Assembly (NCBI GenBank): GCA_963826715.1
Contig: CAWGYA010000008.1
Coordinates: 1,184,001-1,248,000 of the forward strand
Length of the DNA stretch: 64,000 nucleotides
DNA from: Candidatus Bathyarchaeota archaeon
Lineage (GTDB): Archaea > Thermoproteota > Bathyarchaeia > Bathyarchaeales > Bathycorpusculaceae
Direction of reading: 5' to 3'
The notes beneath the pieces were generated by a model. That model ran no database searches. It worked only from the letters and a program-made list of their open reading frames with translations, and was not told the origin of the DNA. Positions within the stretch are counted from its first letter, which is position 1. Every line of letters starts with the position of its first letter. This document shows positions 1 to 64,000 of this stretch, one piece after another. The position numbers and the translations under genes are program-made.

Positions 1-13
1 GTGAAGATAGGGT

Positions 14-1153
14 TTGAAGGTTTGTTTTATTTCTTCCTATCCACCCAACAGGGCTCGCCTAAGCGAGTATGCCCAGAGTTTAGTCGTTGCGATAACAAGT
101 CAACCTGAAGTAGACCTGTTTTATGTTTTAGCTGATGAAAGTCCTCTTCCCAAAATTGGAGATTCTCAAAATTTTAAGATGTGCGTTGAGAGAATCTGGA
201 AAGCCGACGGAATCTTTTCGCTTTTTAAGCTAATGTATCGTATAATAAAATTAAAACCTAACATCGTACACTTTAATGTGTCCTATCAAAGTTTCGGGAA
301 ATCAAAGCTTACGAATATATTTGGATTATCTCTGATTCTTTTATGCCGTCTCTTTGGTTTCAAAGTTATTGCTGCGATACACACATTGGGTGATAAGGCT
401 GATCTGAAGCAATATAATGTTAAACCCACCTTAATCAACAAAGTCGGAATATTGGTCGCAACCAAAATTGTTCTATCCGCCCAACGTGTTGTTGTGCTGG
501 TGAAAACTTATAGCGACTACCTAAAAAAACGCTATACCCACAAAGGTGTCCTTTACATCCCTCATGGTGCTTCAGTAGACGTTAACAGCTCGTTAGATTC
601 AGCGGAAAACGCCATCCTTCTCTTTGGACATATGGGTCCACATAAAGGATTACCTGTTATGCTTCAAGCTTTAGAAAAAATCCATCTCAAAGACAAGGAC
701 GTTAAACTTATTGTAGCAGGCACAGACCATCCTAACTACCCGCAATATCTTGACCACTTCATAAGTGCCAATATCCCCAACGTTGAATTCACCGGCTACG
801 TTCCAACTGAAAGATTGGTATCTGTTTTTAGGCGTGCTAAAGTTGTGGTTTTGCCTTATCATGCAGCGCCTGGGACCAGTGGCGTTTTCCATTTGGCTTG
901 TGGCTTCGGTCGCCCTGTCGTGGCTTCTGATCTGCCTGAAATAAAGGAGATAGTAGACGATGGTGCATCTGCGATTCTGGTTCCTCCCGGTAACATTGAT
1001 GAGTTAACAAATGCAATTTTGAGAGTTTTAAGTGATCATGACCTCTCGGTGAAAATGAGTAGACAGAACTTGTTATTTGCTCAAAAGGAAAGCTGGAATG
1101 TAGTTTCAAAAGAATATGTAGCTACCTATCTCTCTCTTTTAAGAAAAGACTAA
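14..1153 (+). CDS. Glycosyltransferase family 4 (GT-B fold)
   Basis: SSYPP N-terminus, HKGLP, PYH..GTSGV and GRPVVASDLPEIKE motifs of GT4. Confidence 0.85.
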   Translation: MKVCFISSYPPNRARLSEYAQSLVVAITSQPEVDLFYVLADESPLPKIGDSQNFKMCVERIWKADGIFSLFKLMYRIIKLKPNIVHFNVSYQSFGKSKLTNIFGLSLILLCRLFGFKVIAAIHTLGDKADLKQYNVKPTLINKVGILVATKIVLSAQRVVVLVKTYSDYLKKRYTHKGVLYIPHGASVDVNSSLDSAENAILLFGHMGPHKGLPVMLQALEKIHLKDKDVKLIVAGTDHPNYPQYLDHFISANIPNVEFTGYVPTERLVSVFRRAKVVVLPYHAAPGTSGVFHLACGFGRPVVASDLPEIKEIVDDGASAILVPPGNIDELTNAILRVLSDHDLSVKMSRQNLLFAQKESWNVVSKEYVATYLSLLRKD

Positions 1154-1236
1154 TGCTGATTTTGGTTTACCCCACCCGATGTAATTCCTTGTTTTTTTAG
1201 GAAATCTTTAAGCGTTTAGGTTATATTTTAGCCTCT

Positions 1237-2733
1237 TTGATGCTCCGAAAATATCTGTTTCCGCTACTTGCTTTCGTAGTTCCTTTTCTGGTTAGGTTAA
1301 TTCCTGAAGTATTGATGGGACCCTATCTTGTAGGCTTCGATACTTTAGCACATTATTTACCGACAACACTTTTCTGGACTCAGGGTAGTATAACGCCTGA
1401 GAGTTTCATAGCTACCGCACCTTTGCTTTACGTATTCACAACAGGGTTAAGTTATGCCTTTGGCTCTGTGACTCTCGCGTTAAAAGTGATAGCGCCGCTA
1501 TTACTTGGATTTTTGAGTTTATCCATATTTATATTTGCTCGGCGAGCACTTGGGTGGTCTCAACTCAAAAGTATTGCCCCTGCTCTTGTTGGAACACTAT
1601 ATTTTGTTGCATTGAGAATTTCATGGGATGCTTTTCGTGAAGAGGTTGCCTTGATTTTCTTTTTCCTCGCACTCACCCTGCTTGTCCAAGCCTCAACCAA
1701 GTTCTCTTGGAAAAATCTTTTACTTTTTTCTTTGGCGCTGGTTGCGGTTGTTATGTCCAATCAGGTGGTGGCAGTTCTTGCCCTGTCTGTAGTGCTTTTC
1801 AGTCTGGTCTACATTTTTCTTCACGGCAGTCATCGTAACTCCGCTACTTTGGCAATGTTTATGTTGCCTTCAATCCTAATTTTTCTAGTCGCTTTCTTTC
1901 TTATCCCCTCTGTACCTGAGTACCGTTTGATTTTTGGGTTCCCCAGTACCCCCGACGGTTGGTTGACGCTGTTTGGCTACTCTTCCTATCCCAATATGCT
2001 TGGTAGCGAATTCATTTTTCTGTTGTTCTGTTTCGTTCCGCTTTTACCCCTAGCTGTTCTAAGCATTCGTCGTATCAAAAATTTCCAGCTGCAAATTTGG
2101 GGGATTCTGGTTTTGGTTGCCGCTTTTATTCCTATGGTTAGCCCCAGCAACCTGCGTTTGCTTATGCTTCTTGTTTATCCGTTATCCTTCTACGCAATTG
2201 AAGCATTGAGTATGCTTAATTCCATGAAGTGGCGACGTTTTAGAGTCAGTGTAATGAGGGCTGGTTTGGTTTACCTATTGTCGGTTACGGCGGTTTTTAG
2301 TTTAGGGTTTATGGTTTTTCCGGCAGAGAATCCATTTCCATATTTTGCATCAGGTAGTGGACTTAACAGTCACATCTACCAGCTTCCATCATCGATGCTT
2401 CAAAATACTGTTTCCTTAGCCGACTGTCCCGATACTGCTAACGCTATTGAGTGGTTAAAGATACAAATGGGCGAAGGGGATGTTTTGTTAACGCATAGAG
2501 CTTTTTATGGATGGGCACTTACAGAGTTAAAACCTGGGCAGGTTTACCTATACGAATACGATAACCCTGCTGATGTAGCAACTAATGTAGTAAACTTGCA
2601 TAGTGGCAAGGTTTACCTGATTTGGTGGGTGCCCAATCAGGGGTGGTATGGTTTGCCATCATTGCCCTCTGTATTCACCCAAGTCTACAATAGCGGCAAC
2701 ATTGCGGTTTACACCTATACACAAACCCAATAG
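1237..2733 (+). CDS. Polytopic membrane protein, possibly a GT-C-like glycosylation component
   Basis: About 12 hydrophobic segments, GFDT..HY in the first loop, soluble C-terminal domain, adjacent to GT4. Confidence 0.5.
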   Translation: MMLRKYLFPLLAFVVPFLVRLIPEVLMGPYLVGFDTLAHYLPTTLFWTQGSITPESFIATAPLLYVFTTGLSYAFGSVTLALKVIAPLLLGFLSLSIFIFARRALGWSQLKSIAPALVGTLYFVALRISWDAFREEVALIFFFLALTLLVQASTKFSWKNLLLFSLALVAVVMSNQVVAVLALSVVLFSLVYIFLHGSHRNSATLAMFMLPSILIFLVAFFLIPSVPEYRLIFGFPSTPDGWLTLFGYSSYPNMLGSEFIFLLFCFVPLLPLAVLSIRRIKNFQLQIWGILVLVAAFIPMVSPSNLRLLMLLVYPLSFYAIEALSMLNSMKWRRFRVSVMRAGLVYLLSVTAVFSLGFMVFPAENPFPYFASGSGLNSHIYQLPSSMLQNTVSLADCPDTANAIEWLKIQMGEGDVLLTHRAFYGWALTELKPGQVYLYEYDNPADVATNVVNLHSGKVYLIWWVPNQGWYGLPSLPSVFTQVYNSGNIAVYTYTQTQ

Positions 2734-3182
2734 CGCAATAGACTGATTTCGTTTTATTTTTTTGGTTCACAAATTCTTCCGCCAAGTTGCTATTTGAGAT
2801 CCAATGTCTGCATTTTAGTTAAAATATTGTTAATTAGATCTATTTTTAAGGTTAAAATTTTCTGTTCTATCTTCAGGTGTTGATACAAAACCCAAATTTT
2901 TACGATAAACCAACTTTAATGAAACTCTTAGTGAAGGTTCCGTTTAACGTCCAATTGCGCGGGCGAGTCAGATTTTGAGAAGTAAATGATGAAATTCTGG
3001 TGATTTACTTGTTGATTTAGGGCAGCTTAAAATCAAAACTTAGCCATTAAAAAACAGCTTTATTGCGAAGACAGCGTGTAAATAATTCGGAATTAGCGTA
3101 GATTGGTCCCTATTTTTGTTTCCAATAGAACCACAAAATATGTTTTATGCATCCGATAGGATGTGGCATTGTTTATGGTTGT

Positions 3183-3202
3183 AGAAAAGAAATCTTTATA
3201 TC
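3183..3202 (+). promoter_or_regulatory. BRE/TATA promoter of the 16S transcript
   Basis: Purine-rich AGAAAAGAAA followed by TTTATA (3195-3200), ~25 nt upstream of the 5' strand of the pre-rRNA closing helix (3226). Confidence 0.6.
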
Positions 3203-3374
3203 TACTGAGGTTACTTCTGTAAGAATTCAGCTACAATTGCTAGCCCCGCAATTTCACATGGCGGCGGCTCAACCCGTACCGAAACGGCGATTGCCTTGCA
3301 GGAATGATGGTGTTGGCCTCCAGTTGCGGGGACATAAATGTAGACCTGACTAATTGCTCAGTTAGGTCTGAATT

Positions 3375-3423
3375 GGGCTTTGACGTATAGAGTGGAATGT
3401 TTCTCCCTCCAAATCCAGTTAAG
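3375..3423 (+). other. 5' strand of pre-16S processing stem with bulge-helix-bulge
   Basis: TCTCC-CTCC-[AAA]-TCCAGTTAAG (3402-3423) pairs with CTTAACTGGA-GGAG-[CAA]-GGAGA (5019-5040); 3375-3391 pairs perfectly with 5051-5067. Confidence 0.9.
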
Positions 3424-3507
3424 TAACTGAATGCGAGAGAAAAGAAAGTGTCAAATATTCGTACCACACAAAAAACATATTATCCGACAAATCAGCAAGG
3501 AGTGCAT

Positions 3508-4999
<1,492 letters not shown>

Positions 5000-5018
5000 A
5001 AGTAAACAGCATTCGCTG

Positions 5019-5091
5019 CTTAACTGGAGGAGCAAGGAGAGCATTTAAGGTCTATACGTCAAAGCCCTAAGATAGCAACACTGTAGCTGAA
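5019..5091 (+). other. 3' strand of pre-16S processing stem (BHB) and terminal helix
   Basis: Complementary to 3375-3423; TGTAGCTGAA (5082-5091) pairs with TTCAGCTACA (3226-3235). Confidence 0.85.
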
Positions 5092-5371
5092 GAGCAATAT
5101 TGAGTTTCAATTTATTTTTTATTTCTCCAATACTCATTGTAGTTTAAAACATCAAGTTCAATCTTTATTATTTCGTATTTGATTTTGTAAATGTATTTTA
5201 CAATTTTCACTTTTCAATGGAAAAAGATTGGTTAAAAATATTTTTTTCAAAGAAACGGTTTACAATATTATATGTAAAGGTTGTTTTAATGGCATAATTC
5301 AAAATCAATTTTGGGCAGTTTAACGGTATGGTAGATCGTCGCTAAGCATGTTATCTGCATAATCAACTCAA

Positions 5372-5875
5372 TTATTCACTTAATGTTTTTATATATTCCC
5401 AGATTTTATCGCCTACGTAATGGAGGGTCTTCACAACTGGACCTTTCTTGGTGTTTTTCGCATTAACTGAATCGATTAGCGCTTCACCAACTGCCAAGGT
5501 TTTACCGAATTTGACATCTGAAACCTGTACAAAGTCACCCGCGATAAAATCGCCTTCAACTCGCACAATTCCTGGAGCCATTACAGTTGCACCTTTACAC
5601 ACATAGGGGACCGCGCCCATGTCGACCACGATTTTTGGGGCTTTTGCTGTGAACTCGCTAAATCGAAGTGTTGGCAAAAGCTTATCTGCAAATTTGACCA
5701 GTAGAGGTTTTCCGTCAGCGAGGTAAATTAAGCCCACATCAGATTCCACCACTTCTACATTGGTTTTGGCGCCGTAGTGCTCCTCAAGGTTTATTCCCAA
5801 TTTTGCGTTGATTTCTTCTATGATTTGTTTTGCTTCTTTTGCTTTAAGTGGGTATCGCCGTTGTTTTGTAGGCAT
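5372..5875 (-). CDS. PUA-domain RNA-binding protein (MCT-1/Tma20-like)
   Basis: VVDMGAVPYVCKGATVMAPGI and TLHYVGD motifs. Confidence 0.9.
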   Translation of the reverse strand: MPTKQRRYPLKAKEAKQIIEEINAKLGINLEEHYGAKTNVEVVESDVGLIYLADGKPLLVKFADKLLPTLRFSEFTAKAPKIVVDMGAVPYVCKGATVMAPGIVRVEGDFIAGDFVQVSDVKFGKTLAVGEALIDSVNAKNTKKGPVVKTLHYVGDKIWEYIKTLSE

Positions 5876-5908
5876 AACATCAGCTGTTTAGGGTTCTTTT
5901 GGCAGTTA

Positions 5909-6592
5909 TTAGGTTTTTTGTTTATCAGCGGGTTTGGGTTTTCTGTGTACATATTTCTCTGCCAACTTGCCCACATCGACCTTTAGAAGGATAATGGTTA
6001 TAACTATTGTTAGGACGATGGAGATGACAATCATAGCTTCTGGACTCAACCATCCGGAAAAGAGATTGCTTGCTTCTTGTCCAATGAATGCTCCAGCAAC
6101 AGTTATTGAGAGTTTTCCGAAAAAGTAAGCTGTAAAAAACTTTGTGGGACTATACTTCATCAGACCTAGAGGAATAACAATAGGTTCATCAGGAATTGGT
6201 GTTGCTGCAGCTATGAATAGTAATGGAAAAGCCCACTTCCTTACTTTTGCTGCATCAGAGTCAAGCCGCATTCTTCGTTTCTCGCTTAGGTGACCACTGA
6301 CGAAGAAAGTTATCATATAGTGGACACCTTTTGCAAGGGCTGATGCTATAGCAACTATTAATCCAATAAAGAAGAGAATAGCTGGGTCTGAATTTACAAA
6401 TGCTATTGCAAACGTTGAAGCAATAAGAAGGTTCGAGGGCCCAGCAAAGGGTATGAGGTTAAACCCGAAAGCAGTAAAGAATAGCAATATGTAGGGGTTC
6501 TTAAAATTGATGTAAAGAAACACTGATAGAAACAGAAGAATCACAAGTATTACTGAAAGGATGGCATAGTTTCTATCGATTTTATATTTCAC
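5909..6592 (-). CDS. DedA/VTT-family membrane protein
   Basis: Hydrophobic profile; AATPIPDE...PLGLMKY...F..GK motif. Confidence 0.75.
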   Translation of the reverse strand: MKYKIDRNYAILSVILVILLFLSVFLYINFKNPYILLFFTAFGFNLIPFAGPSNLLIASTFAIAFVNSDPAILFFIGLIVAIASALAKGVHYMITFFVSGHLSEKRRMRLDSDAAKVRKWAFPLLFIAAATPIPDEPIVIPLGLMKYSPTKFFTAYFFGKLSITVAGAFIGQEASNLFSGWLSPEAMIVISIVLTIVITIILLKVDVGKLAEKYVHRKPKPADKQKT

Positions 6593-6803
6593 CGTTTTTG
6601 CCTCAAGGAATCCCGTTTATTCAAGTTTATTTACCCCAAACTTACCCTCTTTCAAACTTATATATTCAAGCATTCTTCAGAATTAAATTCTTTAAGAGTC
6701 CAATGCCCATCCATTGTCCCCCTAATCTACGCCGCGAGGTTAGATAGGTTTAAATGTTGAGACTTCAAGTATAGAAGACATAAAGATACAAGAGGATTCC
6801 AAT

Positions 6804-7031
6804 ATGAGCGAAATGACAACCGAAATCCTTGAACAGAACTTAAGCAAAATTGTGCTGGTTCGCTTAAAAGGCGGCAAAAGCCTCAGAGGCAGACTAAAGG
6901 GTTTCGACCAACACCTAAACCTGGTTCTTGAAGAAACAGAAGACACAACTGTCGTTGAAAATCAAAAGAAGTTAGGGCTAATTATCGTGCGAGGAGACAA
7001 CGTAGTCCTTATTTCACCTCCACCACGGTGA
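6804..7031 (+). CDS. Sm-like archaeal protein (SmAP1/LSm)
   Basis: Sm1 GRLKGFDQHLNLVL and Sm2 IVRGDNV; canonical linkage to L37e. Confidence 0.95.
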   Translation: MSEMTTEILEQNLSKIVLVRLKGGKSLRGRLKGFDQHLNLVLEETEDTTVVENQKKLGLIIVRGDNVVLISPPPR

Positions 7032-7036
7032 TTTAG

Positions 7037-7225
7037 ATGGGTAAAGGCACTCCATCAATGGGCAAACGCCAGGGCAAAACAGTTCATATTATGTGTCGAC
7101 GCTGTGGCAGACGTGCATATCACGTGCGCCATCATCGCTGTGCAGCATGTGGGTTCGGCGAGCAAGCAACCATGCGCCGTTACAGTTGGCGAACCAAAAC
7201 TCTTCAACGTCAAAGAGTTTGTTAA
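7037..7225 (+). CDS. rpl37e: 50S ribosomal protein L37e
   Basis: [16 protein letters not shown]...CAACGF zinc finger. Confidence 0.97.
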
Positions 7226-7523
7226 ACTCCCAATCTTCATCCAAAAATTATTTTCTTTTTGATTTATTCTTTACCTTTAAGCTTCAGATCTGTTTCTATC
7301 GATTCGTTTGTTATTTTTCATTAAAACAAGATCAGCATTAACTGAAGTCTTTAACAAATTTTTTTTCTAAAAAAGGCGATTCTTTGCCAAAAGGTCACCT
7401 TATCATCGATTTTTTCCACGAGCTCCCAAAATAGTTGTCTTTAAAAGATAGCTTTTCCCTGGTTTTTTTGGGTTGCAGTTTTAAGCTTTGCATAATCTTT
7501 CAATAAGGGGGGGTAAGTTCGTG

Positions 7524-8279
7524 TTAGGAAATTCCTTTGAGATATTCCACGGTAGGGGTTACGGATTTCACGGTAACTGTTGAGTTGGGTTTTATTAGGA
7601 ATTCGCTTAGTCCTATATTCGAAACTATGTTGCCCCAATCGTAAGTGTAGCCTAATCTAGTCCAGGGATACTTCATTGGGTAATAAGAGTAGATTATATT
7701 GCTGTTAAACCAGTTTTTGTAGTCCTCTGTGGCTGTGCTAGGAAAAGTCAGCTGGGCACTGGTATCGTTTATCTCGCTGTCTGGGCTAGGTCTAAAAAGT
7801 GCCTGTGGAGAAACCCAAAGCTCAACAAAATACGAGTCGCTGATGTTTGAAGGTAACCCGAGAAGCTGGGCTGCCCGGAGGGTTACATTGGAGGATGCGT
7901 CGTTTTTGAAAAAATTTTGGATTTCAGGCGAAGCAGTTACCCATGTGTACCCCCAAGTGGTAGAAATGTTTTCTCCCACAGGATAGCTGCTTTTATATTC
8001 GGTCCAAGTTACCATTAGGACGCTTGAGTTTTCACCTTCACCCATCCAGACCAGATTGCTATTATTTTCCAAAATTGGTGTTAGATTGCTGCTGATTTCG
8101 TTTTCTTTGGCGACCATTGCATCCTCAATTGCTGCATGGTAACGCTGGTCCAGGGTTGGCGGAGGCGCGAAGGCAGGCAAGATTACCATTGTAAAGAGTT
8201 CAGTTACTCCAAGTGTCGCAATAATGCCCACTACTAATAAGGCGACAATTAAGGTGCGGTCTTTGATCTGATTTTTCAT
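7524..8279 (-). CDS. Membrane-anchored exported protein of unknown function
   Basis: N-terminal TM helix; QLLGLP, LFRP and YPWTRLGYTYDW segments look conserved. Confidence 0.7.
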   Translation of the reverse strand: MKNQIKDRTLIVALLVVGIIATLGVTELFTMVILPAFAPPPTLDQRYHAAIEDAMVAKENEISSNLTPILENNSNLVWMGEGENSSVLMVTWTEYKSSYPVGENISTTWGYTWVTASPEIQNFFKNDASSNVTLRAAQLLGLPSNISDSYFVELWVSPQALFRPSPDSEINDTSAQLTFPSTATEDYKNWFNSNIIYSYYPMKYPWTRLGYTYDWGNIVSNIGLSEFLIKPNSTVTVKSVTPTVEYLKGIS

Positions 8280-8373
8280 TACTACCCCTTCAGCAGTGTT
8301 ACTAACGGTTAGTTCTTAAAGCTTATAAAAATATGTAAATTCGAAAAATGGATAGAATAGAAAAGAATGAAAT

Positions 8374-9015
8374 TTAATCGGTTGACGTGTTATAGTATCC
8401 TTTGTCGACCTTGACGAAAATAAGAGGTCCACGGCTTTGCGCCATTTCGCGTGCTTTGCGTAGAGTGTTGTTTAGAGTAGTGAATAATTTTTCTGTTTCG
8501 TTGAGGCTTTGCAAGTATTTTTCGCCCAACTCCATTTTCAACAGGTTCTCAGCAAGGATTTCTGTGCCGCATACTTCGCCATTTTTAATGAGGGTAGCGA
8601 TCACGATTTCTTGGAGTTCCTGCTTTTTCTCAATTTTGTTCCAGATGGGTTCGGCGTTGTTTATGGTTTTTGTCATCTTGTTCCATTTGTTGGCGTTCTG
8701 GTTTCCGATAAGCAACTTCACACGCTGCTTCCATTTCTTAAACCACATGTTGCACCAAACCTTTAGAAAATCATCCAATTCATCTGCGTCTTCTTTGAAT
8801 AGCACTTCTAGCCTTTCTGCTATGTCGCATTGGTTTGATTCTTTCCCAATTAGGTTCCAATGGAATTTAAGGTAGTTCGTGAAATCTTGGCAGGCTACCT
8901 GCAAAACTTTGCGGTCAGAGCCCATTATATCCAGGACCGGATCCGCATCTTTCAGTTTCTCCCCTATCATTATCTCTACGAAATTCATTATTATTCCCGC
9001 TGAAGCCTTCTCCAC
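8374..9015 (-). CDS. Hypothetical helical protein
   Basis: 213-aa ORF with normal composition; no motif recognised. Confidence 0.65.
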   Translation of the reverse strand: MEKASAGIIMNFVEIMIGEKLKDADPVLDIMGSDRKVLQVACQDFTNYLKFHWNLIGKESNQCDIAERLEVLFKEDADELDDFLKVWCNMWFKKWKQRVKLLIGNQNANKWNKMTKTINNAEPIWNKIEKKQELQEIVIATLIKNGEVCGTEILAENLLKMELGEKYLQSLNETEKLFTTLNNTLRKAREMAQSRGPLIFVKVDKGYYNTSTD

Positions 9016-9120
9016 AGTTACTAAAGATTGAGGTTTTAATTAAACTTTATTTATAAAACCCTTATAACTGCATTAGGCAAAAATCAGCAATATTTCGGGT
9101 TCTGATATAATAAAAATCGT

Positions 9121-9777
9121 CTATTCAACGTGTTCAGGAAGTGAACAGACATCTGGTAACATCAAATCTGGTTTTTCTAACGCCAACTCTTCATGTCGAT
9201 ATAGACCAGAGAGCACTGCCACCGTTTTGGCTCCAGCTGCTTTTCCCGCACGAGTGTCATTAATTGAATCTCCAGCCATTAGGCAATCCCGGATGTCTAC
9301 GTTTAGAGCTTTTACGCATTGAATTAATGCTTCAGGCGAAGGTTTCGGCTTTGCAGTGTCCAGTGCAGTTGTGATGTGGCTAAAGTACTGGGATACGCCG
9401 AAGTAGTCAAGTTCTTTTTGGATGACTTGGTTGGGAACATAGCGCATAGTGATTAGGGCAAGCTTTGATTTCTCGGCAAGCGTTTGCAGAGTGGTTGCGA
9501 CGTTAGGCAGAAGTTTGGTTTTTCTTTCTGTAAAAGATCGATATGCTTTTAAATAAATTGAGAGAAATTGTTTTGTATTGCCTTTTGTAATGTCTTCAAT
9601 GCTTAATCGTTGTTCTAGTCGTTTTGGAATTTCCAACATGATTTGGCGGCTGGGAGGTTCCTTGCCAACGGTGCAAAACGCTGCTTTTCCAGCTTCAAGG
9701 TAAGCTTCGGTGGAATCCACTAATGTGCCGTCTAAATCCAAGAATATTCCTTTAACCTTAAACTTTTGTTGCTGCAT
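9121..9777 (-). CDS. HAD-superfamily phosphatase (phosphoglycolate phosphatase-like)
   Basis: DLDGTLVDS, KPKPSPE, GDSIND. Confidence 0.9.
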   Translation of the reverse strand: MQQQKFKVKGIFLDLDGTLVDSTEAYLEAGKAAFCTVGKEPPSRQIMLEIPKRLEQRLSIEDITKGNTKQFLSIYLKAYRSFTERKTKLLPNVATTLQTLAEKSKLALITMRYVPNQVIQKELDYFGVSQYFSHITTALDTAKPKPSPEALIQCVKALNVDIRDCLMAGDSINDTRAGKAAGAKTVAVLSGLYRHEELALEKPDLMLPDVCSLPEHVE

Positions 9778-9870
9778 CGTGTTCCGCTTGTGTTGTGTGT
9801 ATTTGTTTCTTAAAGGTTTCCGGGTGGTTTAGGTTTTTGGCAAGATTTCTGTTTGCTTTATTCGCTTCTA

Positions 9871-10758
9871 TTATGCAACAACGGCTATTTTTATTGCCTC
9901 TTTAGGATGGGTGAACATCCTCAGAGGACTTTGAAAGGCACCTGCCAAACATCCACAATTGGAACAATCTGCATTCTCTCCAAAACACCTTCTTTTGTTC
10001 CATGCGACATCAAAATGCAATACCTCATCTCCCCAGTAACATGTGCCCCTATGATCAGGATATTCATACCATTTAATCATCGGATTGGATAACAGAAGGC
10101 TTCTTGGGTATAATTCCTTCACTCGTTTTATTTCTTTAATAATAGAGGCTTTCGTTTCTTTTCTCACAACCATACAGGAACTACGTTCAGTTCCGCCTGC
10201 GCATATGTTGCAGACGACGCCATTGAATCCGTTTTCTTTCGCAATTTTTGTAGCATCCTCAAGCATGTGGTAATTGTCTTTTGTTATTGTCATATTGATA
10301 ACAACCCGTTTGTCACCTGAGTAGTTTTTAATCACTCTTGAAAAAACGCCGTTTCCTCTGATTGAATCGTTTGTTTCTTGAGTTCCGTCAACTGAAACAT
10401 ATAATCTATGGTTGAATTCTTCAGGGATCTTTATGGTTCCGTTGGTAATAACATAAACAAAAGGAAATATTCTGTCAGCCAGCATAAGAACATCAATCCT
10501 TAGTGCAGGCTCACCACCTACCAAAAGGATGCTTCTAATTCCGGAATTGTAGAGTTCAGCGAACCTTTTTTCCCAAACAGGCAGGGGTACCTCTTGTGTT
10601 TCAAAAAACTCTTTACCGTTGAAATGATAGCAATGTCTGCATCTAAGATTACAGTTATCCGTAACGTCAACTTCAGCAAAATGTTTCACTCCCAAAATAA
10701 CTCTTCTTAATTCAAGCCAAAGAAGAAATAGGAAAGTAATTGTTGCAGTTCTCTTCAT
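9871..10758 (-). CDS. Radical SAM protein with C-terminal Cys cluster
   Basis: CNLRCRHC, GGEP, TNG, SVDG; C-terminal C..C...CSNCGC. Confidence 0.9.
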   Translation of the reverse strand: MKRTATITFLFLLWLELRRVILGVKHFAEVDVTDNCNLRCRHCYHFNGKEFFETQEVPLPVWEKRFAELYNSGIRSILLVGGEPALRIDVLMLADRIFPFVYVITNGTIKIPEEFNHRLYVSVDGTQETNDSIRGNGVFSRVIKNYSGDKRVVINMTITKDNYHMLEDATKIAKENGFNGVVCNICAGGTERSSCMVVRKETKASIIKEIKRVKELYPRSLLLSNPMIKWYEYPDHRGTCYWGDEVLHFDVAWNKRRCFGENADCSNCGCLAGAFQSPLRMFTHPKEAIKIAVVA

Positions 10759-10791
10759 AGCGGAATTACAAAAAACATATTAATTAAATGT

Positions 10792-11220
10792 TCAGTGGAC
10801 TTTCTCCCTTATTTTTTGGGCATCTTGCTCTAACTCTTCTATGCTTCGTTGGCTTGAGTGATCATGAAAAGCGCCGTCATGACTATTTTGATTCCATGGC
10901 TGCATAGGGATAACATGTACATGCAAATGAAAAACTACCTGCCCCGCCGCTTCTCCGTTATTCTGCACAATTCTCACCCCTTCAGCAATCGCTGCGTTTC
11001 TAACTGCAAGTGTAACTCGCTTAACAATTCGAAATAGGTAAGCTATTTCGCCTTCGGGTATCTCATAGATGTTGGCATAGTGTTTTTTGGGGACTACTAA
11101 GGTATGTCCTTTATTAACTGGACGATTACTTAGGAAAGCCAACACCGCCTCATCCTCATAAACGAAGCTTGCAGGTGTCTCCTTGCGGATTATGCTACAA
11201 AACACGCAATTTTCAGACAT
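10792..11220 (-). CDS. HIT-family nucleotide hydrolase (Hint-like)
   Basis: CVFC, GHTLVVPK, AGQVVFHLHVHVIP. Confidence 0.95.
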   Translation of the reverse strand: MSENCVFCSIIRKETPASFVYEDEAVLAFLSNRPVNKGHTLVVPKKHYANIYEIPEGEIAYLFRIVKRVTLAVRNAAIAEGVRIVQNNGEAAGQVVFHLHVHVIPMQPWNQNSHDGAFHDHSSQRSIEELEQDAQKIREKVH

Positions 11221-11291
11221 TGGCTTTCATACCTTTCAGCAGTTTTTGGTAGGGTAGAGTTTAATAGAATTCACAGGGTCAATAATACTTT

Positions 11292-12314
11292 ATGGAAACC
11301 CAAGTTGACGACATAGGAAGCTTCCCCCTGCCGACTGGAGTAACAAGAGATGAATATGCTCATGCCTACGAGCAGGCGCGCGAGCTAATAGGGAAGGGTG
11401 AGGACCCCTTTAAAGACGAGTTTGTTGAGAAAACCTTCTGTAATACTGTTGTGAGTTCTTTTAAGGTTAAACTTGCATGTGGTGTGGATGTTCCTAACTT
11501 TCCGCAGCACTTTAGCGGAATGAGACAAATAGGCGATCTTATTCACAGCGCTATGGAGAAAGGCTCCTTTGTTGTTGACCAAGACAAGGCGTTTCTCCCC
11601 GAAGTCTACGTTTTAAAACATGAGGCTAAACGCCTATCTGAAGAATTGGGCAGAAAAATACTATTACGTGTCTCCCTTTTTGGTCCCATTGAACAGTACC
11701 TAAACGAAGTCGGTGCCACAGCATATCCCGATGTGCTCGATGGGTTTGCAAAAACTATTAACCGTTTTGCCAAAAACAGTGTTTTAAACAGCAAATATAT
11801 CGAGACTAAAGTAGTGTCAATCGATGAACCCAGTCTTGGGCATAGCTCTTTTACAGGTACACCAGAGCAGTTAAGGGAAACCCTTGAACAAACCTATGAT
11901 TTTGTTGTTCCAACAAAACAAATTCATCTACACTTCGTTTCGAGCATTTATGACTTGTTGCCGGTGAATGGTTTGGATGTTCTCTCATTCGAATACGCAG
12001 CTTCTCCCAAAAATATTGATGCTGTATCAAAAACCATGCTAGAAGGTGCAGATAAACAAATACGAGTGGGTATTGCCCGCACTGATATAGACGCAATCTG
12101 GGCTGAACAATATGAAAAGGGAAATGTTCAGCCATCAAGCGAGCAACTTGTGGAGTCAGAGGATGTGATGAGGAAGCGTTACTTGTTTGCAAAAGAAAAG
12201 TATGGTGAGCGGATGACGTTTACAGGTCCTGATTGCGGTTTAGGAAGTTGGCCCAGTCAAGACGCGGCAGCACTGGTTTTGAAGCGCTCTGTTGAAGCAA
12301 CCAAAAAATCCTAA
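11292..12314 (+). CDS. Core (single-barrel) methionine synthase, folate-independent MetE-like
   Basis: DDIGSFPLP start, SIDEP, HLH, SFE and GPDCGL Zn-site motifs; 340 aa with no folate-binding half. Confidence 0.75.
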   Translation: METQVDDIGSFPLPTGVTRDEYAHAYEQARELIGKGEDPFKDEFVEKTFCNTVVSSFKVKLACGVDVPNFPQHFSGMRQIGDLIHSAMEKGSFVVDQDKAFLPEVYVLKHEAKRLSEELGRKILLRVSLFGPIEQYLNEVGATAYPDVLDGFAKTINRFAKNSVLNSKYIETKVVSIDEPSLGHSSFTGTPEQLRETLEQTYDFVVPTKQIHLHFVSSIYDLLPVNGLDVLSFEYAASPKNIDAVSKTMLEGADKQIRVGIARTDIDAIWAEQYEKGNVQPSSEQLVESEDVMRKRYLFAKEKYGERMTFTGPDCGLGSWPSQDAAALVLKRSVEATKKS

Positions 12315-12322
12315 AGGTATTT

Positions 12323-13954
12323 TTAGTCTTTTTGTTCGGCAATCCAAGTCATTAACTCTTCAGACAACTCATCTCTTTCAGTGACCACTTCGATTAGAGT
12401 GTAGCACTGTTGTTTTTGAGCATCTTGCAGAGCAAGGTAAAGTTGCTCGCAACTTTCACATCGATAGCCTTTGCCGCCCCAAAGCTCCGCCAGTTGTGCA
12501 TAAGGCCAATCTACCAGCTCGTTAAAATGGGCCGAGGGATAGAACAGTTGTTCCATGCCCCAGCGTCGATTATTAATGACAATGAATATTGGGTTTATTT
12601 TATATCGGAGGCAGTGGCAGATTTCTTGTCCCGTCATCTGAAAGCAACCATCTCCAACTATAACCAACGGACGTTTATGGGTTGAAAGGGCATATCCGAT
12701 AGATGCTGGAACTGCAAATCCCATTGTTCCATAGAAGGAAGGCGCTAGAACGGTGGAAGTTTTTATGTTGATGGAGGCAAAGAGCGAGTCGCCGGTGTCC
12801 GTGATTAATGGCATCTCGCCGTATTTATCAAAGAGCCAGTTTACTGAATCAATGACTTCTCCTATCACAATTGGTGAGGGAATTAACTTACAAGTTCGAT
12901 TTACTTTCAATGGTGCTTTTGTTGGAAAAACCCAATCTTTCCTTTTCAATATAGCATTATCAAGTTTATCAATCAACGCTGCAAGAGGTACATTCGGAAT
13001 AACATGTCCATCCCAGTTAACTTCCCGGTTAAAGCACCAGATGATTTCGCCTTTTTTGGTAGCAGCTAAGGTAGCTCCCAAATTTACATCCGAGAGCATT
13101 TCACCCAAAATCAAAATTAAATCAGATTTAGCCACAAGTTTCTTTGCTGCAGGGTTACCAGCAACGCCTAAATATAGCCCAAAATAGTTGGGGTCATCTA
13201 TTGGGGGTAGGTGATCACGTGATAGCATAGTTGAAACGACTGGGATGTTTAGCTTTTTTGAAAGCTTGAATATTTGCGGCTTGAGATTAAAGCGGTCGGA
13301 TTCAACGCCTATCATGAATACAGGTTTTTCGGCTGCTTCTATTCTCTTGCATATTACTTCAGTAGCTTGTTTTAGGTTCTCTGTGTCATTAGGTAAAGTC
13401 GAATATGAAACCTTGTTAAGCTCGATTTTTTGATTACCTATGTCGGATGGCAGCTCAATGTAAACAGGTAGCATGGTTTCTTTGCAGACCGCTAAGGCTT
13501 GAGTGATTTTTGTTGCCGCTGATTTGGGGTCATCTATGAGCGCAGCTTGGGCAGTAATTTGTCCAATGGCCTCAAACAGGGAACCACAGCTTTTGATAGT
13601 GTGGTGTAAAAAGAAATCGTTTGAGCGGGCACTCATAGGTGGACCGCCTGCAACCACTACGAGAGGTGTTCTCTCTGCGTAGGCACATGCCACAGCATTG
13701 AGCATATTCAAAACACCTGGACCATAAGTTACCACTGCAATCGAAGGTTTTCTTAATGCTCTCGCCTCTGCCACTGCAGCAAAGCCAACACCTTGTTCAT
13801 GGGAAAAAGTGCAAAGCTCCAATCCTGAATCGTCTTCTATAAGTTTGAAAAATTTTATTACAAAATCGCCGGGAATCCCATAAACGCGGCTAACGCCCAA
13901 ACTTTTTAACTGCGAAAGAAGATATTCCCCGACGGTTATGGAATTTTCCAACAT
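12323..13954 (-). CDS. ipdC: ThDP-dependent 2-oxoacid (indolepyruvate/phenylpyruvate-type) decarboxylase
   Basis: GIPGDF, HEQG, LHH, GTMGFAVP and GDG...NN ThDP motif. Confidence 0.75.
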   Translation of the reverse strand: MLENSITVGEYLLSQLKSLGVSRVYGIPGDFVIKFFKLIEDDSGLELCTFSHEQGVGFAAVAEARALRKPSIAVVTYGPGVLNMLNAVACAYAERTPLVVVAGGPPMSARSNDFFLHHTIKSCGSLFEAIGQITAQAALIDDPKSAATKITQALAVCKETMLPVYIELPSDIGNQKIELNKVSYSTLPNDTENLKQATEVICKRIEAAEKPVFMIGVESDRFNLKPQIFKLSKKLNIPVVSTMLSRDHLPPIDDPNYFGLYLGVAGNPAAKKLVAKSDLILILGEMLSDVNLGATLAATKKGEIIWCFNREVNWDGHVIPNVPLAALIDKLDNAILKRKDWVFPTKAPLKVNRTCKLIPSPIVIGEVIDSVNWLFDKYGEMPLITDTGDSLFASINIKTSTVLAPSFYGTMGFAVPASIGYALSTHKRPLVIVGDGCFQMTGQEICHCLRYKINPIFIVINNRRWGMEQLFYPSAHFNELVDWPYAQLAELWGGKGYRCESCEQLYLALQDAQKQQCYTLIEVVTERDELSEELMTWIAEQKD

Positions 13955-14044
13955 AACTATGTCATTAGATTTTTGTTCAGCGCTGATTTAAAGTTTGACC
14001 AAAAAATAGGGGGGAATAGTTAAGAGTTAATCCGTTTGGCAGGG

Positions 14045-14908
14045 TTATTCTTCAGGTTCCTCAGGCTGAGAGACTTCAGGTTTTGGCACGCTTTTCTTTA
14101 CGGCTTTCTCAGCGGGATGCCCTTTTGGTAACTCTTTAAATCCATATGTTCCGATTGGCGGCCAACCTGCTTCGGGCATTGAGGCGGGAACAAGCATTAT
14201 TGTGTTTGTCCCTGCTTGTTGTCCTAACTCATAGAGGATGTTCATCCATCTAAGCCGAAGCCCCTCATTGCTGCTCTCATAGTTTTTGGCAGCTTCAATC
14301 ATCTTTTGTGAAGCTTCAAACTCTGCAGTTGCTAGTGTAACTCGTGCAATACGTTCTCGTTCTGCTTGCGCTTGGCGACTCATTGCATCTTGCAGACTGC
14401 CAGGGATGATGACGTCACGAACTTCCACGGCGGTGGCTTTGATTCCCCATGCCTCGGTTTTTTCGTCGATAATTTCCCGGAGGTGCGCGCCGACTTTTTC
14501 GCGTTCAGCGAGTAAGTCGTTGAGGCTTACTTTACCGATGACTTCTCGGAGTGTAGTCTGTGCTGCTAGCTGGGTTGCTTGGTAGTAGTTTTCTACTTGG
14601 AGAACTGCCTTTTCTAGGTCTACGGGTTTCATGTACATTACTGAGTCAACATTTACGGGGACATTGTCTTTAGTGAGAGTGGATTCGGTGCGGAATTGGA
14701 TGGTGTCTATTCGAGTTGAGATTCTGATGGGTGATCGGTCAATTAGAGGAACAAGATATGCTACGCCTGGTCCTCTTAAACCGATATATCGCCCCAGGCG
14801 TAGTACAGGCATACGTTCCCATTCTTTGAGTACACGGATTCCGCTTAAGAAGAAAATTGCAACTAAAACAGCTACAAATGCTAAAATTGGAGTCAATAAA
14901 TCAACCAT
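14045..14908 (-). CDS. SPFH/stomatin (slipin) protein
   Basis: RLGR...GPG, TKDNVPV, AQTTLR, QAQAERERIA. Confidence 0.92.
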   Translation of the reverse strand: MVDLLTPILAFVAVLVAIFFLSGIRVLKEWERMPVLRLGRYIGLRGPGVAYLVPLIDRSPIRISTRIDTIQFRTESTLTKDNVPVNVDSVMYMKPVDLEKAVLQVENYYQATQLAAQTTLREVIGKVSLNDLLAEREKVGAHLREIIDEKTEAWGIKATAVEVRDVIIPGSLQDAMSRQAQAERERIARVTLATAEFEASQKMIEAAKNYESSNEGLRLRWMNILYELGQQAGTNTIMLVPASMPEAGWPPIGTYGFKELPKGHPAEKAVKKSVPKPEVSQPEEPEE

Positions 14909-14948
14909 TTAGTCTAACCCTCAAATAGATAGTCTATTCTTTAGAGAG

Positions 14949-15341
14949 TTAAGCTTTTTGTTCGGTTGATTTAACTAATAGGAACATGCCTTCCATTCCT
15001 GTGACTTCAACTTCTGTTCCAGCAGCTATGATGTCACCTTTGGTCTTGGCTTGCCAGAATTCTCCTAAAACCCTTACTTCCCCTGTTGGAGAAATTTCAT
15101 TTGTTACAACTCCTTGGGCGCCAATTAAGGCTTCTTTGCCTGTTTTAATGCGCCTAAACTGTGCTTTAATACCTGTATAGAATAGCCACGCTACAATCCC
15201 CGCCACAACCAAGAGCACAATTCCCACGGCGATTGCTGTCTCGAAGGTTATTCCTAACGCAATGCCTAAGCTGGCACTTATGATAAGGGTGCCTGCGACA
15301 ACGACCAATATTCCCGCAACAAGACCGAGCCATGTGTGCAT
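14949..15341 (-). CDS. Short NfeD-family protein (TM + OB fold)
   Basis: TGKEALIG, GEVRVLGEFWQA; canonical neighbour of SPFH. Confidence 0.85.
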   Translation of the reverse strand: MHTWLGLVAGILVVVAGTLIISASLGIALGITFETAIAVGIVLLVVAGIVAWLFYTGIKAQFRRIKTGKEALIGAQGVVTNEISPTGEVRVLGEFWQAKTKGDIIAAGTEVEVTGMEGMFLLVKSTEQKA

Positions 15342-15467
15342 CCAAAGCCCTCGTCAATTGATAGGTTGATTTTACTTATAAATTATCTTAGAAACATATC
15401 CAAGGTGATAATGCAATCCAAAAGTCCAATGCTAAATATTCGAGAAAAAAAAGAAGTTGATTTTGGT

Positions 15468-15611
15468 TTAGTTCCATCGTTTATCTAAAAATAATCGTGG
15501 CGATGAGTCGTTTACACTGCTAAATTGAGGTACGATCGAAGGTCGTTTGCGTAGCGGTGGAGCTGGCATCGGGGCAGGTGGGTCAATCTCCAAAGGTATT
15601 TTGTTTATCAA
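15468..15611 (-). CDS. Putative 47-aa Pro-rich peptide (not in ORF track)
   Basis: TTG start overlaps the HtrA stop (TTGA); MINKIPLEIDPPAPMPAPPLRKRPSIVPQFSSVNDSSPRLFLDKRWN. Confidence 0.35.
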   Translation of the reverse strand: MINKIPLEIDPPAPMPAPPLRKRPSIVPQFSSVNDSSPRLFLDKRWN

Positions 15612-16567
15612 TCTTCTTCGTCTCCATGGGTGACTGGGATTATCGTTGTTTCGATGAGGGTTTCTCTTCGGATGATTTTTACTTTGATTGGTTTACCTAT
15701 AACATCATCAGCCAGTAACCTTGGTAGGTCATAGAAATCGGTGACGGGTTTGTCGTTGAACTTCACCAGGACATCACCCATGGCTAAGCCTGCTTTGCGT
15801 GATGGGGAACCTGCTTCGACGCTGAAAATCATTACTCCCGTTTCCTGCTCCAAGCCCGCGGTCTCTGTGATTTCTTCTGGGATGGCGACGGTATTGGCGA
15901 CTATGCCTAAGTAGCCTTTCTCTGCGTGCCTGCCAGTCATGAGTCGGTCAGCGATGCTTTTAACTTTGTTTACTGGTATTGCAATGCCACGTTGCCAAAC
16001 ATAGGCTGTGTTTATTCCGATGAGTTTTCCTTCTACGTCAACGAGTGGTCCACCGCTAAAGCCTGGATTGAGTTGCGCGTCGGTTGCGATGACACTTTCC
16101 ATTGCTGTGGCGCCCCGCCAACCTCGAATGGTACTGTTTACACTTGTGATCATGCCGCTGGTGGCGGTTGGTTGACTTCTGTTAAACGGATTTGCGAGAG
16201 CTAAAGCGTACTGACCAACGGATAGTTTTTCAGAATCCGCTGTACCAATGGGTGTGAATTCTCCTCCCTCTGCTTTGAGGAGAGCTATATCGTTGTAGGG
16301 GTCAGTGCCTACGATTTTAGCGTTTGAGGTTTTTTCGCCTTGACCGATTTTGACGCTACCGCATCCTGCAAGTACATGGTTGCATGTGACTATGTATCCA
16401 TCGCGGGTAAGGACGACGCCTGTGCCTCTTGACATCTGCGCTTTTATGCTTACTACAGATTTCGAGGTTTTCTTTATTAAAGCGCTAGTTGCTTCTGAAA
16501 GTGATTTGAGGACTTCTACGGAATTTACTAGTTGAGACATATTTTTCACTGAAAAACAATACATCAA
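15608..16567 (-). CDS. HtrA/DegP-like serine protease with PDZ domain (start probably 16540, MSQLV)
   Basis: TCNHV, DIALL, NPGFSGGPL catalytic triad; C-terminal PDZ; no signal peptide. Confidence 0.9.
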   Translation of the reverse strand: MMYCFSVKNMSQLVNSVEVLKSLSEATSALIKKTSKSVVSIKAQMSRGTGVVLTRDGYIVTCNHVLAGCGSVKIGQGEKTSNAKIVGTDPYNDIALLKAEGGEFTPIGTADSEKLSVGQYALALANPFNRSQPTATSGMITSVNSTIRGWRGATAMESVIATDAQLNPGFSGGPLVDVEGKLIGINTAYVWQRGIAIPVNKVKSIADRLMTGRHAEKGYLGIVANTVAIPEEITETAGLEQETGVMIFSVEAGSPSRKAGLAMGDVLVKFNDKPVTDFYDLPRLLADDVIGKPIKVKIIRRETLIETTIIPVTHGDEED

Positions 16568-16689
16568 AAGGATATTTGTTGACTAAGGATACTGCAAAGT
16601 TAGTCACAAACTCTTGTTTTTAAGTTTACCTTGCACTCGGGTTAACTAAAGTAAAAAAAGGTATTAGCTGATCTTTTGGATAAATAGGT

Positions 16690-17775
16690 TTAACTTAATA
16701 CAGATTCAACGTTCAAGTTAAGTACAACCTCTGAGATGTCGGCTGCGTACTCTCCGATCCGACGAATACTCTCAATGATCAACCGTAAATAAACGATTTC
16801 TTCTACCTTAGCGTTGGGCAAGTGCAGCACTGCTTCTTTTTCAATCTTGTGTGCTTGGCTCAGCTTTTCAATCACCGATTCAGCTATGTTAAAATCATGC
16901 TTAAAGAGTGCCTCCATAGAGCTTTCAAACATTGAATTCGCTAAAGTACTGAGGTCACTGATTTTCTCAAGAAGTTTCTCCTCTACGGGCTCCTTAAGAA
17001 GAAGAGTATTCTCGGCAATTTTAGTAGCATGGTCAGCAGTGCGCTCAACTGCTTTGGCAATTAAGCGGTAGCCCAGGCACTCTTTTTGATTGCCCAACCC
17101 GATTTCCTTAACAACTCTTTGATTAGAGACTGCTAGCTTCAAAAGTCGGACTATATAAAGTCCGAATCGGTTGACTTCGCGATCAGTTTCAATTACTCCT
17201 TTGGCGCTGCTATAATCAAGTTTTCTAAGTGCCGCGAGGGTTTCTTTATGCATAGATGAGCCAATAATGGACATACGGCTTAGTGCGTTTTGGACAGTGA
17301 GTTCAGGGTAGTTAAGCAGAACCTGCAGGGTTAGTTCGGTGGGTGTGTCAATAACAATTTCTGTGCCAACTAAATAATGGCGGGCGAAATGTTTAAGGTA
17401 ATTGCGAAGTTTTGATGATAGAACCCTTTGTCCTTGTGCGCGGATGCGTAAAATGTTATAACCGTTTAGGTATGCCGAGATGGCGGTTCGCATAATACTA
17501 TCAGGGTTATCGGTTAAACCGACTTTGATGAAAGCTTCATCTTTTTTTCCTTTTTTAAGAAAACTTGATGGCGCTATTGATAGAGAGCCATCGTCTTCTT
17601 CTCGAACCAGCATACTACTTCCACGTTTCAACTCGTTCTTAGTTGCCCATTCTTTTGGGATAGATATAATGAAGGTTGAGCCGCCTGTTACCTGTAGTTT
17701 ACGTTGTTCCTCGTTTAGTTTTTGGGACTCTTTAGTCAACGTTGACTCCAAGTTATTGTTATAGCCTATTTTCAT
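16690..17775 (-). CDS. Archaeal phosphate-uptake regulator (AbrB DNA-binding + PhoU domains)
   Basis: RKLQVTGGSTFIISIPKEW (AbrB); ERTADH and RRIGEY (PhoU repeats); divergent from pstS. Confidence 0.9.
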   Translation of the reverse strand: MKIGYNNNLESTLTKESQKLNEEQRKLQVTGGSTFIISIPKEWATKNELKRGSSMLVREEDDGSLSIAPSSFLKKGKKDEAFIKVGLTDNPDSIMRTAISAYLNGYNILRIRAQGQRVLSSKLRNYLKHFARHYLVGTEIVIDTPTELTLQVLLNYPELTVQNALSRMSIIGSSMHKETLAALRKLDYSSAKGVIETDREVNRFGLYIVRLLKLAVSNQRVVKEIGLGNQKECLGYRLIAKAVERTADHATKIAENTLLLKEPVEEKLLEKISDLSTLANSMFESSMEALFKHDFNIAESVIEKLSQAHKIEKEAVLHLPNAKVEEIVYLRLIIESIRRIGEYAADISEVVLNLNVESVLS

Positions 17776-17871
17776 TATATTAGTTATATCTATATAGACT
17801 ATAAATTTTATGGAGATTTACTATATAACAGATCAACCTTGCATATTAAATCAAATAGAGGAAGAAAAAAT

Positions 17872-18975
17872 ATGAATACTAAATATACAATAATAATTGC
17901 AATAGTTGCAATAGCCATAATCGCAGGTTCAGTAATTGCATACACTTACCTTTCATCCCCATCAGCAGAAGCTATGGTGTTAATCAATGGATCAGGCGCA
18001 ACCTTTCCGCAACCCTTCCTAAGTTCCGCAATCAATGAATATTCCACAATAAAACCTAACGTGCAAATCAACTATCAAGGTGGAGGAAGCGGCAAAGGTG
18101 TCAGTGACCTGACAAACAAGGTTGTCGACTTCGCATGCTCCGATGCGCCATTATCTGATTCACAGAGATCTGCAGCAGCCAACGTAGTTCACATCCCAGA
18201 AACAATCGGCGCAATCACCGTGGCCTACAATCTACCAGGAATTGACACCGGTCTCAAACTAACTGGTCCAATAATAGCTGACATCTTTTTAGGGACCATA
18301 ACTTCATGGAACGACCCAGCAATCACAGCAATAAACACTGGTGTGACACTACCCAACCATCAGATAGCGGTTGTCCACCGATCAGATGGTTCTGGAACAA
18401 CCAACTGGTTCACAAAATATCTCTCAATAGTAAGTGACACTTGGAAGAGTGAGGTTGGAGCTAACACTACAGTTCAGTGGCCGGTTGGAACAGGTCAAAG
18501 CGGCAACTCTGCAGTTGCAGCAACAGTCACCTCAACAAACTATGCAATCGGCTACATTGAACTAGCTTATGCTCTACAAAATTCTGTTCCAGTTGCAGCA
18601 ATCCAAAACCCTGCAGGCAACTATATTCTTCCATCACTTGAATCTACAACCGCAGCAGCACAGTCTTTGCCAACTCCACTTCCAACTGGAAGTGAAAGTT
18701 GGTCAAACGTTGCCATACTCAACACAAATGGCGACAATGCATACCCAATTGTTACCCCAACCTACATGCTCGTCTACAAAGACCTCAGCTCAGTTACAGA
18801 CATGACTATAGAGAAAGCAACAGCAATCGTTCAATACATCTGGTATGTGGTACATGACGGTCAGCAACTCGCCCCCCATCTAGAATATGCCGCACTGCCC
18901 ACGAATCTAGTTCAAATCAACGAAGCAACATTGAACTCTATAACTTTCAACGGCCAAGCTATTCCCACACACTAA
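17872..18975 (+). CDS. pstS: Phosphate ABC transporter substrate-binding protein
   Basis: GSGATFP, YQGGGSGKG, DFACSD, HRSDGSGTT, GYIE; ATG at 17872 preferred over TTG at 17839. Confidence 0.95.
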   Translation: MNTKYTIIIAIVAIAIIAGSVIAYTYLSSPSAEAMVLINGSGATFPQPFLSSAINEYSTIKPNVQINYQGGGSGKGVSDLTNKVVDFACSDAPLSDSQRSAAANVVHIPETIGAITVAYNLPGIDTGLKLTGPIIADIFLGTITSWNDPAITAINTGVTLPNHQIAVVHRSDGSGTTNWFTKYLSIVSDTWKSEVGANTTVQWPVGTGQSGNSAVAATVTSTNYAIGYIELAYALQNSVPVAAIQNPAGNYILPSLESTTAAAQSLPTPLPTGSESWSNVAILNTNGDNAYPIVTPTYMLVYKDLSSVTDMTIEKATAIVQYIWYVVHDGQQLAPHLEYAALPTNLVQINEATLNSITFNGQAIPTH

Positions 18976-19049
18976 ATCAAGATGAGGTATTGGCTATTTT
19001 CTCCCTTAATTTTTTTTTCCTTAGTAATTTTTAATTCGGACAGATTAGC

Positions 19050-19982
19050 ATGAATAAGCTAACCGGCGATAATATCTTTAAAATCTTGGTTGCAGTAATC
19101 GCAGCCTCAGCCGGTGTTATCTTCATACTCAATACGTACATCCTTGTTACTGGTTCATCTGAAGCTTTAGGCACATTAAAATTCGGCTTTATTTTCGGGG
19201 TAAACTGGAATCCTGGAATAGCTTCTTTTGGCGTAATGCCCTACATCCTTGGAACATTAATCACTTCAGGTCTTGCCTTGCTGATAGGTGTACCCCTAAG
19301 TTTAGGTATAGCAATCTTCATTGTTGAAATGGCTCCTCGCGCCGTAAGGATTCCCTTCTCATATCTTGTGGAAATGCTTGCAGCCGTTCCCAGCGTAATA
19401 TACGGTCTTTGGGGTCTGTTTGTTCTTCGATTCTTTGTTTTAAATTACATTGAGATACCACTAAACACGTATTTGGGATGGATTCCTATTTTCAGCGGAA
19501 CCCCATTTGGCTTAGATTACTTCACTGCAGGATTAATTCTGTCCATAATGATTATTCCAACAGTGGCTTCTGTCTCCAGAGAAGTAATCAGCGCCGTCCC
19601 AGATTCAATTAGAGAAGGCGCTTACAGTATCGGGGCAACAAAATGGGAAGTTATACGTCACTGGGTTATTAGTTACGGGCGCTCCGGCATTTTTGGAGCA
19701 ATAATTCTCGGTTTAGGAAGAGCCGTGGGCGAAACTATGGCAGTTACCATGGTTATAGGTAATGCGACAGGTCCACGAGCTATGCCAGTTTCACTTTTTC
19801 AGCCAGGTCAAACTTTACCGTCGTTGATCGCCAACGGGTTTTTTGATTCCCAATCACCACTTGAGGGCTCAGCATATATAGGAGCGGGATTGGTTTTGCT
19901 TTTAATTAGCTTACTCATAAACGTCATAGCTCATGTTATGGTTACTCGGGTTCTGAAAGTTAAAGGGGGCGCAGTAGAGTAA
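19050..19982 (+). CDS. pstC: Phosphate ABC transporter permease
   Basis: LAAVPSVIYGLWG, GRAVGETMAV. Confidence 0.95.
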   Translation: MNKLTGDNIFKILVAVIAASAGVIFILNTYILVTGSSEALGTLKFGFIFGVNWNPGIASFGVMPYILGTLITSGLALLIGVPLSLGIAIFIVEMAPRAVRIPFSYLVEMLAAVPSVIYGLWGLFVLRFFVLNYIEIPLNTYLGWIPIFSGTPFGLDYFTAGLILSIMIIPTVASVSREVISAVPDSIREGAYSIGATKWEVIRHWVISYGRSGIFGAIILGLGRAVGETMAVTMVIGNATGPRAMPVSLFQPGQTLPSLIANGFFDSQSPLEGSAYIGAGLVLLLISLLINVIAHVMVTRVLKVKGGAVE

Positions 19983-20854
19983 TGCTGAGCAGAATATTAC
20001 ATAAACTAAAACTTGATAACTACCACTTCCGCAAATTCAAGAACAAACTCTTCTATTTGATATGCCTCCTTTGCGTACTTATTGCAATAGTTCCGTTGCT
20101 TAGCATCCTCTTTGAAGTAATAGTGCGAGGTGCCCCTGTCGTAAACCTGAAATTTTTAACAGGAAACTACTTACAAGGCGGTATAGGACCTGCTATTCAG
20201 GGATCCCTAATTCTAATCAGTTTAACAAGTCTTATTGGAATCCCACTTGGAATATTATCAGGAGTATATCTGGCTGAGTACGGAAATAACAAATATGCTT
20301 CTTGGATGCGAACCATAAACGATGTATTAACAGAGTTTCCTTCCATTATAGTGGGTATCACAGCTTATAGTTTAATCGTCGTAGGGTTTATCCGCATGGG
20401 GTTCTCTCCCATCGCTGGAGCAGTCGCGCTTTCTTTCATGTTGATACCAATTGTAGCAAGAACAACTGAAGAATCACTTAAACTGGTTCCAAACAGTGTA
20501 CGAGAAGCCTCTATGGCATTGGGTGTGCATAGATGGCGCACAATTCTAAGTGTTGTATTGCCCTCGGCAAAAGGTGGCTTAATCACAGGCACTCTTCTCG
20601 CCGTAGCAAGAATAGCAGGGGAGACCGCTCCTATTCTACTCACAATCTTGGGAAGCAGCTTCTTCTTCCAAGGGCTAAGTGAGCCAATGGATGCTTTGCC
20701 TCTTAGAATTTTCCTCAATTCTCGGTTGCCCTCAGCAGAAATGCAATCTCAAGCTTGGGGTGCATCTCTAATATTGATCTTAATAGTTTTAGCTCTTAAC
20801 ATAGGCGTCAGATTAGCTAGCAGAAGTCGATATGGCGGCGGAGTTAAAAGGTGA
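19982..20854 (+). CDS. pstA: Phosphate ABC transporter permease
   Basis: YLAEY, PSIIVG, ARIAGETAP. Confidence 0.95.
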   Translation: MLSRILHKLKLDNYHFRKFKNKLFYLICLLCVLIAIVPLLSILFEVIVRGAPVVNLKFLTGNYLQGGIGPAIQGSLILISLTSLIGIPLGILSGVYLAEYGNNKYASWMRTINDVLTEFPSIIVGITAYSLIVVGFIRMGFSPIAGAVALSFMLIPIVARTTEESLKLVPNSVREASMALGVHRWRTILSVVLPSAKGGLITGTLLAVARIAGETAPILLTILGSSFFFQGLSEPMDALPLRIFLNSRLPSAEMQSQAWGASLILILIVLALNIGVRLASRSRYGGGVKR

Positions 20855-20859
20855 TATAA

Positions 20860-21627
20860 ATGGATTTAGAAAATGTGAAAATGCAAAGTGTAAATTTGAA
20901 TGCTTGGTTTGGATCAAAGCAAGCACTAAAAGACATAAACATATCGATAAAAGCAAATGCTGTCACAGCAATAATTGGGCCTTCAGGGTGTGGAAAATCG
21001 ACATTCATCCGTACCCTAAACAGAATGCATGAATTAGTGCCCACCGCAAAGATTTCAGGACAGATTATCCTCGACGGTGAAAATATATATGAAACAAACG
21101 TCGACCCAGTTATGATTAGGCGACGTGTCGGTATGGTTTTCCAAAAACCAAACCCTTTCCCAACTATGTCAATTTATGACAACGTCGCCGCCGGTCTAAA
21201 ATTAACCGGCGCCAGGAAAGGAAAGAACCTGGATGAAGTAGTCAAACATAGTTTAGAGCGCGCGACACTCTGGGAAGAAGTGAAAGAAGATTTAAAAAAA
21301 CCCGGCACTAGCATATCCGGTGGACAACAGCAAAGACTTTGCATCGCCCGCGCAATTGCCTTACAGCCCGAAGTTATCTTGATGGATGAGCCCACTTCAG
21401 CTTTAGATCCAATTGCCTCTGCCAAAATTGAAAGGTTAGTGGTCGAGCTTAAACGCGACTACACAGTTGCGATTGTCACACATAACATGCAGCAGGCTTC
21501 ACGTGTTTCGGATTACACAGCCTTTATGTATTTGGGGTCTCTCATCGAGTTTGGGCCAACCAAAGATATCTTTGAGTCTCCCAAAAATCGGTTAACAGAG
21601 AAATACATTACAGGAGAATTCGGTTAG
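20860..21627 (+). CDS. pstB: Phosphate ABC transporter ATPase
   Basis: [40 protein letters not shown]. Confidence 0.97.
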
Positions 21628-21639
21628 GGAGTACTAGTT

Positions 21640-22284
21640 ATGAGCAGAATAATTGACCATGGATTAGAACAGCAGATTGTTCTACTGACTCGCATGGGCG
21701 AGTTGAGCTATGAAACCCTTGTGCTTTCGATACGTGGATACCTTGAGGGCAGAAGCGTCCAGGAGCGTGTGGAGGAGATGTCGAGTTTTCTAGTGGTTAT
21801 GGCGGATAAGGTGGAAGATGAAACTTTCGAGTTAATTGCCCGTTTCCAACCAGTTGCCTCGGATTTGCGGGCTATCAAGTCATATATGAAAATTGCTAAC
21901 GATTTTGCACGCTATGGTCGATATGCTCTAGATATATCGAGCATTAACGAACAACTAGGCGGGTTAAAACATTGCGATGAGGCAACGAGAGATTACTTGG
22001 CTAACGTGAGCGAGAACGTTCTCTTTATGGTTAAAACCAGTGTAGATTCGCTGCGGAAACATGATGTTGCCCTAGCTAAAACTATTTCCCCCACAGAGCG
22101 CGAAGTGGACCAAAAGTACCTTGAATTCCTCAACAAAATATCTTGCCAAGAACAATCTGGCAGCAAAGGGATCATATCCAACGTGCTATTCATTCGATAT
22201 CTGGAACGAATCGCCGACCATGCAACCTACGTCTGTGAGTCAATAATTTACATTGTGACAGGCGAAAAATTAAGCCTAGGATAA
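21640..22284 (+). CDS. phoU: Phosphate signalling protein PhoU
   Basis: FQPVASDLR, RYLERIADHA. Confidence 0.92.
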   Translation: MSRIIDHGLEQQIVLLTRMGELSYETLVLSIRGYLEGRSVQERVEEMSSFLVVMADKVEDETFELIARFQPVASDLRAIKSYMKIANDFARYGRYALDISSINEQLGGLKHCDEATRDYLANVSENVLFMVKTSVDSLRKHDVALAKTISPTEREVDQKYLEFLNKISCQEQSGSKGIISNVLFIRYLERIADHATYVCESIIYIVTGEKLSLG

Positions 22285-22705
22285 GCAAGTAACAAGTAAC
22301 CCAACGATAAAACTGTGTGCTACCCTTTAGACTTGTTTCAGAGTTGCTGTTGTCTCCAATTATTTCGAACATCTGACCCTTCTTTTTTACAGTGAGGCTT
22401 AAATGTGAACTCTTCAGTTGAGAGATTCAGTTTTGTATTGAATTGATGTTGATTATACTGTTTTATTTCATGGAAAAACATGAATTGCCTCGTCTTTCCG
22501 CTTCTAAAAACCCACTTTTCCAGGCACAGCTCAACCAAGAATTAAGTAACGTTTGGCTCAAATATTCAGTTAGACTGTTATTTTTTTCTATAGTTACTTA
22601 AAAAAAATATTTCAAGATCAAAGCTTAATACGGTTATTCCGCTAAAAAAGTGGCGCCATAGTCATATAAGCCACTTCCTCCTTTTTTTGTTGAGGATAAT
22701 TTTGT

Positions 22706-23608
22706 ATGGCAATGCAAGCTGAAAATTTCAAAGTTCCTGTTGGAAAATTTATAAGCTTAAAAGAATGCGATTCAGGATGGGTACCGAAGTGGGCTAAAAA
22801 AGAGGAACAAAAAAACCACAAAACTCTAAAAAAACTGGCATTAGCTGTCCTTAATGAAAACCGCCAAAAACTTATTGCAAAGCAAGAGTTGCTGTGGGCG
22901 AGCGACAGCTATTCTATGCTCATTATTCTGCAGGGCATGGATGCTGCTGGCAAAGACGGGACCATACGTCATGTAATGTCAGGTGTTAACCCTCAGGGGT
23001 GCCAGGTTACAGGCTTCAAGACGCCCTCTGCTGAAGAGCTTGATCACGATTTTCTATGGCGCTATGTGAAGGCGTTACCTGAGCGAGGGCGCATTGGCAT
23101 TTTTAACCGATCCTACTACGAGGACGTTCTTATTGTGAAGGTTCGCCCCGAGGTCCTGCAGAAAAGTAAGCTACCAACCAATGACGAGGGAGGAAAAGAT
23201 TTCTGGAGCCACCGTTATGAAGACATTAACTTCTTTGAACGTCACCTTGTTCGCAACGGAACCATTGTGCTTAAGTTCTTTTTGCATCTTTCTAAAATGG
23301 AGCAGAAGGACCGTTTTCTAAAACGCCTGGATGACCCCGACAAAAATTGGAAGTTCTCTATAACCGATATCTCGGAACGATCAAAATGGCCGGAGTACAT
23401 AGCGGCATATGAGGAGATGCTAAACCACACTAGCACGGAGTGGGCACCATGGTATGTTATCCCCGCAGATAAGAAGTGGGTCACCCATGCCTCGATTTCG
23501 GAACTTATGGTTACGCAGATAGAAAAATTGAATCTTACTTATCCTACCCTGAGTACCGGCCAAAAAGACGCGTTGGAAAGGGCAAAAAACCAACTCGAAA
23601 AGGGGTAA
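22706..23608 (+). CDS. ppk2: Polyphosphate kinase 2 (class III-like)
   Basis: QGMDAAGKDG, FKTPSAEELDHDFLWR, FNRSYYE, WKFS..D, PWYVIPAD. Confidence 0.93.
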   Translation: MAMQAENFKVPVGKFISLKECDSGWVPKWAKKEEQKNHKTLKKLALAVLNENRQKLIAKQELLWASDSYSMLIILQGMDAAGKDGTIRHVMSGVNPQGCQVTGFKTPSAEELDHDFLWRYVKALPERGRIGIFNRSYYEDVLIVKVRPEVLQKSKLPTNDEGGKDFWSHRYEDINFFERHLVRNGTIVLKFFLHLSKMEQKDRFLKRLDDPDKNWKFSITDISERSKWPEYIAAYEEMLNHTSTEWAPWYVIPADKKWVTHASISELMVTQIEKLNLTYPTLSTGQKDALERAKNQLEKG

Positions 23609-23615
23609 CTCCTCG

Positions 23616-25196
23616 TTACAGATTGGGTGTCACAATGCATTGAGCTTGCAGTTTCCGCTTAAAAGCTTCATAAAATGCTTGTCTATTCTGGTTGACGCTC
23701 CACTCCTCAAGGCTGCAGTCCGTATCCGAGTAGAATCTGAGAAGTGCTTGTTCTTTGCTTTCATTAACAAACTCAACCTTCTTTACTAGCCCGCAGTGGC
23801 TACGGTCAAGCTTTTCGGCAAACCTCAAAAAAGTGGAGAGTTCGGTCACAATCTCCTTGCTTGTATCATCCAATCTCTCTGCCTTCAGGGCTTTTTTAGA
23901 GGGCAGTTTTTTGCGGTGAAAGCGAGCAATGTTTGCCATTATCTGGATTTCTTGAGTGTCAAATCCAGGTAGCCCCGCGTTGCTAATGATGTAGTGAGAA
24001 TGTTGGTGGTGATTGTTAAATGACAGAAAGTCGCCGACATCATGCAATGCTGCGGCGTATTTTAGCATTTCACGCTCGCGATCCCCCATATTGTGCAGAC
24101 CAACCTGTTTACCGCTGTCGAAGAGTTCCAATGCGAGATCAGCTACGGTTTGGGAGTGTTTCTCGTCGAAGTTACATGACCTTCCTAAATGTAAAACGCT
24201 ACGGTTGCGCATGGGCGTTCTTTGTAGTTCTCGGAACCCCTCAAAGTTGGCAAGGTATTCGGCAAGTAAACCGTCTCTGAGTTCGCGGTGGCTAATATGG
24301 ATTTCCTCGAGACCGAACTCTTCCATGATTGCCTCAATAATTGCGGCGCCTGCAACTATGATATCTGCGCGGTCAGGGTTGATGGCGGGAATTTTTTTTC
24401 TCTCTCCCAAGGGCAGCCAGCAAAGTAAAGTAGCAACTTTTTTGAGATTTTTTCTGGTTAACAATAACTCCCCGCGGCCGTTGGTTTTTTTGAAGAGTTT
24501 ATTTGAGACCTCAGATAGGTTAATCATTGTTCCTGATGAACCGAAAGCTAATCTTGCCCCATACTCCAAAACCCTAGGTGTAATCGAGCTTATTTCTGCG
24601 AGGGCGTAGTCTTTAATCTTTTTATAGACCTCAGTTTTTACAGGTCCAATCCAGCTCTCCCCTATGAATTGCGTTGTAAGCCGAATTGCTCCCAATTTAA
24701 GGCTGTTAATGTAGAAACATTCATGCTGGTCGCCTATGGCTATCTCGGTGCTGCCGCCACCTAAATCTATGAAAAGAGCTTTTTGGTCACCGATATCTAT
24801 GCCGCTTGAAACCCCACGGCAAATCAGGCGTGCCTCGTCTTCGCCTGAAATAACGTCGACTTTGAGGCCTGTTTCTCTTTGGAGTTTGCTGAGGAACTCC
24901 TGTTGATTTTTTGCTTCGCGAATCGCTGAGGTGCCAACTGCAATAATCTCGGTGGCACCATAGGTTTTAGCTAGGGCTGCGAATTTACCACAGACAAATA
25001 TGGTGCGCTCCATTGCTTCGGGTTGCAGAAGGTTATCTTTGAATTCTCGCTCTCCTAGCCGCACTACTTCTTTTTCTTGGCTTATTGTTGTATAAGAGAA
25101 GTTTGGGTTTATTCTCACCACTAAAAGGCGAACAGCATTCGTACCGACATCAACAAAACCAACTACGCGTCCCGCGGCTTTTATGGTTGTTTCCAT
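23616..25196 (-). CDS. ppx: Exopolyphosphatase Ppx/GppA with C-terminal HD domain
   Basis: DVGTNAVRL, TSAIREAKN, DLGGGSTE, RADII, LHDVG. Confidence 0.93.
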   Translation of the reverse strand: METTIKAAGRVVGFVDVGTNAVRLLVVRINPNFSYTTISQEKEVVRLGEREFKDNLLQPEAMERTIFVCGKFAALAKTYGATEIIAVGTSAIREAKNQQEFLSKLQRETGLKVDVISGEDEARLICRGVSSGIDIGDQKALFIDLGGGSTEIAIGDQHECFYINSLKLGAIRLTTQFIGESWIGPVKTEVYKKIKDYALAEISSITPRVLEYGARLAFGSSGTMINLSEVSNKLFKKTNGRGELLLTRKNLKKVATLLCWLPLGERKKIPAINPDRADIIVAGAAIIEAIMEEFGLEEIHISHRELRDGLLAEYLANFEGFRELQRTPMRNRSVLHLGRSCNFDEKHSQTVADLALELFDSGKQVGLHNMGDREREMLKYAAALHDVGDFLSFNNHHQHSHYIISNAGLPGFDTQEIQIMANIARFHRKKLPSKKALKAERLDDTSKEIVTELSTFLRFAEKLDRSHCGLVKKVEFVNESKEQALLRFYSDTDCSLEEWSVNQNRQAFYEAFKRKLQAQCIVTPNL

Positions 25197-27493
25197 TCTA
25201 GCATCATTTCCCTGTCAAACGTTTTTTCAAACAAATCTTTCTTCTTATTAAAAGCCTGTTGTTCGAGCGTCAAATCTGTGTTAGTGAAGCACTCAGCAGT
25301 TACAGTTTTTGGAGTGACTCTGATACCTAAAATCTTGACTGCAGATTTGTGAGTGTAGTCTAAACTATCTGCGACCCGTAGTATAGCCGCTAGCATATTG
25401 ATTTTACGGAATATTTGGCGATTTAAGGGGGCAAACAGATATTGCCTTGGTGAGGGTAAACCTTTGCGGTGATATCTGGTGAGGGCTGCAATTATGCGTC
25501 TCTGACTGGATGAGAAAGGCAGCGCAGTGTCGTTTAGAATAATCTGGGCGGATTTTTTGTTGTGTTTGTTGACTCCAATTGAAAAGCCAATGTCATGAAG
25601 AACTGCTGCACATTCGAGCCAGCAGCGCTCCTGTCCACCCAACTTATGGAGAGATTTGACCCCATCAAATAGTGCTAACGAAAGATTAGTCACCTGCAAA
25701 TAATGTTCAATGTCTGGCCAGAGATTTTTCGAGAACTCTTCGCAGGCAATCACTATTCCCCTGCAATTTTGAACCATAGCCTTCTTATTGTTGCGGTCCA
25801 ACTTGAGGACTTCATCAATTGAAATTCCGCGGAGTAGCATCTGAGAGTAACTTTCAGGTAGTCCCTTATTTCGTAGTTCCTGTGCAGCATCCTCTACAGG
25901 GTAATCGAGCCTAATCAGTTGCACCCTAACAGGGTTAAAATCTAAAATAGCGTAAGCTGCTTGAGGGGTTCCATCACTTTGTCTACCCACACTTCCCGGG
26001 TTAATGAAGTGCACCCCGTTTGCTATCCTCAGAAACTGTTCATGGCTATGCCCCACTATAATGATGTCCGCGTCCACCTGGTCAGACAATTCTTTAAGCC
26101 GTGATTCAGGAGTATTATGATAAATATGTTCATTGATTGATTTTGGACTACCATGGGTTAACAATAACTTCTTATTTGCTGTCTGCAGCCTCATGGTCAG
26201 GCTTAGCACCTCAAGATAACTTTTTGAAGTGCTAGACAATGTTTTCTTTGCATATTCGAAAGCAAGATGTTTCTCGCTTTTGGCGTCGTTTTTGTTCTCT
26301 AAAACCTCTAAATCATAGTTCCCCAAAATGGAAACAACATTTTTTTGGCAAAGCATCTCCACGACTTCGTTGGGACTGGCTCCATACCCGATGGAGTCAC
26401 CAGCGTTCAGGAATACTTGTACACCCCGCTGCTCCGCATCTTCCAGTACCCTTTGCAGCGCTGGTAGGTTCGCGTGGATATCAGATAATATGGCAACTCT
26501 AACATTCTGCATTTCCGGTTTTTCTTTATTTTTTTCTTGAGTCATTGACAAGACGATGAGGCTGGTGGTTTTTCTAATTTGTTCAAATAAGCCGCTGTTA
26601 TTACAGGTGACCCAGAGTTCAACAAATCTGTGGTAATGATCCTCTTTTTTCTGTTGAATGTAAGCGGAGAAGTTCTCCAAAGCCTGATCTAGGGCGACTG
26701 TGTCAACCTTTACTCTATTTTTTTGGAATTTAGGTATGCATTCAACCCAAACCGTGCAGTCATGGAGCTCACCGAGTTCATCTTGAAACATTTTTATGAT
26801 GTCTATTTCTTTTTTGAGCTCATTCGGGTAAAGGGATGCAAAGATCTCCATAGTGTATCGAAGTTTCTTGGCGTAAATTCTCATTTTATGATGCTGAGGA
26901 TCAGCGCCTTCAATTTTTACATACTGTTGCATGGACAAAAAGTTGTCGAGTCTCTTGGAAATGTGCCGCTGAGCTTGCTGCGTAACCGCTATCAAATCGG
27001 AAGCTATGTGGGATTCAATTACTATCTGTTTGTAGACTTCCCGGATGTTCCCTAGTACTGCTGACGCCTCAAGTTCATCCAACCCATTTTTTACAGCGCT
27101 TTGTATATTTTCTCGGCTAGTTTTTTGGTCTTTAAGCAGCAATAATATTGCTGACTTCTCAGTTGGTGAAGTCAATTTTTTAATATACTGCTCAATAAAC
27201 TCGATTTGTACATCGAGATCTCGGACGCTTGAGAGCAAATGTGTAATCTTTTTTATTTTTTGTGTCCACATTTTGAATTGTTTTTTAGATAAGCATTCTT
27301 GAAAAATTGGAAGCGCAGCCCTTAGCCGACGGGAGATTACCCGGGTTTTGTGGACATATTCGATGTCCCTATCGGCGATTACTCCTTCAATTAACTCGAA
27401 AAAATTGTCTGTTAGTTTTAGGATGATTTCTGCGCCGAATCGGCAGTAACTATTGTCAACTTTACAGTTTTTGTTTTTGTTCGGCGTGTTCAT
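25181..27493 (-). CDS. CHAD + calcineurin-like metallophosphoesterase + Ppx-type HD fusion protein
   Basis: CHAD: HKTRVISRR, HKMRIYAKKLRY, QDELGELHD; MPE: SDIHAN, GDSIGYG, GNYD, HGSP, GHSH, NPGSVG; HD: LHDIG, YHRK, LRVADSLD. Confidence 0.85.
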   Translation of the reverse strand: MNTPNKNKNCKVDNSYCRFGAEIILKLTDNFFELIEGVIADRDIEYVHKTRVISRRLRAALPIFQECLSKKQFKMWTQKIKKITHLLSSVRDLDVQIEFIEQYIKKLTSPTEKSAILLLLKDQKTSRENIQSAVKNGLDELEASAVLGNIREVYKQIVIESHIASDLIAVTQQAQRHISKRLDNFLSMQQYVKIEGADPQHHKMRIYAKKLRYTMEIFASLYPNELKKEIDIIKMFQDELGELHDCTVWVECIPKFQKNRVKVDTVALDQALENFSAYIQQKKEDHYHRFVELWVTCNNSGLFEQIRKTTSLIVLSMTQEKNKEKPEMQNVRVAILSDIHANLPALQRVLEDAEQRGVQVFLNAGDSIGYGASPNEVVEMLCQKNVVSILGNYDLEVLENKNDAKSEKHLAFEYAKKTLSSTSKSYLEVLSLTMRLQTANKKLLLTHGSPKSINEHIYHNTPESRLKELSDQVDADIIIVGHSHEQFLRIANGVHFINPGSVGRQSDGTPQAAYAILDFNPVRVQLIRLDYPVEDAAQELRNKGLPESYSQMLLRGISIDEVLKLDRNNKKAMVQNCRGIVIACEEFSKNLWPDIEHYLQVTNLSLALFDGVKSLHKLGGQERCWLECAAVLHDIGFSIGVNKHNKKSAQIILNDTALPFSSSQRRIIAALTRYHRKGLPSPRQYLFAPLNRQIFRKINMLAAILRVADSLDYTHKSAVKILGIRVTPKTVTAECFTNTDLTLEQQAFNKKKDLFEKTFDREMMLEWKQP

Positions 27494-29600
27494 GCCAGAT
27501 TCCTCTGTTTTGGATTAGCCAGAATTGTGAATTAAGATTATTTTCACCCGATTTTGGGATGACTCTCTGGTATGTGCCATTACAGAGCAGTCTTCGTGCC
27601 TTAACATTGTCACGTAAATGGATTTTTAGAATGTCATCGAGAATTGCTTGTCGAATCCCAGGGTCAGGAACACTGAAGAGTACTTCAACCCGTTCGTTGA
27701 GGTTTCTATACATCAAATCGGAACTGCCGATAATAACTTCGCTGTCTGGGCCATTCTTGAAGTAATATATTCGGGCGTGCTCAAGAAAACGACCGACGAT
27801 TGAAATTACTGAGATATTCTCGCTAACTCCTTTGATTCCAGGTTTGAGGCAGCAGAGCGCACGGACATTGAGTTCAATTTTGATTCCAGCCATTGATGCA
27901 CGATAAAGAGCTTTGATTACATCTTTCTCTTCGAGGTTGTTTAGTTTAAACGCTAAGTACCCTTTGCCTGTTTGCTGATGAAACTCTATTTCGCGGTCTA
28001 TACGTTTTAAAATTTCATTTTTGAGTGTTTTAGGTGCAACGAGTAGGTGTTTGAAATCTTTCTCTTGTAATCCATTGACTAGTATGTTGAATAGTTCCTC
28101 AAGCTCAATGCCTACGTCATGTCTTGCGGTTAGATACCCTATGTCGCCATATATTTTAGCAGTTACTGCGTTATAGTTACCTGAACCGATATGTGAGTAA
28201 CGGACAAATTTATCTTTTTCTTTCCGTACAATCACGCATAATTTCGCATGGACTTTGAAATTCGGGAAATTATAAACTGCCTCAATACCTGCTTCTTTAA
28301 GTCGGGATACTAACAAGATATTGTTTTCTTCGTCGAATTTTGCTTTTAATTCAACAACTGCAGTGACTTTTTTCCCGTTTTTCCTTGCCTCTATAAGGGC
28401 ATCCACAATAGGCGATTTCGCATCCATGCGATACATCGTAATACATATTCTCTCCACAAAGCGGTCACACGCTGCCTCCTTAAGCAAATCCACAATTATT
28501 TCAAAGCTGTCATAAGGATGATAGAGTACAATATCACGTTTGGAGATAATCTGGAACAGGCTTTTTTCAGGAGTAAGTAGCGGCGTGATGGAGGGTAGAA
28601 AACTTTTATCTTTAAGGTCTGGGCGGTTCAATTTATGCAACTGCCAGAGGTCAACAAACCCAAGCGGACAATCAAGGTCGTAAGTTAAATAATCAACTAA
28701 CCCAAATTGTTTTACCAAGGCTTCTTTTATCTGAGGGGGCATGTTTTTATCGAATTCAAGGCGGCTGGGAAAACCTGTTTTCCTTTTTGAGAGTCCTTTC
28801 TTGACGGAGGCAAGAAAATCTGAGGATTCATCCATCAAGATTTCGATTTCACTATTGCGCGTTAATCGGAACGAATAGGCTGCTAAACTTTGCTCGTTTG
28901 GGAAAACAAGGTCCAGGTTGGACGCTGTAAGATCTTCGATAAAGACAAATTCATGTTGCATGTTCAATTTCTGCCTAAAACTGGATTGCGGAATTTCAAT
29001 TAGACGCATGAATTGCTCGGTGGGCAATTCGACCATGCAATAGTCTCCATTGTCAAAACCGTGAACGCAGAGGGCAACCTGAAGGTTCTCAATAACGGTG
29101 GTTTCCCAGTTTTGCCTATACACCTTTATGTTTGGTAAGATGTTTAACTGAAGGAGTGTTCGAAGTTTTTCCTTTTTGTTATCCGGTAGGTCTCGGAATT
29201 TTCTTATAATTATTTCTTCTTTTTCCAGTCTGGGCAACAACTCGTTTTTCCAGCATTCTGCTTGTCTTTCAATTAGTGTCAAAATCTCTATGCGAGTGGT
29301 CTCGATTTGCTCAATAGGCGTCATTCCATCCGTGGATTTTTCTTCAGGGACCTTTTTAATTTTCTTCATTAAACGCGCTATTCGGGTCATAAAAAACTCG
29401 TCAAGGTTGCTACCGCAGATAGCCAAAAACTTCACTCTTTCCAGAAGTGGATGCCACTCATCACGCGCTTCCTCAAGAATGCGTGCGTTGAAGCGAATCC
29501 AACTTAGTTCTCTGTTTATGTAATAACTGGGATTATCCAGTGATTTGTCTATAGTTCTGAGGCTGTTTTTTTCTGAATTGCAGATAGATGCGGCTGACAA
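27462..29600 (-). CDS. ppk1: Polyphosphate kinase 1
   Basis: NRELSW, SNLDEFF, HPYDSF, ELKAKFDEENN, KVHAK, GRFLEHARIY. Confidence 0.96.
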   Translation of the reverse strand: MSAASICNSEKNSLRTIDKSLDNPSYYINRELSWIRFNARILEEARDEWHPLLERVKFLAICGSNLDEFFMTRIARLMKKIKKVPEEKSTDGMTPIEQIETTRIEILTLIERQAECWKNELLPRLEKEEIIIRKFRDLPDNKKEKLRTLLQLNILPNIKVYRQNWETTVIENLQVALCVHGFDNGDYCMVELPTEQFMRLIEIPQSSFRQKLNMQHEFVFIEDLTASNLDLVFPNEQSLAAYSFRLTRNSEIEILMDESSDFLASVKKGLSKRKTGFPSRLEFDKNMPPQIKEALVKQFGLVDYLTYDLDCPLGFVDLWQLHKLNRPDLKDKSFLPSITPLLTPEKSLFQIISKRDIVLYHPYDSFEIIVDLLKEAACDRFVERICITMYRMDAKSPIVDALIEARKNGKKVTAVVELKAKFDEENNILLVSRLKEAGIEAVYNFPNFKVHAKLCVIVRKEKDKFVRYSHIGSGNYNAVTAKIYGDIGYLTARHDVGIELEELFNILVNGLQEKDFKHLLVAPKTLKNEILKRIDREIEFHQQTGKGYLAFKLNNLEEKDVIKALYRASMAGIKIELNVRALCCLKPGIKGVSENISVISIVGRFLEHARIYYFKNGPDSEVIIGSSDLMYRNLNERVEVLFSVPDPGIRQAILDDILKIHLRDNVKARRLLCNGTYQRVIPKSGENNLNSQFWLIQNRGIWHEHAEQKQKL

Positions 29601-29937
29601 GGAATTATAACCCGCTTTTATTCACTTTTTATATTAAATCAATAATAGTAAATAATAGAATTTGTGGCTTATCAAGGAATCCATTAAAAATTGATTTTGA
29701 GGGGGATTTTTTATCTTCAGCGTTTCTGCTTCCGGGGCAAATCGGAAACGTTGACGCATTTTAACTTGCAAACTTCGAAGGTTTCATATTTGAAAAGCAA
29801 GATGGGTTTATGCATACTCTATCGCTTATTCTTATTTGATGAACATTTATCTTTTAAGGACTCTGAAAATAGACTCTATAGCTATAAATAGTCTATATAG
29901 GAACGGTTAAATTTGGCAAGCGCCTCACATAGAAGCC

Positions 29938-30396
29938 ATGAATTCGCTCACTTTAAAAGAAAAAGGCTTCAGTGACCCTGTTTCCATAAAAGAGCTAAAT
30001 TTCTCCAGCCTTCCATACAATAAAAGAAGCATCCTAGTTTTAACCGACAAAACTCTTACTGGCAAACCCGCCTCTGATATACTCTACATCGGTAGAACAA
30101 AAAAGCCAATCAAACGAGTTTTCGTAGGCTATCTATGCGGCATTGGTGGAAAAGTAACCCGTAAAATCAACAGACACCTGTTAAACGACGGATATCTCGA
30201 AAAAGTTGCTTTAAGTTATATGTTAACGAGCACCCCAAAAACGACGCAAAAAGAGTTGCTCGAGAGCTTCAAAAAAGAACATGGTGAATATCCAATCTGG
30301 AATGCCTCCAAAAATCCCCCAGCTTCTGTAAAACCCGCTCCTAAAGCTGTGCTACGCGCCCGTCCTACCCGCAAAGCCGTCAAGCCTAAGGCTTAA
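29938..30396 (+). CDS. GIY-YIG-like protein (degenerate) with basic C-terminal tail
   Basis: ILYIGRT...R and HGEYPIWN; tail KPAPKAVLRARPTRKAVKPKA. Confidence 0.55.
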   Translation: MNSLTLKEKGFSDPVSIKELNFSSLPYNKRSILVLTDKTLTGKPASDILYIGRTKKPIKRVFVGYLCGIGGKVTRKINRHLLNDGYLEKVALSYMLTSTPKTTQKELLESFKKEHGEYPIWNASKNPPASVKPAPKAVLRARPTRKAVKPKA

Positions 30397-30406
30397 ACTC
30401 CTTTTT

Positions 30407-30940
30407 CTATTCAGTTTGCTTTTTGTTGAAATAGTAGCGCACTAACTCGTCCGTTGACCATGGCAAGCAATCTTTGGCTTTGAATCCTAAAAGTTCAGCA
30501 TATCTGTGAATAGATCCGAGGTCACCTTCTATCTCTAGAAACTCAGGGATAAAATTGTAGTTGCCGAGGTATCGATCGATGTCAACGCGAACGTTCTCCA
30601 ACTTGAAGCTGACTCTATGCTTTTCCATCTGGTCAGTGACTGCTAAGCTTAAATTCTGCAGAATTCCAAGCGTGGTATCGAAATCTGAGACCTCCACAGA
30701 AAGCTCTTCTGCCTCTTTGGCGACCTGGTTTGCTTTAATTTTCTTGTAGGTTAGTTCGTTTTTCCTCTGAATTTTTCTCAAACGCAAAACGGCTCTATGT
30801 TTGCTGATTCCTCCGTCCGCGTAATCCAAGAAAAGTGTAGATATTTCGCCGTCGAAAATTTTTTTAGCCTTCAAATTATCAAGTGTTTTTTTAACCTTTT
30901 GACTGTTGATTTCAAGTATTTTTACTTCAATCTCTTGCAT
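30407..30940 (-). CDS. CYTH/triphosphate tunnel metalloenzyme (class IV adenylate cyclase-like)
   Basis: EIEVK (ExExK), LRLR, LTYK, K.R, LEIE. Confidence 0.9.
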   Translation of the reverse strand: MQEIEVKILEINSQKVKKTLDNLKAKKIFDGEISTLFLDYADGGISKHRAVLRLRKIQRKNELTYKKIKANQVAKEAEELSVEVSDFDTTLGILQNLSLAVTDQMEKHRVSFKLENVRVDIDRYLGNYNFIPEFLEIEGDLGSIHRYAELLGFKAKDCLPWSTDELVRYYFNKKQTE

Positions 30941-31037
30941 AAAGTTATGGAATCTACAAGAAGTTAAAAAACTTGAGCTGCAAAAAGCGTTAAAATTTTA
31001 TATATATCTTAAATATTAATAAACAAGTAGATATTAT

Positions 31038-31493
31038 ATGGCCAAAGGCAAACCTTGGACATTAGAAGAAGAAATTGATCTCCAAAAACTAGTTGAAGCA
31101 AATACTCATGTAGACACAATTGCAGCCCATTTCCGAAAGAAACCTGGCGCTATAATTATAAAATGTCAACGGTTAGGTCTAAAACTTAACTCAAAAGGTT
31201 ATGTGGACACTTCAATCTCCTTCCCAAGAGAACTTCCCAGCGTAGAAGATACACTAAAGATGCTAGCCGGTGCATTAAAAACCGCTACCAAACCAGGACT
31301 AAACAAAGCCGAGCTCCAACGCCTACAAACGGTCGCAACCATCGCCAAAACCTACAAGGAACTTCTCTCGGACTACATAAACTACCGCGAAATCGAAACC
31401 AAATTAAAAGAAGTAGAGGAACAAAATGCCCAACTACTTAAAGAAAGAAGCCCGAACCCTACGCCCCAACCAAATTCTTCCCAGATGGCATAA
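31038..31493 (+). CDS. Myb/HTH + coiled-coil protein, putative terminase small subunit
   Basis: PWTLEEEIDL Myb-like start, C-terminal heptad EIETKLKEVEEQNAQLL; overlaps the start of the large terminase. Confidence 0.55.
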   Translation: MAKGKPWTLEEEIDLQKLVEANTHVDTIAAHFRKKPGAIIIKCQRLGLKLNSKGYVDTSISFPRELPSVEDTLKMLAGALKTATKPGLNKAELQRLQTVATIAKTYKELLSDYINYREIETKLKEVEEQNAQLLKERSPNPTPQPNSSQMA

Positions 31494-32878
31494 CATCAAG
31501 CAAACAACCAACCAAATTCACGCCTCCATCAAACAAAATACAGTAGCGCTAAGTGCTGACCCACAACAATTCATCGAGCAAATTCTCGGCTTCAAACTAT
31601 ACTCATACCAAAAAGACTTCACTGAACTCTTCAAAAACAACCAATTCACCGCAGCCCGATGGTGCAGACAAAGCGGAAAAACTTACCTAATATGCGCATT
31701 ACTGCTCTGGTATGCAGTAACATATCCAAACAGCGCCATAGGAGTTGTTGGACCATCCTGGCGACAAACCAAACGCATCATAACCCGCATAACCAACTTC
31801 ACACACAACCTCCCACCACAAATCACATTTAAACCCCAAAAAACCCAAATAAAATTCACAAACGGAAGCAGCATAGAAGCCTTCCCAAACAACCCCGAAA
31901 CCATCAGAGGACCAACACTTCACCTAGTTTACGCTGATGAATTAAACTTCGTAGCCAACGACCAAGAACTCTACGACTCCATCCTCTACACATTAGGAAC
32001 AACCGACGGTAAATTCGTCTGCAGCAGCACCCCATGGCACACCGACAGCCTCTTCTACAAAATATTTAACCACAAAGACTACAGCATTTTCAAAACCTCT
32101 CACGTCCCAATTGAAAGAGCCTTAAGCCCAGAAGGACCACTAAAACCCAACATTATCCAACGCATAAAAACCCAAATGGGCGATGACCCATCACGCTGGC
32201 GCCGAGAAATGCACGCTGAATGGACTGAAGACGAAGACGTTTGGCTACCCCAAAGCCTAATCGCCGCTCTGCCTCGGCACCAAAAAAAACTGCCCAGAAG
32301 AACTCGCCGCTTTTGATCCTCAAACTCCCCAAGAAGGCGAATTCTTCGCTGGACTAGATTTAGCACAAACCCGCGACTACAGCGTCCTTTCAGTAATAGA
32401 ACGCAGAAACGATATCCTCTACCTGAGGCATCTAAAAATTTTCCAACAACCCGCAATCTACGCCAACATAATAGGTTACATAAAAACACTTCAAGACCGC
32501 TGGAACGGCTTTGAACGCATTCGAGTGGACTTCACCCGAGAAGGTCCCTCATTCATAGCCGACATGCAAAACGCCGGTATCGAAAACGCTGAAGGCGTCA
32601 ACTTTAGTGTCCCACGTAAAAGTGAAATGGCTGGCCTCCTCAAACAGCGTATGCTAAACAAACAATTCTTCTATCCACTACTAACTTGGGAACGACCTTA
32701 CAGAGGAGAAATCTGCAACGAACTCAACATAGAACGCTTCAACCTAAGAAAAGACGGCAACATCGGCTTCTCCCACCCACAAGGCACACACGACGATGTA
32801 TTCTGGAGCATAACACTTGCAATCTACTCAACCGCAAACATGGAACCGGAACCTTACCTGGCGATAATTCCCCTTTAA
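31426..32878 (+). pseudogene. Terminase large subunit interrupted by a +1 frameshift (ATPase 31426-32316; nuclease frame 32261-32878)
   Basis: Walker A RQSGKT, Walker B VYADE, SSTP coupling motif; the +1 frame gives FFAGLDLAQTRDYS...VDFT...GTHDDVFWS (RNase H-like nuclease). Confidence 0.85.
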
Positions 32879-33120
32879 TAACCCAAACCCAAACCAAACA
32901 TCTCCCACTACCACAACCTAACCAAACCATGCAAGAAGTGAACAAAAAATCAAGCTCCCCACAAGTAAAACACAGCTAAAAAACAAACCAAAACAGAAAA
33001 CCAGCCCAAACCACAACCCACGAAGTGAAAAAACAAAAAACCCCACAACCACGCAAAACAAAAAACCTTTTATCCCAAGTAAACTTCAAAAACAAACCAA
33101 GAAAGAACAAAATCCCTTCA
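32879..33120. repeat. A/C-rich low-complexity tract
   Basis: Hand count 156/180 nt A+C in 32881-33060; AAACC/ACAACC-like units. Confidence 0.85.
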
Positions 33121-33216
33121 ATTAATATATATTTTATTTTTTTAACTATAGAATATTTGTGAAATTTTAAGAGAAATATTTCACCATTATAGCTTGCCGA
33201 GAATCGCAAAACCGAC

Positions 33217-33316
33217 AATGAGACGAGCTTAGCGAATCTTGTTCAACAACCAAAAGTATCCCGCATTTGATCTCTTTTCAACCCGATGTTGGATACTAAT
33301 TCGCTGAGCATTCATT
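33217..33316 (+). ncRNA. Candidate structured RNA (long bulged hairpin)
   Basis: 33227-33237 pairs with 33299-33309, 33255-33261 with 33291-33297, 33217-33222 with 33311-33316; non-Watson-Crick pairs are G-U on the + strand. Confidence 0.4.
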
Positions 33317-33422
33317 TTTAGTAAGGGTGAGAGTTGGATTAAATCTGATTATTTTGGATTCAGTTGGTATTTCACAAATATTAAGTAATAATAAAGCCTA
33401 CTGTGCCCCAGGTAACCAATCA

Positions 33423-33686
33423 ATGACCTTAACCCTTGATCCTCAAACCAACACCCGAGTACAACTGGTAATTCACAGTTTATGCTTAAGCTGCTTAGGA
33501 GAAGCAATTTTCCTCCAAGTTTTAGTATTCTCCTCCATCTTAGGACAAGGTTACTTCAGAGCAGTGGAAACAAACTCAAGCATTCTTGCCTTCGAACTGC
33601 TCCTCATCGCTTTCACAACCATTTACTTCATCTACCTTTATCAAAAAACAATTCGCTCAAGCCTAAAACGCCAAACCGCAACCTAA
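33423..33686 (+). CDS. Small two-TM membrane protein
   Basis: ATG at 33423 (MTLTLDPQ) within the 33327 ORF; two hydrophobic helices, basic C-terminus. Confidence 0.55.
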   Translation: MTLTLDPQTNTRVQLVIHSLCLSCLGEAIFLQVLVFSSILGQGYFRAVETNSSILAFELLLIAFTTIYFIYLYQKTIRSSLKRQTAT

Positions 33687-33794
33687 CACCCAAAACCTAA
33701 GAAACATACCCAAACCCGCTAATTTTCAACTCACATTTAAAACATCCACAAACAACAAAACCCACAATAACCTTCAAAAGCAACCCATAAACCA

Positions 33795-34433
33795 TTGATT
33801 GCAATAATGATACCTGTTCTAAATGTTAATTGGCAAAGCCCATCAACCGAATACTCCCTCAGCGAACGCGACGCAGGTATCCTCTCGCTGATTGAAACCG
33901 AAGACTTAGCAGTCTTCACTTTCGATGGGCTCAAACGCAGAACAGGTTTGCATCCTGAAACACTCTCCCGAATACTCGCTCGACTCGAACAAGATGGCAT
34001 CATTAAAAAAGGACCCGACGGCTACCACGTAACCCCCAAAATTACCGAACTAAAACTTCACACCCCACGAGCCGAAGCGCCCACTACACCACTTATCCAA
34101 ACTTTTTTGCCCTCCGACCTACGCACTCAACAACTTATCCTCTCGCTAAGAGGCAAATGGTTTGGTAAACTGCGATGGCTGGGCATATCAGAGAATCTCC
34201 AAGGCGTCACCCTTAAATGGATAACTGAAGATGGAGGAATCCAAATCGCAGCAAACATCCAAGGCACCGCGCTTAACATCGAAGCAAAGTTCTTAACCAA
34301 CAACAACCTCAACGCAGCACTCAAAGCTTCATACCAGCTGATGTCACTGATCGGCAAAATGTGCATAGCCTCAAGCCGACCCCCAATCGCCCGAAACGTG
34401 GGATACTTCGGTCGTCAATACATGCCCGCATAA
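33795..34433 (+). CDS. Winged-helix DNA-binding protein with uncharacterised C-terminal domain
   Basis: LSERD..IL, FTFDGLKRRTGLHPETLSRILARLEQDGII..GYHVT. Confidence 0.75.
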   Translation: MIAIMIPVLNVNWQSPSTEYSLSERDAGILSLIETEDLAVFTFDGLKRRTGLHPETLSRILARLEQDGIIKKGPDGYHVTPKITELKLHTPRAEAPTTPLIQTFLPSDLRTQQLILSLRGKWFGKLRWLGISENLQGVTLKWITEDGGIQIAANIQGTALNIEAKFLTNNNLNAALKASYQLMSLIGKMCIASSRPPIARNVGYFGRQYMPA

Positions 34434-34591
34434 GAGGGTATTCAAAAGATTTTCATTAAGCAGAAATAAGATTGCCAGCTCCGTTTCCATTATTTCTTCA
34501 AATAAACTCAAGGAACTGACGCAAAAAAGATAAAAAAAGAAAAATTATTGAATAGTTATGTCTTGCTTAATTGTCGCCGTTTGATTTCGGG

Positions 34592-34765
34592 TTACTGGAC
34601 TACTTCTAGGAAGCACACCGCATCAGAGCTTAGCTCAACGCTAGAGTGATCAATTAGGTGTGCGGTGCCATCAGGACAGTAGACTTTGTCGCCTTTCACG
34701 GCTCTTTGATATCGTTTGCTGCATTCTTTTAGTTTGGAGCATCCGTCACAATCTCTTGAAAGCAT
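34592..34765 (-). CDS. Small Cys/His-rich putative metal-binding protein (57 aa, not in ORF track)
   Basis: MLSRDCDGCSKLKECSKRYQRAVKGDKVYCPDGTAHLID...; GGAGA SD-like sequence upstream, TATA-like tract ~34830-34850. Confidence 0.6.
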   Translation of the reverse strand: MLSRDCDGCSKLKECSKRYQRAVKGDKVYCPDGTAHLIDHSSVELSSDAVCFLEVVQ

Positions 34766-35155
34766 TTTGTTTCATCTCCACTTATTCAACAAATAAAGGG
34801 TGACGGCTGCCTATATAGGTGCCCCACATAAAATATATAGTTAATATATTAAAAAACTCTTTAATCAAAAAAGGCAGCGCTAAAGTATCCTCAAACTAAA
34901 AATATAAAAAAATAGCCAATAACCCCACAAAACAAATCGCGCATCGCAGAGACGCTGAAATTCAACAGCGATACATCTAAAAGTGCATCACCAATAAATA
35001 AGATAATTGAAGAAAAAGTTACCAAGATATTTAATTAGTCAAATTGTTAAGCGCAAGGTTTGTTTTTGTGCGACGAAAGGTTTTAATGTCCCCTTTAAGT
35101 CTCATAGGTGCACCAACGTATAATAAACTGCAAAACAATGGATTGATGGACCAAG

Positions 35156-35464
35156 ATGGTTAGAAAAGCAAGAATACGCCTCACAAGCACCGATTACGCG
35201 AAACTAGAAGAGGTTTGCGGAGAACTTAGGAGTATCGCTCAAAAAACAGGCGTAAAAATGAATGGTCCAGTACCGCTTCCCACTAAACGTCTCCGCGTTC
35301 CAGTCCTTAAGGGCCCATCCGGCGAAGGCACAGCAACATGGGATCGATGGGAAATGCGCATACACAAACGCTTAATCGACATCGACTCAGAAGAGCGTGT
35401 AATGCGCAGAATTATGCGAATCCGTGTACCTGAAGAAGTGCACGTAACAATCGAGCTCATCTAA
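35156..35464 (+). CDS. rps10: 30S ribosomal protein S10 (uS10)
   Basis: [28 protein letters not shown]. Confidence 0.98.
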
Positions 35465-35598
35465 AACTTTTAATTTTTTTTAATTTCTGATTCTTTATTA
35501 GCGCAAGCACTTTCAATTTTTAGAAGTGAAAACTTGATAGAGAGAATTACTTTTAGTTAATCACCTAACTAGTCTGTGGTGGCAACTGAACTACTCTA

Positions 35599-36405
35599 TC
35601 AAAAGAAAAGAAGCCAACCAAAAATCACCGTAAGGAGGACACTGGGAATAAATGCTGCTACCCAAACAGACTTGTTTAAGAGAAATATTTTATAGCCATC
35701 CAAAACTCCAAAAGGAACCAAATTGAAGAGGGCCATAAACGAGTTTATGTAACCTGAGAAAACAAACATCCACGTGAAATCGTTAAATGGTAGACCAAAC
35801 GATAAGCCCAAAAACAATCCTGCAAGAGCCATGTTGGTTATAACTCCCGCAACGGAGATCTTCACCATATCCCTAGCCGATGGTGTGTTCCCACCAATCA
35901 TCATTGCACCAGGAGCAATCATTTTGAAGGGCAAAAATACGGAAAAAAAAGTCAAGATAGCTCCCCAGGTGGTCAGTCGAAATTCAGCCCACATCCCAGC
36001 TTTCTGCGCCATAACTTTATGCGCAATCTCATGAATCAAAAAAGATGCCATCATAATGGCTGCAAAAGACGCTATAACAACCCAGCTCCAGCTGAAACTG
36101 TATAGAGCCATCGAAAAGCCAATTCCTAAGACAAGAGCCGCTGCAATGCCTATATGCTTAAATTCTTTTTGACTAAAACGTATACGATACTTGCGCTTGA
36201 AGGGATCTTGACCAATTGCATAACTGTAATTATAAGAATTATACGCTTGCTGAGTCATAACTCGCTGTTGCGTTTGTGTGCGGGCATTGTTAATTCCTAA
36301 GCAGTGGTGATTTTCGGGTAGACGGTGTGCACTGCAATATTGTCCACCGCAGAAAGGACAGCGGAACGGTAGAATAGTTTCTTGCCCACATGTTTGGCAT
36401 TTCAT
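35599..36405 (-). CDS. AN1-type zinc finger + M50 (site-2) intramembrane peptidase
   Basis: CQTC...CPFCGGQYCSAHRLPENHHC; HEIAH; FNLVPFGVLDG. Confidence 0.9.
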   Translation of the reverse strand: MKCQTCGQETILPFRCPFCGGQYCSAHRLPENHHCLGINNARTQTQQRVMTQQAYNSYNYSYAIGQDPFKRKYRIRFSQKEFKHIGIAAALVLGIGFSMALYSFSWSWVVIASFAAIMMASFLIHEIAHKVMAQKAGMWAEFRLTTWGAILTFFSVFLPFKMIAPGAMMIGGNTPSARDMVKISVAGVITNMALAGLFLGLSFGLPFNDFTWMFVFSGYINSFMALFNLVPFGVLDGYKIFLLNKSVWVAAFIPSVLLTVIFGWLLFF

Positions 36406-36552
36406 TAATTTAGCGCCTTTTCCAAGTTAATGCAGGTGGTATCTTATATTTTTACGCCAAAACCTACTCTAAATTATACCTATTCATTATTTGCAAAAAC
36501 GCTTTAAACAACCAAAGCATAACAGGCAAGAGAAAACAGGGGACTCTTTCAC

Positions 36553-37758
36553 TTGAAACAGTTTAGTTTTGTCCACGCTTCGGACTTACATCTTGGTTAC
36601 GCACAATACGGGCTTGAAGTACGCAGACAAGACTTCGACAACGCCTTTAGCGAACTTGTGGATAAAACCATCGAATTAAAACCTGACTTCATGATTATAG
36701 CAGGCGACCTCTTTCACCAAGCAAGACCATCAAACCACACCTTAGAAAACACTATACGCAGCTTCAAACGACTAAAAGACGCAGAAATTCCTGTTTTAAC
36801 CGTAGACGGAAGCCACGACTCAGCACCCAATACCATAACCAGCACAATCCTCTACCCCCTTGACAGTGCAGGCTTAATTTTTCATCTTCCACGACACAAA
36901 GGTGCATGCTGGAGCAAACCAGGCTGCTGCTACGTCTATGGCATACCAAACTACCATAATCGACACAAAACAGACGAAGCCCTCCCCAAATTCATGACGG
37001 AAAACCCCCCGACACCCCAAGCAGATATCGCCAACATTTTTGTTTTCCACGGCGCACTCGATTTACCCGAAGTTACCCCCCCATATATCGAAGCCGAAAT
37101 TTCCCCTAAACTCATTCCCAGCGGTTTCTGCTACTATGCGGCAGGGCATGTACACGATCGATATATTGGAAAATTTAAGGATGGCTTACTGATTTACAGC
37201 GGCTGTACTGAAACTGTCAGCTACGACGAAGCAAAAATCCAAAAAGGCTTCTTCCATGTTAAGGTAGATGCAACTGGACATGTGCAACCTGAATTGATCC
37301 AACTTAATTCTCCCAGACGATTTGTCATCTTGGAATATGATTATTCAGCGATGGCGCCAGTGCAAATTACAGAACAAGCAGCCCAGATGGTCAGAGAAGC
37401 CGACGAACCCGATGTAGTGATTATTCCAATTTTAAAAGGTACCCTATCAGTAGAAGCCACACGCACCGAAATCGATATACCAAAAATCCGTGGTACCGCC
37501 CAAAAAGCCCTGTTGGTACATCCCATCGTCCAGCTTAAGGAAACCGCAGTTTCCGATGAAGTCGTTCGATCAATTTTTGAGGGCGACTTTAAAGATTTGA
37601 AAACTAAAGCGTTTGAGTATTTTGTCCAAATATTCATAGATCGCTACGGCCAAGAAGATGCCCAACGCATCGCCAAAGGAGCTTTGGCGTTAATTGAGCC
37701 GCTAACCCGAAAGCAAGACGAAAAAGTTAAGCAAACCATAGAGGAATTAACGCAGTGA
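36553..37758 (+). CDS. mre11: DNA double-strand break repair nuclease Mre11
   Basis: SDLHLG, AGDLF, GSHD, FH, GHVH, YSG; overlaps rad50. Confidence 0.9.
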   Translation: MKQFSFVHASDLHLGYAQYGLEVRRQDFDNAFSELVDKTIELKPDFMIIAGDLFHQARPSNHTLENTIRSFKRLKDAEIPVLTVDGSHDSAPNTITSTILYPLDSAGLIFHLPRHKGACWSKPGCCYVYGIPNYHNRHKTDEALPKFMTENPPTPQADIANIFVFHGALDLPEVTPPYIEAEISPKLIPSGFCYYAAGHVHDRYIGKFKDGLLIYSGCTETVSYDEAKIQKGFFHVKVDATGHVQPELIQLNSPRRFVILEYDYSAMAPVQITEQAAQMVREADEPDVVIIPILKGTLSVEATRTEIDIPKIRGTAQKALLVHPIVQLKETAVSDEVVRSIFEGDFKDLKTKAFEYFVQIFIDRYGQEDAQRIAKGALALIEPLTRKQDEKVKQTIEELTQ

Positions 37759-39848
37759 AAATCGACATTGTACAGCTGGAAAACATCCGCAGCCACACAA
37801 AATCTACAGTACCCTTCACACGCGGCTTTAACTGTGTTATAGGCGGAGTAGGCTGTGGAAAATCCAGTGTGCTATACGCTGTGGATTTTGCTTTATTCGG
37901 TGACACCATTGGTAGTCGAAGTTTTGAGTATTTGCTCCGAGAAGGAGTTGAAGCATGCAAAGTTACCTTGCAGTTTACCCAGAATGGGGAAACCTACAAG
38001 ATAGTGCGCGGCTTAAGACGAAAAGGCAAAAGCATAACTCAGGACTCCGAGCAACTCAAGCTCTATGAAAATGAACGGCTAATAGCTAGCATGAAAAACG
38101 ACGCTATCGCCGAGCAGCTTAAAGCCATCACTGGACTTGACAAGGATCTGTACCGTGAAATCGTTTGGTTCCGCCAAGAGCACCTAAAAGAATTACTAGA
38201 TGCGAAACCACGTGATAGACAAACACGCCTAGACGAGCTGTTTGGGCTATCAGACTATGAACTTGCTTGGAGCCAAATTGCCCAATACCAACGCGACTAC
38301 GAAACAGAAAAACGCATCTACGAAAAAGACCCAGATGTCAATGCATTAGAAAAACTCAGCGGACAATACAATCGAGCAAGTGAAGAATTCACTCTGTTAG
38401 AAATGGATTTAGAGAATTCAGTCCAGAAACTCGAAGTAGCCAAACGGCTTTTGGAGGAAACAGAAACCACTCTCATGCTACTGGAAGAGAAAAAACTCAC
38501 TGTAGAGGAACTAAAACAAAAAGAAGCCCGCCTCAATGCGAACATCTCCAACATGGCCCGAACTTTTGCTTCATTAACCGAACGAATCGCAGGAAAAAAA
38601 ACCATTCTCGACAACTTACAATCACGCAAAGTTACGTTAGATAACCAAATACAGCAAAGCCTAAGCAAACTAGAGCAAGCAGGGTTGCCTAAAAATCAAT
38701 CAATCGAACATATCAAAACCTTTTTAGCAGGATTTGACGAGAAAATCACATCCAAGCGCGCCGAGCAAGAAGCTACATCTCACAACCTGCAACAAGACCA
38801 AAAAAGGTTGTCACAACTCAGTGGTGGCGAAGGCGAATGTCCACTTTGCAATCAGTCTTTATCGGGCAACTACAGAACAGAATTGAAACAAAGCATTCAG
38901 AATGAGAACGCACAACGCGAAAAAACAATTAACATTCTACGCCTTGAAGTTGCCTCGCTGCAGAAAGCAAAAATCATTGCCAATGAAGCCTACAACAGCT
39001 TACAAACCTGCCAAACTCGCAGCACCGACTTAAAGGTCCGAATCACCGAGGAAGAAGTCAACCTCAAAACCCTCTGTAACGAACTCGAAGCCCAACAACA
39101 AGAAGAGACATCCCAACACAATGAGCTTGAACTGCTGGTGGCCGAAATAGCAAAGTTTGACCTTTCCGAGCTGCAGGTTGCCAAAGGCAAAAAAGAGCAA
39201 GCTCTACGGCAGGTTTACACAATTGAGGCGGATTTACGCACCAAGGAAAATCGCAAGAAAGACCTTTCTCGACAATTAGATGACACCAAAGAACGTATTG
39301 ATGCTGCACAGGAAAAACTGGACCGTGTGGATAAGATTCGTCGAACCGTTGAACTTCTTGGTGCTGTACGCGATGCTTATCGCAGTATTCAACCTAAACT
39401 TCGAGGTGAATTCGTAAAGGTTCTGCGCAACTTTGTGCAACAAATTCTGGACAGCTTAGTAGGTGGGGAAACTCCAATGCTTAACATTGTTATCGACGAA
39501 AAATATACACCATACATAAAAAGTGAATCAGGTATTGAGCGTGAAGTTGCTAACCTTTCTGGTGGCGAGCGAACGTTGTTGGCGTTTGCTTACCGCTTGG
39601 GTTTGGGTCAGCTAATTATGCAGTCACGCACTGGTCACGGTTTGAGTCTGCTTATGCTTGATGAACCAACTGAGAATCTTGGTAGCGAAGACGGGAGCAT
39701 TGAGCGATTAGCAGAGGCGATTAGCCGCTTTAAAGCTATTGAGCAAATTATCGCCGTGACGCACAGTGAAGCTTTCGCCGCTAAAGGGGATCATGTAGTC
39801 GTTTTGGAGAAGGACTTGGGCGTGAGCAAAATCTCTATCGAGCGCTGA
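37755..39848 (+). CDS. rad50: DNA double-strand break repair ATPase Rad50
   Basis: NIRSH, GVGCGKSS, Q-loop RQ, CPLC zinc hook, LSGGE, LDEPT, VTH. Confidence 0.9.
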   Translation: MKIDIVQLENIRSHTKSTVPFTRGFNCVIGGVGCGKSSVLYAVDFALFGDTIGSRSFEYLLREGVEACKVTLQFTQNGETYKIVRGLRRKGKSITQDSEQLKLYENERLIASMKNDAIAEQLKAITGLDKDLYREIVWFRQEHLKELLDAKPRDRQTRLDELFGLSDYELAWSQIAQYQRDYETEKRIYEKDPDVNALEKLSGQYNRASEEFTLLEMDLENSVQKLEVAKRLLEETETTLMLLEEKKLTVEELKQKEARLNANISNMARTFASLTERIAGKKTILDNLQSRKVTLDNQIQQSLSKLEQAGLPKNQSIEHIKTFLAGFDEKITSKRAEQEATSHNLQQDQKRLSQLSGGEGECPLCNQSLSGNYRTELKQSIQNENAQREKTINILRLEVASLQKAKIIANEAYNSLQTCQTRSTDLKVRITEEEVNLKTLCNELEAQQQEETSQHNELELLVAEIAKFDLSELQVAKGKKEQALRQVYTIEADLRTKENRKKDLSRQLDDTKERIDAAQEKLDRVDKIRRTVELLGAVRDAYRSIQPKLRGEFVKVLRNFVQQILDSLVGGETPMLNIVIDEKYTPYIKSESGIEREVANLSGGERTLLAFAYRLGLGQLIMQSRTGHGLSLLMLDEPTENLGSEDGSIERLAEAISRFKAIEQIIAVTHSEAFAAKGDHVVVLEKDLGVSKISIER

Positions 39849-40072
39849 CAAATGATTCATAATATCTTCCACTGTTATAGCTCAGGTATTGCTGAAAAAT
39901 GCTTGCCAAATGCCTTAGCCTTAGGAAATTTTTGGTTTATTTAAAGCAAAATTCCTTCCTCTTACGCAGCTTAATTCGGAAGAAAATCATGCTTTTCTGT
40001 CCAACACTTAAACACTTGGAAAAGCTTATATTGAATTTCAAACTAAAGGAAGTTAGATACTCGGTGATTTAA

Positions 40073-40582
40073 TTGGACAAAAAAACAATATACATCATCG
40101 TCGCGGTTTTAATCGTCGTGATTGTTGTCGGTGTTGCAGGTTATATGTTACTCAATAACGGAAACAATGCACCCGAAGCAACTCCCACACCAACTCCAGC
40201 TCCAAACGTTGCAGATGCCACCAGTCTACAATTCGTAGCTAACGTAACAAGCCAAGGACAAACCACCGCATACACATGGCAAGGCGAAAACATTCACGGT
40301 GCAGCTATGATCCGTGTTGACTTTTCAACCTACTCATACATTCTAGATGCCTCTCAAGAGAAATCTTGGATCAGCACTGACAGCGGCGCCACATGGACAG
40401 CCAGCGATTTCGCTACCGACTGGATAGCCTGGAGTCCTCAATGGTCAGACTACGTTGCTAACTTAGAACACTGGACAGGAAGCGTTGAATACACCTACAC
40501 CAACACAGTTGGCGAAGCGATTGTACTATACTCCATTGCAGTTAATCCAACAATAGACCCAGCAACATTTGTTGCCACTTAA
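40073..40582 (+). CDS. Membrane-anchored extracellular protein with PT linker
   Basis: N-terminal TM, ATPTPTPAP linker, Trp/Thr-rich domain. Confidence 0.7.
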   Translation: MDKKTIYIIVAVLIVVIVVGVAGYMLLNNGNNAPEATPTPTPAPNVADATSLQFVANVTSQGQTTAYTWQGENIHGAAMIRVDFSTYSYILDASQEKSWISTDSGATWTASDFATDWIAWSPQWSDYVANLEHWTGSVEYTYTNTVGEAIVLYSIAVNPTIDPATFVAT

Positions 40583-40827
40583 GCAACCGCGTTTGTTGGA
40601 TTTCCTAAACCAACCCTTTCCCTTTTTTGACAAAACTTCTTAAGCAGCAGTTATTTTTTATTAAATTCAAGCCGCCATAAGAAGTACATCTCAAAGTCAG
40701 CGGGTTATCTTGCCGTTATGGTCGCAGATTTAGTGCTTGGTATTTTTTATCATGCCGCAAACTTTCGTGTTAATTTTATTTTTATGAATTATCAACGTTG
40801 TTTACAAAAATACGAAGTTAAACGGTA

Positions 40828-41658
40828 TTAGGTTACGAGGTCGTAGCCTCTTGCAGTCACCATTTTGCCATTCACCATTTTCGTAGCAGAGTTGCCTACA
40901 ACGATGGTTGTGACCATGTCGATTTCGCAGTTCACCATGTCTTTTAAAGTAGTGATGGTGTATGTTTGTCCTTCTCTGCCCGCCTGCCGTACGATACCCA
41001 CCAACGTTTTGGGGTCCATATGCTTCATCATGATTTCATAAGCTTTCATTAATGGTTCTATTCGTCCCTGGCTTTGGGGGTTGTAGAAAACTATGGACAT
41101 GTCTCCTTGTGATACGAGTTCGAGTCGTCGCTCGATTTTCTTCCAAGGCGTCAAAAGATCGCTTAGGCTGATGACTGAAAAGTCACTCACCAATGGGGCG
41201 CCGAGGATTGCAGAAGCTGCAGTTGCTGCGGTTACACCGGGCACGATTTCCACGGGCACTTTAGCTTGGTCTCTTTCTACGACTTCTAACACGATGCCTG
41301 CCATACCGTACACACCAGGGTCGCCGCTGCTGACCACCACAACACGTTTGCCTTCTTTGGCTTTTGCGACGGCAGTTTTGGCGCGATCTACTTCTTTACC
41401 CATGGTTCCAGAAATCACTTCAGCGTTTTTCTTTACAATATCTTGGACAAGTTTGATATACGTTCCATAGCCAACAACAACATCAGCTGCTTCGATTTCT
41501 GCTTTGGCTTTTGGCGTCAGGTGTTCTGGGCACCCTGGACCGATGCCGATAACACTTAAGTGCCCTCGGCTATCGCCACGGTTACTCCATTTTGTTTGGT
41601 TTTCTTTAGAATCAGCTTTGCATTGTTTCCCGCTACCAGTAAGGCTGCTCGTTCGCAT
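40828..41658 (-). CDS. cbiH: Cobalt-precorrin-3 C17-methyltransferase
   Basis: VIGIGPG, SSGDPGVYGMA, ISLSDLLTPW, FYNP, RGY; start uncertain. Confidence 0.92.
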   Translation of the reverse strand: MRTSSLTGSGKQCKADSKENQTKWSNRGDSRGHLSVIGIGPGCPEHLTPKAKAEIEAADVVVGYGTYIKLVQDIVKKNAEVISGTMGKEVDRAKTAVAKAKEGKRVVVVSSGDPGVYGMAGIVLEVVERDQAKVPVEIVPGVTAATAASAILGAPLVSDFSVISLSDLLTPWKKIERRLELVSQGDMSIVFYNPQSQGRIEPLMKAYEIMMKHMDPKTLVGIVRQAGREGQTYTITTLKDMVNCEIDMVTTIVVGNSATKMVNGKMVTARGYDLVT

Positions 41659-42641
41659 ACTCCTCCAACACCAATTTTATCTTGAACCATCGCTGAATCA
41701 GGCGACAGATCTTTATTTGTGACTGAACGAAGTGCATCGACACTTAAAAACTCAAGCGGTGCCCCCAATCTCGCCACGGCATCTATCATGGGCTGAGAGC
41801 TACGTTTAATGTCTACTGTCGCAAACTTGTATACACGTGCCAACGGTATATGCACCCGCTCCAAGGCAGAATCAACTGCTTCTATTATGCTATCTACACT
41901 TGCGTCTTTGCGTGCGCCTAGACCCACTACAATTTGATATGTTTTGAGTATGGTGAAGGGCTTCACGAATTTGGTTATTGTAAGCGGATCATGAGTTATT
42001 ATGATGCCCGCATCAAAACTGTTGAGGATTTCTAATGCCTCTAAGCTGTTCACTGCATTTTTCACATCGTAGCCGCTAAGCGCGTTAGATGGGATTTTTA
42101 CGTTACCCACCAATATGTAAACCAAGCGCTCGCCATTCACAATAGCAGAGTTAACGCCGACTAAGCTGTCGGGGTTCTGGATGGTCAACTGCAGATTTTT
42201 AGCTATTTCCTCCACGCTAAGTTTGCCTATTGAATCAGTCGCGGTCGTTATGACCGGAATAGCGTTTATGCCTTTCGCTATTATGCGGGCTAAGTCGTTG
42301 GCGCCGCCCAGATGACCCGAAAGCAAACTGATAACGAATTTACCTGTAGCGTCAACCCCCAAAACTGCAGGATCAGTAAGTTTACTCTCCAAAAGTGGCG
42401 CAACAGCTCGAATAGTGATTCCTGTAGCCATAACTGAGACTATTCCATCGACTTTGCTATAGACTTCTTTAACAAACTCAGCCAGTTTCTTATCGATTAT
42501 CACAACCCCGATTTGGCTGTACTTTCTCGGGGCATAAGTTGTGCAAGGCAATTCTGCATTATCAAGTGCCTTCTGAATTTTGAGTGCGGTTTCAACACCC
42601 AGCCGTGTAATTGCAACTACAGCTATTCCTTTATCATACAT
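41556..42641 (-). CDS. cbiG: Cobalt-precorrin-5A hydrolase
   Basis: MATGI..R, DPAV, LLSGHLGGAN, VITTATD, GVCERAAL. Confidence 0.93.
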   Translation of the reverse strand: MYDKGIAVVAITRLGVETALKIQKALDNAELPCTTYAPRKYSQIGVVIIDKKLAEFVKEVYSKVDGIVSVMATGITIRAVAPLLESKLTDPAVLGVDATGKFVISLLSGHLGGANDLARIIAKGINAIPVITTATDSIGKLSVEEIAKNLQLTIQNPDSLVGVNSAIVNGERLVYILVGNVKIPSNALSGYDVKNAVNSLEALEILNSFDAGIIITHDPLTITKFVKPFTILKTYQIVVGLGARKDASVDSIIEAVDSALERVHIPLARVYKFATVDIKRSSQPMIDAVARLGAPLEFLSVDALRSVTNKDLSPDSAMVQDKIGVGGVCERAALLVAGNNAKLILKKTKQNGVTVAIAEGT

Positions 42642-43406
42642 TTATTCTTCGCCCTTACGGAACCCCGTGGTGAATTTGGGGTCATAAAGCTTCGACAAAT
42701 CATATGCTTTGGGATCCAAAACTTTTCCAACAAAAATCAACGCGGTCTCTGTAATATTTTCTGCCCGAACTTTCTCAACAATATCTGCTAAGGTAGCTTT
42801 GACAATTTTCTGTTCAGGCCATGTTGCTTTATATACAACTTGACATGGGGTCTCTTTTGGGTACCCACCTTTCTGAAGCTCTTCAACAACACGGGCGATG
42901 TGAGGTGTACCGAGGAAAATGACCATTGTAGCTTGATGAACGGCAAGTTTACGAATACTTTCCGCTTCAGGAACCGGGGTACGTCCTTCTGGACGAGTAA
43001 TAATGACTGTTTGGCTAATATTTGGAAGGGTCAACTCACGGTTTAGAGCTGCGGCTCCGCCAAGAAGGCAGCTGATGCCGGGGATACGAAAATATTCTAT
43101 ACCCTCATTATCAAGTGCCGTCATAAGTTCTTGAATAGCCCCATAGAAACTGGGGTCACCATCGTGGAGGCGGCAAACAAGTTTGTTGGTTCTGGCACCT
43201 TCTACTATAACCTTTATCATTTCAGGTAGACCCATTCCAGCACTGTCATGGAGTTCTACACCTTTTTTGCAGTATTTGAGATATTCTGGATTAAGTAAGC
43301 TACCAGTAAAAATTACAACATCAGCTTGCTCCAGCCATCGTTTCCCCTTGAGCGTGATGAGTTCGGGATCGCCTGGACCAGCCCCTATAAACACAACTTT
43401 ATTCAT
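42642..43406 (-). CDS. cbiF: Cobalt-precorrin-4 C11-methyltransferase
   Basis: GAGPGDPELIT, RLHDGDPSFYGA, SQTVIITR, YKATWPE, SKLYD. Confidence 0.95.
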   Translation of the reverse strand: MNKVVFIGAGPGDPELITLKGKRWLEQADVVIFTGSLLNPEYLKYCKKGVELHDSAGMGLPEMIKVIVEGARTNKLVCRLHDGDPSFYGAIQELMTALDNEGIEYFRIPGISCLLGGAAALNRELTLPNISQTVIITRPEGRTPVPEAESIRKLAVHQATMVIFLGTPHIARVVEELQKGGYPKETPCQVVYKATWPEQKIVKATLADIVEKVRAENITETALIFVGKVLDPKAYDLSKLYDPKFTTGFRKGEE

Positions 43407-44179
43407 ACTCTACAACTTCCGTTGACATATCCATTTTTCCAATGAATAGGTACCTGGCTTTTTTTAATTATTGCAACTGAAAAATAATCCTCAGATATGT
43501 CCCATTCAGCTACTTCGCCTAATTTACCTACCAGCACCTTCTCTTCGGGCAGAGTGCAACGTTTAACCAACGCGATCGTCGAGTTTGAAGTGAAACCTGA
43601 TCTTAACAGAATTGGGATGAATTCTTTGATATGATATGCACACTTCATAAACACAAGATTTTCAGCATGTTTAGCGGCTTCTTCAATGTGAGAGAGACTA
43701 AGGTTTGAAGGAATTATAGTTACCACCTCATCCTTTTCTGCTAACGGCAGCTTAGAAGAAGCAGCAACAGCAGTTACTGAAGTTACCCCAGGGATAATTT
43801 CCAGTTCAATTTCTGGATAAGTCTCTTTTATGCACTCATAGAGGTATAGAAAAGTGCTATAAAGCATAGGGTCGCCCAAGGTAATGAATGCGACATTACC
43901 TTGTTTAGCTTTGTTGGCTACTATACCCGCATTTTCCAACCAGAGTTTACGGTTGTTGAGGTCATCTCTTGTCATGGGAAAAACAAGTTCCAAAATCTCA
44001 GCGGGTTTCAATCGTTCACTAAGGATCGGCTTAACCATGTTGAGTGCCATGCTGGGCTTTTTCGCATGAGATTTAGGAACGCAAATAAAATCAACTGACT
44101 TCAATGCCTTTGCCGCTTTAAGTGTAATGAGTTCAGGATCCCCTGGACCAACTCCGATGCCTATGAATACGCCCACCAA
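43403..44179 (-). CDS. cbiL: Cobalt-factor II C20-methyltransferase
   Basis: GVGPGDPELIT, FPMT, TLGDPMLYST, FMK, YFS. Confidence 0.93.
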   Translation of the reverse strand: MVGVFIGIGVGPGDPELITLKAAKALKSVDFICVPKSHAKKPSMALNMVKPILSERLKPAEILELVFPMTRDDLNNRKLWLENAGIVANKAKQGNVAFITLGDPMLYSTFLYLYECIKETYPEIELEIIPGVTSVTAVAASSKLPLAEKDEVVTIIPSNLSLSHIEEAAKHAENLVFMKCAYHIKEFIPILLRSGFTSNSTIALVKRCTLPEEKVLVGKLGEVAEWDISEDYFSVAIIKKSQVPIHWKNGYVNGSCRV

Positions 44180-44192
44180 TCAAGTGTTCCCC

Positions 44193-44798
44193 TTAAATTT
44201 TAGTTGCTGAAACTATTGTAATTGGATTTCTTGCCAACATCATAGTGCCGCTGTTTATTTGTTTTCCCTTCGACACTATAACACTTGTAATATCGATATC
44301 TCTAAAGCCCAATGACTTTAGTTCCTCAATAGCAATTGTTGCAGTCTCCAAAAGAATAGCATTTACTACAATTCTGCCCCCCTGCTTAAGTTTAACATTG
44401 GCAACCTGAAGAATAGCTCGCAATGCAACGCCACCTCCGCCGACTAAAAAAGCATCGACCTTTGGGAGATTAAGCAGTCCCCCTGGAGCTTTGCCCATAG
44501 AAAGGGAAACAATTCCTTCGACACCGAATTTCTGCACATTGCTTCTAGTTAACTCTATGGCTGAGGCATCTTCGTCTATAGCGTACACTCTGCCTTTAGC
44601 GCTTACTTGCAAAGCAGCCTCAACAGTTAAACCACCTGTACCACAGCCAACATCAACCACAACTGAGCCTTCAGTAAGTCGTGCCTTGCTTATAGTGATC
44701 ACTCTAATTTCTTCTTTAGTTGGACCTGGAACCGCATCGTTCTGGTTAAAAGCTTCATCTGGAATTCCAGGCGTCTTGTATATCCAATTCTTTACCAT
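44193..44798 (-). CDS. cbiT: Cobalt-precorrin-6B C15-methyltransferase (decarboxylating)
   Basis: PGIPD..F, TKEEIR, DVGCGTG, ARNPITI. Confidence 0.93.
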   Translation of the reverse strand: MVKNWIYKTPGIPDEAFNQNDAVPGPTKEEIRVITISKARLTEGSVVVDVGCGTGGLTVEAALQVSAKGRVYAIDEDASAIELTRSNVQKFGVEGIVSLSMGKAPGGLLNLPKVDAFLVGGGGVALRAILQVANVKLKQGGRIVVNAILLETATIAIEELKSLGFRDIDITSVIVSKGKQINSGTMMLARNPITIVSATKI

Positions 44799-44815
44799 AA
44801 ATACTCAACTATCTG

Positions 44816-45481
44816 TTAACTAAGTGGATGCTTGATAACCATTACACATAGAGCCCCATAACTCTGGCTGGCAACCTTCTCCAAGGTGGTTAAGCTAACT
44901 TTTTCGTTTTCTAAGGTCAATTTTTCGCAGATATACACTTGTGTTTGCTTATCTGCCCCCGTCTCTAATAGTAATGCTGCAATGTCTTTAGGCGCAAAAT
45001 CTTTCTGGGCAGGTAGAAGCAAAATATCATATCCACATTGGAATGCTGAAACCAGTTTGCCCTTTTGATCATTGCTCACATCACCTTCATGGAACGTAAA
45101 CAAACGTGCATTATCCCAGCTTAAGTTTAATCTCGCAGCGCAGGCTTGAATTGAACTGACGCCTGGAACAACCGTGATGTCTTCTTTCGGGATTAAACCA
45201 CTTTCCAGCACAGTATGAAGTAAGCCTGAGAAACCTGGGTCACCCGTGGAGAGCAACGCCACAGTTTTACCGTCCCTGACAGCTTGAGCCGCCTTCTTGA
45301 GGCTTTCCAGCAGGTTTTTAGCAGTTAAAACAATTGTTTCTCCATTAATTTCATCGGAAAAAAGGTTAACACTTCTCTGGGCTCCGACAACAACATATGC
45401 TTCCCGCACAACTTTTCTGGCTGCTGGCGTAACATAATCCGGTGACCCTGGTCCTACGCCGACTATGACAAGTTTAGCCAA
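44816..45481 (-). CDS. cbiE: Cobalt-precorrin-7 C5-methyltransferase
   Basis: GVGPG, STGDPGFSG, PGVSSIQ, EKLT. Confidence 0.92.
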   Translation of the reverse strand: MAKLVIVGVGPGSPDYVTPAARKVVREAYVVVGAQRSVNLFSDEINGETIVLTAKNLLESLKKAAQAVRDGKTVALLSTGDPGFSGLLHTVLESGLIPKEDITVVPGVSSIQACAARLNLSWDNARLFTFHEGDVSNDQKGKLVSAFQCGYDILLLPAQKDFAPKDIAALLLETGADKQTQVYICEKLTLENEKVSLTTLEKVASQSYGALCVMVIKHPLS

Positions 45482-46563
45482 GGTTTATCGCACCGCGCAT
45501 TTTGATCCATTCCAAGAACTTTACCATCCATAGCAACAATTACTACACTAATTTTAATTTTATTTTCCACACGGTCGCTGACGCGTTGATGCACCCTCTC
45601 CGCAATGCGGTCATAGGTAGCTTCTATGAGATTTGATTGACGCAGAATCTCTGTAGCTTCATCCGTAGTATTTGCCTCAAGTAGTTGCCTGATACTTTTT
45701 GTATCTGCACCTGCGGCACCTGCGTAGGACGCAATTACTTCGTTGCGTGAGTCGCCCACTTTGTGATGAGTGTTAAAAATTTTTGCTGCCAACTTGACTA
45801 GTTTGCCCGAGTGCCCCAGTAAGATTATTTCTTTGATGCCTTTTTCGACAGCTTTGTCAAGCATGTAACCGACAAAGTCGCCCGTCTGCACAATAGCGTC
45901 TTCGGGCACGCCGAACTGTTGTTTGGCAATGCGTTCCCCTATGTTACCGGGTACAAAGAGGATGCGTTTGTAGCCTCGCGCTATGGCAACGTCGATTTGC
46001 GGTACAAGGGAGCGCCGGCAGGCTTCCAGCGAGAGCGGTTTAACGACACCTGTGGTGCCAAGTATTGATACCCCGCCTTTTATGCCGAGTTTATCGTTCA
46101 TTGTCTTTTTGGTTATGTTTGCGCCTTCGGGTGCGCTGATTAGTATTTCGGCTCCTTTACCCCCGGGCAAGACTTCTTTTACGGCTTCAGTTATCATTGC
46201 TTTTGGGACAGGGTTTATGGCTCCTTCACCTATAGGCACCTGCAAACCTGCCTTAGTGACAATACCGATACCGGCGCCACTTTTAATGGTAATTTTGCCG
46301 TCGTCCGTGAGCTTGACGATCGCTACGATTTCCATTTTGTCGGTAGCATCTATGTCTTCTCCCGCATCCTTAACTGCGATCGCCTCTGCAGAATCCTCCG
46401 AGAGTTTACGGCTGGATTTCACGGGCACCTCAAACCGCAACCCGATAGGGGTTGGGATAACTACCCGCTCCACTGGCTCCTTTAACGCGGCAATGGTGGC
46501 AGCTTTTGCTGCCGCTGCAGCCGTTGCCCCTGTTGTAATGCCGTACTTTAAAAAACGTGCCAA
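45463..46563 (-). CDS. cbiD: Cobalt-precorrin-5B C1-methyltransferase
   Basis: GITTGATA, KDAGED.DAT, AINPVP, GGVSILGTTG, GKLVKLA. Confidence 0.95.
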   Translation of the reverse strand: MARFLKYGITTGATAAAAAKAATIAALKEPVERVVIPTPIGLRFEVPVKSSRKLSEDSAEAIAVKDAGEDIDATDKMEIVAIVKLTDDGKITIKSGAGIGIVTKAGLQVPIGEGAINPVPKAMITEAVKEVLPGGKGAEILISAPEGANITKKTMNDKLGIKGGVSILGTTGVVKPLSLEACRRSLVPQIDVAIARGYKRILFVPGNIGERIAKQQFGVPEDAIVQTGDFVGYMLDKAVEKGIKEIILLGHSGKLVKLAAKIFNTHHKVGDSRNEVIASYAGAAGADTKSIRQLLEANTTDEATEILRQSNLIEATYDRIAERVHQRVSDRVENKIKISVVIVAMDGKVLGMDQNARCDKPWLNLS

Positions 46564-46575
46564 CTATTTCCCTCT

Positions 46576-47649
46576 CTAACCGTACAATTTGCCTTCAGCT
46601 TTCGTAAGGAGGGCATTAAAGACTGCAACCGCTATTGTGCTTCCACCTTTGCGTCCACGAGTAATCACAAAGGGAACTGAAAGTTTTGCTACAACCTCTT
46701 TGGATTCTGCTGCACCTACAAAGCCCACCGGAACCCCAACGATCAAAGCTGGTTTTACTTTGCCCGCTTTGATTTGATCTGCCAATTCGAAAGCCGCAGT
46801 TGGGGCATTACCAATTAGTATGATTGCGCCATCTAGGCCGTCTTTAATGGCTAAACGCATGGCCGCTGCAGATCGTGTTAAGCCTTCCTTCTTGGCAAGT
46901 TCCATTGCCCTTTCATCATTCATATAAGTGACAACTCTGCTACCGAATTTTTTAAGCCGAGCATCGTTGATTCCTGCTTTCACCATTTTTACGTCGGTGA
47001 CAACTTTTGCACCTGCTTTGATGGCGGCTACTCCTGATTTGACGGCATCGTCACTTATGACTAAGAGTTTAGCAAATTCTGGATCAGCGGTAGTATGAAC
47101 AACCCGTTCAACAATTGCCACTTTATCTTCAGGGAGCTTGGCTAATTCGTCACCTATCGCTTCTCGGATAAGCATCATGCTTTTGTCGACTATTTTGCCT
47201 GCTTTCTCAACGCTGTAGGCGTCTACGATTTCACTGTCTTTTTTTATTTCTATTCCGAGGGCTTTTTCAGCTTTTTCTTCTAGGATATCAGCTATGCGTT
47301 CGTCGCTGCCCAATGGTTCGCCGTAGACGAGTTCTATGCCTTTCTCTTTAAGCATAGGTTCTTTTTCTTTTACACCTATTAAATCCGGTATATCTTCGGT
47401 GGTGTGAACTCCAGGGGCAAGGAACGCTGGAACCAGAACAATCTTTACTGCTCCATTAGAAACTGCTTCATCTATTGCTTCATTTACGGTTGGGGTGTCA
47501 CGTATCATAAATGCTATTTTAACTGTTCTAAATTTGCCTCGACTGCGAAGCATTGTTGCGAGTTTTTCAAGGTTTTCTCGATTATGGGGCAGTTTACTTC
47601 CATGCCCAATTAATATCAAACCAACAGTGTCTAAAGCTGTTTTATTCAA
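46576..47649 (-). CDS. Fusion of short CbiX cobaltochelatase and CbiC precorrin-8 methylmutase
   Basis: N-terminal GHGS and PAFLAPGVH; C-terminal RVVHTTAD, GNAPTA, PVGFVGAAESK, GRKGGS. Confidence 0.9.
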   Translation of the reverse strand: MNKTALDTVGLILIGHGSKLPHNRENLEKLATMLRSRGKFRTVKIAFMIRDTPTVNEAIDEAVSNGAVKIVLVPAFLAPGVHTTEDIPDLIGVKEKEPMLKEKGIELVYGEPLGSDERIADILEEKAEKALGIEIKKDSEIVDAYSVEKAGKIVDKSMMLIREAIGDELAKLPEDKVAIVERVVHTTADPEFAKLLVISDDAVKSGVAAIKAGAKVVTDVKMVKAGINDARLKKFGSRVVTYMNDERAMELAKKEGLTRSAAAMRLAIKDGLDGAIILIGNAPTAAFELADQIKAGKVKPALIVGVPVGFVGAAESKEVVAKLSVPFVITRGRKGGSTIAVAVFNALLTKAEGKLYG

Positions 47650-48935
47650 CTATTTTTCCCCGTTTTCTCAAACAATTTAGCCGCAACCTCGATGGCTTGC
47701 TTGTCACCGTTTTTTGCTGCCACCCTAAGATTTTCAACAACTGGAATAAAGGTTTGCTTGAGCAAAATGGATGTTAAATCATTTAAAACACGTTTTTGGC
47801 GCTCATCAAGGTCACCCATCATGCTAAGTGCGGTGACAAGTTCCCTTTGGCGAATCTGTTCAGTTTGAGAGAGAATTTCGGATATGATTAATCGTACGCT
47901 GAAACTCTTCATGTCTTCCTCCAGGATGAGGAGTTCTTCGTCTAGGAGAGTTTGGGCTTTCTCTATAGCTTTTTCCCGCTGGGCTTTATTTTTTTCTGCA
48001 ATCATCTGAAGGTCGTCGATACAATAGAGTTTAGCCCCTCCAACCTCAACTACGGATTTTTCGACGTTTCGAGGGTTAGAGATGTCAATAATGATCATTG
48101 GAGTAGGGTTCTTGCGAAGCGACATTAAATGTCTGATAATTTCTTTAGTTAACAAGTAATGAGGCGCCGAAGTTGAACATATCACTACATCGGCGTCAAC
48201 CATGACTTCATCGAACTTATCCCACCGTACCGCTTGTCCCTTGAGGTCTTCGGCAAGTTTGACCGCACGATCATAGGTTCGGTTGGCTATGAAAATTGGG
48301 CTTAAACAGCGGCGAGCTAAAGCTTTAGAGACAAGTGTGCCGATTTCGCCTGCCCCCATGACGAGGATTTTTTTATCCTCCAAATTTCCTAGTATTGTTA
48401 CGGCTAATTCAACTGCAGCTGAGCCAATAGAAACGGCACCTTTATTAATACCTGTTTTGCTGCGGACTTTTCTACCTACCGTCATGGCTCTGTTAAAGAG
48501 ATGCTTGAGAATTGGACCCAAAGTTTTTGCCTTATCTGCCATGAGGTAAGCGTCCCAGACTTGGTTTAGGATTTGATCCTCTCCAATAACCATGGACTCC
48601 ATACCTGAGGTGACTCTTAGCAGGTGATTGAAGGCATCGTTATCCGTGTTGATTTCTAAGGCTTTTGCCACTTCAGCTTCGTGATCGCCTGCCTTTTTTG
48701 CCAGCCAGTTCTTAGCGGTTGCAGATGTGGTTTTTGCTTCTTCACTGACAAGGTAGATTTCTATTCGGTTACAAGTTTGAAGATAGATGCATTCCTCTAC
48801 GCCCTCTAAGTTGCGTATCTCTTCAAGGGCTTCAGACTTCTCTTTGAAGGCGACTGCTTCCATTAGCATTACACGCGCTGTTTTATGCGTGATGCAAATG
48901 TTGATAACGTGGTCTACCTTCGCCTTGGAATGCAT
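47646..48935 (-). CDS. hemA: Glutamyl-tRNA reductase
   Basis: TCNRIE, SGMESMVIGEDQI, GAGEIG, NRT, DISNPRNV. Confidence 0.96.
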   Translation of the reverse strand: MHSKAKVDHVINICITHKTARVMLMEAVAFKEKSEALEEIRNLEGVEECIYLQTCNRIEIYLVSEEAKTTSATAKNWLAKKAGDHEAEVAKALEINTDNDAFNHLLRVTSGMESMVIGEDQILNQVWDAYLMADKAKTLGPILKHLFNRAMTVGRKVRSKTGINKGAVSIGSAAVELAVTILGNLEDKKILVMGAGEIGTLVSKALARRCLSPIFIANRTYDRAVKLAEDLKGQAVRWDKFDEVMVDADVVICSTSAPHYLLTKEIIRHLMSLRKNPTPMIIIDISNPRNVEKSVVEVGGAKLYCIDDLQMIAEKNKAQREKAIEKAQTLLDEELLILEEDMKSFSVRLIISEILSQTEQIRQRELVTALSMMGDLDERQKRVLNDLTSILLKQTFIPVVENLRVAAKNGDKQAIEVAAKLFEKTGKNS

Positions 48936-48998
48936 GGTTGGATAAACCGACCGGCTTAAATATAACGTTTACGGTAAATACAATTCAGGGCTCTTTGG

Positions 48999-50564
48999 TT
49001 GATTTTACATCACAAAATTGGTCTAATTTATCTTCCAGGTGCGCTTCCATGCTTTGAAGACTTCGGGAACCTCCCAACCCATATAGTAACCGCCGATGCT
49101 CAAGTCAACGGCAAGCCCGCATCGGAGGTTTTAGACATGCTTATTATTCCAGGCGGTAGTTTGGTTGAATCCCAAAGCGTTAACCCCCAAGTTACCCGCG
49201 AAATTATGAAGATGGCAGAATCGGGCAAGTTCGTGCTGGGGGTCTGCTCGGGATTTCAGGTTTTGGCAAAAGAAACTGATGTCGGACGCCTTTCGACAAT
49301 TCCTATCACACGCGCGGGGATGGGGTTACTGGACGCCGAATTCAAACCGCTCGTTTGCACTGACCGTGTTACTGCCAGCGTAGTCGACAAGAGCTTCATA
49401 ACACAGGAACTTGGAAAAGAGGTCTCAGGTTTTCACTGCCACACTTATGGGCAGATTGTGCTCCATGGTGGCTCCAAACCAATCATAATAACTCACGCCA
49501 AACGCGTTAATTACAAAAAAAACCCACAGGAACTGATTTCTGGTGTCGCCAACAAAGAAGGCAACGTAGTAGGAGTATTCATCCACTCACTGCTCGACCA
49601 GAACCCAACAATTATTGAAAGTATCCAAAAATCACTTGACATCAACCAGCTTGAGCTCGATGCTATCCGGCAAGAAAACTCTAAACTCTTGGAGAAAATC
49701 AAAGGCGAAGTCGGCATAGCAACCAATATCCGCCAAAAAACATCAATTGCTCAAAAATCATCCAAGTTAATCATGGTCACCGCATTAGGCAGTGGCTCAG
49801 GTAAAACCTTCATCGTAACAGGTATCGCAGGAGCCCTGAAGAAGCGAGGTTTCAAAGTTGGCGTCATAAAAGTGGGCGGAGACATCCGCGACGCTGTGCC
49901 ATCGCTTTACCTACTCAAGGAGCCAATTAAGGAGTTTTCATCAATTAAAATTGGAGAGAGCGGCTGGACTCCACTGGAACAAGCAGTTATGGACGCGAGC
50001 AAAATATACGATTTCCTGCTTGTAGAGGGTGCAATGAGTGCATTTACTGGGCTGCTTAACGATAATTTTAAGCGTCCCATGTCCACAGCTGAGGTTGCGG
50101 CTGCCCTTGGAGCTTCCACCATAGTTGTTGTGGGCTGCGATAAGGAAGGCTTAGAGGGAGCTCTAATTAGCACTTTAAATTATGTGAACACACTTCGGAA
50201 CCTTGACGTGAATATGAAGGGTGTAATACTAAATAAGCTGCGAATTAGCTACATAACAGACGAAACGAAACAGATGATGAAGCAAGCATTCGCCAAAGCA
50301 GGTGTGGAGCTGCTGGGCATGGTTCCCCGTCTAGACTTAGAAGGCAGAGGTATGATCCCAGAAATCGAAATCCGCTACGAAGACTTTGGAGCCCAAGCCA
50401 TTGATGCCGCAGAAAAAAACATCAACCTCGACATGCTAAATCAAATTGCTGCCCCACCCAAATATGCCAAGATAGACTACGATGCGTTCACTGCTAAATT
50501 CAAAAAACTCTTAACCAACAACACTCTTAACGCTTATCAAGGTGGAAACAAAGAAAATTGCTAA
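48999..50564 (+). CDS. Domain-swapped CbiA/CobB-like amidotransferase (GATase N-terminal, ATP-dependent synthetase C-terminal)
   Basis: IPGG, GVCSGFQ, FHCH, IH (class I GATase); then GSGSGKT, KVGGD, VEGAM, GVILNK. Confidence 0.75.
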   Translation: MILHHKIGLIYLPGALPCFEDFGNLPTHIVTADAQVNGKPASEVLDMLIIPGGSLVESQSVNPQVTREIMKMAESGKFVLGVCSGFQVLAKETDVGRLSTIPITRAGMGLLDAEFKPLVCTDRVTASVVDKSFITQELGKEVSGFHCHTYGQIVLHGGSKPIIITHAKRVNYKKNPQELISGVANKEGNVVGVFIHSLLDQNPTIIESIQKSLDINQLELDAIRQENSKLLEKIKGEVGIATNIRQKTSIAQKSSKLIMVTALGSGSGKTFIVTGIAGALKKRGFKVGVIKVGGDIRDAVPSLYLLKEPIKEFSSIKIGESGWTPLEQAVMDASKIYDFLLVEGAMSAFTGLLNDNFKRPMSTAEVAAALGASTIVVVGCDKEGLEGALISTLNYVNTLRNLDVNMKGVILNKLRISYITDETKQMMKQAFAKAGVELLGMVPRLDLEGRGMIPEIEIRYEDFGAQAIDAAEKNINLDMLNQIAAPPKYAKIDYDAFTAKFKKLLTNNTLNAYQGGNKENC

Positions 50565-51214
50565 TTGACCTCAAACTTGACGGAAAAACTGTTATGGTAG
50601 TTGGTGGCGGAGAAGAAGGTTATCGTAAAACTCAAAGCTTCGTTGACTCAGGCGCAAAAATCTGGGTTATAAGCAGGGACTTCTCAGAAGGTATCCAGCG
50701 GTTAGGCAAGGAGAAGAAGATTGCTTTGCTAAAGACAGGTATTAAGGAAGCCCAAGCATTTTTCGATAGCCTTAGCCCCAAGCCAGATTTCTTCTTGGCC
50801 GCCACAGATAATAGTGCTCTTAACCTTGAACTGCTTAAAGCCGCTAAATTTTATGGATGTATTGCCTACGCTGTAGACAACCCTGTGCAAAGCGACTTCA
50901 TACTGCCCGCAGTTGCTAAGGTCGGTGACGTGAAGGTTGCGGTTTCCACTAGCGGGAAAAGCCCCGCAATGGCACGGATCCTCCGTGAACGTATAGAGAA
51001 AATGGTTACCCCTCAAGACCTCCTTGAAATTGAACTCCAAGAAAAAACCCGTACAGCACTAAAAATCGCGGTTTCTGACCCCAAATTGCGAAGCAAAATG
51101 TTATATGATATTTTAAATAGTGTAGAAATCAAAAAGGTATTGTCCGAGGGCAAATTAGCTGAGGCTGAAACTCTGGCTATGACACTAATTAAGGAAAAGG
51201 AGTTAGCGAAATGA
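50558..51214 (+). CDS. sirC: Precorrin-2 dehydrogenase (SirC/CysG-N)
   Basis: VVGGG, AATD, VDNP..SDF, VSTSGKSPAMA. Confidence 0.92.
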   Translation: MLIDLKLDGKTVMVVGGGEEGYRKTQSFVDSGAKIWVISRDFSEGIQRLGKEKKIALLKTGIKEAQAFFDSLSPKPDFFLAATDNSALNLELLKAAKFYGCIAYAVDNPVQSDFILPAVAKVGDVKVAVSTSGKSPAMARILRERIEKMVTPQDLLEIELQEKTRTALKIAVSDPKLRSKMLYDILNSVEIKKVLSEGKLAEAETLAMTLIKEKELAK

Positions 51215-52185
51215 GTTTTCCAACGATACGAATGCGTAGGTTGCGCAGAACACAGGCTATGCGTGACATGCTAAACCAGATTACACTCAACCCAGCACAT
51301 TTAATTTACCCAATTTTTGTTGAGGAAGGCATCAAAAAGCCAGTTCCAATTGGCTCTATGCCCGGGTATTCACGATTGCCTCTCTCTCTGGTTGCAGAGG
51401 AAGGAAAAGCAGCCTTGGCGCAAGGCGTCAAGAGCGTTTTGCTCTTTGGTATCCCCGCCAAAAAAGATGAGGCGGGCACCTCTGCACACGCCGAAAACGG
51501 TGTTGTACAGCAAGCTGTCCGCGAACTCAAAAAAACATGCGGTGACGAACTAGTTGTTATCGGGGATGTATGCCTTTGCGAATACATGAGCCACGGTCAC
51601 TGCGGAATCGTCAAAAACGGAGAAGTACAAAACGACCCCACACTTGAGCTTTTAGGTAGAATTGCTGTGAGCTATGCCGAAGCAGGCGTCGACATTGTAG
51701 CGCCATCCGCTATGATGGACGGGCAAATCGCAGCCATCCGCGAAGCCCTAGACGAAACAGGGCACGAACAAATCCCAATAATCGCATACGCAGCCAAGTA
51801 CGCCTCTAGCTTTTACGGCCCCTTCCGTGAGGCAGCCGAATCCACACCCAAATTCGGTAACCGACGTAGCTACCAGATGAGCCAAAGCAGTCAACAAGAG
51901 GCAATGCGTGAAATGGAACTCGACATCGAGGAAGGCGCCGACATGATAATGGTGAAACCCGCCCTTGCATATTTTGACATAATCGCTCTTGCAAAAGCTA
52001 ACTTTAATGTGCCCATTGTAGCCTACAACGTAAGCGGTGAGTTCAGCATGGTCAAAGCCGCAGCTCAAAACGGGTGGATAGACGAAAAAACCCTAATTCG
52101 AGAAATTCTCATCGGCATGAAACGTGCAGGCGCAGACCTAATAATCACCTACCACGCTAAAGACGCAAAATCATGGTTGACATAA
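51211..52185 (+). CDS. hemB: Porphobilinogen synthase
   Basis: RMRRLR, DVCLCEYMSHGHCG, FYGPFR, MVKPA, YNVSGE. Confidence 0.98.
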   Translation: MSFPTIRMRRLRRTQAMRDMLNQITLNPAHLIYPIFVEEGIKKPVPIGSMPGYSRLPLSLVAEEGKAALAQGVKSVLLFGIPAKKDEAGTSAHAENGVVQQAVRELKKTCGDELVVIGDVCLCEYMSHGHCGIVKNGEVQNDPTLELLGRIAVSYAEAGVDIVAPSAMMDGQIAAIREALDETGHEQIPIIAYAAKYASSFYGPFREAAESTPKFGNRRSYQMSQSSQQEAMREMELDIEEGADMIMVKPALAYFDIIALAKANFNVPIVAYNVSGEFSMVKAAAQNGWIDEKTLIREILIGMKRAGADLIITYHAKDAKSWLT

Positions 52186-53481
52186 ATGAGCGAATCCAAA
52201 TCCAAAACCCTATTTGAGCGAGCCAAAAAAACCTTGCCCGGCGGCGTAAACAGCCCCGTTCGAGCATTTGATCCTTACCCCTTCTTTGTTGAGTACGCCC
52301 AAGGCTCCAAACTCTACGACGTAGACGGCAAATCCTACGTTGACTACTGTATGGCTTATGGCGCTATGCTTCTGGGACATGCAAACAGCGAAATCCTTGA
52401 AGCCGTTAGAGCACAGCTTCCAAAAGGCACACTCTATGGTATCCCAACAGAGCTTGAAGTAGCCTTCGCAGAGGAAATCAGCAAAGCATCGCCCTGCATG
52501 GAAATGATGCGACTTGTAAATTCGGGTACAGAAGCCACCATGAGTGCCGTGAGAGCAGCAAGAGGCTACACTAACCGGAAAAAAATCATAAAGTTTGAGG
52601 GCTGTTTCCACGGTAGCCACGACAACGTGCTTGTCAAGGCAGGCTCAGGTGCAACGACTTTTGGTACACCGACTTCGCTTGGTGTCCCCGAGGAGACAAC
52701 GCGGAACACGATTGTGTTGCCCTACAACGACGTTGAAGCTTTAGAATTCACTTTTAAGGTTGAGGGTAGCGATATTGCAGCGTTGATAACTGAACCGGTA
52801 ATGGGTAACGTTGGTTTAATTCTGCCCAAAAAAGACTACCTTCAAGCTCTTAGAAAAATCACCGCTGAAAACGGTACTGTACTGATTTTTGACGAAATCA
52901 TCACAGGCTTCCGCCTCGCATTTGGCGGCGCGCAGGAATACTTCGGCGTGAAACCTGATATGGCGACCCTTGGCAAAGTTTTGGGCGGCGGTTTCCCACT
53001 GGCAGCGTTTGGCGGTAAACGTGAAATCATGCAGAACATAAGCCCAATAGGCAAAGTCTACCAAGCCGGTACGTTCAGCGGAAACCCCGTTTCTGCAACC
53101 GCAGGCTTCACAATTCTTAAAATTCTTAAACAAAAGAAAAACAACATTTATCCAAGACTTGAAAAGAACGCCACTGAACTCAAAAAAGCACTAACTGATC
53201 TCGCTGTAACCCACAAAATAGATGCCAAAGTCTATAGCCTTGCATCGCTCTACCAAATCTTCTTTACCGCCCAACCCATCGTTGACTGTGCCTGCGCGAA
53301 AACTTCTGATATCCAAAAGTTCTCAGCATACTTTCAAGAACTCCTACGCCAAGGTGTATTCATCCCTCCAGCACAGTTCGAAACCTGCTTTGTTTCCGCA
53401 GCTCACACCGAAGAAGACATACAATTCACTATCGCTGCTTTCGATAAGGCGTTGGCGGCAGCTGCTAAAATGGGGCAATAA
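52186..53481 (+). CDS. hemL: Glutamate-1-semialdehyde 2,1-aminomutase
   Basis: PGGVNSPVRA, NSGTEA, FDEIITGFR, GKVLGGG, QAGTFSGNP. Confidence 0.98.
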   Translation: MSESKSKTLFERAKKTLPGGVNSPVRAFDPYPFFVEYAQGSKLYDVDGKSYVDYCMAYGAMLLGHANSEILEAVRAQLPKGTLYGIPTELEVAFAEEISKASPCMEMMRLVNSGTEATMSAVRAARGYTNRKKIIKFEGCFHGSHDNVLVKAGSGATTFGTPTSLGVPEETTRNTIVLPYNDVEALEFTFKVEGSDIAALITEPVMGNVGLILPKKDYLQALRKITAENGTVLIFDEIITGFRLAFGGAQEYFGVKPDMATLGKVLGGGFPLAAFGGKREIMQNISPIGKVYQAGTFSGNPVSATAGFTILKILKQKKNNIYPRLEKNATELKKALTDLAVTHKIDAKVYSLASLYQIFFTAQPIVDCACAKTSDIQKFSAYFQELLRQGVFIPPAQFETCFVSAAHTEEDIQFTIAAFDKALAAAAKMGQ

Positions 53482-53483
53482 TT

Positions 53484-54419
53484 ATGAAGCTAGTCGTTGG
53501 TACGCGGGGCAGCAAACTGGCTTTGGCACAGACAAACCGTACGCTGGATTGGATTAAAACCAAAAACCCAACTGTTGAGTTTGAATTAAAAATCATCCAC
53601 ACAATGGGCGACAAAGAACACGGTAAACCCCTCTTTAGCATTGATTGCAAAGGGATTTTCGAGAAAGAAATCGACCAAGAAGTTTTCGCAGGTAAAGTAG
53701 ACTTTGCGGTGCATAGCCTAAAAGATGTCCCCATTATGGAGCAGGAGAGAGGCACGGTTTTGGCGTCGATTCCTAAGCGGGATTCTCCTTGTGACGTGTT
53801 CATTTCCAAAAATAACGTTAAACTATTAGACTTACCCCAAGGGGCAGTGGTCGGAACTGGTAGCCTACGGCGTCTCGCAGAAATCAAGTACCTCCGCCCA
53901 GACCTTGAAGTAGCTCCCATCCGAGGCAACATCGATACGCGCATCGGCAAAGTCCGCAAAGGAGAAATTGCAGGAATAGTGCTCGCCGAAGCAGGTTTGG
54001 AACGCATGAATATCATTGACGAGATGGCTGAGCGCCTTCCACTTGATCAGTTTCCCTCGGCGGCCGGGCAAGGGGCTATAGCCATAGTCGCCAAAGAAGG
54101 CAACAGCGAAGTTATCAAAATTTTGCAGTCCGTTGAAGATAAGGCGACGGGGGCTGAAATCACCGCAGAACGCAGTTTAGTGCTTAAGCTGGAGGGCGGA
54201 TGCCGAGTTCCAATCGGCGCAGTAGGAAAAGTAGAGGGTGATTGTCTCACGCTTTATGGCAGCGTTTTCGCGCTCAATGGCAGAAAAAAAATTAGCGCCT
54301 CCGCCAGTGGTACTATTGCCCAAGCAGAAGAAGTTGGTGCTAAAGTCGGCGAAGACCTAATCAAGCAGGGCGCACAAGACTTCGAGAAAGAGTGGAGAGA
54401 AAAGTATGGCGTATGGTAA
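53484..54419 (+). CDS. hemC: Hydroxymethylbilane synthase
   Basis: GTRGSKLAL, VHSLKDVP, SLRR, RGNIDTR, GGCRVP. Confidence 0.97.
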   Translation: MKLVVGTRGSKLALAQTNRTLDWIKTKNPTVEFELKIIHTMGDKEHGKPLFSIDCKGIFEKEIDQEVFAGKVDFAVHSLKDVPIMEQERGTVLASIPKRDSPCDVFISKNNVKLLDLPQGAVVGTGSLRRLAEIKYLRPDLEVAPIRGNIDTRIGKVRKGEIAGIVLAEAGLERMNIIDEMAERLPLDQFPSAAGQGAIAIVAKEGNSEVIKILQSVEDKATGAEITAERSLVLKLEGGCRVPIGAVGKVEGDCLTLYGSVFALNGRKKISASASGTIAQAEEVGAKVGEDLIKQGAQDFEKEWREKYGVW

Positions 54420-55164
54420 AGTCTACTTGGTAGGCTCCGGTCCCGGTGACCCTCAGCTGCTCACGATTAAAGCAGTAAAGCTGCTCAAGGAGGCAGACGT
54501 TGTAATATATGATAGGCTTGGTGTCAGTGAAGACATTCTCTGTTTAGCGCCCGACAATGCCGAACGAATATTTGTTGGTAAACGCACAGGCCTGCATGAG
54601 GTGCCACAGGACAAAATCACCGAAATCATTATCCAGAAAGCCAAAGAAGGCGGAAAAATTGTGCGCCTCAAAGGGGGCGACCCTTTCATCTTCGGTAGAG
54701 GCGGGGAAGAAGCCGAAGCGCTCATTGCGGAAGGCATAGAGTTCGAAATAGTCCCGGGAGTTAGCTCAGCTGTGGCTGCTCCAATGTATGCAGGCATACC
54801 TCTTACTCACCGAGACTACGCAGCATCCGTGGCAATCATAACAGGTCACCGAGCAGGTGACGCAGAAAAACCGATTGACTGGGTAAAAATCGCCAACGCA
54901 GTCGACACCATGGTTATCTTGATGGGTGTGGAATCACTCAATGGTATAGTTACCAAATTGCTCTATGGTGGTGTTAGTCCAGAAAAACCTGTTGCTGTGG
55001 TCGAATCAGGTACTTACTCCACACAGCGAACCCTAATCGCCAACTTGGGCACCATTGTGAAGGAAGCTGAAGCTAAAAATATCAAACCCCCCTCCGTTAT
55101 AGTCATTGGTGAAGTCGCCGAATTAGGCAGGAAACTTTCATGGTTCAAAAAACCCCTATCCTAA
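54406..55164 (+). CDS. cobA: Uroporphyrinogen-III C-methyltransferase
   Basis: GSGPGDP, RLKGGDPFIFGRGGEE, GIPLTHR. Confidence 0.96.
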   Translation: MAYGKVYLVGSGPGDPQLLTIKAVKLLKEADVVIYDRLGVSEDILCLAPDNAERIFVGKRTGLHEVPQDKITEIIIQKAKEGGKIVRLKGGDPFIFGRGGEEAEALIAEGIEFEIVPGVSSAVAAPMYAGIPLTHRDYAASVAIITGHRAGDAEKPIDWVKIANAVDTMVILMGVESLNGIVTKLLYGGVSPEKPVAVVESGTYSTQRTLIANLGTIVKEAEAKNIKPPSVIVIGEVAELGRKLSWFKKPLS

Positions 55165-55964
55165 AGGGTCGTGTTGTTGCCATCACCCGTCCCACAGGAC
55201 AGGCGGAAGAAGCAGGCGTACTAATCAAGGAAATGGGCGGTATTCCTTATTATATTCCAGCCATCGAAATTAAGGGCTTAAGCAATCCTGAATCAGTTAC
55301 AAATTTCGTTGCTGAACTCTGTGCAGGGCAGGTTGACTTTGTTGTTTTGATGAGCACCAACGGCGTTAAGTACCTGTTTGCTGCGGCAGAAGAAATCGGG
55401 CAAACCCATCAGCTTCGTGAGGGTTTAACAAAGAGCTGTGTGATTGCTGTGGGACCAAAAACTGCTGAAGCCATGGAGCAGCACGGCTTGCGGGTGGATT
55501 TAGTGCCACAGAAATACAGTGGCGAAGGTCTCCTAGAAGCTCTCAAAGACACTGACTTGACGGACAAAAAAATCCGCATGCCAAGAACCAGCAACGCCCC
55601 ACCAGTGCTCAGTGACGCCCTTAAAGCCAGAGGCGCGGACGTCGAGGAAATTTATGTTTACGAGTCTGGGCTGCCAGTGGATGAGGGATTGAAAACCAAA
55701 TTCTACGAGGATTTGACTTCTGGTCGGATTGATGCGGTGCTCTTCGGTAGCGGGCTGAGTGCCAAAAACATCTTTAAAATGCTCACGGAAAAAGCCCCGT
55801 TGGAGACGTTACGCAAAGTCCTCGCCGAAAAAATAGCAGTCGTCGCCATCGGACCCACCACCGCCCATGCCCTGCAAGAACTCGAAGTCAAAGTTGACGT
55901 GATACCGCAGGACTACCTCTTTGAGAGTGCCCTGTCCGCGTTAGTTGAGTATTGGCACACTTAA
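55140..55964 (+). CDS. hemD: Uroporphyrinogen-III synthase
   Basis: ITRP, STNGV, AVGPKTA, VYE, AIGPTTA. Confidence 0.93.
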   Translation: MVQKTPILKGRVVAITRPTGQAEEAGVLIKEMGGIPYYIPAIEIKGLSNPESVTNFVAELCAGQVDFVVLMSTNGVKYLFAAAEEIGQTHQLREGLTKSCVIAVGPKTAEAMEQHGLRVDLVPQKYSGEGLLEALKDTDLTDKKIRMPRTSNAPPVLSDALKARGADVEEIYVYESGLPVDEGLKTKFYEDLTSGRIDAVLFGSGLSAKNIFKMLTEKAPLETLRKVLAEKIAVVAIGPTTAHALQELEVKVDVIPQDYLFESALSALVEYWHT

Positions 55965-56067
55965 CCCTTTTCTGTTTTTTTGGTTGCACCCTTATAGTCA
56001 CTTACGCTTTAAACCGGTAATCGCCACTAATAAAACAGTAAAATAACGCTTTTTAGGAGGTGGAAGT

Positions 56068-56178
56068 ATGGCCACAGACAAAAGCCAGGATGGAGCGTTA
56101 AATCAATCCAGCCGCCCTGGAACTCATCAAAGAGAACTGAGTCAATTGAGGGATTTTGCATCTAAGATTAACCTGTGA
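56068..56178 (+). CDS. Putative 36-aa small protein (not in ORF track)
   Basis: AGGAGGTG (56055-56062) is fully complementary to the 16S 3' end, 5 nt before ATG; MATDKSQDGALNQSSRPGTHQRELSQLRDFASKINL. Confidence 0.45.
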   Translation: MATDKSQDGALNQSSRPGTHQRELSQLRDFASKINL

Positions 56179-56259
56179 GGAGTTGGGGAAGGCAAGATGG
56201 ACGAGGGTCAACACACTATATGGGTAATGATGCATCATCGTCTTTTAAAATAGCCCAGT

Positions 56260-57039
56260 CTATAGATAATCGCTGTTAAATGCGGGTTCATTTGCGACAG
56301 ACGCGATGACCTTCGCGGCGAAATCTTCCTGCTCTTTTTCTCCGCTAACGGCTATCCAAACTGAGCCTTCTGCACCGCAGACGCCTCCAGAGGCAATTAA
56401 CTCAACGTTTGCTGCGGTTAGCGCTGCCAAAGCATCCAGCTCCGTGAAGACTTCTGCTGCGGGAAGCGGCATCAGACGGTAACCTCCTGCGTTTGGGGCA
56501 TTTAGCTTTGTCGTGAGCTTGGTTAGGTCGCCTTCGATACGTTTCTCTAAGCCCACAGGAACAATTAGGCGCACCCGCCGCCCTACAATGGCTGGAACAG
56601 CCAAGCCGATGGTTCCTGCTTTGGGGTGACCGACAAGAACCGCCGCCTGCCTGCGAGGCAAATCTAATGCGTTGGCTCCTTTCACAATAACGTCGCCTTC
56701 GCTGAGCCTATCCACTACGTCCTCGAGCCTCTGGTCTCTATGCCACACGCAATGGTCAATTACGACATCCCCTGGGAATTTGCTTTCATCCGCCAGTCGC
56801 CCCTCAGTTGTGACAGGCAGATTTGGAGGTAAATTTAGACCTCGGAAGAAGTGTTTTCTTGAGAAGTCGTTTGCGATTTTGTGGGTTTTTAGAATTTCTT
56901 CAGCTACATAGCCGTTGGTTGTTCCAGCAACGATTACGGTTGTTCCGTGTTTTAAGGCTTTTTTTATGGCGGGGTGGTTTGCGATTGTTTTTGCAATAAG
57001 GCGTTTCCCGGCTGAGGGGGTTATTAGGAATTGTTTCAA
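56260..57039 (-). CDS. Conserved-looking hypothetical alpha/beta protein
   Basis: GKRLIA, GTTNGY, KGANALD, PVGLEK, GGVCGAEG. Confidence 0.75.
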   Translation of the reverse strand: MKQFLITPSAGKRLIAKTIANHPAIKKALKHGTTVIVAGTTNGYVAEEILKTHKIANDFSRKHFFRGLNLPPNLPVTTEGRLADESKFPGDVVIDHCVWHRDQRLEDVVDRLSEGDVIVKGANALDLPRRQAAVLVGHPKAGTIGLAVPAIVGRRVRLIVPVGLEKRIEGDLTKLTTKLNAPNAGGYRLMPLPAAEVFTELDALAALTAANVELIASGGVCGAEGSVWIAVSGEKEQEDFAAKVIASVANEPAFNSDYL

Positions 57040-57293
57040 GGGGTTAGATCTCCTTTACTTCTGTATCTGGTTGTTGGATATTATAAGAATATAGTGTAAA
57101 TGCCCGCCACTATTCTGTTGCTTATTTTTGTTTATCAGTTTCTAATAATCAAAATAATTAAGCTTGACCTAACTTAGCAAAAAACTAAAGAATAACTACA
57201 TTTCTGATCCAATAGACTCAAAAAAATGATCAAGAAATTACAAAAAATAAAAAAGAAAATTTGAACTAACTCGAAAGATGAATAAGCTTACGC

Positions 57294-57437
57294 TTAATAT
57301 CTTCGTGGTGGTCTACGTTTAGAGTAGCATTCTCGGCAGTAAACTGGCCTTGTACCGTCCGGCTTGAAAGGAACATCGCATTCTTTTCCGCAGTCGGCAC
57401 AAGTTGCCTTGTGCATCTCTCTGTTACCATATGACAT
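57294..57437 (-). CDS. CxxC-x17-CxxC zinc-ribbon protein (47 aa, not in ORF track)
   Basis: MSYGNREMHKATCADCGKECDVPFKPDGTRPVYCRECYSKRRPPRRY. Confidence 0.92.
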   Translation of the reverse strand: MSYGNREMHKATCADCGKECDVPFKPDGTRPVYCRECYSKRRPPRRY

Positions 57438-57723
57438 TTCGCTATTTCACTTCCTACTTACTTGCTGTGTAGAAATTTCTCTCTGCACATTACCCCACAT
57501 AGACCAACTCGATACTTATAAATTGCGTGCTTTCTAAAGGGGAATTAAACGTGTGAAAAGCACTCTTTCAAAGATTTGGATGTTGACAACCAGTGATACA
57601 ATCAATAGTCAACCTAATATAGGAAGGATCCACATATACAGAAGTTATTCAATCGAGAAAAAGAAGGCATACGGCTTAACCCTTGGCTTTTTCTCATATT
57701 TCAATAGGGCAAGAGAAGGCAAA

Positions 57724-58368
57724 TTGAGACAGAAAAAATCAACTTTAGGCGAACATTTAGCTTTACTTTCCGTAAAATACAACGTTTACCCCAACGAAGT
57801 CTTCCAGGCTCTTGTTTTAGCTAGTAAAAATGAGAAAGCAGTCTGCGGTAATCTCTCCATAGAGTACCGTGGCAAAGTAAAAGGCGAAACCATTTTTCTT
57901 ATCACCAAAGACAGCGATGTTGTTGCACAATTCCGTGTTCAAGAAGAATTTCTGCTCCGAAAGGACAATCCATTCGAAAGCTGGATGAATACTGATAAAA
58001 TCAAGAAAAAACTTGCAAAGCAAAATACTGAATCAGTTTACAGTCACATTCGAGATCTTCGGGCGGGCATGAAACATATTAACCTAAAAGCTAAAGTTCT
58101 GGAAGTCCCCAAACCAGCGCAGGTCCATACTCAATTTGGTAATACTGTTATGGTTGTAAACGCTCTTGTTGGTGATGGTTCTGATAAAATAAAACTCTGC
58201 CTCTGGGAAGGACAAATAAGTGGCATTACAATAGGAGACAGTATTGAACTCAAGAACGGGCAGGTCTGTGTTTTCCGAGGCGAAAAGCAGTTGCGCTTGG
58301 GCAAGAGCGGATCGCTTTGTGTTCTTGCGCATGATCAACATGTTAAGCCGCTAGCAACCGTCCGTTAA
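57724..58368 (+). CDS. OB-fold ssDNA-binding (SSB/RPA-like) protein with additional N-terminal domain
   Basis: IRDLRAG..INLKAKV, VGDGSDKIKLCLW, IELKNG..FRGEKQLRLG; TTG at 57724 preferred over 57553. Confidence 0.75.
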   Translation: MRQKKSTLGEHLALLSVKYNVYPNEVFQALVLASKNEKAVCGNLSIEYRGKVKGETIFLITKDSDVVAQFRVQEEFLLRKDNPFESWMNTDKIKKKLAKQNTESVYSHIRDLRAGMKHINLKAKVLEVPKPAQVHTQFGNTVMVVNALVGDGSDKIKLCLWEGQISGITIGDSIELKNGQVCVFRGEKQLRLGKSGSLCVLAHDQHVKPLATVR

Positions 58369-58863
58369 GCAAGCAAGTTCAATTCCCTTAAAAGCTGGGC
58401 AACTTAATCCCAAATACGTGAATTTTCATGACTTCAATAAACATTGTTTTTCAGCCCATTACTTATTAAAAAACTGCTGCCACTAACAACGAGGTCAAAG
58501 AAATAACTGTTACTTCATAGCTTTTTGCTACCGATCCAGTTCTCTGAAGTTCTAACGGGCATAGAAAACTTTTCGCGTTTTTTGTGATTTTTTACTTAAT
58601 AAAATTACTAAGACAACCGCTCAATCTGTTAATTAAAATATTAGGCAGAGCTGTTTTTCCGTTAATAGGCATTTTTCGCACCCGAACAATGTTTCGCCAA
58701 ATCGCATAGTCTTACCCTTAATGGAGTTACGACAGGTTTAAGACAATGTTTTATCGGTTTGAGTACTTCGATAGGGAGCACCATCATTGAAATCGAACCC
58801 ATAAACCTGGGGTAAAGCCAGAAAACTTAAAGGCTCCCACCGTGGGGAGAAAACTCTATAACA

Positions 58864-59382
58864 CTAAATTAATTCGGCTGCACCATACCGAGAATCTATG
58901 GCTTTGAGGAGTGCTTTCCTTAGGTTCTCGCCAATGAGTGCTGTTTTTTTTAGAGCCACAACTACATCAGCTAGTTCTTTATCGTCCAATACATTGCGGA
59001 ACCAGTTCTCAAAATCGTTCCGATAGAGATGAAATTCAAGAGCGTCAGAACACACCTGCCGAGTCAGCTTATAGAACTCTTCGAGTGAAGAGGCACTAAA
59101 ACCTAGCGGTTTATTAACGCCTATATAGAACTGAAAAGTCTTATCCTCAGGCACCTGCAAGACAAAGTTGAGCGAATTTTTACCTTTGTCTGTCAAGCCG
59201 AAACCACCACCGACTCTTTGCAGGAAACCTTCAGTTGCCAATTGTTGCACCATCGCTATTGTTTGGCTAGGAGTTAAGTTGACGGCTTCTGCGAACATGT
59301 TTATGTCCATTCGGTTAGTTGCTTCATGCATGGTTTTCAAGATTTTTAGATGTGTCTCATTCAAGGATCGTCGCCTCAACAT
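58864..59382 (-). CDS. Winged-helix + DUF5752-like domain protein
   Basis: N-terminal wHTH (LTDKG wing); F.F...ASSLEEF, LEFHLYRNDFENW. Confidence 0.7.
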   Translation of the reverse strand: MLRRRSLNETHLKILKTMHEATNRMDINMFAEAVNLTPSQTIAMVQQLATEGFLQRVGGGFGLTDKGKNSLNFVLQVPEDKTFQFYIGVNKPLGFSASSLEEFYKLTRQVCSDALEFHLYRNDFENWFRNVLDDKELADVVVALKKTALIGENLRKALLKAIDSRYGAAELI

Positions 59383-59480
59383 CCATTATACAGTGGGGGC
59401 AATTTAAATGTGTTAATGCCAGTTGAAAGCAAATGATAAATTATTTTACTCTCTAAAATAACATTATCATGTGAAACTTT

Positions 59481-59804
59481 ATGATGCCCCAATTCTTAAT
59501 TGTTTTAGTCACAACCAAAGACAAGGCAGAAGCAGACAAAATTAGCCAAACCTTACTATACGAGAAGCTTATTGGATGCGCCAATATCATCAATCCCGTT
59601 TCATCTTGCTTTACTTGGGAAGGAAAGATTAACCGCGCTGAGGAATGCCTTGTTATTATGAAGTCGCGTATAGATTTATTTAAGGAGTTATCGACTCGTA
59701 TTTGTTCCTTGCATAGTTACGAGGTACCTGAGGTTTTAGCATTGCCGGTGGTTGATGGCTCAACGGATTATTTGAATTGGATGAATGCTAATCTAAAAAA
59801 ATAA
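59481..59804 (+). CDS. cutA: Divalent-cation tolerance protein
   Basis: LIGCANI, WEGKI..E, HSYEVPE, YLNW. Confidence 0.95.
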   Translation: MMPQFLIVLVTTKDKAEADKISQTLLYEKLIGCANIINPVSSCFTWEGKINRAEECLVIMKSRIDLFKELSTRICSLHSYEVPEVLALPVVDGSTDYLNWMNANLKK

Positions 59805-59885
59805 TCCATAAACCCAGTTTTTTCCTTCTTTAACCACTCAATTATGGTCAGTGATAAATATTGCATTTATCTATGATAAAATCAG

Positions 59886-60914
59886 ATGCAAACAATTAAA
59901 CGACATAAATTTCTGGTTACGGTTACTCTTTTGTTGAGTACAATATTGGTTTTTTCAATAGTAGTTTTCGCCCAAAATATTCCTCGAATTCTATCACCGA
60001 CTCCAACTCCCTCCCCGGCTTATTCACCGACTCAAACCCCCATCCATAGCACACCAACTTCTACGATTCCCCCAAATCCAAGCTTGACAGCTTTACCCAC
60101 GCATATTTTTACTTTTCCTCCCCCATCCCCAACATATATAATTTATCTCTACCCAGGTGAAGTCACTCAGTATTCGGGGATAAATTTAACGCCGATTTTG
60201 ACCTATTCGCAATATATCATAGAGCATCCTGATGTGGCGATTGCTGGGGCACAGTACATTGACAATGAAACCTATCGCTTGTCGATAACTGGATTAGTAG
60301 ATAATGCTCAAAGCTACACTTACCCCGAGGTAGTTGAAAACTTTAATTCGACGTTGCAAGTGGCTACACTTCCATGTGTTGAAGGCTGGAGTGTGACTAT
60401 GCTCTGGCAAGGTGTTAAAATAATGGATCTTCTCCAACAAGCAGGTGTAATGTCGAGCGCCAATACTCTTATCTTTTTTGCGTCCGATGGTTACTCCTCA
60501 TCTTTGCCGCTTCAGTACATATCCCAAAACAATATTATGATTGCCTATAAAATGAACAATGTTACTCTAACACCTCAGTTGGGTTATCCCTTCTTTTTGG
60601 TAGCTCAAAACCAATATGGTTACAAATGGGTGGAGTGGATAACTTCGATTGAAGTGTCAGATAATTCGAATTATCTCGGGTACTGGGAAAGTCGGGGCTA
60701 TCCAAATGATGCTACTGTTCAAAACTTCTCAGGGGTGCCTGAGATGTTACATGATAATCCAGTTTCCATTTCTATAGCAGTGAGCTTAATAATATTTTTA
60801 GTAGTTGGGGGTGTGTTAATTTTTTCTCAGCGATCAAAGAAGACTTCATATCAATCAGATCCAATTCGGTTCATTGATGGCAAGAAGTCTTTTGATGGAA
60901 ATGTAGTGATTTGA
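59886..60914 (+). CDS. Membrane-anchored sulfite-oxidase-family molybdopterin protein
   Basis: CVEGWS..WQGV, DGYSSSLP, GYPF, YGYKWVEWI, GYWESRGY; N- and C-terminal TMs, PT-rich linker. Confidence 0.88.
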   Translation: MQTIKRHKFLVTVTLLLSTILVFSIVVFAQNIPRILSPTPTPSPAYSPTQTPIHSTPTSTIPPNPSLTALPTHIFTFPPPSPTYIIYLYPGEVTQYSGINLTPILTYSQYIIEHPDVAIAGAQYIDNETYRLSITGLVDNAQSYTYPEVVENFNSTLQVATLPCVEGWSVTMLWQGVKIMDLLQQAGVMSSANTLIFFASDGYSSSLPLQYISQNNIMIAYKMNNVTLTPQLGYPFFLVAQNQYGYKWVEWITSIEVSDNSNYLGYWESRGYPNDATVQNFSGVPEMLHDNPVSISIAVSLIIFLVVGGVLIFSQRSKKTSYQSDPIRFIDGKKSFDGNVVI

Positions 60915-60925
60915 TACGGGTACAA

Positions 60926-60956
60926 TGTACACTAATGTGCAGATAAGCCTTAAATA
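60926..60956 (+). promoter_or_regulatory. Candidate TRP boxes (TGTACA-N4-TGTGCA) and TATA of the trp operon
   Basis: TGTACA 60926-60931, TGTGCA 60936-60941, TTAAATA 60950-60956. Confidence 0.55.
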
Positions 60957-61020
60957 ATGCGCAGAAGTATGATTGTGAACTAATGAGGCATGAACTGAAT
61001 GGGGAATCGTATTTGGCACT

Positions 61021-62421
61021 ATGCCAACACAAATACAAACCCAAATCAAACCCTTAAACTACGTCAAATTTAGTTACACCAGCAACCCCTTTAATATCTT
61101 TTCAAAGTTGCACCAAAAATACCGAATCGCTTACCTTCTTGAATCTATCGAAGGTCCTCAAAAACTGGCCCAATTCTCTTTCTTAGGGTTCAATCCAAAA
61201 ACAACTATAAGCGCCAAAAACGGTGAAGTTACAGTAACCGACACAAAAACGGGCAAAACCATTACCCACCAGACCTGTGACCCCTTCCAAATCATCCAGC
61301 AGCAGCTCGCCCCCTACGACAATGACATGGTGAACTTTCGCTTCGTCGGTGGCGCCTTAGGTTATGTAGGCTACGACGCAATTCGCTATATCGAAAAACT
61401 TCCCGCTCAAAAACCAGACACGCTTGAGTTTCCCGACGTGGAAATGGGAATTTTCGAGGACGGTTTCGTGTTTGACCACACCATCAATCAGGCGTACTAT
61501 TATTTCCGCGGCGAAAACCGCCTATCCGAAATCGAGGCGCTTCTAAAAGAACCGTCTGAGAAAGAAGAGCCTTTTGCCTATACGGAGCCTCTGGTGAACA
61601 GGTCAAAAGGGGATTTTGAGGCAGCAGTTGAGAAAGCTAAGCATTACGTAACGGCAGGCGACATCTTCCAAGTCGTGCTTTCTAAACGCTTCGAGTTCCA
61701 GTACCGGGGCAGCCTGCTCGCCTTCTATCGGAGCCTGCGTCAGATTAACCCCTCACCATACATGTTCTACTATAAAGCGGGCAGCCGCCAAATCGTCGGC
61801 GCCAGCCCAGAGATGCTGGTGCGCGTGGACAGCGGCAAAGTGGTGACTTTCCCCATAGCGGGCACCGCACCCTACACCACCAACACAGCCGAGAATCTTC
61901 GGCTGGGCAAGGAGTTGCTCTCTGACCCCAAGGAGCGGGCTGAGCATGTGATGCTGGTGGATTTGGCACGCAACGATTTGGGCAGAATCAGCCGCTACGG
62001 CAGTGTTTCTGTGCCTGAGTTTATGCAGGTTCACCAGTTCAGCCACGTCCAACACATCGTCTCCCAAGTCGTTGGCGACCTCAAAGACCATTTGGAGAGC
62101 TTTGACGCGCTAAAAGCCGTATTTCCAGCGGGCACCGTTTCGGGCGCGCCCAAAGTCCGCGCTATGGAAATCATCGAGGAACTTGAGCCCTCACACCGCG
62201 GTCCATACGCTGGTGCCGTGGGCTACTTTAGTTGTAATGGCAACTCGGACTTCGCAATAACCATCCGCACCCTCTTCGCACAGGATAACCACGCCTACAT
62301 TCAGGCTGGCGCAGGTATCGTGGCAGACTCCGTGCCCGAAAAAGAGTGGTTTGAAACCGAACACAAAGCCGAGGCGCTTATGAAGGCTCTATCGCATGCA
62401 TCAGGAGGCAAAACCCAATGA
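61021..62421 (+). CDS. trpE: Anthranilate synthase component I
   Basis: LLES, NPSPYM, ASPE, PIAGT, KERAEHVMLVDLARND, GAPKVRAM. Confidence 0.95.
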   Translation: MPTQIQTQIKPLNYVKFSYTSNPFNIFSKLHQKYRIAYLLESIEGPQKLAQFSFLGFNPKTTISAKNGEVTVTDTKTGKTITHQTCDPFQIIQQQLAPYDNDMVNFRFVGGALGYVGYDAIRYIEKLPAQKPDTLEFPDVEMGIFEDGFVFDHTINQAYYYFRGENRLSEIEALLKEPSEKEEPFAYTEPLVNRSKGDFEAAVEKAKHYVTAGDIFQVVLSKRFEFQYRGSLLAFYRSLRQINPSPYMFYYKAGSRQIVGASPEMLVRVDSGKVVTFPIAGTAPYTTNTAENLRLGKELLSDPKERAEHVMLVDLARNDLGRISRYGSVSVPEFMQVHQFSHVQHIVSQVVGDLKDHLESFDALKAVFPAGTVSGAPKVRAMEIIEELEPSHRGPYAGAVGYFSCNGNSDFAITIRTLFAQDNHAYIQAGAGIVADSVPEKEWFETEHKAEALMKALSHASGGKTQ

Positions 62422-63008
62422 AAGTTTTGATAATTGATAACTATGATAGCTTCGTTTACAACCTCGTCCAGTACACTGGTGAGCAGGGCGCAGAAACCGT
62501 GGTTTACCGTAACGACCAAATCACTTTGGAGCAAGCTGCTGCCCTCAAACCCGACCGCATCGTTATCTCGCCTGGACCCGGCACCCCCGAAGATGACAAG
62601 TTTTTCGGTGTCTGCAAAGCCATCCTCCAAACACTAAGTCACAACATACCCACCCTTGGTGTTTGCCTTGGGCATCAGGGCATCATCTACAGCTACGGCG
62701 GTAAGGTGGTACATGCTAAAAAGCTGATGCATGGCAAAACCTGCATCATAAGCCACAGCGGCAAAGCCCTCTTCGACGGCGTCCGAAACCCGTTTAGCGC
62801 CACACGCTACCACTCATTGGCGGGCGAGCGCAGCAGCATACCCGACTGTCTTGAAATCACCGCCGAAGCCGTAGATGACGGAGAAATCATGGGCATCCGC
62901 CACCGCAAATTCCCAATCTACGGCGTGCAATTCCACCCCGAAAGCATACTGTGCGAGGATGGTAAAGTCATAATAAGAAACTTCCTCAAAGGAGAGAATT
63001 TGCCGTGA
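62418..63008 (+). CDS. trpG: Anthranilate synthase component II (glutamine amidotransferase)
   Basis: IDNYDSF, SPGPG, GVCLGHQ, RYHSL, QFHPES. Confidence 0.96.
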   Translation: MKVLIIDNYDSFVYNLVQYTGEQGAETVVYRNDQITLEQAAALKPDRIVISPGPGTPEDDKFFGVCKAILQTLSHNIPTLGVCLGHQGIIYSYGGKVVHAKKLMHGKTCIISHSGKALFDGVRNPFSATRYHSLAGERSSIPDCLEITAEAVDDGEIMGIRHRKFPIYGVQFHPESILCEDGKVIIRNFLKGENLP

Positions 63009-64000
63009 TACGTGAGAGCATCGCAAAGCTCGTCGAAGGCAAAGCTCTTAGTTTCGTGGAGTCGGAGGCGGTAATGGCGGAAATCATGACCGGAAAAGCC
63101 ACCAACGCGCAAACCGCAGCTTTCCTTATTGAATTGCGTCTCAAGGGCGAGTCGGTGGAGGAACTTTATGCGTTTGCGTCTGTGATGCGTGCGTATTGCC
63201 GCCAAATTCACCCCAAAGTCAGCGGGCGACTGTTGGATACATGCGGAACAGGCGGCGACAAACTCAAAACTTTCAACGTCAGCACGACGGCGGCGTTTGT
63301 GATTGCAGGTGCAGGCGTAGCCGTGGCAAAACACGGTAACCGCGCAGTTACTTCCTGCAGCGGCAGCGCCGACGTACTGGAACGCCTCGGGTTCAACCTA
63401 TCCCAATCTCCTGAAGAAGTAGAAGCAGCCATTGAGCGCGTAGGTGTGGGTTTCATGTTTGCGCCCACCTTCCATCCTGCCATGAAGCACGTGGCTCCGG
63501 TGCGCCGCGAAATCGGCATCCGAACAGTCTTCAACGTGCTAGGACCATTGACTAACCCCGCTAACGCTTCGGTGCAGTTGCTGGGTGTCTATGACCCCAC
63601 GCTTGTGACTCAGCTGGCTGCGGCTTTGGAGCGGCTGGGGTGTAGTGAAGCCCTCGTGGTGCATGGAATTGATGGGCTCGATGAGATTTCCACGGTCGGC
63701 AAAACCGTTGTTGCGCATCTTAAAGACCGCGAAATAACCGAATCCGAGATGTCGCCAGAGGATTTTGGTGTCAAAAAAACCACCGTTGCCGACTTGCAGT
63801 GTACCTCGGCTGAGGAGAGCGCACAGGTAACCATTAAAATCCTCACTGGGCAGTTGCTGGGCACGCCAAAAAGCGACATAGTACTCGTCAATGCCGCAGC
63901 AGGCATCATTGTAGGCGGGAAAGCCTCTTCGTTTGCTGAGGGCATGGAGTTAGCCCAAAAATCTATCATCAGCGGTGCAGCTTACAGTAAATTAAGTAGT
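63005..64000 (+). CDS. trpD: Anthranilate phosphoribosyltransferase (runs off the window end; absent from ORF track)
   Basis: GTG overlaps the trpG stop; MIRESIAKL...DTCGTGGD..TFNVST..KHGNR..GSAD..FAP.FHPAMK..GPLTNP..GLDE. Confidence 0.95.
   Translation, partial: MIRESIAKLVEGKALSFVESEAVMAEIMTGKATNAQTAAFLIELRLKGESVEELYAFASVMRAYCRQIHPKVSGRLLDTCGTGGDKLKTFNVSTTAAFVIAGAGVAVAKHGNRAVTSCSGSADVLERLGFNLSQSPEEVEAAIERVGVGFMFAPTFHPAMKHVAPVRREIGIRTVFNVLGPLTNPANASVQLLGVYDPTLVTQLAAALERLGCSEALVVHGIDGLDEISTVGKTVVAHLKDREITESEMSPEDFGVKKTTVADLQCTSAEESAQVTIKILTGQLLGTPKSDIVLVNAAAGIIVGGKASSFAEGMELAQKSIISGAAYSKLSS

What the first reader, a model, noticed from the sequence alone, without database searches (positions are those of the whole stretch)
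31038..32878. Orphan terminase module (TerS-like + TerL) with no other viral genes
Seen: a Myb/HTH-coiled-coil gene overlaps a large-terminase gene whose ATPase (RQSGKT, VYADE, STP) and nuclease (GLD, D, HDD) motifs are all recognisable. It is flanked directly by cellular genes (CYTH on the left; membrane and wHTH genes, then rps10, on the right). I found no portal, capsid, integrase, tRNA or att repeat anywhere in 64 kb. Known: tailed-virus terminases normally sit beside portal and head genes. Inference: this is either a minimal provirus relic, or a domesticated or self-mobile two-gene DNA cutting/translocating module (GTA-like, packaging parasite, or new mobile element).
Basis: partly seen in the sequence, partly recalled or inferred. 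Interest (0 to 1): 0.8.

Follow-up and report, generated by a model that had tools for sequence, protein, structure and literature searches.

The report
Stand-alone archaeal terminase gene pair
A two-gene DNA-packaging (terminase) module from tailed viruses sits alone among ordinary genes of a soil archaeon; relatives carry many such lone pairs kept intact by selection, although this copy is broken by a one-base frameshift.

Summary
A TerS-like gene (31038-31493) overlaps a TerL gene with all ATPase and nuclease motifs, between syntenic cellular genes. No capsid, integrase or tRNA lies in the window. But TerL is split by a +1 frameshift at 32263-32269: a 296-aa ATPase ORF, with the nuclease part in the next frame.

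Contigs of three public runs show the same state. Close relatives carry an unshifted 484-aa allele and a compensated 483-aa allele (A7 instead of A8).

The pair is not unique. The genome (Bathyarchaeia by homologue names) has four copies. One ends a complete HK97 tailed provirus.

Of 41 related genomes, 33 have the family. Of 27 lone-pair loci examined, 20 have an intact TerL, with no provirus gene within about 7-9 kb. In a 30-row tree, the window copy lies in a clade of 14 copies, all of them lone pairs.

Thirteen TerL dN/dS estimates for lone-pair copies are 0.055-0.126, and the catalytic motifs are kept in all 30 aligned copies. Homology between copies stops at the two genes. Four proviruses lack exactly this pair.

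Best reading: a discrete terminase cassette lineage maintained by selection, probably acting on capsids of related viruses. Its function is unproven. It is a new variant of a known kind.

The parts
30942..31037 (+). AT-rich spacer between the divergent CYTH gene and TerS, with a TATA-like run (TTTTATATATAT) about 30-45 nt before the TerS ATG; presumed cassette promoter
   Evidence: Sequence printed. Other lone-pair copies show TTTATAA/TTATATA boxes at a similar distance. Promoter function is inferred, not shown.
31038..31493 (+). TerS-like gene, 151 aa: N-terminal three-helix DNA-binding domain followed by a long helix; its end overlaps the TerL start
   Evidence: ORF. No Pfam or PADLOC hit. 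36% identical to the gene directly upstream of TerL in the C7 provirus. Alignment A1 of 9 sequences has 23 invariant columns. AF2 model: helices 9-20, 25-32, 36-46 (pLDDT 85-91) and helix 90-137. Foldseek found nothing significant; the best local fit is the GcrA DNA-binding domain 5yiu.
31426..32316 (+). TerL, ATPase domain reading frame (296-aa ORF ending at TGA 32314-32316); Walker A RQSGKT, Walker B VYADE, coupling motif STP
   Evidence: Pfam Terminase_6N E 2.5e-18. PDB sequence search hits T4 gp17, E 3.5e-12. Motifs aligned.
32263..32269 (+). Primary frameshift site: 7 nt (gccgctc) where intact homologues have 6; one extra base
   Evidence: Three-frame translation and comparison with intact copies. 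The unshifted allele P0122 reads SLIAACLGTKKNC.
32279..32286 (+). A8 homopolymer. An A7 state restores the frame (allele P0001, 483 aa, reads SLIAALPRHQKNC)
   Evidence: Contigs of 3 runs spanning this run show no indel relative to the window.
32270..32878 (+). TerL, linker and RNase H-like nuclease domain in the +1 frame (GLDLAQ, RVD, GTHDDVFW motifs); no start codon in this frame before 32525
   Evidence: 76-78% identical to intact homologues.
32879..33326 (+). A+C-rich (G+T-poor) stretch after TerL with no supported gene. Homology to other cassettes ends at 32871-32900
   Evidence: The imperfect direct repeats D1 and D2 lie here. The ORF listing ORF on the minus strand (32976-33218, 80 aa) has no Pfam hit and nothing else supports it.
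30407..30940 (-). Left flank: cellular CYTH-domain gene (not part of the cassette)
   Evidence: Pfam CYTH E 3.1e-15. Found beside PPK in 9 of 10 relatives' loci.
33795..34433 (+). Right flank: cellular winged-helix gene (not part of the cassette)
   Evidence: Weak MarR/wHTH Pfam hits below cut-off. 75% identical orthologue directly beside CYTH in G015, with about 800 bp between and no TerS/TerL.

Best explanation
The window holds one copy of a discrete two-gene terminase cassette: its own promoter region, a TerS-like DNA-binding protein and a TerL ATPase-nuclease. The lineage derives from the packaging module of tailed HK97 proviruses of this Bathyarchaeia genus ('type A' here). It lives on by itself in cellular loci.

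Shown:
- The pair recurs as an isolated unit in most genomes of the genus.
- Both genes are kept open, with catalytic residues, under purifying selection.
- Some copies are inherited at syntenic loci, while the window copy sits at a locus that is empty in a relative.
- The same pair is exactly present or exactly absent inside related proviruses.

The window allele is currently switched off by a +1 frameshift. Close relatives carry an unshifted allele and a compensated allele (A8 to A7), so this locus has been functional recently.

Inferred, not shown: the cassette works in trans on procapsids made by resident or infecting type A viruses. In this model TerS recognises a site in or near the cassette, and TerL cuts there and docks on the portal. 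Chromosomal DNA starting at the cassette is then packaged, as in satellite piracy or lateral-transduction-like gene transfer. This would spread the cassette and its downstream neighbours.
For: Recurrence.
- The genome has 4 copies.
- 33 of 41 related genomes have a match at E<=1e-5.
- 27 lone-pair loci have no other match among 36 reference provirus proteins within about 7-9 kb. 9 loci have the full provirus order MCP...tail-p148-p80-TerS-TerL-ABC/GNAT.
- In metagenomes, none of the 11 closest relatives of the window TerL with usable flanks (66-77% identical to P0001; L106 and L107 look like the same sequence) has p148, p80 or ABC/GNAT beside it. The more distant 52-61% group mostly does.

Selection.
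- 20 of the 27 lone-pair TerL genes are single open ORFs.
- All Walker A, Walker B, STP and nuclease Asp motifs are kept in the 30 aligned copies.
- 13 NG86 dN/dS estimates for lone-pair TerL are 0.055-0.126. They include two unsaturated pairs (0.106 at dS 0.097; 0.074 at dS 0.085).
- Three provirus pairs gave 0.030-0.057.
- One usable TerS pair gave 0.12.

Lineage. The window copy lies in a clade of 14 copies, all lone pairs, with SH-aLRT 100.

Discreteness.
- DNA homology between the window copy and other copies runs from 31036 to 32871-32900 only.
- Four type A proviruses have p80 joined to ABC/GNAT without the pair. One junction is an exact ATGA overlap.
- In this genome's contig C5, a provirus is split exactly at p80|TerS by 22.6 kb.

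Cellular context.
- A relative (G015) has CYTH next to wHTH with no cassette.
- No tyrosine integrase lies in the window.
- 0 of 12 lone pairs in 5 genomes has an integrase within 60 kb on its contig.

Alleles. The locus has 484-aa unshifted, 296-aa broken and 483-aa compensated alleles.

Possible helpers. This genome has an apparently intact type A provirus.

Consistent with directional packaging. Synteny between species holds upstream of TerS and breaks just after TerL, and TerL 3' fragments are stacked downstream.
Against: The window copy itself is frameshifted, and contigs of 3 runs agree.

7 of the 27 lone-pair TerL genes are broken. The module is therefore dispensable and often lost.

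No expression data exist; no RNA holder was listed.

No pac site, portal contact or packaged host DNA has been shown.

TerS has no family-level match.

Two genomes with intact lone pairs gave no hit to the type A/B capsid protein: G010 (92% complete) and G022 (95% complete). A helper would have to come from outside.

The dN/dS values are pairwise NG86 estimates and many pairs are near saturation; 5 of 21 could not be computed.

L071 and L072 may be one locus assembled twice (95.6% identical segments in one MAG).

'Lone pair' means no homologue of my 36 reference proteins nearby. Unrelated mobile DNA around some copies is not excluded; AbrB/PIN genes and tRNA-like fragments occur downstream of several.
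Confidence: 0.5

Rival explanations
1. Neutral relics. Each lone pair is what is left of a type A provirus after the rest was deleted. The terminase genes lie at the provirus end, so they survive longest. They have no function and are decaying; the window copy is one such pseudogene.
For: The family comes from proviruses in which TerS-TerL(-ABC/GNAT) is the terminal module. Copy 2 of this genome is visibly the displaced end of a truncated provirus. 7 of the 27 lone-pair TerL genes are broken, including the window copy and copy 4. Many TerL fragments exist in relatives. Krupovic et al. 2019 (PMC6563490, passages read) read a lone TerS-TerL in Nitrosopumilus koreensis as a likely relic.
Against: dN/dS is 0.055-0.126 over divergences with dS around or above 1, and 20 of 27 copies are open. 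Under neutrality essentially all would be riddled with stops. Each broken copy has only one lesion. None of the 27 keeps p80, p148 or tail fragments, although random deletions should often leave them. A clade of 14 copies, all lone pairs, with long internal branches implies long persistence as a pair. The compensated allele at this very locus argues for restored function.
Confidence: 0.15
2. Host defence by interference. The host keeps the cassette because a resident TerS/TerL competes with or poisons the packaging motor of infecting type A viruses, or cuts their DNA. This would be a form of superinfection exclusion.
For: Purifying selection and vertical inheritance at syntenic loci in three groups of species. 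The C-terminal half is the more conserved against provirus TerL: 76% versus 54% for the window copy. Several lone pairs have AbrB/PIN toxin-antitoxin-like neighbours. All 7 lesions fall between aa 208 and 310; a uniform-placement simulation gives P about 5.6e-4. That pattern would leave a TerS plus ATPase-only product that might still interfere.
Against: No PADLOC family matches TerS or TerL. Both ATPase and nuclease motifs are fully conserved, which a decoy would not need. The cassette also sits inside proviruses as their only recognisable terminase. There is no experimental evidence.
Confidence: 0.17
3. Self-mobile element. The pair moves itself, with the TerL nuclease acting as a homing endonuclease or transposase and TerS as the targeting subunit.
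For: Presence or absence is exact at gene boundaries in proviruses, once between two ATGA tetranucleotides. The pair was inserted at CYTH|wHTH in this genome relative to G015. In L059 versus L064 the module is 96.6% identical while the left flank is 87%, which suggests replacement or transfer of the module alone.
Against: There are no near-identical dispersed copies within a genome; the four copies here are 48-55% identical over the ATPase part. The only flanking inverted repeat in the window is 37 nt, 70% complementary and AT-rich, which is probably chance. No target duplication was seen. The nearest relative of the window copy is only about 75% identical in DNA, so there has been no recent movement.
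Confidence: 0.1
4. The break in TerL is an assembly or homopolymer error and the gene is really intact.
For: An A8 run lies 10 nt after the shift, and an A7 allele exists in another public assembly.
Against: Independently built contigs from 3 runs span 32263-32286 with no indel, one of them carrying two nearby SNPs. A separate assembly also yields the same 296-aa product (P0121). The primary lesion is not in the homopolymer. Caveats: depth is low (3.5-6.8) and the runs belong to one study, which may be the source of the window.
Confidence: 0.05

Closest known systems
Large terminase of tailed viruses (T4 gp17 type; Pfam Terminase_6N / Terminase_6C)
   Same: Same two-domain enzyme, with Walker A/B ATPase, STP coupling motif and RNase H-like nuclease with conserved Asp residues. 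It matches Terminase_6N, PHROG phrog_2 via the provirus copy and gp17 structures by sequence. A small DNA-binding partner gene sits upstream and overlaps it.
   Different: It is not next to portal, protease or capsid genes. It stands alone among cellular genes with its own upstream AT-rich region. This allele is frameshifted.
NitKor-E1 of Nitrosopumilus koreensis AR1 (Krupovic et al. 2019, PMC6563490; passages read)
   Same: An archaeal TerS-TerL pair with no other tailed-virus gene nearby and a VapBC system next to it. The authors state that a terminase had not been seen outside viruses and call its role enigmatic.
   Different: That is a single case inside an integrase-bearing cryptic element, read as a relic. 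Here there are dozens of copies across a genus, without integrases nearby, forming a clade of their own under purifying selection. I did not compare the sequences.
Phage satellites that redirect packaging (SaPI/PICI small-terminase piracy) and lateral transduction (recalled from general knowledge; no call)
   Same: The proposed logic is the same: a chromosomal element supplies its own DNA-recognition subunit and uses a helper's capsids, and packaging starts in situ and runs into neighbouring host DNA.
   Different: Satellites are roughly 5-15 kb, with integrase, replication and regulatory genes, and usually carry TerS or a redirecting factor but not TerL. This unit is about 1.9-2.2 kb, with only TerS and TerL and no integrase. 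No packaging has been shown.
Gene transfer agents and the domesticated head-tail clusters proposed for Thaumarchaeota (PMC6563490, PMC5797428; passages read)
   Same: Virus-derived morphogenesis genes retained by selection in archaeal chromosomes without att sites or replication genes.
   Different: GTAs keep the structural cluster. Here only the packaging enzyme is kept, and the related structural clusters in this genome belong to proviruses: one type is about 86-90% identical between two species at non-syntenic sites, which suggests an active virus.

Membership tests
Large terminase subunit (TerL) | N-terminal ASCE ATPase with Walker A, Walker B and coupling motif | tested here: met
   Pfam Terminase_6N E 2.5e-18. 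RQSGKT, VYADE and STP align with 29 homologues. T4 gp17 by sequence, E 3.5e-12.
Large terminase subunit (TerL) | C-terminal RNase H-like nuclease with conserved acidic residues | tested here: met
   GLDLAQ, RVD and GTHDD columns are conserved in all 30 copies. Terminase_6C is recorded for some close homologues. The window C-part alone gave no Pfam hit at E 0.01.
Large terminase subunit (TerL) | One continuous open reading frame | tested here: not met
   +1 frameshift at 32263-32269. Intact in alleles P0122 and P0001.
Large terminase subunit (TerL) | Encoded beside portal and head genes of a tailed virus | tested here: not met
   No provirus homologue in the window apart from TerS and TerL. No capsid or integrase hit in the window.
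Small terminase subunit (TerS) | Small protein with an N-terminal helix-turn-helix domain plus a helical oligomerisation region, encoded just upstream of TerL | tested here: met
   AF2 model with a three-helix N-domain (pLDDT 85-91) and a 48-residue helix. The gene overlaps the TerL start in the window. Where the script finished (21 of 28 copies), most TerS ORFs abut or overlap TerL.
Small terminase subunit (TerS) | Sequence or fold match to a described TerS family | tested here: inconclusive
   No Pfam or PADLOC hit for the window protein. The provirus homologue gives only weak HTH_7 and 'transcriptional regulator' PHROG hits. Foldseek against PDB found nothing at E<=0.001.
Phage satellite (PICI/SaPI-like) | Own integrase, replication module and att sites | tested here: not met
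   No integrase in the window or near 12 lone pairs in 5 genomes. No tRNA. No convincing flanking repeats.
Gene transfer agent | Host-retained head-tail structural gene cluster | tested here: not met
   No structural genes at the locus. The structural clusters elsewhere in the genome lie in proviruses with their own terminases.
Insertion sequence / transposon | Terminal inverted repeats, target duplication and several near-identical copies | tested here: not met
   Only a 70% complementary AT-rich 37-nt pair. Copies within the genome are 48-55% identical over the ATPase part.
Decaying provirus remnant (pseudogenes) | Relaxed constraint (dN/dS near 1) and multiple disruptions | tested here: not met
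   dN/dS is 0.118-0.126 for the window copy against its nearest relatives, and dN is not raised on its branch (0.162 versus 0.170 to the same outgroup). It carries a single lesion.

The most novel reading that the evidence does not exclude
A new kind of minimal virus-derived element: a terminase-only cassette of about 2 kb (promoter, TerS, TerL). It persists in archaeal chromosomes and uses the capsids of related tailed viruses to package and transfer the chromosomal DNA next to it. Such a dispersed engine for lateral transduction would sit between a phage satellite and a gene transfer agent.
Probability: 0.3. Interest if true: 0.85.

Novelty: new variant of a known kind. Interest (0 to 1): 0.68.

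Why it matters
Terminases are treated as hallmark genes of tailed viruses and herpesviruses. A lone terminase in a genome is routinely scored as a prophage trace. A 2019 survey of archaeal mobile elements stated that the terminase complex had not been found in non-viral elements, and called one lone pair enigmatic (PMC6563490).

Here the lone pair is the commonest state of one terminase lineage in a widespread soil archaeal genus, and selection keeps both enzymatic activities.

If the pairs act on helper capsids, they would be a very small packaging parasite and a possible route of gene transfer in uncultured Bathyarchaeia. If they interfere with viruses, they would be a new kind of defence.

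Either way, provirus-prediction tools that count TerL as viral evidence will miscall these loci.

Tried and rejected
1. The A8 run as the primary lesion. Rejected. Alignment with intact copies and allele P0122 shows that the A8 run reads normally in the nuclease frame (GTKKNC). The extra base lies upstream at 32263-32269, and the A-run is where allele P0001 compensates.

2. Long-read homopolymer error. Contigs of 3 runs show no indel. The runs belong to one study and depth is low.

3. The A+C strand skew of 31.1-34.4 kb as a mark of foreign DNA. Rejected as specific evidence. The skew is regional and strand-bound. About a dozen such regions (20 overlapping 2-kb rows) occur in the genome, and neighbouring cellular genes share it.

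4. 'Terminase-less' structural clusters as partners of the lone pairs (a dispersed GTA). Rejected. The C5 cluster and its G014 counterpart carry a different TerL (444 aa, phrog_2) in the canonical position.

5. tRNA or att sites.
- ARAGORN found no tRNA in the window.
- In the 32 loci scanned, tRNAs lie 0.2-8 kb from the pair in 4 loci and none abuts TerL.
- An Rfam E-value search of L075, L077 and L066 found no tRNA at the TerL-adjacent tRNA-like fragments that I saw by eye. Those fragments stay unconfirmed.

6. Exact insertion boundaries from the G015 empty site. The intergenic DNA is too diverged. Only weak matches came back (E 0.001-0.19), and one of them was not at the orthologous position.

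7. Fold match for TerS. Nothing significant.

8. PADLOC. No hit for TerS or TerL.

9. Literature.
- The six exact phrases 'orphan terminase', 'solitary terminase', 'stand-alone terminase', 'standalone terminase', 'terminase-like transposase' and 'terminase-only' gave 0 papers.
- Searches for Bathyarchaeota+terminase+provirus and terminase+domesticated+archaea+large subunit gave no description of lone terminase pairs in Bathyarchaeia, judging from the listings and the passages read.
- Supplements were not opened and may hold provirus gene tables that bear on this.

10. RNA evidence. No RNA holder was listed for the stretch. No conclusion is drawn from that.

11. IMG/VR. The 8 viral contigs related to the window TerL are only 52-57% identical. 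Seven of the 8 show p148 and/or p80 upstream of TerL, and the eighth has tail-tube and tail genes plus p148. None belongs to the window's lone-pair clade.

13. Complex prediction, the search of protein representatives and the protein-atlas search were not used. TerS-TerL is a textbook pair, and a pass would not separate the hypotheses.
Full report
WHAT IS IN THE WINDOW

The window is archaeal: it carries an SSU rRNA at 3509-4999. Named homologues of the terminase come from Candidatus Bathyarchaeota/Bathyarchaeia metagenome bins.

At 31038-31493 lies a 151-aa ORF. Its end overlaps an ORF starting at 31426 that matches Pfam Terminase_6N (E 2.5e-18).

However, TerL is split.
- The ATPase frame stops at 32314-32316, after 296 aa.
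- The nuclease domain (GLDLAQ ... GTHDDVFW) continues in the +1 frame to 32878.
- Comparison with intact homologues puts one extra base in the seven letters gccgctc at 32263-32269.
- This is not in the A8 run at 32279-32286, which reads normally as part of GTKKNC in the nuclease frame.

Contigs built independently from three public soil runs of one study span the site without an indel. One of them carries two nearby SNPs. The runs may be the source samples and depth is only 3.5-6.8, so this is supporting rather than independent proof.

THREE ALLELES

The protein collection holds three versions of this gene from close relatives:
- P0122, 484 aa, in the unshifted frame (SLIAACLGTKKNC).
- P0121, 296 aa, identical to the window product.
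- P0001, 483 aa, with the extra base and an A7 run (SLIAALPRHQKNC). A second, compensating frameshift restored the frame after six altered residues.

The simplest order is intact, then broken (the window state), then restored.

FLANKS

- PPK, a 152-aa gene and CYTH form a syntenic block. In the 10 relatives' loci fetched, PPK was found in 10, CYTH in 9 and p152 in 7.
- In G015 the winged-helix gene (75% identical) follows CYTH after about 800 bp, with no terminase. In the window the gap is 2855 bp.
- The window has no tRNA.
- None of the genome's 18 tyrosine-integrase hits or 2 capsid hits lies in the window.
- Of 36 reference provirus proteins, only TerS and TerL match there.

THE PAIR IS ONE OF MANY

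The genome (2.64 Mb, 8 contigs) has four copies.

Copy 3 (contig C7) ends a tailed provirus with this order: HK97 capsid (Pfam Phage_capsid, PHROG major head), tail tube, a 1281-aa tail protein, p148, p80, TerS, TerL, and an ABC-ATPase/GNAT fusion. I call this 'type A'.

Copy 2 (C5) is TerS (frameshifted)-TerL-ABC/GNAT. A truncated type A provirus ends with p148-p80 22.6 kb upstream on the same strand, so the break lies exactly at p80|TerS.

Copy 4 (C8) has frameshifts in both genes.

Across 41 related genomes, 33 have a match. I fetched about 20-kb stretches around the near-full-length copies and searched them with 36 proteins of the C7 provirus.
- 9 loci show the full type A order.
- 27 loci show TerS-TerL and nothing else from the provirus.
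- Clustering all ORFs within 7 kb of these 27 found no other gene shared by more than 5 loci.
- None of 12 lone pairs in five genomes has a tyrosine integrase within 60 kb on its contig. Two proviruses in G014 have an integrase about 4 and 13 kb beyond the TerL end.
- In metagenome contigs, the closest relatives of the window TerL (66-77%) are again lone pairs wherever flanks exist: 11 loci, 7 of them with more than 1.3 kb upstream. L106 and L107 look like the same sequence.
- The 52-61% group is mostly type A. A further set at about 55% had no recognisable neighbour and stays unclassified.

THE PAIR IS A DISCRETE UNIT

- DNA similarity between the window copy and its nearest relatives (73-76%) runs from 31036 to 32871-32900 and no further.
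- Four type A proviruses have p148-p80 followed directly by ABC/GNAT. In L092, p80's stop and the ABC/GNAT start share ATGA. In L172, L173 and L175 there is a spacer of about 105-200 nt.
- At least two of these proviruses have a distant TerL (33-35%) about 15-20 kb upstream instead.
- A second provirus type (C5, and G014 at 86-90% DNA identity but in non-syntenic surroundings) carries a different 444-aa TerL in the usual place before the head genes. The terminase module is therefore exchangeable in these viruses.

SELECTION

- 20 of the 27 lone-pair TerL genes are single open ORFs.
- The 7 broken ones have one lesion each: four frameshifts and three point nonsense mutations.
- All 30 aligned copies keep the Walker A/B, STP and nuclease Asp columns.
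- Pairwise NG86 dN/dS is 0.055-0.126 for 13 lone-pair comparisons, including two at low divergence (0.106 and 0.074). It is 0.030-0.057 for three provirus pairs. Five of the 21 pairs were saturated.
- The window copy gives 0.118-0.126. Its dN to a common outgroup (0.162) is no higher than that of an intact sister copy (0.170). It shows no decay beyond the frameshift.
- One usable TerS pair gives 0.12.
- In a quick IQ-TREE tree of 30 copies, the window copy falls in a clade of 14 copies, all lone pairs (SH-aLRT 100). A second all-lone-pair clade of 4, and 3 scattered lone pairs, lie among provirus copies. The root is arbitrary.

INHERITANCE

Three groups of lone pairs share upstream flanks across species:
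- G000 copy 4, G002 and G011.
- G023, G010 and G001.
- G014, G023 and G022.

In one case the flank and the module are equally diverged (88%), which fits vertical descent. In another the module is 96.6% identical against 87% for the flank, which suggests that the module alone was replaced.

Synteny regularly ends just after TerL. Downstream one finds unrelated genes, AbrB/PIN pairs, and TerL 3'-end fragments that always reach the stop codon.

TerS

The protein has no Pfam or PADLOC match. An AF2 model from 9 homologues shows a confident three-helix N-terminal domain and a long C-terminal helix. Foldseek finds nothing significant; the best local fit is the GcrA DNA-binding domain. The TerS label rests on position, architecture and co-inheritance with TerL.

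READING

The data exclude simple neutral decay for the family. They show a cassette that has lived for a long time as a two-gene unit.

What it does is inferred. Both enzymatic halves are conserved, and TerS is the fast-evolving, specificity-giving part. Related capsid-producing proviruses share the genus (one intact-looking in this genome). Rearrangement is polarised downstream of TerL. I therefore favour action in trans on helper capsids, as packaging piracy or transduction.

Interference with infecting viruses and self-mobility remain live rivals.

The window allele is off unless slippage on the A8 run rescues it.

LITERATURE

Passages read in PMC6563490 describe one lone TerS-TerL in a thaumarchaeal cryptic element and state that terminases were unknown outside viruses. 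Passages in PMC5797428, PMC11697101 and PMC10848311 describe proviruses only. The phrase searches found nothing. Supplements were closed.

Noticed in passing
window 31100-34400; G000 C5:100001-117000; C8:3501-55500; C2:485501-488000 and others: Patches of strong strand-bound A+C excess (2-kb windows up to 0.69 A+C; genome mean 0.50, sd 0.04). Plus-strand genes there have up to 89% A or C at third codon positions, and minus-strand genes the reverse. Two of the four terminase copies and three integrase ORFs lie in such patches. The cause is unknown.
   Followed up: partly
L008, L056, L058, L063, L068, L083 and window 32263-32269: All 7 broken lone-pair TerL genes carry their single lesion between residues about 208 and 310 of about 480, around the ATPase-nuclease linker. 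A uniform-placement simulation gives P about 5.6e-4. Split genes may be tolerated, or an ATPase-only product may be useful.
   Followed up: partly
L065 4397-5513; L069 11194-11427; L070 4492-4945; L077 6243-6499; L105 downstream of TerL: Solo TerL 3'-end fragments are stacked downstream of intact lone pairs. Each reaches the stop codon with a variable 5' end. In L105 AbrB-like and PIN-like genes lie between TerL and the fragment, and AbrB-like genes also follow TerL in several other loci. Short tRNA-like fragments seen by eye after TerL in L075, L077 and L066 were not confirmed by Rfam.
   Followed up: partly
G000 C5:155728-177776 and G014 C1:1686664-1708775 (L085, L086, L087, L094): A 22-kb tailed provirus of a second type is 86-90% identical in DNA between two species whose PPK proteins are only 74% identical. 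It sits in non-syntenic surroundings and has its own 444-aa TerL. This suggests a currently active virus that crosses species.
   Followed up: partly
G000 C2:410169-411744; C4:10062-11658; C5:156302-158009; C7:66844-68590 and 154564-156253; C8:470320-471823 and 600382-601981: A three-gene set (a roughly 200-aa protein, an ABC-type ATPase and a GNAT acetyltransferase) recurs at least 7 times in the genome. In type A proviruses a fused ABC-ATPase/GNAT gene follows TerL (PHROG families annotated 'ABC transporter'). Its function in virus biology is unclear.
   Followed up: no
G000 C7:112000-121700 (beside the C7 provirus): By eye (no family search), the genes next to the provirus end look like DNA phosphorothioation (Dnd-type) genes: a cysteine desulfurase-like gene, a PAPS-reductase-like gene, an SMC-like ATPase and others.
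   Followed up: no
window 25181-29600: Polyphosphate kinase next to a 770-aa ORF. By eye (no family search) the latter looks like a CHAD, metallophosphoesterase and HD-domain protein. The PPK gene is syntenic across the genus and served as the locus anchor.
   Followed up: partly
window 30990-31026 and 33134-33170: A 37-nt AT-rich inverted repeat (70% complementary) brackets the cassette plus 256 nt of downstream DNA. It is probably chance. Part of the right arm weakly matches the G015 empty-site spacer (36 nt, 83%, E 0.001).
   Followed up: partly
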